DNA of 53,619 nucleotides, counting the filler, from Catajapyx aquilonaris (Eukaryota): the NCBI GenBank assembly GCA_000934665.2. It is 2 parts of 2 records of this genome, joined end to end, with 100 filler letters (N's around TTAATTAATTAA, not from the genome) between each part and the next. Parts side by side here need not be neighbours in the genome. Positions count along the whole stretch, not along the records: positions 26,879 to 53,619 come from KZ539297.1; 1 more part is not named here. One strand, 5' to 3'. Position 1 is the first letter of the stretch. Each line of letters starts with the position of its first letter. Under the pieces are notes generated by a model, which saw only the letters and a list, made by a program, of their open reading frames with translations, did no database searches and was not told the origin of the DNA. The translations under genes were made by a program, and so were the position numbers. Shown here piece by piece: positions 1 to 53,619 of this stretch.

Positions 1-18
1 AGAGAGAGAGAGAGAGAG
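1..18. repeat. (AG)n microsatellite, truncated by the window edge
   Basis: Perfect AG run. Confidence 0.95.
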
Positions 19-325
19 CCTACTCTTGACAGATCATTCTGATTTTTTCCCTGGTGAAAAGTACGCCACAGAATTTCAGGAATTTTTGTATGGTTTTCAG
101 CTGCACATCCACTTATCGGGAAATATGAAACTTTGGCTTATGACGTCATGCCATTAAAAAATCACATGAGTGGCGTAAATACTCATGAACATAGCCTTAG
201 GTAACTCTTCTAGTTTCTATGGTGAAGAAATTTCAGTTGGGATTATACCAGTGAATTTTTTTAAAATTATTTTGTGTCGTTGAATTATAATGCAACCACC
301 ATGGCCGTGGGAGACAAAGGGTTAA
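19..325. mobile_element. Non-autonomous DNA transposon fragment with a piggyBac-like end; a related inverted copy lies at ~4634-4843
   Basis: 19-258 aligns by eye to the reverse complement of 4634-4843. The right end reads AAAGGG-TTAA, i.e. a TTAA target next to a CCCTTT terminus. Confidence 0.55.
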
Positions 326-577
326 AGAGCTACACAGAGAACAATTCAATTACAGTCAATTGTGAAAGCGGAACCACGGCCAAATAAAAAACACCATCAT
401 GCTAAAAGGGAGAAACGAATTATTAATGTATTAGCAAATCGTGAAGACGTTCCTGTATTAGATTTTCTTCGAGAGATTGCTTACAACATGTGTCTGTAAA
501 AAGAATGGTATGTAGTATTGTGGCCTGTAGGTATTTCGGTTGTTGGGAATTTGGTGTTAGGTATTTGTCCTACACCC
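326..577 (+). pseudogene. C-terminal remnant of a Mutator/MULE-type transposase plus terminal sequence
   Basis: Translates as ...EPRPNKKHHHAKREKRIINVLANREDVPVLDFLREIAYNMCL* (stop at 497-499), resembling the LDYLRGIAHN-type tail of MULE transposases. It is followed by repeated TAGGTATTT/TGGGAATTT motifs. Confidence 0.6.
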
Positions 578-1210
578 TGTGAAAAAATGTGAAAAATACT
601 GCCACAGGTCTCCGACTCTCAGAAAGCAAAGCACATTATCCACATATTCAAAACCTTCAAATGAGGAATACATTCAGGTGGGAGTAACTTTCTCTGCCCC
701 CTTAGACCAGTTTGATTTGCCAGTCCCCTCACAGTCACAAATTTACTTCTCTCCTCCACGAACACATAAAAATTTTGATTCATTCCCAGTGTACATGAAG
801 GAGCAAAAATTCTAAGCCCAACTATGTATGTCACTCACTTCTGATACATCTCTAGGGCACCCTAAGAAGGCTGACAATAATATAAGGCCTCCATAAATGG
901 GCTCATACTCAACGTGTACAATATATTGTGAATATGGTGTGTTTAAGACTGGCAGACATCATATAATTATAACACTAGGCAGCACATACAAGGTTGTCCT
1001 TAATCTTTCGTGTACAGGCACAAGCAGAATAATGGAGACAGACTGAATAAGGAGATGTCTGCTCCAATGCTATTGTGCAGTAGAGTACCTCATTATCAAT
1101 GGCCACTCTACTACATACAATCAATAGTACTAGAGCCAAGACATGATAAGTTTTACAGTGAACTCATTGGATCTCCTTACTTAGGTCATATCCCATCACA
1201 ATGCTCATAC

Positions 1211-2300
1211 CTGTACCTTCCCTATTGTTCCTTGTACTGCACAAACAATAATTAAATGCAACATGATAGGCCTGTGGCCCTTAACACTTAATTGTTCATA
1301 ACTAATGACAACGATAGATTTGTAGAATTTTATGAAACGAAACTTGGGAACCTCAGCAAATCCCATGCTAGAATGGACAAAACCCATTGAAACCAAAATC
1401 CTCAGCCCAGTCCAGGAATGAATTTATATCCCCCCCCCCCCCTGCTCCCACCTCACNCCTCCCTCAGCTACTGCTAAAGTCACTAATGAATGCAAATGCC
1501 TGGAAGAGTATGGGGCCTTTAGTCAGTAGTGGCATCAACACAGTCTCGGAACAGGCTAACTCAGTAATGATGCACATGAAACATGGGGAGGAATTTTTGT
1601 CCCACTACTATGGTTACTGCTAACTTATAGCTGTAACCATCCCCAGCACTATGGTACTGCTAAGTTAGCAGTAACCATAGTAGTGGGACAAAAATTCCAC
1701 CCCTTCTTACCACACCTCTCAATAACACTCAACCAGTCTCTTCACTCACCTGGCACATCCAATGTTAACATCCAGTATTACCAACAGAAAAGATGTTCAC
1801 CAGTGGGCCAAGAGCGCTCTTAATCATATTGCACTTTCAAAAACCGAGTGTAAGACACACTCTCTCGATTAAATGTCTGTCCTCCAAGCATTTCAACCTT
1901 ATTATAAGGTGTTGGTGCATTAGATATCTACTAAATTAAGGTGATCCTACTGTATTCTCTAATCACAAGGCTGGACCCACTGGTTATTTTTTTCCTCCAG
2001 AACAGTATAAATATTAAAATTATACCATTTAGTACCGAACATTGAGTACTACCTTCTCGTAAAGAAGTTGCCTCCACACCAACCAATGCCTCGCTCTGCA
2101 TCCCTACAAGAGAAATTAATAAGAGTAAATATCTTACTCTGAATCATGTACTCTCCGCCCGGGGGATTACCTGCCGCGCTAGTTACACACAGTTGAATCC
2201 AGCCCCGGTTGTTGTAGCCAGACAACACTTCTGCTTCGCACCACAGCAGGTGCACAGCAGATGACAAGACGTCTACATAGCTGATGATTGACGATATCAC
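1211..2300 (-). other. Putative 5' exons of a minus-strand gene running off the left edge (donors at 2171 and 1750; micro-exon 1236-1211)
   Basis: Minus-strand donors CAG|GTAATC (2171), CAG|GTGAGT (1750) and CAG|GTATGA (1211); acceptor TTGTTTGTGCAG| before 1236. ATG at 1771 gives a spliced MLTLDVP-VQGTIGKVQ in frame. Product not recognised. Confidence 0.4.
1586..1703. repeat. Short hairpin/MITE-like inverted repeat
   Basis: GGAATTTTTGTCCCACTACTATGGTTACTGCTAACTTA (~1590-1628) is a perfect inverted match to ~1661-1698. Confidence 0.85.
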
Positions 2301-2315
2301 GATACTACGTACAGG

Positions 2316-2767
2316 CAGTGTTACCAGATGTACCATAAATATGGTATTCATACCATATTTTCGGGTTCCGTACCATGTACCATAATGGTACGCAAAAAGT
2401 ACCATTATTTTGTCAAGTCCAATGTTACTCTGTAATTCCACTTCCATGAAAAAAGTGATACCAATTTAACCACATATACACCTATTCAAATCTCCCAGTA
2501 GGTTACATTCACCAAAACTTGTGTGACCTTGAACCAAAAAAATTTTTCGTCTGCGGCGCGCTTTTCCCTCCCCGCCAGTACTTTACTACTTTCCCCGGTT
2601 TCGACTGCTTTATCATGTTTAACTTTTTAATTACGGCTATTTAAATTAAAATTGTCTTTAATTAACATTAATTACGCCATTTTTGAAATGTACCATATTT
2701 TCCGGAGAAGTACCATTAATTTCGAGGGTTGGTACCATTAACTCGTTCTCACGATCTGGCAACTCTG
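2316..2767. mobile_element. hAT-type MITE (452 bp) with 8-bp TSD
   Basis: TIRs CAGTGTTACCAGAT / ATCTGGCAACTCTG. Identical CGTACAGG at 2308-2315 and 2768-2775. Many subterminal GTACCAT motifs. Confidence 0.88.
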
Positions 2768-2775
2768 CGTACAGG

Positions 2776-2975
2776 CCTGGCCACCGGCGAGGCGCTGCAA
2801 TCGCAAATCGCATGGCGGACCGCAGACGTAGAGGCGAACGTGAAGCTGGAATGGCGCCAAACAGCCGGCTGTACCCTTAGTTTACCACACGGGCTTGGTG
2901 TACTGTAGAAACCGGACGCGCTGGCTACTACGGGTTACACCTCTTCAAGTGCTGCTTCACGTGGAAATAGATCTG
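2776..2975 (+). promoter_or_regulatory. CpG-rich probable promoter/first non-coding exon of the methyltransferase gene
   Basis: Local CpG enrichment against a CpG-poor background, upstream of candidate UTR exon 3281-3375. TSS and donor not resolved. Confidence 0.4.
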
Positions 2976-3280
2976 TATGTTTACTGTTATCAGAGTGCAT
3001 TTTCGCATGCTTTAAGCACTGCCTACAGTAGTGTGCAGGTCTGCACTATTTGCGTCGTTCTAAAAGCAAAATGTGTATGTTGTGGTGCAGTTAGAAAACA
3101 GTACCAAGTTATGAAGCACAAAGGAAACAAAATTAAGGTTTTTGGCTGTTCTGAACTAATTGACTCAAAAGTGAAATGATGATGATGATAATAATTGTGT
3201 TTGTTTATTTCAATGTGACAAATTGAACAAGCCGTTTGTGCAATTGTATAAATTCCTTAGAATATATATTTTTTTTCAAG

Positions 3281-3375
3281 GTGCCTACTAGATCTTGGAT
3301 TGCATTTTCTTCATCGGAGCTCTGGGAAACCACAAAGGGAGTCATCTAAGACTGTGATAGTGGCAGAAATATTTG
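3281..3375 (+). other. Candidate 5'UTR exon of the methyltransferase gene
   Basis: Acceptor TTTTTTTTCAAG|, donor TTG|GTAGGT, no ATG inside. Confidence 0.5.
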
Positions 3376-4029
3376 GTAGGTCTGCTACACTCTGGCTGTG
3401 CATGACAAGAAGGAGCACAGATCATCGGAGGTTGCTGTTGTTCATCTAGATTGTCAGGTGTTTCTCGGCTTATGGCACATGAGGAAATGGCGCAAATCAC
3501 TGGTTGATGTGCCATACTTCAAGGGCAGAGCTTTGGTTTTCTAAGGAATTCAGGACATTCTGACTGGTGGTAAGGCATGATGAATCTCTGTCAATTGTAG
3601 ACTTGTTACCTGCTTCTGTTCCATTCACATCTTCCAATCCTTCCACATGTTCATAGTAACATTCCATTCCCCAAGAAAATATGAAATACCTATGTGTTGT
3701 AGAATCTTTTGGTATGTTCAAAATGTGCAGGGGAGGGAGCGTAATAGTTTTTTATATTGGCAGTCTATGTGGCTCAGGTTTCTTGCTGTTGTGATGTGTC
3801 ACTAAACTTTGGTTAGTGCAGGCTTTAATATTGCAGCTAAGGCTAAAGGTATGAAATTCCCAAGCTCACACAAATCGATCATGGAGAAAGTGTGAGCATG
3901 AGCAAGAAGTCAATTCTCTCACCCCATTTGTCCATTGACTTGTTGCTCACACTAAAAAGTCTTGAGTTCACTCTAAAACTCTCACTCTCATTAGCTTGGG
4001 AATACACCTTAAGAGGTGGAGGGGATAAG

Positions 4030-4471
4030 AGACAACTCAATAATTGGACTTACAGCTAGAAGCATACTCATTGGCTCAATACAAGTCAAAAATGTAGGGG
4101 TGAGAAATGTCAAAGGACCATCTGTAAACAAGGTACATGACAACAAATGTTCACCTTTCTATAGACACAAATGACAACCTACATTACAGCAAGAGCTGAT
4201 TACAGCTATTGCAAGGCATGCAATGCGGTGGTTGCCTAGAGAGTAGGATATGAGTGTGATAATGGCAGCTCCGCATGAGGTGCAATCTTGTAAAATCGTC
4301 ACTTCTTGCACAGTAATTAATGGCACACCCATATCATGCTTGTCATGGTCATCTGCGTTGTTACTGGTTGTTCCTTTGACATTTCTCACTCCTACATTTT
4401 AGACTTGTTAGAGGCCAATGAGTACACTGCTGGCTGGAAGTCCCAAGAGCTGGAAGTTAGGAAACATCCTG
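4030..4471. mobile_element. Old Tc1/mariner-type MITE, same family as 24910-25292
   Basis: Diverged inverted arms (AAAATGTAGGGGTGAGAAATGTCAAAGG / CCTTTGACATTTCTCACTCCTACATTTT), similar to the 24.9-kb copy. Ends approximate. Confidence 0.65.
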
Positions 4472-4633
4472 CACATTGGTGGAAATTAATGGAGAAGCAC
4501 AAGTGTTGCCTTTTGGCAGAGTTTTCCCTCTAAATCTCTACATGAAGCTGCTTCATGTTGAGCTTCTCCATTAACTCTATGTCGCCTACGGCATCTTTGT
4601 GATATTATATCACAAGACATTTTTTTTTTTTTA

Positions 4634-4843
4634 ACAATTCACTGGTATAATTTCAACAAATTTTTTCACCATAGCCTTAGGTAACTCCTCTAGTTTCTAT
4701 GTTCATGAGTATTTACACCACCCGCTTCCTGCCGCATATTTCCTAGTTAATGGACATGCAGCTGAAAACCATTAAAAAATTCCAGAAATTCTGTGATTTA
4801 CTTTTCGTCGAGGAAAAATCAGAACAATCAGGTCAATGGTAGG
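4634..4843. repeat. Inverted copy of the 19-258 repeat
   Basis: Shared blocks AATTCACTGGTATAAT, TTCATGAGTATTTAC and GCAGCTGAAAACCAT on the opposite strand. Confidence 0.8.
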
Positions 4844-5044
4844 CAAACTCCCCCGCCACCATTTCAGCCGTAAAAAGTGTCCTCACTCTCAATTGGCTGG
4901 GCAGACTGCTCCAAGTGGTGGCCGCTTGCCACCTGAGCCACCTCTTCTGCACCTGGTGGCTCACATTACCTCTGTTTAAACTGGACCTTTAAAAAAATTT
5001 AAACGGACACTTAATGTTTCCATAATTTATTAGAGGGACTAACA

Positions 5045-5615
5045 GAGTTTATTGGGCGATATAGCCTAAGAAGGTCCTCCACCCATTCATACAGGGATAA
5101 CAAAAAACACTATAAAAATTAAAACTCCAAAGTTCCAAGGTTCTCCGTCTCAGTCACAGCTCGAGTCGTCGCTCTCTCCTGGCTAAGAGACATCGGGCTC
5201 CACATCTTGTCTTTGCCCCCAGTTGCGGCCGGCATTCAGCTCAGTTAGAAGACGGTCAGCCACCAGACAAAAGTTGTTAAAGATAGGCAGCATCGTGGCG
5301 GTGACCAGAGCCTCCCTAGAGCAGGACCATCCAAGCCTCTTTGACACAGCCGTACATCAAAGGATTATCAGAGGGACTGGGCGATCATCATATAGAATTA
5401 TCTTGGATTATTCAGAGGGGTGGAAACTGCCAAAAAAACGTGTAGAACTGTAGATGTTGCAATAGGATGACTTCACCTTTTCGTGCATAGCATATGAGGC
5501 AGTATATGGCTCTCTCAGGATGCAACTCTGGTTTGTAGGTCTCGGATGCTTCAGCCCATCTTGTGGATGAATCGAGAGTGAAACCAATGGCGCCAGATCC
5601 AGTGATTTTCACCTA
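5045..5615 (-). mobile_element. Possible degraded 3' end of a non-LTR retrotransposon
   Basis: Minus-strand decayed Cys/His pattern (SCILREPYTASYAMHE..YC) followed by a UTR-like tail ending in AATAAA. Weak. Confidence 0.3.
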
Positions 5616-6117
5616 AGACGCTATTTTTAACCCCCCCACCAAAAATATGCAAAATCCAGCGGGAAACATAGGGTTAATTTCCACCACTGTACATGAACAA
5701 TGATGATAATTAAATACTTAAGATTGTGAGGATACAAGTCGACAACCTATTTTAGTGGTTTTGAGTTATTTACACCACTAAATCTCATTTTTCTGCACTA
5801 TCGCCTGGTGAAGTCCATTTAGTCCAAAAGATTCATAATGATCCAGAAAGCCACTGTCTCTACTGGCTTGTTAAATGCAAGATCAAATCTTTGCTTTGGA
5901 TTATCTCAAAACTGGTGCTTTGTATCATAAACACCCTGGGAATTTCACAGTGCAGGTCAAGCAGTCTGAATCGAGTTCTTTATTATGTGCAAGTGAGTGT
6001 CCCTGACTGCCAACTCGAACTTTGCTTCATGACTGACAATGTCCTAATCTATCTTCAATCTGTATGTTCCAAGGCCCACTTCAAACATTTCATTTTTTGC
6101 AACTTGGAAAGGAATCT

Positions 6118-6150
6118 TGTTTGTTTGTTTGTTTGTTTGTTTGTTTGTTT
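6118..6150. repeat. (GTTT)n microsatellite
   Basis: Direct reading. Confidence 0.95.
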
Positions 6151-6885
6151 TTTGCCTGCCTGCAGCCACACAGCACATAGCTATATGTATAGTGTAAGTA
6201 ACAATAACTAACCACATTTGTCAACAAAACATATCATTTGAAAGTCATAGCAGAGCTTGTGGATTCTATGAAGGCAAGTGAAGGTTGGCATAAAGGTTTA
6301 TGCTAAGACTGTTCAGTAGGGTGGAGCGAAAAACATGAAAGCTGTCCGATTAAATAGCACGGGGTGTCAAAAGTTGTGTATGGACTAGTATAACACTGGA
6401 ATTTTTTTATCATTTTCGTGTTTCATCTTCATTCGCCGCAAGAGCCTTCAAGTTTCACAATTTTTGCGAGAACAGCACCTACTACATCATGCAACACGAT
6501 TCTTGTCCATGGAAATTTGTGGCTATTTCCATGTTACTTAGGTCATTGGTAACTCATAATTGAGCATTTCTTTTGTCTGGGATTTGTTTTTTGACCTTGG
6601 GGCAGTTGCAGTCAAAAAACCAAATTCCTTGAAATACTGTACCAGTATATGGGTCATTCCGAATCAAGTAGGCCGAAATGTTGCTAGACCATCTCGGAAT
6701 TTGCTGAAAAATATCACCGTTGCACGTGCCTATGCCATAACACATCATGCCCAGTTTCAGCCAAATTACGCAATACAGTTGGGAGGGACAAAATCGCGAA
6801 ATTTGGGAAAATACTGAAAATGAGGCCCTTTTAGATTATTTTTCCGGTTAGTGGAAGTGGTGAAATGCCAATAAACATATAGGTA

Positions 6886-7096
6886 CCCCTGCGAGCATAA
6901 AGATGGAGACGGCAGGCCCTTTTTTTACAGTTCTTTATCTGACTCGAATTAATAAACTATTTTTGGACCGAGTTTGCCGCTTCAGGAGTGTGTTCGTGTA
7001 TTTATGACCGTATATTTTATACCGTAATTGCTGAGATTGACAGAGCAGCCTGCCGAAGGTGAGCGCCTGCCGTCTCCATCTTTATGCTCGCGGGTG
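6886..7096. mobile_element. Tc1/mariner-type MITE nested in the left arm of the foldback
   Basis: ~32-bp TIRs (GCGAGCATAAAGATGGAGACGGCAGG), flanked by TA at 6884-6885 and 7097-7098. Confidence 0.88.
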
Positions 7097-7299
7097 TACA
7101 TCAAATGAAAGAGGGTCACGAGGGGAATGCGTCTATGGAATTAGTTTTCCCCTACAGTGTAACCAGAAAAGTGTGCATGACATTCCATCGGTCACTGCTC
7201 GGTCACATGTCCAAGAATTGTGAATTTTTCTGATTACATTTTAGAGGAGAACTAATTCTATAGATGCATTCCCCTCGTGATCCTCTTTCATTTTATGTA

Positions 7300-7382
7300 A
7301 GGTGAAGTGGGGGAAGTGCACACACGGGGTAAGTGCACATTTTGTGCACTTACCCCGTGTGTGCACTTCCCCCACTTCACCT
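7300..7382. mobile_element. 83-bp perfect hairpin MITE nested in the right arm of the foldback
   Basis: 40-bp perfect arms with a TTT loop; TA on both sides (7298-7299, 7383-7384). Confidence 0.88.
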
Positions 7383-7957
7383 TATATGTTTATTGGGGTT
7401 TGACCAGTTCCACTAACCAAAAAAATTATCGAAAAGGGCCTCATTGTCAGTATTTTCCTGAATTTCACGATTTTTTCCCTCCTAACGGTATTGCGTAATT
7501 TGGCTGAAACTGGACATGGTGTGTTATGGTCATGTACAGCGGTGATATTTTTCAGCAAATTCCGAGATGGTCTAGCAACATTTTGGCCTACTTGATTCAG
7601 AATGACCCATATGCAGTATTTCGAGGAATTTGGTTTTTTGACTGCAACTGCCCCAAGGTGAAAAACAAATCCCAGACAAAAGAAATGCTCAATTATGAGT
7701 TACCAGTGACCTAAGTAACATGGAAATAGCCACGAATTTCCATGGACAAAAATCGTGTTGCATAATGTAATATGTGCTGTTCTTGCAAAAATGGTGAAAC
7801 TTGAAGGCTCTTGTGGTGAATGATGATGAAATACGAAAAATTATTTAAAAAATCACCAGTGTTAAACTAGTCCATACACAACTTTTGACACCCCGTGCTA
7901 TTTAATCGGACAACTTCCAAGGTGTTCGCTCCACCCTACTGTTCAGGTTAGTTTTGG

Positions 7958-8640
7958 CTTTTTTTTACTTTTTTTACTTTTTTGATGGTTATGGGACTGA
8001 CCCAGCCTTGTGGCCCTACAGCCCCTTACTCCCTATTTATTTAATGCAACAAAATACACCAATGCAATATGCAAAACAATAAACTACATTAAACATAAAC
8101 AAAGGTTAGTCTTGGCTGTAATCATCCACCTGTTGTCTTGAATTATCCTCTTCAAGGTCCCCATTCTGTATTGTTGGCCAGTTGTCACCAATGTGAAGTT
8201 GTCAACTGGCACATTATTGTAAGCAACAGCAGTTGGGTGAAACCCTTGAGTTCTGAAATAGATGGATTACTGGATAAACTATTGTTTATCCGCACCTTAA
8301 CAACGCGGTTGGGGTTGGGCGGGCGGGGGGCCTCCCGACGGTTGGCAACGTTGCGTCGCAAACAATCGGGTGCCTTGATACTGCTGCCAGCCAAATTCTA
8401 AGTGTCGTTCTTTGGGTTAATGGACTGCAGCAACCATCATGGCTTTCATATTTCCCACGTCCTTCATTAATACTGTGTCCTAGCACTCGTCTGATCAGTT
8501 CGCGTGGCAGGGGTAACAAGACGCCCTTTGTTGTGCTCTCCCGGCAACCGATTGTTTGCGACCCGTAGCCAACATGTTTGGAGCCCACCACGCCTTCCCA
8601 ACCCCTCCGCATCGCTACGTGCGGATAAATGATAGACTTT
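7958..8640 (-). mobile_element. Possible 3' end of a LINE with an (A6-7GT)n tail
   Basis: Minus strand ends AATAAA...CCATCAAAAAAGTAAAAAAAGTAAAAAAA. Upstream HNKGRLVTPATRTD weakly resembles LINE ORF2 C-termini. Confidence 0.35.
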
Positions 8641-8830
8641 CCGGATTACTAACCAGGGCTGTTCTCAGGCTGCTCAAGGGCCCGTTCTGAGGGCTAACAT
8701 TACACATTCATCTTTCTCTGTCGTCTTGGAGGTATCCCCAGATAAGCATGTAGGGGAGCCTGATCCACTCGTCTGCTGGGACCAGTGTGCACTGTCTAAA
8801 ACAGTGGACTTCGCCAGGTGCAGATTCCTA

Positions 8831-9039
8831 CACTGTAAACTGCAAAACGTTAAAAGAGCATCACTGGTGAGTCTCTTATGGAACATCAATTTTTAATGCT
8901 CTTATAATGCTCTGCTAATGCTCCTGTGATGCTTTTCAGCAATAAAAAAGCATCACAGGAGCATTAGAAGAGCATTAAAATTTATGTTCCATGAGAGACT
9001 CACCAGTGATGCTTTTTTAATGTTTGGCGGTTTACAGTG
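8831..9039. mobile_element. Palindromic MITE with CACTGTAAA termini
   Basis: CACTGTAAAC...GTTTACAGTG flanked by TA; internal arms GCATCACTGGTGAGTCTCT / AGAGACTCACCAGTGATGC. Confidence 0.8.
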
Positions 9040-9253
9040 TAGCCATGGCATGTGGTCCTGTATTGGGTGCCTGTTACGGATGGAAAAGAGAGTAAGGAGA
9101 AAACCCCTTTTTTCCTGAAAGTGAAAATGTAGGAAATGCATTTGCTCAAGTTCTAAATTATAGTGGGGTGTACTTTAATTTGTGTACTTTAATTTGCTAG
9201 ACTAGCTGGCATTAAGAGTTGTTCTTTTCTTCCTTGTAGGTCAGAAATTTCCC

Positions 9254-10195
9254 ATGGCTGTCGGTCTCAGCTTGGAAGAGGCAAAATGTGCCTTCACTGA
9301 TTTAATCAACAACATTGAACCAACAGCCAGCAACAAATTTGCAACATGGCTTAAGAAAGAGTGGAACTCAGGCAAAGTAAGGAAAGAAGGTTTGCCAGAG
9401 TCTGATGCTAACAGTCATGCAGAGGAAACATTAGAGGAGATCCGCACTGACATTCGCATGTTGCTTCCCCCAAATGCAGAGTTCCCATCAGAGAAAATAA
9501 TATTTCCTCAGGTCGGTCACAACAGTGATTGTGACCCAAAGCATACTATTAACGTTGATGCTTTTCTATATGATGATGATATGGTGGACCATCTTTGCAG
9601 TGAGGGAAAGTTGGCTCGTAGTTATTGCAGGGATTGCAACTCACATAATACAGTACCAATTAACTACATATCCCACTCCATGTCCCAGGAACGATTAAAG
9701 TTCATTTTCACAAACCTACTTCCGAATTTGGAAGGTCTTACAGTTTTAGATGTAGGATCAAGGCTTGGCTCAGTCTTGTATGGTGCATATGTGTATTCGA
9801 CTGCCTCCAAAATAGTTGGTGTGGAGATGAATGAAGACTTCTGCCACCTCCAGGAAAAGATAGTGAAGAAATACAACATGGATGATAGAATTGAGATTGT
9901 TCATGAAAGTATCTTCAATTCACAAAGAAAGTTGTGTGAAGCCAATGTTGTTGTGATGAACAATGTCTTTGATTTTTTTATGAAAGATGATGACAAGAGT
10001 GGAGCATGGTTGTTCATGAAGGACACCATTGTCAGTGGCACACTGCTAGTTACTGTACCTCCTCTTTCTTTGTCACTGGAAGATTGTGGAGTGCAACTGG
10101 ATGGCTGGGTGAATGAGTTAGAACCACTGGGTCAGCCAGAGGGAGATGTGGATGAGGAGGAAGTGTGTGACATCCAACTCTACATGATCATTTAG
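9254..10195 (+). CDS. Uncharacterised class I SAM-dependent methyltransferase (313 aa), CDS in a single exon
   Basis: Long clean ORF. Motif I VLDVGSRLG, acidic beta2 IVGVEMN, VVVMNNVF motif-IV-like segment, N-terminal YCRDC. Strong acceptor TTCTTTTCTTCCTTGTAG| at 9239, just upstream of the ATG. Confidence 0.9.
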   Translation: MAVGLSLEEAKCAFTDLINNIEPTASNKFATWLKKEWNSGKVRKEGLPESDANSHAEETLEEIRTDIRMLLPPNAEFPSEKIIFPQVGHNSDCDPKHTINVDAFLYDDDMVDHLCSEGKLARSYCRDCNSHNTVPINYISHSMSQERLKFIFTNLLPNLEGLTVLDVGSRLGSVLYGAYVYSTASKIVGVEMNEDFCHLQEKIVKKYNMDDRIEIVHESIFNSQRKLCEANVVVMNNVFDFFMKDDDKSGAWLFMKDTIVSGTLLVTVPPLSLSLEDCGVQLDGWVNELEPLGQPEGDVDEEEVCDIQLYMII

Positions 10196-10569
10196 TTAGT
10201 ATGGTTTTATTTATTAATCATGATTTCTGGGTGCATGTTGTAATACTCGTACATATTGGGGAAAAATTCATATTTCGTATTTTCAATAGCTTGATCAAAT
10301 GAAAACGAGAATTTTGCCATAGAAAATGTTAAAACCAGCTGTTTGGGTTTCTGTTTGAGAGGGACAGTTGCGGACTCTTATACGTATAACTTCAGGCAGT
10401 TTGCTTAAGGGGGAGTCAGACAAAAGCTATGTAAGGTAGGGAGCCTTCAATAGTGCTCCAAGGAGAAGGAGAGGGCTCTTATGAACAAGATAAAAATGCA
10501 TTAAATTGTTTTAAAATTCGCCATTGGGATGATGCTTGAGAGGAAAAGTTGTAGATTATCATGTGGTAC

Positions 10570-10780
10570 TCATAACTTCGTCTCGGGTGGTATTTCCAAC
10601 AGACTAAACCACCCGGGGGAGTTCACTAAAAATGGCCACAGCGTCAGATGCCCTGCACCTTGCACATCCCCTCCTGTCATCCTGCCCGTGGGCCCGGGCG
10701 TTTCAAATGAATAGGCACCAAATGTACCTCAATAAATAAAGGTCTGTGCGATATGCCCCCATGTGGGGGGCGAAAGCACA
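10570..10780 (+). mobile_element. 5'-truncated SINE copy, family of 11850-12079 and 13833-14189
   Basis: CCAACAGACTAAACCACCCGGGGGAGTTCAC and GGGCCCGGGCG match the reverse complements of the other copies. Confidence 0.7.
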
Positions 10781-11849
10781 TTACCCCAGCATTATTACTT
10801 CAGAAAGTTTGCCAATTGGTGGACTTTGGCTCAAACAGCATCATCTGTGTAAAGATGAGGGTTACCCTACACACATTCACCAAGAAGGAGAATGGTGTTA
10901 TTCAGTTTTGTGCATAGCAGGCACAACACTCAATAAAATATAGCAGAAAAGGCACAAACAATATGGATCTGCCATGTGTCTTGCAGTCTTGTCTTCTAGA
11001 TCTGTAAAAATATATTCCAAGGTGTCACAGCTCATTCCACTGGTCTGGCAGTGTTGCATCTGTCTGACTACCATCATTTTTCGCTTTGCACAGCTACTGC
11101 TACTGTGTGACTGACACTCCACCTACTGGCAAACTGCCTGAACATATGAGTGCCAAATAAGTCCACAACTATCCCTCTCAAACAGCATCCCAAATGGTCC
11201 ATAAATTATTTCACTTTTCTCAATTTCATTTGATCTGTATAAATCTAATATGCCTTCCTAAGGAATGTGTTGGTCACATCAGAAAGGAAACCAAGCCATA
11301 GCAATGAGATGAGGACCAAAAACCCAGAGGAACTGCAACTTCCAACTTGTGTGTTGGGTTCACAATCCCCGCAAGTCCTGAAAATAGAGTGGCAGATTGT
11401 GGCAGAGACTGTAGTTGTATCCTACCCGATTAAAGCTCTGTGATAATTGTTATATGTTGATTTCATTTTCCTGCCTAATCTTGCATTTACCAGGTTCAAC
11501 AGGTAAAGTGCTGAATTACAATTATTATACAAAATATGATCACTAATCCATTACAAAGTTGGAAATGTGTGGATGTGGACTGTATACTGATTTCGCTTGA
11601 CTTGAAAGTACAGGTGATTCTGGATATAGCGACCTCGGCCGTAACACACTCAGTTGTGGCAGGCTCGAAAGGCTGGTCCCGCCATACTTCCATATGTGGC
11701 CTGTGTATTTGGCTATAACTGACCTCGGTTATGACAGACTGATTTCCGTAGTCCCTTGAAGTCTGTTCTATGAGGAGTCTACTGCAGCTTGACCACTCTT
11801 TCCATAGGCCGTATCATCCATTTCAAAAATATTGTCACATCAATTGGCA

Positions 11850-12079
11850 GCAAAATGGTGGGTGGATGAATAGGAGGGGATGTGCAATGTGTAGTGCAAT
11901 GTCTGAACTTGGTCATTTTGTGAACTCCCCCGGGTGGCTTAGTCTGTTGGAGATTGCCACCCGAAATGAAGCCGGAGATGGCCCAACTCTGCACGGATAA
12001 AGGTGGGAACCCCGGGTGGGGATTGAACCCGGGACCTTAATATCTGTGGGCGCGTTACCGCGGCGCCACTTCATCTCCC
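11850..12079 (-). mobile_element. tRNA-derived SINE
   Basis: Minus-strand A box (AGTGGCGCCGCGG) and B box (GGTTCAATCCC); body shared with 13833-14189. Confidence 0.8.
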
Positions 12080-13712
12080 TAAAAGTTGCAGCCCTAGTAT
12101 TAAGCAGTCATATTTTAGAAAAAAATATTCAGGCTTCATTTACAACCCTCATAAAATGCTCCTCAGCATCAGCATGAAAATGGATAAATATGTTCCAGCT
12201 GACAACAGTGCCCTTTAATGCCACATCTGCATGTAGCCACTAGCCACTGATGAGACAGATTTTAATGCAGTGACCTGGCAAAGTCAGATCAAGCAGAGTG
12301 ATAGTGACAATTTCTTGTTGTTTTTTTTGGCAGTGTTGCAATTAGAGGAGTTGTTTAACAATTTTTTCTTAGGTCACATGTGAACCCAAAATTGTTTATT
12401 ACTACTGAGCACAGAAAATTGCATTATGTTCCGGACATGTGCCATCAATAGACATTTAATATTTAATTAATGAATCCAAGATGATGGATTCCCATTGTAC
12501 TGTACTACAGTACGGTACCACATTGAAGGATCTTCGTGACTATATATGCAAAATTTCATAGATGCTATTTATTGTGAACAATATGCAACTCTAAATCATA
12601 AGAATCGCGTACCACTCCGTGAATATAAAAATACCTGTATTTCATAGCACTTTGTACGGAAATGTTAAGTGCGGAAAATAGCAAAACTGCACATTTTAAA
12701 TGCTGATTTTCACAATTCCAGCATACACAGTCTGACTAAACTGAGCTTCATTTAAAAAAAATTATTACCATTATTAGTAATTCGACCCGTTGACAAATTT
12801 TGGCAACAAGTTATCAAAACAATACCAGGATTGTTTTTTGAGTAAAGATTTCAACGTACAGTACATCTTGCCATTGCACGTGTATTAAAATCAATTCATA
12901 CTGATCATAATTGCAATTAAGGACCTTAATTGCAATTAATTGCAATATGCCAGACGTGCCATCTTCCGGTGGGTATGCGAGTGACTAGATACAGGTTCTG
13001 GCCACCAGAGGTCTGATGCTGTGCTGTTCGAGAGATGGCCACTATGTAGCGTCACCTACCCACAGCCCCTCCCACAACCCTGCGCCCTCCGTCGGTGAAA
13101 CTTGTCCACTACTTGTGTGGACTAACAGCCACTCCGCCAGTACAGGGCCAGAACGGGGTTACGCTGTCTTGTGCACTGACTTGTGAAAGGCACTACACTC
13201 ACAGACCCAAAGCATAACAGAGTGATTTGGGAGTTGCCTTTGGAAGGCTCATCAGAGACGGTCGCCTGGATTGGAAGCTCCTGTGGACTGATACCTTCAG
13301 GCAACACTTCTTGGATGTGGACTGGTTGCCATTTCTGTGCTTTGTACAACATATGTCAGGGCACTAGTCGTAGTAGGACGGCCCGAGATCAGGTAAACCA
13401 TCAGGGAGTCATGCATGAGAAGCCAGCACCTCAAACCAGTTTAGTAGGCCTCAGGTGTAGTTATTGTTTTCATACCCGAATGACTTACACAGTATCATCA
13501 CTCATATTAGAGGAAGTTGCCTTGTAAGCGATAATGACTGACACAATTGTGATAACTGTGGAAATGAACTGCAGGCATACTCGCTACTCAAAGCTTGCTA
13601 TGAAGATTGGCGAAAACTATGGATATGTATAAGGTTCAGATTGTGGACCCATAAAAATTAAGATTTGGCTCTTGTGAAACAAGTAGCAATATTATCGTAA
13701 TGCCATGCTATA

Positions 13713-14602
13713 TCCTCCTGAGACCAGAGAGAAAGTTTTTAACACAATGTCAGTTCCTGTTGCATTTTCTTAACATAAATATTGTCAATAAGAAATGAGA
13801 AAAAAATTATAGTTCTAAAATATTGACCACAACATTTATTATTATTATTTTTTGTGATACCCCTTGCCACCCCTTGCGCGGTATGGGGGGGACTAATTGC
13901 CCCAAGCAATATTGATGTAGTTCAATATTAACTGGTGCCTTGTACGAAGCGCCCGGGCCCATGGGCAGGGTAACTAAGAGGGGATGTCAAAGTGCAGTGC
14001 GAATTACTAATATGGGTACATTTTGTGAGCTCCCCCCAGGTGGTTTATGTCAAGGATCACCACCCTAGACGTAGCCAGAGACGACCCAACTCTGCACGAG
14101 ATAAAGGGGGGAAAGCCCGAGCTGGGGATCGAACCCGGGACCCTTATATCCGCAGGCGCATACGTTATCACAGCGCCACTACGTCTCCCATATTGACCAC
14201 AATAATGACAATAATTAACATAAAACTGACTCAATTGCTGCTACAAATTGCTGAAAAGTTAAATGCCACTCAATTGATCACCCACATAGTGCTCTATCCT
14301 CCAAACAATGTTTTTAACATTCATTTGTGGAATTTGTGGTAGCAATTCCTCTAGGAGGACAATCAAAGATAAATATGAAATTATTTTTCAAGGCCAAAAC
14401 TTCTGCCATGAGGCTTGCCCTTCTCATCTTACCTGCTAGCATGGTAGCTTGCTCTTCTAGATTTAAAAATGGAACTGTAGTGCAATAAAGCGCACTTCCT
14501 TGTGGATGTATAGGTTACAAGCAGGTACAGAACTGTTACATCCCATTCGTCGGGGGGAAAAAAAAACACAATCCCGTATGTGGACACCAGGTCTCAGGAG
14601 GA
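13713..14602. mobile_element. Non-autonomous DNA transposon with 13-bp TIRs, hosting a SINE
   Basis: TCCTCCTGAGACC / GGTCTCAGGAGGA with TATA on both sides. Confidence 0.7.
13833..14189 (-). mobile_element. Full-length tRNA-derived SINE with 13-bp TSD
   Basis: A/B boxes (AGTGGCGCTGTG, GGTTCGATCCC) and an AT-rich tail; ATATTGACCACAA at 13820-13832 and 14190-14202. Confidence 0.88.
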
Positions 14603-17600
14603 TATATAAGGTTTTATGTGTGATCAAATGTGCATTTTGATATGGTATGTCAGCCAGGGGATCACAGTGGCCAGCCTAAATGTTGCAAAACTTACGGGCC
14701 AATCCAAATGCTGTCAGTGTGAAGTGTACCACTTTTAAAATGGAGTTTGATGGGTTGATTGGGGGAGCTAAAGCAACTACAGGCTCTCGGACATAAGGGA
14801 GGTGAGATATTTGGACAGTGGGAGGATATGAGAGAATCACAAGAAAAACCACGTGAACCCAGAGGGAACCTCTTGAAATGAGACAATATTATATGTCTGC
14901 CTTCGGGATGAAATGCAGTACACCAAATGTGAAAGGCTGTTACATTAACCATTATTACCCCATCATGCTTTCTGCCAGAAAAAGGGCCTTTTCCAGGCAT
15001 GAGAGCAGTGCAATACATGCAGTTAAAGTTGCTGAGATGTGGGCATGTACTGCCTGTGAAATGTATCCTATTCGCATAGGATCGGTAGCTTTGCAATTTT
15101 TGAATGAAACTGTGAATTTGACATTCTGAGCAGCATTGTTGACTCCTCAGCCCTAAAACCTGACTTAATATTGCATGAACCCATAGTGTCTGATCGACAT
15201 CACTGAAATAATAGAATGACAAATTAACCACAATTTTTTTGTATCTTTTTTGCTTTGCATCATGATTATTTCTATAATTCAGATATTTTCATACAAGTTA
15301 GGGGTCCATATACCAGAATACCACGTGACCGATTTTTGGCCACTTTTTGACCCCCCCCCCCCCNNNNNNNNNCCCCCCCCCCCCCAAAAAAAAAACAAAA
15401 CAACTGTCACGTGGTCTGATCTGTCAGGCAACTGGATTTTGGAAAATGCGTAGTAAGGAAAACTGCAAATTTATTGCACATGACGATGCATCACAGAGCA
15501 TGTCAAAGCATATTTTAGTACAAATCAGTTGCAAGTCGAGAAATGAATGAGGGTTAATTTTTTGCGATTCAAACCTTGATATGTTGACAACGTACTTACA
15601 GTAAACAAGGATAATGTATGTACAATGCCTGTTTACTTTAAATAATGAGTTTTGTTTCATTATGAATAATTTTAAACATTCTCAGTCGAGATGCTGGCCT
15701 GTGTGAAAGTTGTTGCCTGCAATGAACATTTGCCAATGGTGCTGCCAGTCTAAGACGCATTTGTTTGGGAAGAATCTAAGGATGAGTATTACGATCTTTC
15801 GTGTTGCCACCTCATGGGGAGCTATCTAACCATAGGAATAGGTAAAATTCAAATGGAACCTATTCTGGAAATCAGCATTTATATCATCGGCGTAGATGAG
15901 AAGTCCAATTATGGCAGTTTGAGTTATGTACACCACTAAGTAGTGTTTTTTCTGCTTTATCGCCTGGTCAAGTAATGCATTTTTAAATGCATACTTTGAG
16001 GATAGGTTGGTATTATGATCAAGTTTGTACAAGCCATACATGTGTGAACATGTTTCTGTGACTCATTGCAGTGCTTGTGAGTGTGGATCAAAAACCGGTT
16101 CTGTGACAACCTCGTTTGACTCAACATTAATATCACAAGTTTGCAGATAATAATGTGACTTACGACAAAGATCCACCTTGAGATAAGGCCATTCCCATGG
16201 GGTTTAGGGTGTTCTCAGTAAAATCCTGCATTGTAGGTCCCATGAGTTTTAGTTCCTGATTAGCTCGTAGTAATAAGCTAACAAACATTAAAACCCATGT
16301 CTTGCATTCTAGTGGGCCCTGTAGATACAGTAGCTATGCGAAGTGTGCAGTGCCAAATATGCTAATGAATTTGAAACCAGCTAGGTATTGCTGGCACTTG
16401 ACATTTGCCTATTCTGGACTTTTTTGTGTGTGTTTTTTTTTTTTTTTTGAAAGCCTTTTATATTGCAGTCAGGAAATGTGGGTGTTCACATTTTCCCAGC
16501 ATAAAAACCAACCAAAAAAAAAAAAACTTTTTTTCGTAGAGCTATTTTTTTGTACAGAGCAGCTGGCTTCTTGAATGGACCATCACTTAAAACTCAGCAG
16601 TGGGGTGCTCTAAAATGTTTGATGTGAGATTAGCATGCAATATCACATTTTGTACATTGCAGACTGTTTATTATTACCCCAGGAATCAGGAAGCAAGTAC
16701 ACATGTATTAGAGTTTTTGTAGTCACCCTCCAAAACTGAGTTATGTGGTTATAGTTTGATGTCCTTGTTTCAAATTTTAGTCCATAATTTAATAAATATT
16801 GCTGCAGCATAAATGTCACGTATGGAGAGAGTGAAAGTAATTAAATAATGTTCATTATTATTCAGCATATATCCCTTGCTTTATTTGGCAATCTGTGCAT
16901 TGATTGTAACCATACCTGTTTCTCTTGCCATTAAGTAGCCTACAGTCACAAGGCAAAAGGCAGCTGACTTCAAAGGTTAAAAAAATTAAAACATTTAAAT
17001 TAGATGTTGTTTAACATCATTTACAATGCTTCTATTCTTGCTGTCACTCCTATACCCACAACAATGTCACATAACAAGTGATCTCCAAGGCACCATTCCA
17101 TTGTTAAGCCATTTCACAATAACACTACAGGGCTATGAGGTTAGAGAAAGGAAAGTTGTTGTTGAGCTACGCCTACAATTTTCACCTACTGTAGCTCCTA
17201 GCACATGTAGAGGAAATTATGGAGGTATTTCTTACCCAACAATGCCTGATTTTACAGCATAAAAGAGGCTTCTAATGTACCCAGAAAGCAGATTTCAATA
17301 TTGAAATCTGTTAGCATGATACCATGCCACATTCGAGGAATGTTTCCCAGAGATGCAGTACCACCTTTCCGTTATTCATTTTTATTGTATGTACAGTAGG
17401 CTACAGTATTAGCATAAGACTGACAGGCAGGAGGAAGTCCAAAGCAAACATGGAAAGATCATTTGTTCCTTACAGATGTTGGGAATGGTTGTTGTAAGTG
17501 CATCATTATTGGGCATGCTGATGTATTTGAAGGACACCTTTCTTGATGTGAGGGGGTGGCTGCCAAAAGAGACTCTCTTCGCTGAACCTCATTCCAAGAA

Positions 17601-20188
17601 AATGCCACTTTTTAAATTACGAGTTGTGTAGCTGAAAATTTGTTCTTTTGATCACATACCATAATCAAGAGCTTATAGGTACTGGTACCTGTCATGATTG
17701 GCAGAATTGAACAAAATCAGGCTTCTTTACCTTTTGACCTAGTGCTGCTTGGGTTGAAGTGACTGATTGTTAAGCAAATATTAACTAAGCTAAGTGAGGG
17801 AACTACATGTCACTGTATAATTAGTATAGCTGTTGATTGTAGTGTATTAATGTAAATTAGCCGCTACAAAATATATCCACTAATGCTGCTACTAATTATG
17901 AGTAATATATGGTAATTCTGGCAGTACAATAACAAATCAGGACAATGCCAAATGCTATTTGTAACCAAAAATAAGTAACGAATTTCAGGCGAATATCTCT
18001 GATAGTTTGTACTGGACCCGCCATATACGTGCACTGTCGTTCTTCTGGAAACTAGACCAGTCAACGTCATCCTCTTCCCCCTCCCAACCCCCAATCCACA
18101 CAGACAACCACACCATGAGTCAGAGGTCATTTCCGAATCTCTTGGAATCGGCCAAAAGGAAGTGGGCAAGCGCACCAACCCCCGCCTGCTATGATAGGGG
18201 GGGTGCTTGGGTCAAAACCTAAGTTTCAAGTACGGAACCCTGACCTTCCTGTGTGCGGCTCTGGTGCAATATCCGCTGTATCTAACCACCCTACAATTTA
18301 TGAAAGTTGAAGGTCACGAAGCATCGCGATGGGAAGGACGGACATATATCATGGTCCCTCCACTCGGCCCAGGAAGCACATCAAGGGGGCGTGGAAGCAA
18401 ACCCCCCCCCCCCCCCCNGGGGGGGAATCTGACAACAACAACATGGTCGAGATAGTGATAAAAAAATACTGTAGGGCAGTGTGGTTATTCCTTAATTGGA
18501 GTCTTGGGCCTAGAACGGGGTCATTGTACCTTATGGCGATTCAAGCTGGATATATAGTAGGCCTGGCAGTACATCAACAAAGCGACTATTGAGCAATATG
18601 TTGTTTACCATTTTTTTAAAGTTAGATATAACGGTGAGGCGGCGACCGCACTCGTAACGGACGTATGTTGACGTTGGACCTTTGTCCGTTTTTCGTAACG
18701 CATGTTAGATGGAAGTTTTGTGACCGAAATTGGCACCTGTCATGTCAGTCTTCATTGAGGTTATCGTGGGGCTCATCTGCAACTTTTGCGTACTGTACAG
18801 CAGATCGGCATGGGCCAGGGAAATTGCGAGAGTTTACCGGAAGGCGTACTTTTGAGGCTGACCCAGTAAAAAAGTGTCAGATGGACAGATTTGACTTGTG
18901 AAGATTTGATAGTGGTCCTTTTGTTCCATGGACCTTGGAGGCGCTTGAAAAGGTGTTTTGTTGCTGTGAATATGAGCCGAGGCTATAAAAGAGGAGGAAT
19001 AAAACTTGGTGGTTGTGTGGCCTCGGGTCCATTGTCATTCACCTGACCTGTTTGCCATGCCCGTGATGCGTAGGCACGGTGCCATAATTTGTGTGGCCAG
19101 AGTCCGAATATTTACTGAGCTAGATAAGATGGTATATTCATGGAATGCAGATATAGCGCTGTTGAAAATTCTGCCAAGGCAGCCGATGATTACACGGAAC
19201 AGGTCACGATTGCATGGTAGAAATATTACGTCACAATGTTCAGTGTTTAAAAACAACCACAAGAGTTCAGTGTAAAACCGGTGATATCTCGGTCCCAATT
19301 GTACGACATATTTGCATACATTAAATTCCTTGGAGCTATATGGTGTTCAGAAAAATAATTAATCTTCGAAGGTGCTGATTCATTCATTGAAGATCAGAAT
19401 GACTCGATAAACTTTGATCTACTTATGCGCATGTGGGTGTTGTAAGGAAGTGACGCAGATTGGCATTGGAAGGTGTCAGGCATCTTTCGCAGATGTGGCA
19501 GCATTGTATTTCTTATTGCAAGAACCGCGGCGTGTAATGAGATCAGCACTTTGCAGACCTCAGCTGTTCTTGGGTTTCATAAATACGCGCCACAGGTTGG
19601 CCCGTTGATGCTGCGTTGATGAGAGCAAGCGGGCGAACTATTTCACGTACTATAGGCCAGAACAAAGAGTGTGACATGACCTGTAAGATGGGTTTAACTG
19701 CGAGGTGTCAGTAGGGCGTGACAGACATGACCGTGCTCTGTGGTGTGACTCGGCACGTCTGAACCGGGCCACGAATTTGGGCGGAAAAACTAGGTGACGA
19801 GGTACTGCCTTTTTGCGGGGTTATATCACCGGGAAGATAAGTCTCAATTTACGATCTGGTCCCCCCTCTTGGACGTGACGGGACTTGGGGGGTTTCACTT
19901 TCTGATTTACGTCATCAAACGAGCTGATACCGTTAGTCCGTAAAAAGAGCTCGTTTGACCGAATTCACCATTTTATACGCGGAACTCGAGATAGCGCGAG
20001 AGTTTCATGGAACGCATTGAGAAACGCTGCATCAGCATGTTCTGAACCACCCTGCAATCATGTTTTTAATGCCATTCTTTTGCCACTTATGAGTCAAGGG
20101 TTGAATACCAAGAGTGCACTAGTGCAGAGGTTGAGCAGCCCCAGCGCATTCTTGCTCAATGAACCATCAACTCTCCTCTGGCAATACT

Positions 20189-20205
20189 TATTATTATTAT
20201 TGTTG

Positions 20206-20278
<73 letters not shown>
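20189..20278. repeat. (TTA)n microsatellite
   Basis: Direct reading; source of the spurious poly-L/poly-N ORFs. Confidence 0.95.
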
Positions 20279-20279
<1 letters not shown>

Positions 20280-20384
20280 CCCCAAAGCCTTTTCCGAGCG
20301 GTCGCGCGTGGCCTTGATAATTTTTATAAATTAAAAAATTAGTAATTTTTTTTCACATAATTTTTAAAATCGGCAATGCGCAAA

Positions 20385-20488
20385 TGGGTTTTTGTTCAAC
20401 AACTTCTAACAGTGGGNGGGGGGGGGGTCGCAGGTTACTTGACTATCATAAAAGGGGGTCGCGACCCGAAAAAGGTTGGGAACCACTG
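20385..20488. mobile_element. hAT (Charlie-like) MITE right end
   Basis: GGGGTCGCGACCCGAAAAAGGTTGGGAACCACTG is a typical Charlie-group terminus; left end not found. Confidence 0.6.
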
Positions 20489-21815
20489 GTGTACACAATA
20501 CCATGTGTGTAAGAGGGTATTATACCACCCCCACCCGTCGTCTCCCCTACGATATAAAATGATAGGGTAGAAGTGGAGAGTAGCTTATTGGCAGCATCCC
20601 GCGTAAGAGGAAGTAGCATCCGGTTCAAGAAACGTCACGGTAGGATGTCGAGTATTGGTGTGTTATACCGTATGGACCTCCCGGTGGTATTCCCCGAGTC
20701 CACGAGAGCATTGTCAAGACAGTCGGTTTACAAATGAAATGCCGTGATTCATACCGTCACCCACGTGCAACAACATTACGCTTCCGGTTACTCACGCCTG
20801 ATCTTCATCATAACATTACGGCAGGAAAATCGCAGGTAACCTTCAAGATTGAAACTCCGGAAATACAGGGTGGGTCTGCAAGGTCATCCGGTGTTGGATG
20901 GTACAATTTTAGAGCATTTCTTTGGGTATTTCCCCGCCCAGAATTTTGTGAGAGATTAGGGTGCCCCGGCTGTGGGAAGAGGGGGTGGGTGATAATATGC
21001 GTTATCTTTATGTGAAGTTCTCCTTATTTGTAGACTGTGCATGCTTGGTCTGATTTGGTGCGGTTTTGATAGGGTGGGGGGTGGGCAGCACATAGGGAAG
21101 AACAACATGTAATCTTGAGTTAGGGGGATGTGGGAAATAAATAAGGGGTATATTCTGGGCTCGAAATAAGTGATAGCGCTGACCAAATATCAGTCCTTAA
21201 ATTTGGCCTGGAGTAAATTATTAATAATAACAATAATAATGATCATGTAATTTGTCTAGGTCTTAGCTCCCCTCATATTTTACCACTTTGGTCTAGATTT
21301 CAGTTTCCTTCCCCACCATGGGCATGAGTCACAGTTACAATTATCTGGCATCATTTTTTGTGAGTGTGCCAGCTTGGAGGTCCACAGGGTTGACTGTAGT
21401 GTGCAGCACTCGGCAGTTTCTGCCCTCTTGGGCAACATCACATGCCCAAGGGCTCATGTTCATTTTGCTGTGACATACCAGTAGCTGGAAGGGTCATCCC
21501 CTTCTGCTCTTATTTTCCACCCCAAGGGCAGGTGGGCAGGCCTGTTGGGTTACACATTCCAAAGGACACCCTAGCTATTGTGCACAGTCCCTCCACCTGC
21601 CTGATTTTTCTATGAGTATATACCTGGCTTGAAACTTTTTTTGCTCTCTGTCGTTTGTTGTGCACTGTAAGTGATGTTATTTTGATCTTGATTCTTATTC
21701 TACAGTGACCTACCTGATGAAGTGTGGCCGCCACTTCTGGAGCATCGTGTTGTGAAAGACAGAAATTATGACCAGGTTGTGACAGTGCAAAAGTGTGGAG
21801 GCTGCTGTGGACAAC

Positions 21816-21904
21816 ATGAAAGGCTGGTGTATAGTACTTTTGTGTGTGCTCATAGGAGTTGGACACTGTTTAGAAGGACCAAATGTATGCACCAAACAGG
21901 AAAT
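21816..21904 (+). CDS. drpr: draper/MEGF10-like receptor, coding exon 1 (exon starts at 21706)
   Basis: MKGWCIVLLCVLIGVGHC-LEGPNVCTKQE: signal peptide plus the EMI-domain start GPNVC. Acceptor TTCTACAG| at 21705, donor |GTGAGT at 21905 (phase 2). Confidence 0.9.
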
Positions 21905-22638
21905 GTGAGTATTAGCATAGAAGGTGTGTGATTTAAATGTAGCACTTTTGCATCCTTGACTGAAATGTAACCAAGTTTTCTGGATTCTGATTTCTAATGG
22001 CATCGGTTTTTTTCCTATCACATCAGATATGTTGGTCAGTCAGTGTACTCTGAGCCGAAGGTATGGCAGAAATGGTGTGGCTTTACTAAATTGTAGCAGC
22101 GCAATCTCCAAGTTTGAAACTCTTGTTAGAAATGGAATATGAGTAATTAGGATGCCCAAGTAGCTTATGGGTATTTGTTCAAATCTGTATCTTCGTTAGA
22201 GCTGGACTGATTATGTGATACACAGCACAGGGGCACAGTAGAAAGAGAGGATTTGTAGCTAGTAAGCCCTCTGGCTAACAGAATCACAGTATAGGGCCAG
22301 AGATTCATCTAGAGAATAGTACTGACATCACAGGTTAGTTTTCATTGCTGACATCATTGTTTCTCATTTACCTGTCAGTAACCTTCTCTGATTGATTGAA
22401 AAGTAGGAGAGAATGCCAATGCAAAAACATAAAATTACATGCATGGAAGGAGCCAACTGAGTTATACAGTATTTGCATGGATCGTATATGAGAATAACAC
22501 TCCGCCAGCCCAGTGGTAGCTCCTCCACTACCATGCAACAATTTATCAGGAGAGGACATTCATGAGATCATAATCCTTGTTATGTTTTGAAATGAGGTTA
22601 TGTTTATACTGTAGTAATTTATGGTGTTTTTATTTCAG

Positions 22639-22765
22639 GCTCACAACTGTTGTAAGGGTGTCTGAGCAGAAGCCTGTTACTCATGTGACATATACATGGT
22701 GCTTGAATTTTCCACCAAGGTGTTCACGCTACAAAGTAACCCTGCAGACTGTATATAAAACCCAA
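22639..22765 (+). CDS. drpr: draper/MEGF10-like, coding exon 2 (EMI domain)
   Basis: LTTVVRVSEQKPVTHVTYTWCLNFPPRCSRYKVTLQTVYKTQ; TTTCAG| and |GTAAGT; phases 2 and 0 are consistent. Confidence 0.93.
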
Positions 22766-23038
22766 GTAAGTAACTATGATCAGTGTATGGTGGATATTCT
22801 CATAGTGTAGTGAAACCTGCCTGTAGCAGACCCGGGCTGTTACCGAAACCTGCCCCATGTAAAAAATAATTTATGGTCCCAGAGAATGGAAGGGAATAGT
22901 CTTACATGTCTGAAAATTTAACATTAAAATGCAGCAACATTAACCCTAATAAGATGGGTGGTTTTTCGCGTTTTTGCAAGTAATTCGCTTTCTTTGGGAC
23001 TTGAGGGACGAGACTTGACAACACTGGCGAATAAGATC

Positions 23039-23043
<5 letters not shown>

Positions 23044-23069
<26 letters not shown>

Positions 23070-23362
23070 TGATACCCCATTATCAGCCCTTCAGGCTTTA
23101 TTAGGGGGGGATTTCTCCCAATTTTTTTTTGTCTGGAACTCTTTCCATTTTTACTATACTTTTCATCGGAATTGAGGCAAGGATAGGTAAGGAAGGAAGC
23201 GGCTGTGGCCTATATTTACGGTAACGACCCCGGAATTATCCTGCGGTGACCATGGGAAACCACAGAAAACCATGATCAGGGTCGCCGGCCTCCGGGATTC
23301 GAACCCAGGACCTCCCGATTAGCAGTCGGACACCATACCACTACACCACTACTGCTTCGGTG
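23044..23362 (-). mobile_element. tRNA-derived SINE (second family) with (ATT)n tail and 13-bp TSD, intronic
   Basis: A box AGTGGTGTAGTGG, B box GGTTCGAATCCC; ATAAGATCATATA at 23031-23043 and 23363-23375. Confidence 0.9.
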
Positions 23363-23867
23363 ATAAGATCATATAGTGTCCAGGCTTGATCCTGAGGCCA
23401 TCTATGTGACCCTCCTCTCATGCATACGCAGTGGAAACTCTCAAATGCAAAACGAGTTGGTTAATGAATAGCTTAAGAAAAGTTAATGTGTTACATACAC
23501 CACACTGCTCCTTTTACTCCATAAAAGAGGTTGGGTGAGTTACATGGAATTCTCCAAATTGTTTGTCGTACATAAAGAACCAGTATCATGCTTTTCAAAA
23601 TGTTCATTTCAATTTTGTTAATAACCACAGTCATGGGTTTTTCAAGTAACACATATTATGCTGTTATTCTATTCTTTCACTTTAGGTAGAGCACCTAACT
23701 CAGTGGCTTAAAAAATCCAAGGGTTTCTCATTGTTACTAATTGTAGCTAACTTAACTGACAATTAACAACAAGGGAAAACCCATGTGTTTTATATACTGA
23801 TCAGTGATGTCAGTGCTCCTTTTCTTATTACTGCATGTAGATGTTATGTTGTTTTTGTTTCTTGCAG

Positions 23868-24036
23868 ACTGTTGTTAAACCTCAAGTGAAAGAAGTGTGT
23901 TGTCCAGGCTATGAAGTGAGTAATGATGCGAAGCACTGTGTAGCAGTATGTACACAGCCTTGCTTACATGGCACATGTGTGGGCCCTGATGAGTGCAGGT
24001 GTGAGAGTCGATATGGAGGTCCCAGCTGTAATCTTT
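23868..24036 (+). CDS. drpr: draper/MEGF10-like, coding exon 3 (CCPGY motif plus NIM/EGF repeat)
   Basis: TVVKPQVKEVCCPGYEVSNDAKHCVAVCTQPCLHGTCVGPDECRCESRYGGPSCNL; TTGCAG| and |GTAAGT; phases 0 and 1. Confidence 0.95.
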
Positions 24037-24099
24037 GTAAGTGTATATGTGCATATTTTTTTCTTGGTGTGTTTAGTGACATCTGACATTTTCCTTCAG

Positions 24100-24346
24100 C
24101 TTGTCCTACTGGCAAATGGGGTTCTAATTGTGAGCACAATTGTCAGTGCATAAATAATGCCACATGTGATCCGTTCAATGGTGACTGCACTTGCACCCGT
24201 GGTTGGCAAGGAACACATTGCAATATTGAATGCCCGTCAGGACGCTATGGCCAGCACTGCAAGGAGATCTGCAGGTGTCGCAATGGTGGTTCATGCGACC
24301 ATATTTCAGGAGCGTGTCACTGTGCTTCTGGATGGATAGGACCTTT
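24100..24346 (+). CDS. drpr: draper/MEGF10-like, coding exon 4 (EGF-like repeats)
   Basis: CPTGKWGSNCEHNCQCINNATCDPFNGDCTCTRGWQGTHCNIECPSGRYGQHCKEICRCRNGGSCDHISGACHCASGWIGP after a 63-nt intron; donor |GTAAGT. Confidence 0.95.
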
Positions 24347-24909
24347 GTAAGTGCAAGCTTATTCTAAAAAGAATTATTATGACCAAACTGGAGTAGAATG
24401 GTTCCTTATGTGTCATTTGCATGCATGTGTATGAACATAGCTCTACCTGTGCTGTGAAACTGGATAACACTGAAATTCATGTTGTTTGCATGCTCCAGGT
24501 ACAAAATGGGGTGACCCATCTAGGACCACAAAAGGACCCGAGGCCCTTAATATGAGCTTGGGAGAATTAGGAACTCTTCTTGTTTCTGTATGATCATTTA
24601 CATGCTAATTCATTTATTGTCCTGTGCAAACATTGTTGTGTTGCTGTACTGGATTAAGAACGGTCATGATGGTGTTGGGAAGCCTCATGATGGTGTTGGG
24701 AAGCCGGAGAAGGGGCTAGGAGGGGGCAACCTTGAGCCAGTATGTGTTTGGAAGGGAGGTGAAAGGGAACCTAATTCAACAGCAGCTGAAAGGAAACTGA
24801 TTCAAAGCAGTCAAAAGGCAAATGCATTGAGTAACATTGTCAGGATTACGAGGGAAGGGGGAGCTAACCAATGTACTCATACCATTCTTGGTTCTCTTTT
24901 TATGAATAT

Positions 24910-25292
24910 CAGGGTGTTTCTAACTAGTCCAGCCAACGGCCTTCAGCGTATTCCTTGGGTCAAAACAAATCGAAAATGTAGGGGGGAGAAATGTCGAGGG
25001 ACCAACCATTAACGAGGTAGACGACCGGAATTCCGGAAATTGGTTGGTGGTTGCCGAAGTTGCAGGATATGAGCAGTGATAATCACTTCTGTGAAGGAGG
25101 TGACCTTGCAAATCCCAACAGTCGGCATTTTCATCTTTGTATCCTGCTCCTTCGGCAACCATTGACCAATGTTTCTGGTCAAGATCATTTTAACGGTTGC
25201 TACCTTGACATTTCTCCCCTCTACATTTTCGACTTCTTTCGGCTCAAGGAATACGCTGACGGCCGTTGGCTGGACTAGTAACAAACACCCTG
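24910..25292. mobile_element. Tc1/mariner-type MITE
   Basis: CAGGGTGTTT...AAACACCCTG-TA with ~110-bp imperfect inverted arms. Confidence 0.8.
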
Positions 25293-25395
25293 TATAATGA
25301 TGACTACAATGATGATAAACACCATGTAATTGGACACATTCACAGCATGTAAACTTGATTTCTGTCACTGAGAGCTAGGAAAACCATTTCATGTA

Positions 25396-25746
25396 TTTTT
25401 TTATTTTTTATTATGTACCCCGTTGTGGGCCTAAGCCCTATAGGGGGGTGGCTCACCACCATCAGTTTTCTATGTGTATTACACTTTTCTTCATAAACCG
25501 GTGCAAGGAGTCAAGGATGTCGGGTAGGGGAAGGGATTTTTGGGGAGGGAACGTAGGTGCAAGTGCAATGTCTACAACTGGGTCATGTGCTGTCCCCCAG
25601 GAGGTTAGGTTGCCAGACACCTCCTTGGTGCAGGTCAGAGACCCTCCTGACGCAGGCGAAAGGAAAGTTCCCCAGGCGGGGATCGAACCTGGGGCCTTTC
25701 GCTCAGCAAGCCGTGACGTTACCATCACGGCCACCACACCTCCCCC
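25396..25746 (-). mobile_element. tRNA-derived SINE with 17-bp TSD
   Basis: A box GGTGGCCGTGATGG, B box GGTTCGATCCC, A-rich tail; GAAAACCATTTCATGTA at 25379-25395 and 25747-25763. Confidence 0.92.
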
Positions 25747-25859
25747 GAAAACCATTTCATGTAAAACCTTGCTGTTTACCTGTTGTGGCCCTACTTGATT
25801 TAATACTTGCATTTTTCCCCATGAACTCTCCACATAGTCCGGACGCTAAGAGCCAATTT

Positions 25860-26778
25860 TGAGGCGAACCGTTCACTTTGTGAAGAAAGCATGAAATTTG
25901 GCATAGATGTAGAATAAACCGTACTCTTCAAATACAGATGTGGAGCCACGCGAGATTTTGCCCCGGAGGCGGGTTGGCTACCCTGAAGCGAGTGAAAAGT
26001 CTTTTTCTGAGCGAACTATGCTTCTTAGGCGGATATGTGCCAAACAAATGTTGTGGGGAAACATGTATCCTACAAAAAGTATATAGTAACCTTTCCACGT
26101 ACGGTCCGTATTTTCGGAGCTACAGCGACTTGAACCAAATTACGGGACGAAAAAAAAGTCAACCGTGCATTGGTGAAATTTGGTAAGAATGTCCCTCAGA
26201 CCATACTCTTCCAATCCAGATATGGCGCCACGGCCGTTTTCGTCCTGGAGGCCCGTAATTGCGGGTTGGCTACCTTGAAGCGAGTTGAAAGTATTTTCTG
26301 AGCGAACTATACTTCTCAGGAGGAAATGTGCCAAACAAAGGTTGTACAGAACCATGTATTCTACAAAAAGGTGTAAGTACATTTTCCACGTAGAGTACTT
26401 ATTTTCAGAGCTACAGTGACTTGAACCCATAGTCATGGAATTAAGGGAATTAAGGGTCAACCATGCACTTTGGTGATGAAAGGATGAAATTTGGTAAGAA
26501 TGTCCCTGAGACCATACTCTTCCAATCCAGATGTGGAGCCACCCCAGTTTTCGCCCCGGAGGCCCGTAATTGCCAGTTGGCTACCCTTCAGCGAGTGAAA
26601 AGTATTTTTCAAGTCACTGCAGCTCTGAAAATAAGGACTCTAAGTGGAAAATGTACTTATACCTTTTTGTAGAATACATGTTTCTGTACAACCTTTGTTT
26701 GGCACATTTCCTCCTGAGAAGCATAGTTCGCTCAGAAAATACTTTCAACTCGCTTCAAGGTAGCCAACTCGCAATTAC
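25860..26778. repeat. Tandem ~300-bp units followed by an inverted copy (foldback-like transposon internal repeats)
   Basis: TGAAATTTGG..AGA...ACTCTT..AA..CAGAT recurs at ~25890, ~26173 and ~26485. 26612-26778 is the reverse complement of ~26256-26422. Confidence 0.8.
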
Positions 26779-26878
26779 NNNNNNNNNNNNNNNNNNNNNN
26801 NNNNNNNNNNNNNNNNNNNNNNTTAATTAATTAANNNNNNNNNNNNNNNNNNNNNNNNNNNNNNNNNNNNNNNNNNNN

Positions 26879-27190
26879 GTTACAGGCATATGAAACCGCT
26901 CTTTTCACGCCTTTACTGAGACACTTACAGGAACATGAAACGTGCTCTTTTCACGCCTTTACTAGAACAGTTACAGGCATATGAAACCTGCTCTTTTCAC
27001 GCCTTTACTGGGACACTTACAGTAACATGAAACCTACCCTTTTCACGCCTTTACTGGGACACTTACTGGAACAAGAAACCTGCTCTTTTCATGCCTTTAC
27101 TAGAACAGTACAGGCATATGAAAGCTGCCATTTGACGCCTTTACTGGAACATTTACCGGTACATGAAACCTGCACTTTTCACACCTTCAC
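26879..27190. repeat. ~39-bp minisatellite array next to an assembly gap
   Basis: About 8 units of GCCTTTACT(G/A)G(G/A)ACA..TACAGG..CATGAAACC.GCTCTTTTCAC. Confidence 0.9.
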
Positions 27191-27879
27191 TCAGAGGAGT
27201 GAACCATCTGAAATATATCGTTTACGTGATTATGTTGAATGGTTACAGCTTACATGAGCATGATAGGTGTACTTGCACCATATCTTATACTGTACATAAC
27301 ATTATATACTGACATTACTATTAATACTGTACATAACATTATATACTGACATTACTATTAATATTTTGGGACTATCATTATACCCACCTGTAAATTCAAA
27401 ATAATAATGTTCCGCATACTGCAGGATGCATGTAGGCCTAATTACTCTAATCATCCCATTCGTACTATCATCATTCATTGCCAATGGACACTGCGGTGAG
27501 AATCAGGTGAATCAGGAGTTAGTTGACTGAATTGTTTCGAAACTAAATATTTACTCGAAGTGAAAAAATGTCTTCATTGTACACTCTAAAACCCATAACA
27601 AAACTTTCCTGAAATAAAGTTTTCACGTAAGCATGTGAAGTTCTCATAAAGGAGAGATTTACTACACATAAAAATTAATTACTCATGCATGAAGTATTAT
27701 GAGTAAATAATTATAATGCCATATATTCCTCATGCGATTTTATTGATTTTCTTTCACGCCTTTACAATCGCCCACACATTTGAATGTGGAGCAGGCCGTG
27801 ATGACATGGATTCCCCTGTTACCCTTTTAACGAGCAGGGATTTTTCCCTCTGGTTTGTACAGTGTGCATAATAAAAATT

Positions 27880-29900
27880 GTCCAAGTACCGGAGCACTGT
27901 AGGCTAGATTCGAAAAAACGTGATCGAAAATACTTTTTCCACTGTTTTTGTAAATACTTCGAAACACCGTCAATGAAACTCAAGTTCGTGTGGGGCCTCA
28001 CGTGATTCTTAGTTCTACCATACCTATTGTATGTAAATTGTTTCATGCTGTCGAAGTCAGACAAAAACGGGCATTTTTGAGCAGGATTTTTTTTTCTTGA
28101 AAATGCCCTTATAAACTATGATTGTATTCAGTCGTAGAAAAGTATTTTGAACATGCGAGTACCTTCTCTTGTAGAGCTTTCCTTGACGAACAATATGATG
28201 TCTGAAATGAGTAACTATTACGTTCCTATTTTCCGGGGAGTGGGGAAACCCGAAACCTTTTTTTCCAGCTCTTCGTACGATAAAATCTTCCCTGCAAAAG
28301 CGGCTAACAACGGCTGACTCATAAAATTGGTCTCATGATGACCGTCTTGGTGTATAGTAACTAGCCCAATATATTCTAGCTGCTACTGGCCGCTACTCGT
28401 CATTTTATAAATGAAAACACCTGGCTGGTGCGTAGGAAACAGGCCACCAGTCGTGGGATAGAATCGAAAATAATTGCTGTTAATGAATTCGCTTAAGCTG
28501 GTAGAAATTATGTCTTCCTAAGTTTTCGTGATCGCCGATTTCGATTTTGAGGTTATTTTCAACACAGCACTACAGGGTGTACCAAAAACGCGATCAAATG
28601 TTATAAAACCTGACTGAAACAGTTCAATGAAGTAAAAATGCTGTCTCCTTATGTGTTCCCAGTTGATTATTTAGAATTTAGATTGTCAATATGTTTTGAA
28701 CACAGGACGACAGGGTGTACCAAAAATCACAATATCACGTTACATGGTCATAATTGAACCGTTGCATTAGGTAAAAATGAGGTTTCCATGTGTTTACGAT
28801 GCCACTGATTCAGGCTGTCCGGCTATTTACAACCCACAACTATAGGGTGTACCAAAAACACGATAGAAAACTATCAGAGGATATGGCTAAATTTGCAATC
28901 AAAGAAATGTGCATATCATATGAAATTATGCAAGGTTCAAATACATAAAGAAATACAACATAAATGCTAAGCCTGTATTCTACAAGATAATTATGCTGTA
29001 ATTTGGTCATGATTCACCGTCACTTATTAACTAATCCCAAAACAGAAACACTCCGTAAATCGAGTAAGCTCTATTTGTAGAGTATATCGGGAATTCATTG
29101 ATGGAAATCGTAAGTGCAGAATTTTGTAACACGTAATGTTTGTACAGTAGGTTATATCTGAAAATAAAGGTGTGCAATGATTATGTGTGTCTGTTATTAT
29201 TCCACGAACTTTTAAATACCAACTTGTTTGTCACACACTCATATAATACAAACAAATGTGCCTACTCCCCGGTGGATGTGATCCAGCCAAAGTTGTTTGC
29301 TACTTATCTCGGGCCCCCTTTTCAAAGCCGAAGAAATTTTTTTCGTAATGGACAGGTTTCATTGTATTTCTTTATGCATTTGAACATTTCATAATTATTT
29401 TGCATAATATGCACATTTTTTGAATTAAAATTTTGCCGTCTTCTCTGATATTATTCGATCGTGTTTTTGGTACACCCTGTAGTGTTTGGTTGTAAGTAGC
29501 CTGAAAATCAGAATCAGTGACCGCGAAATCATACAGAACCTAATTTTTAGCTAATGCAACCGTTAAGTTACGGAATTATAACTTTAATGTTGTGATTTTT
29601 GCTACACCCTGTAGTTCTACGTTCTAGATTTCTTGACAATCTAAGTTCTAAATAATCTACCGGGAAAACATAGGGAGACTTCATTCTTACCTCATTGAAT
29701 CGTTTAATTATTGTTTTGTAACTTTCCATAGTTTTTTTGGTACACCCGGTAGTGCTACGTTAAAAATAACCTCAAAATCGAAATCAGCGACTACGAAAAC
29801 ATTGGATGACATTTTTTTTACCTGCTTAAACGGCTTAATTAATGCGCTATTATTTTCGATCATGTTTTTTCGATTCTAGCCTACAGTGCGGAGGTACTCC
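27880..29900. mobile_element. Degenerate long inverted-repeat DNA element with internal CAGGGTGTACCAAAAA repeats
   Basis: ~28480-28870 pairs with ~29450-29845 in reverse; 27895-27935 pairs with 29850-29890. Confidence 0.65.
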
Positions 29901-31159
29901 GTTGCCTTCTGCGCCCTCCATGACAGACACTTGGTGGAGAAAATTTTTCTTGGTGGTCGACCATGGACCATCCTCACTCTCTTCCTCCCCACTCTCCTCA
30001 CTGCTCATTATTTCCAATGAGAGAAGGTTCAAGATCTTTTCTTTCTTCGGTTCACTGATGTCATCAAAAACATCTTTGTGTTTCGACGCCCTCACGCGCC
30101 TACCAAGTTTCTGAAAAGTGTCATATGAATAATTGGCACTGTTGAATTAAATACGCACACAGGNGCACTATGTGAAGTCGTAAAGGGCGGGAAGGAAGCC
30201 CGCCGCAGACGAATCTTTTGGAGGGGGTTCAAGGTCACACAACCTTAGGTAAATGTGAGAGATTTGATGAAATTGGTAGCCCTACTTTTTCCAAAATAAA
30301 TCATGAATTTGTAATTTGTAATGCTATTTCAAACATTTCAAACAAATTTTTAACAAATAAAAAAAGGTGGCACGGTTTGTGTGAGGGGTGTGCGCAAGTG
30401 GGTGGGGGGTTGTTAAGGGGTGTTGGGGGTGTGTGGATAAATTCCTGCACACACAATGCCTCAATTGACAGCAGAGTGTGCTTTAAAGCTTTTCCTATGG
30501 AATTTTACGATTTTACCAGTTGCATTTCATAGAATGATTATCCTCATCTCCCATGACCAAAAAGAAAATAATATGGAAGCCAGATCAAGAGTCAGATCGT
30601 ACTTCTTGGAATGGTCGACGTAACATCCAACGGATGTATGGGTCGGGATGCATGCTTGTATGTACGCATGACAGGTTATTCCAAACGGAAAGGATAGAAG
30701 GGAAAGGATTAAATTGGGTTGTGGTTTCAAGGTGAAACACAGGGTAAAAGGAAGTTCCGATGGTGGGATTTCCACGGAAGGTGTTCGTAGGAGAACGAAT
30801 GGTCGTACGCATCAGGAGTGGAGTATACACATCCAACGTACGTAGAAAGGAATTGGTATCCATAGGAAAGGGTAATATTGTAGGTAAGGGTAGGAGGGAA
30901 AAAGGAAAAGGGTAAAACTGACCGAGTAATGTCAGTGAAGGTGTGAAAGGAAACGGACAATCCTGGACGGGTCCGTAACAGCATACGCAGTCGAACTGAG
31001 GTCGACACTCTCAGAGGAGTTTATATGCGTAGCAGTGATACTACAGAACAATACGGGCATCCGCAAAAGTTCTCGTAAGAACTGCGGTTAGCACAGAAAA
31101 CCTCTTAGGTTCCGTGTTCAGTACAGCACCACGTACTGTAAGAGCACATACTTTTAGCA

Positions 31160-31177
31160 ATCCCACTTCTGACACCA
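31160..31177 (-). promoter_or_regulatory. Primer-binding site complementary to the tRNA-Leu 3' end
   Basis: TGGTGTCAGAAGTGGGAT on the minus strand. Confidence 0.9.
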
Positions 31178-31181
31178 CTTT

Positions 31182-31584
31182 TGTGTGACCGAGCGGAGGG
31201 TGGTTGCTAAAGTAAACAGAGGCTTACGTATAGTCTGAGTATTTATTCACTGCGTCAAAAGGGAAAGAGGGACAACTTAGGAGAGGTAAGGTTGCGACCG
31301 TAGGCATACCAACAGTTCTATGGCAGCCGTAGGTCTGACCAGCGGTTTCCCCGGTAGGAGAAAACCAAGGCCCTGTCCAATGGGCTTCCCCAGCAGGGGC
31401 AAAACCCGAAGCCCCCCGACCCCCCAGCCAGGATATTCTCCTGAGCTGGAAGAGGTCTCGAATGACAGGCTCCCATGGCTTATATAGTCTCCAAAACAAC
31501 CGCAAAGCATGATGGGACTTTTGACAGTAACCAATTAGAGACGGGCACGTACAAAGTGTCGTAACAGGTGGGGAGGAGCTTACA
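31182..31584 (-). mobile_element. 5' LTR of a Ty3/Gypsy retrotransposon; leader extends to ~30530, no gag/pol seen
   Basis: Minus strand TGTAAG...CACA, with TATATAA (~31480) and AATAAA (~31245), followed 4 nt later by a PBS. Confidence 0.85.
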
Positions 31585-34270
31585 CGTCATTCAAGGTTGG
31601 AGAGATAGGACAGTCAAATGGAGCTAGTACTGTCACACTCTCAATCTTCGGATAGGATTTTAGTGTTCTCGTATTCTTTATTAATTTCCAAAACTGGGCA
31701 GGCTCACTGGTGGAGAGCAATTGATCCCTAAGTGTGAACGAATAATACCTTTTTTTCTTCGCGGCAATGAGATTCCTATACATTCTTTTATGGCCATAAA
31801 AGACTAATTTATCTTCCGCACTATACGAGGAAGTCCATGCCTTCAGTGCAGCAGCCATGGTATTTTTTGCTATCTGAATGTCTGCATCAAACCATGGTGC
31901 TCGCTTGTTCCTACAGTGGCTGGGGTTCCTAGCAGTTCCCACAAACAACAGGCCATACTCTTTGAGAATGTCCTGGACTGCAGAACAAAATTTTGTGATA
32001 CAGCAATGGAGTTCACTGGACCAATCCTGCCGTGCAAGGACCTCATCTAATGCATCTTCCAAAAAACCGAAACCTCCGTCTGGTTTGATTAGCTTCATTT
32101 TGGTAGTATGCTCCGGTGCAGTTGGTAAGGCTAATTGTATGTCTAATTTCCCGGTAAGGCAGAAGTGGTCAGAATTAGTACGTGGCGTCACGTTGAAGTC
32201 CATACAGGAAGGAGTCAGTCAGATTTTGAGAAGTGATAATATAATCGATCGTGCTCTGCCCTCTAGGGCTCACGAACGTAAATGCGCCCGGAATATCAGA
32301 CGGAAGTGAACCATTTAATATGTTGTATAACGAATGAGTATCTATCAATTCCAGCAACTCCCTGCCTCTCGTATTTGTTTGTGTATCACGAGAAATACGG
32401 GTACAGAAAAAAGAAGACAACGCATCATTCTGAACAAATCCTTGATTTGAGGCTACTCTGGCATTAAAGTCTCCTAAGAGGATAATAGGTGTACCAATTT
32501 CATTACAGTTTCTCAAGGGTCCCACCCAAGCTTGAGAGGCTCCCTCAATGTTAGGCTCGGTGGGATATATACAAAAAAGAGGGCGCACTTTGAACCCCTA
32601 AAGTCATTGAATTCCAAGGCTGTATGTGCAGGGCTGGAGCTAATTAACTTGGGGCACGTGGATCGATTAATCAACAATAACAAACCTCCTGCCGCACGGC
32701 CGAATCTCGATGACCGAACAGCACCACATTGAAATACACTATACCATTCTAGGCTAGAAAATCCTTGAGTGTCATGTTCTAACCAGGTTTCAGAAAAACA
32801 AGTACCGGTAATATGGGGGGCAGGGGTAGTTTCCAAGCAAAGGTTCCAAGCCTCACGGGGGTTCATGCCCGCAATGTTCCAGCTGCTAATAACGAAGGCT
32901 TGTGAGCTGCGACCCACACTGAGTGGAGGGGGGGTGAAGGTGGGTGGGGCTCACTATTTGGGTAGTGCTTCTTTTTTTTTTGCCAATGAAGCGGGATGCA
33001 CTACAGAAACACTAGGAACACTATTTACAAACGCGGGAACATATTGCCGCACTGTCATGGGTTGTGACCCGGCGCATCCTCATTCCGAATGGCTATCTCC
33101 GTCTTGGTCCTGTAGAGATGGTATCACCGAAGCGGAGTTTTTGAAAAAGCTGGCTGAATCAATACGATGCACGCGGCCTTGACCACTGCTGGATGGCACA
33201 TCTGGCAGGCCGGCAGGTGTCGTCTGCTCCACTATTGAGGAAAGCGCAGGAGTAGCTAATGGGGGATTTTTAGAGGTGCGGGGGAGTTTCGGTGGGTATG
33301 CATTCGAGGGGGGGGGGGAGCACTTTCACTTGATTCACTCCTAGAGTGCTGCCCATCTTCTGCAATGCTCACCACCACTGCTGCATAGCTACCCGACATT
33401 GCTTTCTGGATCTTCTTCGGCACTTCCGGCGAGACAGAAATGTTCCTCTTCCCTCCTCCTTCGCGTTGAGAATTGGCAGCCGGGCCATCGGGCACATCAT
33501 GATGAATCGGCGCCTGACGACCATTCACCAGTTTACCCCCCTCCATCCAATGGGGCACATTATCGATCAGCAGGGTTTCCATTCTAAGGACGGCCTTCTT
33601 GTTCATCTTCTTGGCCTCGATCAAGTGGGGCATCAGAGCTTTCTTATGTCTCGTGTCTCCTGTGCAAAGTCCTCACTGATTGACAGGCTCGATCTCTTTA
33701 ATTGCCGTGCGTTGCTCTGCACTAGACTTTTTGTCTTTGAACTTGAGAAACATCATTATTATCGGACGTTTCCCCGGTCGTTTCCCCAGCCTGTGGACCC
33801 TCTGGAACTCCACGTTGTTGGGGTCTGGATGGAGTCGGAAATCTGCTAGCACCTTCCTCACCCTTTTCTCCGATTCCTCCCAGGATTCCAGCTGATGGTC
33901 CAGCACCCCGAACAGGATCAGGTTAGACCTTCTTGATTGGTTTTCCAGGGACGTGACCTTCTGCTGTAAGTAATCCAGGTCACTTCGAAGTAAGCGGTTC
34001 TCGTTCTCCAGGAACGAAGTGCGTTGCAGGTTCGTAACCAGGTCCCCACGAAGATCTGCAAAACTGGCGGCGACCTTCTCCTCCAGCTTGTTAACACAGT
34101 CTTGGGTATCCTTTAGGAGCAGCATCCTTAGGTCGGTCTTCAATGTCTCCAACGCAGCTGATAGGTCCCGGGCAGTAATAGCTGCCATGGTGCCAGTGCT
34201 ACACTCCGCGGCGCACCGGAAAATGTGGGCGTCAAATGCAGAGTAGGGAACAGGGAGCGAGCCAAGAGAA
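31585..34270 (-). mobile_element. LINE 5' half: L1-like ORF1 and APE endonuclease of ORF2, frameshifted and cut before the RT domain by the LTR
   Basis: ORF1: coiled coil, LENQSRRSNLILFGV, RVHRLG, RPIIMMF (33256-34188). ORF2: SWNIAG, SETWL, GRAAGG, VYIPP, LGDFNA, STIDY, SDH, APWFD (31585-32917). Confidence 0.92.
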
Positions 34271-34392
34271 CGACCGCACTGCACGAAAGCCCAGAGGCGT
34301 GTGTGGCACAACTCCATTATTATCTGCTTCCATATCTGTACCAAATAAAAAAAGGAATAAAACTTGTACAATGGAATAGTTTGCATCTGAAT

Positions 34393-34690
34393 TTATTGCT
34401 TCTTCAAATTATTAACAAGTTGGCTCATAATTTCCATTATGGCCGAATTTTGTTCCGCCATCCTTTCCTCTTGGTGGGGATAAGACGGGTGAGGGAGCGA
34501 ACGGGGACGGGGCCGAGGTTGTAGTATCACTGTCAAGGAGTAAGCGAGCGGCGGCAGGAAATGACATGACCAGGTGGCTGGAGACATTTTCAGCAGAAAA
34601 AAAAGAAAAGGGACGAGGAGAAACTGGAGTTGAGGAAAAAGGAACACTAGACCTGGAGGAGCGAAGGTGGAAGGTGGAAGAAGCCCGGGT
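34393..34690. pseudogene. Fragments of a coiled-coil C-terminus, possibly from a transposon accessory (MADF/SANT-type) gene, in two orientations
   Basis: Plus strand gives ...EEKLELRKK..LDLEERRWKVEEAR; minus strand gives QEERMAEQNSAIMEIMSQLVNNLKKQ*. Confidence 0.4.
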
Positions 34691-35332
34691 GCAACCTTAT
34701 TACCTTATTTACCTGCGAATCTTTCCATTATCCATCTCATTACCTTTTCTATTACCTATTACCCTATTACCTTTTGTTTATGTATTCGGCGGCTGTGTAG
34801 ATTCGTTCATGTCGGGACACAGCCCTCTCTATGGCCGCGAAATCAGCATCGCAGGGCATAAAAGAGTGTCCACGCACAGGGGAAAAAAATGTTTCACTAT
34901 TTTAAAACGGCCAAGCTTCACGAGAGAATAAAAATATGCCTTAACTGTTCTGTTCCTGTTCTGGCCTGTGCATGCGTCAGAAAACCTGTTAAAACCTTAA
35001 AACCTTAAGATCGGTTGGTAAGAGATGGTAATGTACTGTGGAGCCTACATTTATTATTACAGTTACAATGTACAAATACCTAGAGATTCTGCTTTCCATA
35101 TGCTTACAATGCACACTACTGCATACTGATTAATTAAGCTATCCACAAAAATGAAAAATTAGCTTATCCATAAGTTATGAAGGACCAAAAAAAACTAACA
35201 TAACGTACATTACAATACATACATTATTTATACACCCATACATAATTTTTTCTGTGATGTTACTAACTTAACACCAAGTTCATGTATTCATCAAGTATTG
35301 AATTAGCCATTCCATTACTAATTATGTACTCA

Positions 35333-36820
35333 CTACTGGAAACGACTGTTAATTATGGATTGCCTGACCAGTTCTCCCCTCCTCCGCATCGAGTCCCTTT
35401 CCCGGTCGCTCGGAGCAAAGATGGTGCAGGTTGGTTCGGGATGCTCTGGAGGCACTGGATCTTCACCATCAAGTTGTGGGTCTGGAAGCCCATGCTCTAT
35501 GCGCAAATTGTGTAACACTGCACAAGCATTGGCGACCAAACCCACCTTGTTGGGGTGAAGATGCAGGGTGCGATGGCGGAGAAGGCAGCGAAACCTCGAC
35601 TTGAGTACGCCAAAGCACTTCTCCACCAACCCACGCACCTTGCATAGTGCTTTGTTGTACTGGCCCTCCGGGGTCTCAGGTTCCGGATGATTGCTGATGG
35701 GCACCATCAGCCACGGCTCCAAGGGAAAGCCACTGTCCCCTATGTCAAATATGAAGTGGTTAGCACTCTTTGCAGCACATAAGGAAATAGTCACAGGCAA
35801 GATAAAAATATCCTGGATTATGGCATTTTCAGTTGCAGATATATTGCTTTCCAACTTTTACCGCAAACCTTGCAATAAAGCGACACAAGAAAGGTACAGA
35901 AGTCCAAGTGACAAATTTCATTGCTGGTTGAAAGTATTTACTTACCCAGCAACCAACCTTCACCTCCAAGGCCACCCTGCTGAAAGTGTTGCCGCAGGGA
36001 ACAGAAGCGCCAAATGAATGCATCGTGTACTGACCCCGGGTACCTCGCCGAGAACCACAAAATTTTGTACTTTACATCACACACCTGCAGAAATTTGCCA
36101 CTGTTAGCACTCTCTCCACTTCATTGACAGGAATCTATTGACTAACTTACTGCCAGGGCGTTTACAGAGTGATACCCCTTTCGGTTGACGAACATGTGTT
36201 CTGGGGATCGTCCAATCTGAGCAAGGTGACTCCTATCAATCAGCCCGACCACACCAGGGAACCCTTGCTTCAAATTCCTGACTTCCTGTGGGGTGCGGGG
36301 GTATCTTATCCACTGCGGGGCTAGGTGATGGTCAATGGCTGTGGTGACTGAGGTTACCACGTTGCTCACTGTTGACTGTGAAACCCCATGGTACAGGTTG
36401 GCCGCAATCTCTTCTTGATAGGACCCTGCGGCATAAAACCGCAGGGCAATCAGCATCTGCAAAATAGTGGATGCAGCACATGCTTTAATTTCAATTTTCA
36501 TACACTTCTTGATCATACACTACCGTACTACCAACCTTTGCCTCGACACTGAGTGCAATGCGGCATACCCTTTTGGCTTCTAGTGTAGGCCGGAGCTGCT
36601 CGCACAACCAGAGCACCAGCTCCTTGGACAGCCGGTATCTCCTCCGGAACTGGATGTCGGTCGGTACCTGGAAGGCGTCCGGCCTGTCGTGAAAGAGCCT
36701 GACCGGCCGTTCTGGGCGTTTGCTGGCGATGTCCGCGAGGCGGAGGAGGAGAAGATCATCGTCATCGTCGTCGTCGTCCCGTAGACGCCGCTTCATGGCC
36801 CGATTGACGTTGACCGCCAT
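35333..36820 (-). CDS. PIF/Harbinger (HARBI1-like) DDE transposase, 4 exons: 36820-36536, 36456-36151, 36084-35946, 35739-35333; 378 aa
   Basis: FRRRYRLSK, ALRFYAAGSYQ, GVSQSTVS, FPGVVGLID, NRKGYHSVN, YPGSVHDA, LLGDSGFP, VEKCFGVLKSRFRCL, CAVLHN. All introns are GT-AG with consistent phases and no stops. Confidence 0.93.
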
Positions 36821-37426
36821 TCGATACGGTGTAAGATACGGTGTAAGAAGGCAAGCACTGTCCGGCGTCCGGCAGCCTTTCAACCGCGTTCGGCGGGTTG
36901 GGATCAACCGAGCAGAAAGTGCCGATTCCGTTAACCGAGGGGGCCGGAAAATACCACGAAAATGCAGAGAAAGGAGCAACCGAGTAAGCGGGTAGGGGGC
37001 GCGGCCTAACCCGCCAGCCCTCCAATCCCGGGATAGAGCGCGGATCGGTTCACGTCATTTTGACGTCACGCACGGTTGCACGAAAATAAGCCTCCAGGGA
37101 CCTACGAGGAGGGGGAGGAGGCAGAGTCAGGAGGAGGGAGGGGTGGAGAAATGGTGGGGGTGGGTGCTGGATTGACTCAGGTGCTGGAGCTGGAGGTGCA
37201 GCTGCCGCCTGACGAGCCACCGTCTGCTTCCATCTTCCTTCGGCTGCCACCCGGATCTCCTCCCTGGCTGCTTTCTGGCGGAGGTAAGCTGGGTTCGATT
37301 CCCTCGCCTTCTTCAACGCCTGCTTCACCTTCCGTTTCCGTCCGCCCCGGCAACCACGCTTCCGCCAATGTCCTTTCGCTGATGGCATCGGCTGGTGCGT
37401 CCTCGGCACTGGCGACTGGACAGGGG

Positions 37427-37556
37427 AGCAGCCCCGAAGAGCGCTTTTGGTCTGGTCAAGCTAGACCCTGCAGCTCCGAAGAGCGCTGGGTCAAGGGAGA
37501 GGTCAGAGGTCAAGCTAGACCCTCGAATAAATCGAAGCAGCCCCGAAGAGCGCTGG
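37427..37556. repeat. Interspersed short direct repeats in a GC-rich element
   Basis: GCAGC(C/T)CCGAAGAGCGCT x3 and GGTCAAGCTAGACCCT x2. Confidence 0.8.
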
Positions 37557-40500
37557 CACCTTATTATTGGTTTTTTGATTTGGGGTTGCGGCCTTATGTT
37601 TTGGCCTTAATATTGGTCTCTAAGCATCCCCCCCCCCCCCCNNNNNNNNNNNNNNNNNNNNNNNNNNNNNNNNNNNNNNNNNNNNNNNNNNNNNNNNNNN
37701 NNNNNNNNNNNNNNNNNNNNNNNNNNNNNNNNNNNNNNNNNNNNNNNNNNNNNNNNNNNNNNNNNNCCCCCCCCCCCCCCCCCCCCCGGGCATCGAGCCT
37801 ATTTTGGGAATCCCCTCCTCAATAACCTTGACCACCCATCGACCACGAAGCCATGTGTTCCGTGGTCAGCCTGTGGAGGAACTGGTCTCTGATTGGCCAC
37901 TGGCCGAGTGGGCAGGGCCTTCTTCCAAGGAGGGGGGGCCTCAATCGCCGTGGGGGAGATGGTTGGGGGGTCGGAGACTGTACCCTGATGACGACAGAAG
38001 GGAATATTCCCTCCCGTGTAAATTAGCCTTCATTCGCCCGCGCCCGTCTGGGGAGTCGCCAGTTCCGCGGAGAGGATGAGGAACCCAGCTATACGGCAGG
38101 GATAGGGGACTCGGAGGCTCGTATCAGTTATTAGCTCCTGATATTATTTGGCTCACCAACCTGATGTACTGTGTCAACTGCTTCTCCCGACTCCTTGTGC
38201 AAGGACCTGCATGAACCTGCAAAGCCTTTATAGTCAGTGCATCTAGTCTCTGAGTTGACTGCTCAGTGAGCTTAGTGAGGTGATAGTTGCTATATTGCAT
38301 TGCCACATTGAATTTCCGTATTTAATTGTCGCATTTTAATTGGCATGATATGATGGCATAGTGTGGTCTTGATCATGTTCATTCGTTTTGGATGCAGTTA
38401 GATATGGAGCAAGTTCCGTTACGGACGTACCAGCTGACGTCCGTAACGCACATTAGTCCATTAATGGACATTAATTTCCGGAAATTGTGTCATCATATCA
38501 TTTCCCTTGATGACCCAAAATTAGATGCGAAGAATGGTGGCGATCGACAACTTACCCTCCATGTGACAGGAACTTTGTCGTGTTCTCGTTACGGACGTTA
38601 CCCGTTCTAGGGAGGGGTGACTGATTATGGGTCCGTGTAACTCCGGAAAGATTCAATCTAGTTTTTCCGCATATACATTTGCACTGTGATAATCGTAGGT
38701 AACTATTCTGCGCGGATACATTTCAGCAAGTCACATGTGCAAATTGCGACGGCCGTTTCTCTGTGTGCTTCCTCAGTGAGCTTGTGCACCCATGCAAAAT
38801 GAGTCACATATGGTACGTTGTCTCAGGAAGGACTTGCCACCTCTGGCAAGTGTGTTCTCGCATTACTCAAAAAAGTGTGGTTGGCCTAAAAATGGCGACG
38901 TCCCTTAATTCCAAGCCTGCTTGACTTGCTTGGCGTCCCCTCCCCACCACCCACCCACCGGCCACCGTCTCATTAAGTCTCCTCCCACCAGCCAAGCCGG
39001 TTCGAGCTGCACCTCTGTGCCCGCTGCTCTGCCCTGGGCCAACGCTGACCCCCGCTTCTTCAGGCAGAGGTGAGTCTGGGTGGGGCCAAGCACCGAGCGA
39101 TCTGCGGGGAAACTAGTGAAGGGAAGGGAGGAAGGAAGGCAACACCACCCACCTCAGGTTCGGGTTCATTTTTGTGGCTTTTTTTACTCCCATGGTTGGA
39201 ACAGTGGGGTGGCTGCTTCGTTCATGGGAGTTCTGCAGACCTAGCTGCACCTAGTAGGTGGGGCATTGGCACTGGTGAATGCTCTTTAGCACTAGTTGCG
39301 TACTGGGTGAAGCAAGACCAGACGGATAGGTTAATGCGGAAGGTTCCGTTCCTTGCCACAGGCACAGCGCTGGACATTAATTCCGTCGTACTGCTGGAGA
39401 CACATTCCGAGGCAGCTTTTTGTTGTTGTTGTTGCAATTACAAGGAATTGCGGACTCTGGCATGTCCTCTTTGGCCTATGGGGTGAAAAAAATTTGCGGA
39501 GAACCAGGCTCAAACATTATAAGGCAATTTTTAGTCAATTAAATTCGAAAAGGTGACATGACAGCAAAAAATTTTGAGTCGCTTATTGAAAAGTCAGAAT
39601 TTCAAGGAAACATTTTTGCAGAAAGGTACAAAGTTTGCAAGTCAGTTTTCTTGGCCCCCACAAATAGCTGGGCACTGGTTATGTTCTCATGCCAAATTTC
39701 AACCTGACACTTGCCCTCATTTTATGCCAAAAGTTTTCAAAAGTCGACATTCATGAAAATGGTAGGTTTAAAGCAAAATAATGACCAGGTGAGATTTGAA
39801 ATTAAAGTGCTTTCGAGTACTGTGTGATAGTATTCAATACAGGATTTTGCAAGCGGGAAAGCATTCATTGGGAGCCTTCTTTGTTCCACATATTTTTTTG
39901 ATGTCAAATTTTTAAGAATAAGTCTGGATTTAGTTAAGTCTGAAACTTGGTGAACTTGTGAATGACAAATTCAAGTGTGAAACTCCAAATTTTGGTGCAT
40001 ATTACTATCGTATGCTAATGTGACAGTCGAAGATTTTAAATTTTTACCAGGTCCCCAACAATTGGCATTAGCTTAGAAAATGCAATTATTGAACAAATTT
40101 GGATTTTAAAAAACGTCCAGGAAAATAAGATGAGAGCCTCAGGGTTGAAATTAGTTGCGAGCACAATTAGTTTCTAGCGATTTGCTTAAAAAAATATCGC
40201 ACTTTCTGCTTGCACAAACCTAGCCAGTAAAGTGTCATTAGGAATGCCAGTATGTTCGCTGCAGCTGAAATGGCACATGATAACAGGTTCCAAACTCGTT
40301 TCATTTGCTGTGCATCATTTTTAGAACATTTTGTTTTGACATGTGCAGCATTTAATTTTGGGTATGTTTCCAGGATCATGTCACCTGTGAAGTTTCTCCA
40401 AGACCACATTTTGCTCTTCAAGAATCACCTGGGCCTACTGACACTGCAGCAGGCACACACCATTGCTGTAGCATACATATTGTGTTGTTCTAAATCTTGC

Positions 40501-40802
40501 AGAGTTTGTTGTATTATGACTTTCCTGTGCCCGTTATGCAAAAGGGGAAATAATTCGAGTCCGTGCCAAGAATTATTATTTTTTCTTGCTAGAAGTATCA
40601 TAATTCTTCCAGGCTTGATTTTCACATTTGATGCTACAATCATAAATTTTAGTAAGTTATTGAAAATAATATTGGCTAGTATGAGTAGTTGGGCGTGTAT
40701 CATTTTTACCGTCAGAAAATCCTGTATCATGACTATATTATTGGGCCCATTCATGGCATCTCGAAATCAGTGTCAACTTTCATTAATTCGCATAGTCTTG
40801 TA

Positions 40803-41488
40803 CGAGGGTCAGTTGGGAAGTAAGTTTCATGATGCTACAGCCATGCGACGGACTGGATAAAGGCGAGCATGGGCAGAGACGTTGATCCTTCCTGGACTCG
40901 ATAGGGCAGGTAGGTGCCTTCTTGCCCCTTATGCGCAGGCGCGGGAGCCGTTGGTTGAAAGCGGGTGGCGAGCTGAGCGTGCCCAACCATATGTCGCCAG
41001 GAGAAGTCATGGCAGAGAGACTGTGTTGGTCACACAGACTCAGGCAGAAATCAGGACACTTGCGTGCAGTGTCGGTAATTGCGCTGGGCGGTAATCCAGG
41101 TCTCTGGTTGTCCGTCACGCTCGCGAGCTTATTCCGAAATTGCTGGCACCACATTGCTGAACCATTTCATCCGACATGACATCTCCAAACCATACACCTC
41201 CACTATCCGGTGATGAATGTCGTATGTGAAATGTTGACCACTGATAGCGAAAATCTGCCCACACCTTTGTCTTAGTCCATGTGACCAACACTCTATTTCT
41301 GGTATGACTTCTCCTGGAGGTATATGGGTGGGCACGATCTTCTTGCCACTGGGTCTCGTGCATAAGGTGCCCATCCTATACATTAGAGGAAGGCTCAATG
41401 TATCTACCCAGGCTCGGTTTTTACCTGGTCCGTTGCGTGGCATCGAAACTGTGTACCATCGCGAAACTTACTTTCCGACTGACCCTCG
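40803..41488 (-). mobile_element. Internally deleted mariner element (686 bp)
   Basis: TA-CGAGGGTCAGTTGGGAAGTAAGTTTC / GAAACTTACTTTCCGACTGACCCTCG-TA. Residual HTH sequence IHHRIVEVYG...WCQQFRNK...DNQRPGLP. Confidence 0.9.
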
Positions 41489-41717
41489 TATATAGTACAG
41501 AAAATTTTAAATTTTTTTTTTTAAAAAAGGTAATTTGTATTCAAAATGCTAGTCATTTTCCGACTGTGATAAACCCAGGGTGTGCGCCCCCCACAGGAAA
41601 TTCGATATTTTGCATGACTCCCACATGATGCGCATCTATGGTGCTGCTTATTGTACATTTTATTCCAAGTCTGAAATACAATACTTGCTGTCATTTGTGG
41701 CCAAGAGATGTAACTTA

Positions 41718-42427
41718 CAAGGGAATGGTCAAGGTCAGACCCCTCCGATTTCGTTGAAACGTGTTTGAGGGGTCATTCATGTCCGATAGGCACAGTGGTG
41801 AAAGTTTCAGCTGACAATGTCCATCCGTTTCCGAGATATGAGCGTCAGAAACATCCGAATTTTGCCACGTGCATAGAGGTCCGGCGAGAAGGGACGACTG
41901 CAAGTATGAAGAGCTGATGGTAGTCAAGTGGATAGAGCGTTGGACTAGTGATTTTGCCGGAAGTAGCTCTGCCAGCTCCAGAAGAGGTTCCCATTAAGCA
42001 ATTTTAGGTACAGAAGCTCTTCATTCGCAGTTGACAGAGGCGAAAGAAAGCAGCTTGATGGTCTCATAATACATACCGGATCAAAGAAACAACGGAAAAC
42101 GAAAATGTTTGTGGGTGATGGTGTATGACTGTATGGGATTGAAAATGGGGGTAATGGGGGGAATGAAGGTGGAAGGGATTTGGAGCTGTCAGAAGGGCTC
42201 CCGGCAGAATCACAAGTCCAACGTTCTATCCACTTGACTACCATCAGCTCTTCCTTGCACACGTCCCTTCTCACCCTACCTCTATGCGCGGGGCCAAAAT
42301 TCGGATGTTTCTGTCGCTCATATCTCGGAAACTGCTAACAGTTTCACCACTGTGTCGATCGCACATGAATGACCCCTCAAGCAAGTTTAAACCAAATTGG
42401 AGGGGTCCGACCTTGACCGTTCCCTTG
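41718..42427. mobile_element. MITE with ~230-bp TIRs and TTA TSD
   Basis: TTA-CAAGGGAATGGTCAAGGTC...GACCTTGACCGTTCCCTTG-TTA. A TWA target suggests PIF/Harbinger or Zator, not resolved. Confidence 0.85.
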
Positions 42428-44699
42428 TTATTGAGAAGGTAGATGTCTTCTGGTGAAGTCTCCATGTGCTGTGTTCAGGTTGGTCAGGTCAAACAACTCG
42501 TCTAAATTGAGTTGCATGACAAGCACATTTCCTGTCAGTCACATAGCACATTACCAAAACCTAACTGCAATCACACTCAAAGTTGCTGCACAGCAAAAAA
42601 TTAAGGTGGATATGAAGCTAAGGTTCAGAATTTGACATCGTTTTGAAATTCACAGGGTTTATAGAGTAAGAAGTCCTCTTCCCAATGGTGGAAAAAAAAT
42701 CACCCCTAACCGGGCAAATAAGCTCGCAAAATGGCTTAGAATGTGCCGACTGTCCATAAGCTCCAATGTTAAATTAAAACTTTATTTTAAACCATCTTCA
42801 CAATTTAACAGTTTGAAAGTAATATAATTATGTGAAATGTGAAGAATAATATAGTAATTACAAAGAACGCAAGAAAAACATATCAAACCGAATGATTTAA
42901 ATTGTTATCGTCGAAAAAAGAAAAAGGGTGCGACGCTACCCTGAGGCACGGGAGAAGTGGCAACATGGCAGTCATCCTACGAAATGGCGCGCATTGTCCG
43001 AATTTGAAATATGTGATCACACCAAGGTTCTTAGATAAAACTACACTGTAATAAATAAAATAAAAATTATAATTAGATGTTAAAACTAAACTCATGTTAT
43101 CTAAGGACCCTGTCACAACTTTTCATGATCGCTCGATGCCTGAGAGATTTACAGTGTGAATATACATTCAGGTTTACTGTGTATGTGGTACCTCACCTGT
43201 TCTGACTGTGTCATCTGCCCTCGGAGACACTCCTACCCCCACAACCTCCACAGGAGCACGACAAGGGCGTCGCTAAGAGCACAAATGTATATTTCAACCT
43301 AGCCAGAAAATGTCGAGCACCGTGCACTTGGAACGTGCCATCTTGGGGCGAGAGCGGCGTTGCCACTTTTATTGTCAACAGGTCTACCAACTTACCGAAA
43401 ATTAAAGCCTATACTTATCCACCTCCCCTTCCGAAGATAATGTGTATTATGTAATGGATGTAACACGACATTGTAGAGCCTCGTAACTGTCACCCACTAC
43501 CGTTGCCTTTGATCCTAAATATGCTGCCTATGGCAAACTAAAAATTCAGGTGTGTACATTCCAGTAGGTTGGCAATGTGTTGCAAGTGAATTAGGTTTTG
43601 CCCTGTAACAAATCGAGTTTACGGTGGATTTTAAAATGGAATGCATATTATTCCTCAGCATCCACTACTGCATTAGATGCATATGTTTTCCTGAATTTAA
43701 CTGCGCTAATTAACGTTTTTGTTCTAGACACTGAATTGACTAGGGAGGTAGCTTCATATCCACCTTAAGTGGTGCATATTTAAAAATTATATCAGACGTG
43801 GAATCAACCTCTCTTGCAGACATGTTGGGGGGGAATACTGTCCCCCATGTGTGTTCCAAGTTGAAGACATTTTTTGTTGATTAATTTACATGAGTGATGC
43901 GCATAACATGCCACACATTGCTAGTCCTTCTTCTCATACTTAACCCATTTCTTTACAGGCATACACACATGAAGTTTGTGATGCAACACCGCCTTTATGT
44001 TGGAAAGGAATGCCAGTCCGACCGCCCTCCTGATGTGTCTCCATCTTACTCTGCGCATCACTAGTCTCGACTGTGCAATACTCCCAACAAGTGGTTACTG
44101 TCTTGTTGCTCTCCAGTGATACCATTACCCTATTGGGGCTGTTTGGCGCTTGTTTTAATGTCAGCACCATGAGAGCCAGATGAGACCGTGGCCCACTTCT
44201 TGCCCAAGACATACCGTGTGCGACCCATGATGGCCAGGTGCAGCTCTGATCCGAAGTTCTGGTCCAAGTTGTCATCCATCAAGACTGTGCCCAAACGGGG
44301 ACATATCCAGCATCAAGTGATGTCACAGGAACGTGAACCCAAAAAGATCTACTGGAGGATGAGTGGATGAACTTGGGAAGGGCAACATAAGGATAAGAGG
44401 CCTTTTGACACTGGGGTGGGATGTGGGCTTCAATCCCCTAACCATCAAGAGATCCCTTGCGGGGTACTGGAGGGGACAACGTTCTGATTAAGGCTTCATC
44501 AACCAACAACAACTGTGGCCCTCTTCTTCCCTGAGACTTACCATTGTGGTGAGCCGGTAGGCAAGCCCTGCCCTGCCGACATCATCTCACCAGCAAACTT
44601 CCCCTGAATCTCATCGGCAGCCTAATCATTCCTTTCCCCGGCTCCTTTCCGGCGTAAAAAACCTCAAGGCCAGATTCATGCCACTCTCGCCTGATCTCG

Positions 44700-44930
44700 A
44701 CAAAGTCCGCGCCTTGCCCATAAAAAGCAGCCCCCAAGCATGGGAAATGTGAAAGATGGGAAGTTATAACAGCAAACCCTCCCTAGCATGCAGATAAACT
44801 CAAGGAAATCCAGTTAACTCGCGTTTATTCTCGCCAAAGGGCCACACGCTCCCTTGGGTCACAAAGCAAGACTCTCTTTCTCCCTGGCTGGCTCTCCTCT
44901 CCCCTCGCCAGCCAGTGGAGCCAATCCCCC
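44700..44930 (-). mobile_element. Possible decayed LTR 3' part with degenerate PBS
   Basis: Minus strand AATAAA...TTTCACA, then TGGGGGCT (tRNA-Pro-like PBS start). Weak. Confidence 0.3.
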
Positions 44931-44959
44931 TACCTAACAATCCCCCACCCTAACAAAGT

Positions 44960-45154
44960 GCGAAAGACACTTCCCGTGCTGAATGCTTTTTTCTCCCACT
45001 TGAACAAGTTACTTCTGCTCAGTGGTGCCTTACCAAAACGAGCCCTGAAATCCTGCATGATGTGCGTCATGTTCTTTTCCATATGAGGCCCCCCGTGGAC
45101 CCACACAGTAGCCACAAGTCTCTCCTCCACAGTGAACCCGCTCGTATCCGCCAT
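44960..45154 (-). pseudogene. N-terminal HTH (DUF4817-like) remnant of a Tc1/mariner transposase
   Basis: FTVEERL...QDFRARFGKAPLSRSNLFKWEKKAFSTGSV. Confidence 0.75.
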
Positions 45155-46883
45155 CTTGCACTGTTAACAGTGTTAACTTACTGTGGGTGTTGTTGGGGGT
45201 CGTCAGATGTCTCCCCTCATCAAACAGTTCCGTCAGTGTCCAGACTATGTCACACCAGCATTCCCGACACATTTTCCATGTACAGATTTGTTTTGCAGGC
45301 AAGAAAAGCCAGGTGTCCTGGGACTTTTCGCCCACCCAGTATTTCCCTCTTGGTTATCTAGTGCAATGGCAATTCTGCCAAGAGGTGCCACAATTTCTAC
45401 CATGAGCTCGCCTTGCTGAACTTGAGTTTGTGTGACTGTTTCTAATAATGTGATGAGGCTAGTTTGTTGTATCATGACCTGGTGAACTGTGTCTTGACGC
45501 CTTCTGTCATTGGGTTTGGGAAATATTTATCGCAAGTGGATTTTTTCAGAAATTGATACACTTGGCTGTACCACATTTAACGGTGTTATTTATTAATAAA
45601 TTAAAATGTGATAGTATTGTTTATCTAGAACTCAGTCCAATGTGCTATGATAAAAAAATTTCATAGCAATTAAAGTAAAATGGCTTTAAATATTCCTTAA
45701 TTCAAAAATGCGCAGAAAATGGCATATCTGCAAGCCATGATAAATATTTTTTAATTTTGTGCTAGATTTTTTGTAATTAATGTCATAACTGTTTTTGGGT
45801 TTGTGCGGCCCCTCAGGTTCATTATCAACATTTACATCCCGCTAAGTAAGAAATTAACATAGTGGCAGCAATTTTTACCAGACCCCACAGAAATTCACTG
45901 TCCAAGGTATAATCGTATTTATTTCAGTTGTTAACTGTCAAATGAACTTCAAATTTGGTATCCTCCTAGCTCAATTGTTACTATTCATAATTATCCATTC
46001 TAAAGTCCAGATAATCTTAATGGAAACTTTTTATCACATCCTGTGTATAACCCCACCACTCCATTTTTTGGGGGTGTCCCAATATTTTCAGATCAGGGCA
46101 AGTATTTGGCACCTGGGTCAAACATCGCACTTTCTTAACATGCAATACTGTGCTACCATGTCACGAGGTGTTTGGAAGTCTTGAAGGACCCGGTCTGGAG
46201 TCCCAATGGCATGTATTTTGGGCAAGGCTGTTTTACTACGAATGCAAGGTGGCTAAAAATAAGCTTTTTTGTTTGTTTGTTTGAGTAGGAAGAAGCCAAA
46301 ACAATAAGTTCAATTGGGTTAGAAGATACAAAGGTGGGACAGGAAGCGAAGAGCTGAGCTGAAATAATTCCACAATTGCTGACTATTTTGGTACATAATG
46401 TCATACATCCGCAATTTTACATGCATTTCTGATATATGAACACGAATTCAGTTGTGTCGAGTTGAAAATGTCTTCTATGTGGAATCAGAATTTTCTTACA
46501 TTTATTATCCTGTATAAATAATACCCTCACTCATAATTAATGCATGCCCAAGCTGTATGAACAATGTCAAGTGGAATTGGTGACGGGCTGAGAAAAGAAC
46601 GGCGGATGTATTGTTGAGCATGTATTGTTGAACTGTTGTTGAATGTCTCGTTCTGATTGTTCTTTGCAGTACGTTGAGAAGTATCAATTGTATGTCTTTG
46701 TAGGTGGTGAGTAGAACACATTAACCCTGTAATGCCGCGATGTTGCCTGGAGTAATTTCAGCTTCAGTAAGAAAGTGACAGCGTGTTATACATATTCCTC
46801 GATTCACTCCCTCCTGTATGATATAAAAATATTGCCTGGATAATAATGACAATATCTAGTCCCCTATAAAAACTTGTCGCTAG

Positions 46884-47298
46884 TTATTCCTTAGCGATTA
46901 ATTCTTGAAAGCCACAAACATCGACGTTCTGATGATAATGCCCAACAAGCATCCTCCACTTCCTGAAGGCCTCGACAAGGCTCTCCCAGTCGTTGGATTG
47001 GATCCAGGCAGGCGGTTCTGATGCTGGAAGAGGAAGCGGATGTAGAGGCTGGCCAGCCTGAGGATCTCCACCCTGCCCAGCTAAGGGTCGGAATTGTCTT
47101 CCGTAGCCTGTCGAAGGCGATGTTCATGCTCTGTCGCTCGCAGGCGTTGGCCCTCTCCCTCCTCATCTTCCAGTGCACGGACTTGGCGGGCGATATACAG
47201 TCATTGGTGTCTCCTCCGCTGCTGGTGCTCTCCAATGCGAGTCCAGAAATGGGTACCATGGGATGGTGGGAGTTGTTGATGACAGTTGGGCGCACCAA
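46884..47298 (-). pseudogene. Intronless, frameshifted Twist-like bHLH gene copy with WR motif
   Basis: RRERANACERQ---SMNIAFDRLRKTIPTL / LGRVEILRLASLYIRFLFQHQ / DWESLVEAFRKWRM across two frameshifts. Confidence 0.75.
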
Positions 47299-47444
47299 AT
47301 TGTCGACAGAAGCTGGAGTGTCCTATGCGTCGCATATGATTTTTCGGGTATGCCGGACACAATTGCTTCCTCCCATACCTTGGTCGTTTGCTGCACTACA
47401 AATCCATCTTGTTCATTGCTTTCTTCGTAGTATTTCTTGGCCTA

Positions 47445-47800
47445 TGGTTTTTGGGATACCGGGTCTATTGGTAATGTTTCCAGGGATAAAGTACGTACTA
47501 GTATCATCACGATCCTTGATTCTAAAATTTGCATCAGTTCGTAATGATTTTCCTATTTCGGAGAAGCACATCCTCCCATTTTTGTAAATGCCTTTCGTAA
47601 TGCCACATGCATGGTACCCTGAAGGTGTTGATGTAGTTCTTGCATGCCATAGTAATTCATTGGTTAATGTAGAAAAATTTCTGCGCACATGCAGTCGCAC
47701 CCACACACCATTGCACACACCCAGATATACGCATACGCACACTCGTGTATGCGTTCGTTCCTATTTACATAATTCACTCAACATGACGATGAAACATTTC
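47445..47800 (-). pseudogene. CACTA/EnSpm-type transposase fragment
   Basis: GYHACGITKGIYKNGRMCFSEIGKSLRTDANFR...LETLPIDPV pattern. Confidence 0.65.
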
Positions 47801-47959
47801 ATGGTTCCGAGCATGGTGTGGGGGATGATCACTAACATTCACATTTAATATTTCACATCGAGGAAAGTACAATTCACGTTGAAAAGCATTGATGATTATA
47901 TTCCTTCTTCTTGACCATAATCATCACTCTCCCCCCTCCTCATCTGTTTCGACTCCGAA

Positions 47960-48723
47960 AGAAAGGAGACTTGGGACATTTTCTCCAATGGTCTTTTGGA
48001 AACACCTCTCAGTGCGGTAATGACCGGATCTGAATTCAGCGACAGATGATGCAGGAGGTTGCTGTCTGTTCTAGAGCGCTTTCGCGAATGATTCTAAAGC
48101 TTCCCCTGATAGTTAACCTGAAATATTTCATTATCATGTTATCAAAGTCAGTGTTAGAAACCTATTGCTTGTGTTTAAAGTAGGCCTAAACTTACCGATA
48201 GGAAGCATGGCTCCTTTGATCACAGTTGGACCATGAATAAGTATCTTGTGTACCGTAGGTGGCATATAGTACCATCGGTAAAGTTTTATGTAGAGCTCTG
48301 TTGTTGTTGAACAGTATTGTTCGAAAAAAAATCGATCTTGATTTCCCGCTCACTTGACAGAACGGATGTTATGCAGGCAGTTCTTCGTTAACTCCTCAAA
48401 TTCAGGGTAACATTCAGTTGAAAATATCTGCGAATATTAAGGAACTCTTTACCAGTATTTCGACTGAAACAGACTGATTCTCACAGAACTGTCTAGTGGT
48501 GTTTCCGTCATTTGACGTTCCAACACTTTTTCTTCCCCTTTCAATGTCCGATGGGTCGTCGTCTTCGGGACTCAAACGCCTGGCCGTAATCAGAAACTGG
48601 TCCGACGTTTTTGGTTTTTGGAAGCACCCTCGAAGTTAAGTCGGCATTTCCGGGCCCGGTGTAAGTTTGGACCTGGAACTTTTTCGTATGGAAACCTGAG
48701 ATTCCAGAGAAACAAGATGACAT
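47960..48723 (-). pseudogene. Transib (RAG1-related) transposase remnant retaining small introns
   Basis: GTSNDGNTTRQF; LYRWYYMPPTVHKILIHGPTVIKGAMLPIG then GTAAGT..TTTCAG; LSGEALE; SDPVITALR. Confidence 0.85.
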
Positions 48724-49139
48724 TTTCTAAAGCCCTCTTATCGAATAATAATTATGTCTACCAGTGTTCTCGCCATCCTGCATGTGTTTGTGCACATTCC
48801 TCTGGAAGTCTCCTGACGTGTTCAGCGAAAGAACAGCGGAGGCACATTGAAGGATGTACCCCCAGTGAACAGCGAAATTGAACCTCTTTCCGCCCAGAAA
48901 TTTCGCCGTAACTGGCCATTTTCAGCTGGACAGGCTTATTTATAGCAAATGCAACATGCAGCTACAGGCTACAGATATACCCTCTCAATTTCATTCACAA
49001 TGTGGCCGGCAGATCGGGCACGTGTGGTGTCGTGGCATATCCCACTCGTCCACCATGTTAAGCAAGGTCTCACACATGCATGCACGGCATATACATAAAC
49101 ATTCTTGTTACCACCATGCAGAAGACGCAGGCTAGAATC

Positions 49140-49400
49140 CCGTGGCCTCCCACGGCGCATTCCGCCGTCTTCATCCATGTCCTTGGCGTTTGCGTCGGGC
49201 TCGATGGCGGTGTATGGAGTGACATAATTATGCGGTTTTAGCAAGGAACTGCTGAATTGTGTACTCATTGGTCGCCAGCTTATTTCAGCAACTACAATAT
49301 GTCTGTCTTGAAGAACATATTTGTGTTTCTTAGGCCGTGCAATTGGAAGCTCTCGGTGAGAGCGTCTTAGGTCTTGAATGGCTGCCAACTCAGTCACTCA
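49140..49400 (-). pseudogene. Probable MULE transposase C-terminal remnant
   Basis: PIARPKKHKYVLQDRHI...MRRGRPR. Confidence 0.4.
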
Positions 49401-50454
49401 GAGTTTCTCTGAAATATATTGAAAGCGCCATATAAAGTGTTGAGTGCAAAATTATAGCTCGGAAATAACAATACGGTCTTTTCAGGGTGCCACTTCTGAG
49501 CTGTTCATGTCTCTTACGCTTAGATAAGCACTTCGAACAACTTTTTCTCTGGGTACTAAATGCAGTCCTGGATGCTGCTTTGCCAGTGGGAGTGTAATGA
49601 CAACCTCACCTTTCGTGTGACCACTATTGTGTCTTCTGGTTTGATCGCAGCAATGCTTTCCAAAGGTACGAGTGAAGATATTTCCTTTCATGGTGTAAGC
49701 GCATGTCTGTCACATCATATCTTACCACACGTAATTTAAGGATTTCTTGTTCAGCCTCAGGATAGCTGTCCAATTTTTTCTTAGAGCATATATTTTGGTG
49801 ACTCCTTACGTAATCTGTCTTGAGGCATATGGAGATGAGGCCATTTCAGAGATTCGTAGCATTTACCCGACTTCCGGAATTTCAATTGCATTATTCTAAC
49901 GGTAGTGACTCGACTACTGGCCGATTCTAGAATTGGCCACAGCTGACTCGAGGTGCTTTTTCCAGAGAAGAATACATATTAATCACGACCTCTACCTTGT
50001 CCAGTGCAGAAACTACCTGACAACTGCCATCTGTTAAGGTGTTAACAATAATTTCATTGTGTAAGCCAAAGTGTTTGTAATATCCTGGGTTAATTGCTCA
50101 AATAATTGGCAATGATTTGGCGTATTATAAATGTTAATATCCATACCTTGTAAGAGGAAAGGCCCATCGCCCTAAATGGTCTTCTTGCACACTCAATCAA
50201 GGTTGAGCTAGGAGAGCGAAGAAACTCTTCCCTGAAAATCAATCAGTCGTTGAATAGTGCACTTGTGTCTCACACAGGTTTGTTTGCTACACTCCAGTGA
50301 AGTGCATCAGTGGATGGGAGAGTGTATGGAGGTAGATTACCACCTGTAATGATGTTTGTACAGAGTTACGTAGAAAGGTGCATATTGCTGTTACCCTCCT
50401 TGTTGCTGGCAACACAATTGGACATTCCAGTACAGGCTTCAGATTCAATAGGCT

Positions 50455-50670
50455 TTGATGTTTTTGGCCTCCAGGATGAAGGAATCATCTATGTTATCTC
50501 CCATAGACAATCCCGTCTGGTGTCGCTCAGAGGAAGGGGTATTATGTGTCCACCAAAAGCCAGCACTGACTGACCTGCAATCCAGTATTCCTTTCATACC
50601 GGGCTATTGCCTGTTCCTCGTGGGAATATGATGTGAAGGCAATTGCTCCATAACATTTGTCTCCTCCTGA
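50455..50670 (-). pseudogene. YqaJ/lambda-exonuclease-like PD-(D/E)xK nuclease remnant
   Basis: HEEQAIARYERNTGLQVSQCWLLVDT*YPFL*ATPDGIVYG...FILEAK, with stops. Confidence 0.7.
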
Positions 50671-51399
50671 TGCCTAAGCATCTGGGCCAGAAATCAGCTG
50701 GAGATTACAACCCATTTAGCATCAGATATTTTATTTATGACAATTATATGCTTTCTATGGAAAAAATAGGCATATTAACTGCATGAAACGGAGCGCTGAA
50801 AGAGAAAAGCTCATGCAGGTGTAAAAACGTTCCACTCACACTCGAGGTCCAAGTCCAAGAAGTTGTGGTTCATAATTAAATCTGGTCTTGTATTGACCCG
50901 CGCACCCGTATGTAAAATAATGTAATTTGCAGAGGTGAGGCATTCTCTAATGTATTTCAGTAACAATCAGTTAATTTGAAATATATGTAAGACAATATTG
51001 TCCTAAATGGTGCCACAGTTACTGTCATCAAAGCTGTCTTTACGACATTTTGAATAATAACAATAATAGCGTTTGTTTTGAGATGCCTTAGTGCCCGAGA
51101 TGTCACATGGCAATTTCGTATTGCTTCCTTTCAAAATGTGTTGATATGTCTCGCTTTCGATAGGGAGTTACAAGGCAGGCCTTGGAAAGCACCGGAGTCC
51201 CCCACCCCATCCGGAGCGCTGTGCTGTTGGATGGATGGGTAATGGGCGATTGGAAATTTACTAACGCAGATCACACATGTAGTATTTTGTCAATTTGTGA
51301 GATCAGCTCTAGAGGTATCCTCACATTGAAAATGTTGAATATTTTCATTCTTTGTATTACCCTCTCCACATGTATTCTAACCCGGGCTAAGCATGTTTT

Positions 51400-51830
51400 T
51401 GTCGTATCCTCTGATTATAATGGACTCGAACCAGATGAAAATGGTGGCATAAGGGGGTTGTGGTGTGACGATCATGTTGTTACGCCCCAGAAACTCGCGC
51501 GTTTTGAAAGCAGTGTGCGCGGGAGCATTGTGATGGAGAATCCAATTCCCCTCACGCTAATGTCCTCCCTTAGATGCCTCAGAACGTTGCAGTAGATCTC
51601 GTCGTCGACAGTCAGACCCTGAGGCACGAATTCACGGTGCACAACACCACGAACGTCGAAGAAAACGACGATCATGGTCTTCGTCGCACTCCTGACCTTC
51701 CTTGCCTTCTTCGGTCTTGGAGAGTTAAGGCTCTTCCACTGCGAAGACTGTTGTTTGTTAGTCTCAGGATCATAACCATACACCCAACTCTCATCGCCAC
51801 TGATGACCCTTGATGAAGCCACACTGACAT
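51400..51830 (-). pseudogene. mariner (DD34D-type) transposase remnant
   Basis: ISGDESWVYGYDPET, SSQWK, PRPKK, TMIVVFFDVRGVVHREFVPQGLTV; HHNAPAH-like segment in a shifted frame. Confidence 0.92.
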
Positions 51831-51889
51831 CTCGGTCATTGTTGTAGTCATCATCATTGTTGTGGTTGTTGTAATCATTGACAGCCTGC

Positions 51890-52075
51890 AACATGGGCTT
51901 AATCCGGTTAAGAAATCCAGAATCTGTTGTAACATAAGAGTCATTGCTTCGACCACCGTATTCCTAGGACATAGATGATATGATGCCATCTGACGTAGTG
52001 GCAATCAAATCCTTTACGGTAAAGATGCCTTTATAGCGGGATAAAAGGTTATGCTGCTCCACTTAGAGGCTTTTC
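51890..52075 (-). pseudogene. ISL2EU/HARBI1-like (DDE_Tnp_4) transposase remnant
   Basis: SRYKGIFTVKDLIATTSDGIISSMS*EYGGRSNDSYVTTDSGFLNRIKP. Confidence 0.7.
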
Positions 52076-52229
52076 AGCGTTATAATGGGAGAGGAATCTT
52101 CTGAGAGCGGAAACTGCTGTCAATTTACGACAAAGCTTGCTGCATCCTTCACTAGTGACATCATGCACTCTGCAGCAGGGATCTGATGATACTCAAGAAG
52201 AATTCCTTTGTTTAAGCTCTTCTACATGT

Positions 52230-52510
52230 CGCAGCTTCTGCTCTCTTTTCACCTGTTTTCATTGGCGAGCTCTGGTCACGACGAATTCTATCGTCAAGTG
52301 AGGGTCAAGATGTAAATATTCTGGTGTTAAGGCTTTCTCCGACAAATGAACTGATCATGCAACTCCCCAAACTTGCTGTTCCGCGATGTCGTGAAGGGAG
52401 ATAACGAAGTCCCTGACACCTGCTAGCGGCTGTTAAATTTGGCCCGGCTCTGCACTGTTAATTTACCTTCACATTCTTCTAGGAAGGTTAGGAAATAGTG
52501 AAGCGCTTCC
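52230..52510 (-). pseudogene. Gypsy Gag remnant
   Basis: RAKFNSR*Q...DFVISLHDIAE...KFGELHDQFI...LHLDP.LTIEFVVTRARQ. Confidence 0.6.
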
Positions 52511-53524
52511 AATTGTTCATTGTGCACATTGCTGCCCCCTGGTGCAGTGAATGTTAGTTGTCTGGCTGGCACTCACAAGAAAACCAGTATCATAATATTA
52601 GACGTCGTTTGCCGTTTGGTAATAATTATCTCCAGAAGTACAGCACTTGCGTCTGCAGGCGTGAGCATAAAGGTGATGGCGTGATTTTCCGCGTCACATG
52701 AACCCTTATAGGACTGTGTTGTGTATAAGGAATGGCATGCTCCAAGAGTGCAACCAAAAAGAAGCAATCAATACTGGTGCAACCCATTTTGAAATTGCGA
52801 AAATAATTTTACATAACTAATCCACGACAGTCATCCCAAAAGCATCCTTCTCCCATGGCAACAATGGTGTGGAGATGGGAAGAAACTATCTGTGCGGGAC
52901 TATCCCATTTTGATGTGAATAATTTGCATTAACATTGCAGTCACGTTGTTCAGAACCTCGCAGGGATTGTGTTTCACCAACTGGATTAAACTCCGCGAGG
53001 GGTTTGCCAGGTTACCTGCTGCGGCATTGTCAGAAGTTCATCCTATTTCATCGTGCATCATTTATGGAATCAGGTTCGTTTCGGAGAGGTTGCACTTTGC
53101 ACTAGAGTAGGGTTGGCATGTCTTCCGAACACGTGGCTGGGAAGGTTCAGTATGTCTTTCCAGAGAGCCTGCACCCTGGTCATGAGTGGTTCTACATAGT
53201 GGTGGAAATAGTCGTCGAACATGTTCCAGGAAAGTCTTGACATTATTGCTTTAGCGGCGGAAGTAATTATGTACCTTTGATATCTCTCTGGTGGTTAGAT
53301 TCTGACGTGACGTCATTATTTTGTCGTCCGCGGGGCATCGTGTTTGCATAATTGCTTTCCACGATGACATGGTATATAGAGTTCGTAGCATACAGAGTTC
53401 GTTATCAGCGTCCTCCTCTCCTAATTCCACGTATCATTATCTTGGATAACAATTGTTTCAGGTCGTCTGCCTGGACGGATGGTGACAAGCTGCTCACTTT
53501 CATGTAATTTCGTAATGCAACATA

Positions 53525-53619
53525 CGAGGGTCGTCCAATAAGTTCTGAGCCTGATGTTGAAAGACATGTTTGATGGTCAAAATTTTATTAAGACTCTTCG
53601 ACGTAGTCACCTTGAACCA
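53525..53619 (-). mobile_element. mariner 3' end and TIR; element continues beyond the window
   Basis: TA-CGAGGGTCGTCCAATAAGTT; minus strand ends VQGDYVEES*. Confidence 0.85.

Follow-up and report, generated by a model that had tools for sequence, protein, structure and literature searches.

A single decayed twist-like gene copy in Catajapyx aquilonaris that probably evolved as a coding gene before its loss

The window studied here, a stretch of 53,619 nt of Catajapyx aquilonaris DNA in which two contigs, C2978 and C2979, are joined end to end, carries on its minus strand the broken remains of a twist-like gene that is probably a lineage-specific, fast-evolving twist duplicate, judged from its sequence to have had a long functional phase before it became a pseudogene. 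We infer that it originated from the twist of this lineage, that it passed through a functional phase and that the damage came last.

Six-frame translation placed intronless Twist-like pieces in three frames of the minus strand at about 46,884-47,322, matching Twist in the basic region, both helices and the WR motif, as had been noted in a first-pass annotation of this DNA. That annotation extended the feature from 46,884 to 47,800; its lower part does hold the Twist-like pieces, while the coding signal ends at about 47,340 in a sliding GC3 profile, which switches frames where the Twist-like pieces do and weakens above that position. The parts of the copy are the following.

47,170-47,322, minus strand: N-terminal part in the same frame as the basic region, with an in-frame ATG at 47,259 and a GC3 of 0.65
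47,083-47,169, minus strand: basic region and helix 1, from the codon alignment to host twist (locus L021) and a Pfam HLH match (E 0.0022)
47,081-47,082, minus strand: first frameshift, a net 10-nt deletion with the loop removed, from DNA alignment to host twist
47,024-47,080, minus strand: helix 2, with 11 of 19 residues identical to host twist
47,022-47,023, minus strand: second frameshift, a net 22-nt deletion after helix 2, from alignment to host twist
46,950-47,021, minus strand: linker and WR motif, with Pro-Pro-Ala at the host-twist spacing and the WR motif at 46,950-46,985
46,884-46,949, minus strand: C-terminal tail and stop of the WR frame (stop codon at 46,884-46,886)

The Pfam HLH match to the basic region and helix 1 is weak (18.2 bits at E 0.0022, for a cut-off of 20.7), and in this part host twist has 9 nt that the copy lacks, an in-frame deletion at the junction of 47,134 and 47,133. 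The N-terminal region is largely unalignable to host twist; a short Ser/Thr/Gly patch in it resembles the host protein, and a 28-nt patch aligns with a score reached by 2 of 300 codon shuffles. The WR motif, scored with a matrix built from 26 diverse twists from which host twist was left out, reached 20.6 bits; host twist itself scores 25.4, and the runner-up among 222,604 real six-frame positions has 2.1. None of 3,201,300 shuffled positions attained 20.6 bits, and the WR match reported at first pass is thus genuine. Its spacing from the bHLH is that of host twist once the 22-nt deletion is allowed for. With deletions of 9, 10 and 22 nt and two frameshifts, both of which are present in read contigs of the source sample, the copy has no intact reading frame with a complete basic-HLH domain. 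Since the frame that opens at the ATG at 47,259 today spans 122 residues, with a damaged basic region and helix 1 and no helix 2, the current copy is predicted to encode no working, dimerising HLH.

DNA and protein searches with the copy recovered only the copy itself, which is therefore single; the several copies with shared flanks or termini that had been envisaged reduce to one, with no fitting terminus downstream. Read depth was flat over 46,405-47,853 and close to that of the flanks (three runs, one sample), and an identical 2,161-nt read contig covers both the copy and the tail of the neighbouring Transib-type transposase described below, so that their junction is real. A search with the 3′ flank returned, among the 40 of 345 candidates that were scored, only a high-copy repeat at the far end of the flank. 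Just downstream of this flank, 45,600-46,240 is a very high-copy repeat with a summed contig depth in the tens of thousands. The sequencing runs listed as carrying the sequence included none of RNA. In run X5, which comes from another study and is of unrecorded kind, an identical 306-nt contig covers 46,295-46,600 and no part of the gene; it ends beside an A-rich tract, spans a minus-strand AATAAA at 46,506 and is no evidence on expression. The A-rich tract itself, near 46,263-46,285, lies 600 bp from the copy and is not tied to it.

An HLH family search of the genome gave 56 matches, all of which were examined, and these include one intact twist (contig C1335 of G000, locus L021). The coding region of this host twist is itself intronless. 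Host twist and the copy are on separate contigs and form no tandem pair; over the stretch that runs from the basic region through the WR motif the two are collinear, apart from the three deletions. Among 72 aligned codons, 37 encode residues identical to host twist and none is a stop; the DNA divergence is about 35%, and the differences by codon position number 26, 23 and 27. The 9-nt loss is bracketed by two 5-nt repeats of the host sequence, a hint that slippage or end joining may have caused it. The best host match is twist in both DNA score and protein identity: in the bHLH part it scored 83 among the 56 host bHLH loci, with the next at 68, and 27 of 48 bHLH residues are identical, compared with 25 of 48 for atonal. 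No intact source paralogue was present among the 56 bHLH matches; the HLH family search and a search with host twist both missed the copy itself, so other broken copies could escape them. DNA alignment revealed no similarity between the 3′ flanks of the copy and of host twist.

A Thr in helix 1, where twists have Ile, is common to the copy and host twist and absent from all 263 homologues compared, and the Pro-Pro-Ala to WR spacing of the two is likewise found in none of the 263. The Thr is one site only, and the homologues (120 plus 143 new) are, where named, mostly from vertebrates and lophotrochozoans, with no close relative of this organism among them. At three positions the copy holds the family-consensus residue and host twist has changed, indicating that the copy split off before these changes. 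None of the 263 proteins shares more than five of the 35 residues that are the copy's own. Further searches likewise found no living orthologue of the copy: its first frame returned nothing at E 0.1 among 58 protein candidates, 60 longer candidates gave nothing at E 10 in a database also devoid of close relatives of host twist, and when 1.84 billion representatives were searched with a profile, ordinary twists made up nearly all of the best 150 of 10,078 hits, none of which has the copy's own residues. An atlas search gave only generic HLH leads below 0.9, and a search of viral contigs, sensitive to close relatives only, gave no confirmed match to the copy's first piece or to host twist.

Two trees of the bHLH alone, one of 49 rows and one of the 29 rows that remained once 14 twists and 6 host rows (long-branch, duplicate or partial) had been dropped, left the copy in an open fork that lies outside Twist+Hand, a group supported at 90/87 and 84/86 in the two trees; the rows nearest to the copy were twists. 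AU tests rejected neither the all-twist grouping (p 0.15), nor the host-twist grouping (p 0.19), nor a PTF placement (p 0.38).

The copy probably evolved as coding sequence before it decayed, as had been supposed from its divergence. Compared with host twist, dN is 0.39 and dS 0.90; the ratio of 0.43 would by itself be compatible with a neutral pseudogene derived from a conserved parent. The GC3 of the copy is 62 of 72 (0.86), with 34 and 32 of 72 for GC1 and GC2 and a GC3 of 55 of 72 in host twist, and its flanks have 36-42% GC. This GC3 lies within the range of host bHLH genes (0.46-0.86, 21 rows) and above that of Transib ORFs (0.38-0.49). In neutral simulations starting from host codons, a GC3 of 62 was reached in 0 of 5,000 runs at every setting, and even with an all-GC ancestor neutral decay could account for no more than about 0.2 substitutions per site (P 0.34 at that level and 0.04 at 0.3), against a replacement divergence of 0.39. 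Furthermore, 14 of the 19 changes in 46 bHLH columns led to residues that also occur among 20 other host bHLH rows (31-33% under neutrality), and 10 of the 19 to residues found in at least two other host rows (about 16% under neutrality). These departures from neutrality have P values of at most 0.0008 in a test that presupposes a twist ancestor and a simple mutation model, and two of the 19 are host-branch changes. Thirty of 45 invariant Twist columns are kept and 15 changed, compared with about 19 kept in simulations, a test inflated by a distance that was fitted on all sites, with host-branch changes among them. The absence of stops (P 0.05-0.18) and the mean BLOSUM score of the changes (P 0.11-0.32) were not significant. 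Because of the GC3 and the 14 changes to residues of other bHLH families, we read in the copy a long, selected coding phase followed by a shorter decay phase. The five changes unseen in other families are candidate post-mortem damage.

On this reading, the host's intronless twist would have been duplicated in this lineage, and the duplicate would long have remained protein-coding, with selection relaxed but still acting: the WR motif and the core of the HLH would have been retained, and surface residues specific to Twist would have given way to those of other group A bHLH families. From what is known of bHLH proteins, the live gene would most likely have been a dimerising regulator of the E-box type whose preference for partners or targets had changed. 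It would then have died and acquired three short deletions, two of them frameshifts, and a few damaging substitutions. The upstream Transib tail and the other transposon scraps would, most simply, be independent insertions, one of which may, speculatively, have cut off the gene's 5′ control region. The genome also holds, on contig C651 of G000, two tandem MyoR-like, fast-evolving bHLH genes (L039 and L041) that lie 3 kb apart and have branch lengths of 2.1 and 4.8 and GC3 values of 0.84 and 0.82; this pair sets a precedent, within the genome, for bHLH duplicates that diverge.

The transposase fragment next to the copy, first described as CACTA-like, turned out to be of the Transib/RAG1 type. 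It matches residues 367-414 of the chain in PDB 6PQN, which we take to be the Helicoverpa zea Transib transposase, at E 7.7e-12, and intact Transib-type ORFs of the genome map to 47,965-48,545; these matches rule out a CACTA identity. Weak 3′ similarity to a relative (score 72, against 50 for the best of 30 shuffles) continues down to about 47,640, and Transib-derived sequence lies about 300 bp from the copy on the same strand. The tail is broken by frameshifts, and of the transposase the C-terminal part alone survives. The other features of the window to which we refer are listed here.

47,640-48,545, minus strand: broken 3′ part of a Transib-type transposase (about 47,900-48,545) with an apparent 3′ untranslated region; no terminal repeat found
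48,539-48,912, minus strand: repeat-family fragment (L071-L074, 75-77% identical), whose longer copies have a YqaJ ORF and which replaces the Transib 5′ part
49,195-49,908, minus strand: two further repeat fragments (49,195-49,493 and 49,496-49,908) with no library match and blank in Pfam
32,178-32,597, minus strand: LINE endonuclease fragment
35,336-35,857, minus strand: Harbinger-type DDE fragment
51,475-51,963, minus strand: mariner fragment
26,779-26,878, no strand: artificial, non-genomic spacer of 100 nt (N's with a six-frame stop linker) between C2978 and C2979

The fragment at 49,195-49,493 is presumably a Mutator-like tail, and we take that at 49,496-49,908 to be possibly a CACTA/Mirage/Chapaev-like piece, for which an atlas search returned nothing. 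All five C2979 transposon fragments with a tool-supported strand, namely, the LINE, Harbinger-type and mariner fragments together with the Transib and YqaJ-family pieces, are on the minus strand as the copy is, a number too small for significance alone. Three more fragments on this contig, judged by eye, are also on the minus strand. No host gene was recognised on C2979, whose recognised content consists of transposon remains only; the contig may represent a piRNA-cluster-like locus of the uni-strand kind, or else an intron belonging to a gene on the plus strand.

Transib matches in the genome number 36, of which 25 were obtained as loci. Neither the 24 other Transib loci, with flanks of up to 1.5 kb, nor three longer ones showed a bHLH or WR signal, and the 11 loci examined for the upstream repeats likewise had none. 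With the terminus consensus taken from the accessible part of PMC1131882, no fitting RSS-like Transib terminus was found in 45,900-47,900; decay could have erased such an end. A 5-bp target duplication was not found either. An RSS-like end near a related Transib (L064) turned out to be that of a distinct short repeat family (L064:4059-4390) of about 330 bp, with at least 15 copies of 77-81% identity, that is probably a non-autonomous Transib. Long open Transib-type frames of 730 and 600 residues occur at two other loci (L098 on contig C3133 and L105 on C2893, both of G000), which are possibly young or intact Transib elements.

The location of the copy inside a probable draper intron, also part of the first-pass annotation, is an artefact of the contig join. 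The draper-like exons of the window (23,841-24,347) are on C2978 and the copy is on C2979 (window 26,879-53,619), on the other side of the artificial spacer. Moreover, the draper-like gene is split over two contigs and goes on in C1898 (L128, L129), whose first exon continues the last draper-like exon of the window and is followed by more EGF exons, a transmembrane segment and an NPxY motif. C2979 itself showed no EGF-type exon, and nothing suggests that this contig falls within the unassembled gap between C2978 and C1898. Elsewhere in the window, an open frame of 329 residues at 9,206-10,192 (plus strand) has weak methyltransferase-family matches, all below curated cut-offs.

A different history, raised at first pass, would have the copy arrive as cargo of a virus or mobile element: twist would have been captured long ago by a Transib or some other element and carried as a selected accessory gene, and one copy would then have been trapped and decayed at this site, a graveyard of transposons with a strand bias. 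This is consistent with the position of the copy on the Transib strand, about 300 bp away across a junction confirmed by reads, with the lack of an intact source paralogue among the 56 bHLH matches, with a contig of transposon remains on which all five supported fragments share the copy's strand, and with the frameshifts that break the Transib tail and the copy alike. However, we consider it unlikely and found no support for it as first stated, given that the copy is single, that no bHLH accompanies the 24 other Transib loci, the three longer loci or the 11 upstream-repeat loci, that no Transib-type terminus lies downstream, and that a GC3 of 0.86 follows the codon style of host bHLH genes and not that of Transib ORFs (0.38-0.49). 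Viral contigs, as far as close relatives are concerned, gave no match, and the 263 proteins hold none with more than five of the copy's own residues. Slightly less likely still is a more specific version in which twist, captured by a virus of this lineage or by a mobile element (a Transib or a nested composite), would have served under selection as a rewired bHLH+WR accessory factor, one copy of which was trapped with other mobile DNA in a strand-biased piRNA-cluster-like locus; if the in-frame deletion in the basic region predates its death, such a factor may have acted as an inhibitor unable to bind DNA.

A retrocopy or segmental copy that was dead on arrival and decayed neutrally, the selection signal being a model artefact, appears rather improbable. 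A single copy nearly collinear with host twist had been named at the outset as the mark of a simple processed pseudogene, and the copy is indeed single and collinear with the host coding region; the even spread of differences over codon positions, the dN/dS of 0.43 and the non-significant stop and BLOSUM tests are also in keeping with neutral decay. What argues against it is the DNA divergence of about 35%, together with a GC3 above the parent's in spite of AT-richer flanks (36-42% GC), the 14 of 19 changes toward residues of other bHLH families, and a 3′ flank that bears no similarity to that of host twist. The most doubtful of these histories would have the copy descend from an older WR-bearing bHLH lineage sister to Twist, or from a chimaera in which a Twist tail was joined to a non-Twist bHLH; the residues it has in common with other families would then be ancestral and not convergent. 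Many copy residues do match atonal, PTF and ASC types, and the bHLH-only trees put the copy outside Twist+Hand (90/87, 84/86), but AU tests reject neither the all-twist nor the host-twist grouping (p 0.15 and 0.19), the Thr in common with host twist is part of the bHLH, the bHLH DNA taken alone matches host twist best, and no such family appears in the best 150 of 10,078 profile hits.

If the copy is, as seems probable, a lineage-specific duplicate that was later lost, it would be a rare second twist where twist is usually single, one that drifted toward other bHLH families before its loss. It would then record which Twist residues are free to change while the WR motif is held, and, should relatives keep a live orthologue, point to an undescribed developmental regulator. 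Were the cargo history true, a developmental master regulator would have been maintained by a selfish element; the accessible open-access literature yielded no example of a transposon-borne twist or bHLH.

Among known systems, twist is single in 12 of the 13 insects tabulated in the accessible part of PMC5126786, with an exception in the ant Harpegnathos, where a tandem, weakly supported second twist is reported (PMC3527142, in part). This ant case is the only captured or duplicated twist found in the accessible literature. PaTwi2 of Harpegnathos saltator resembles the copy in being a second, more divergent twist in an arthropod. The ant gene, however, comes with a protein accession and shares a contig with PaTwi1 at a distance of about 21 kb, whereas the copy is broken and does not share its contig with host twist. 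The neighbouring fragment resembles Transib transposons, as far as the accessible text of PMC1131882 describes them, in its matches to the 6PQN chain and to the genome's Transib-type ORFs, whereas here the C-terminal part alone is present, with no terminal repeat, 5-bp target duplication or sign of the copy within element ends. Gene capture by Pack-MULE, Helitron and CACTA elements (accessible text of PMC3597677 and PMC6431247) is similar in that a host gene fragment lies beside a same-strand DNA transposon remnant, but the copy lacks multiple copies, shared termini and a target duplication. In word searches, the accessible text of PMC3597677 has no mention of twist or bHLH, and that of PMC6431247 none of Transib or transcription factor. 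The accessible text of PMC5299467 calls the WR motif a characteristic feature of twist, and according to that of PMC3507644 residues of the basic region and the loop are important for DNA binding by TWIST1. The copy differs from Twist itself (host twist; human TWIST1 bHLH, PDB 8OSB) in its three deletions, two frameshifts, changes at 15 of 45 otherwise invariant Twist positions and lack of an intact HLH, and shares with it the intronless, collinear basic-HLH-linker-WR layout, with the WR motif still present.
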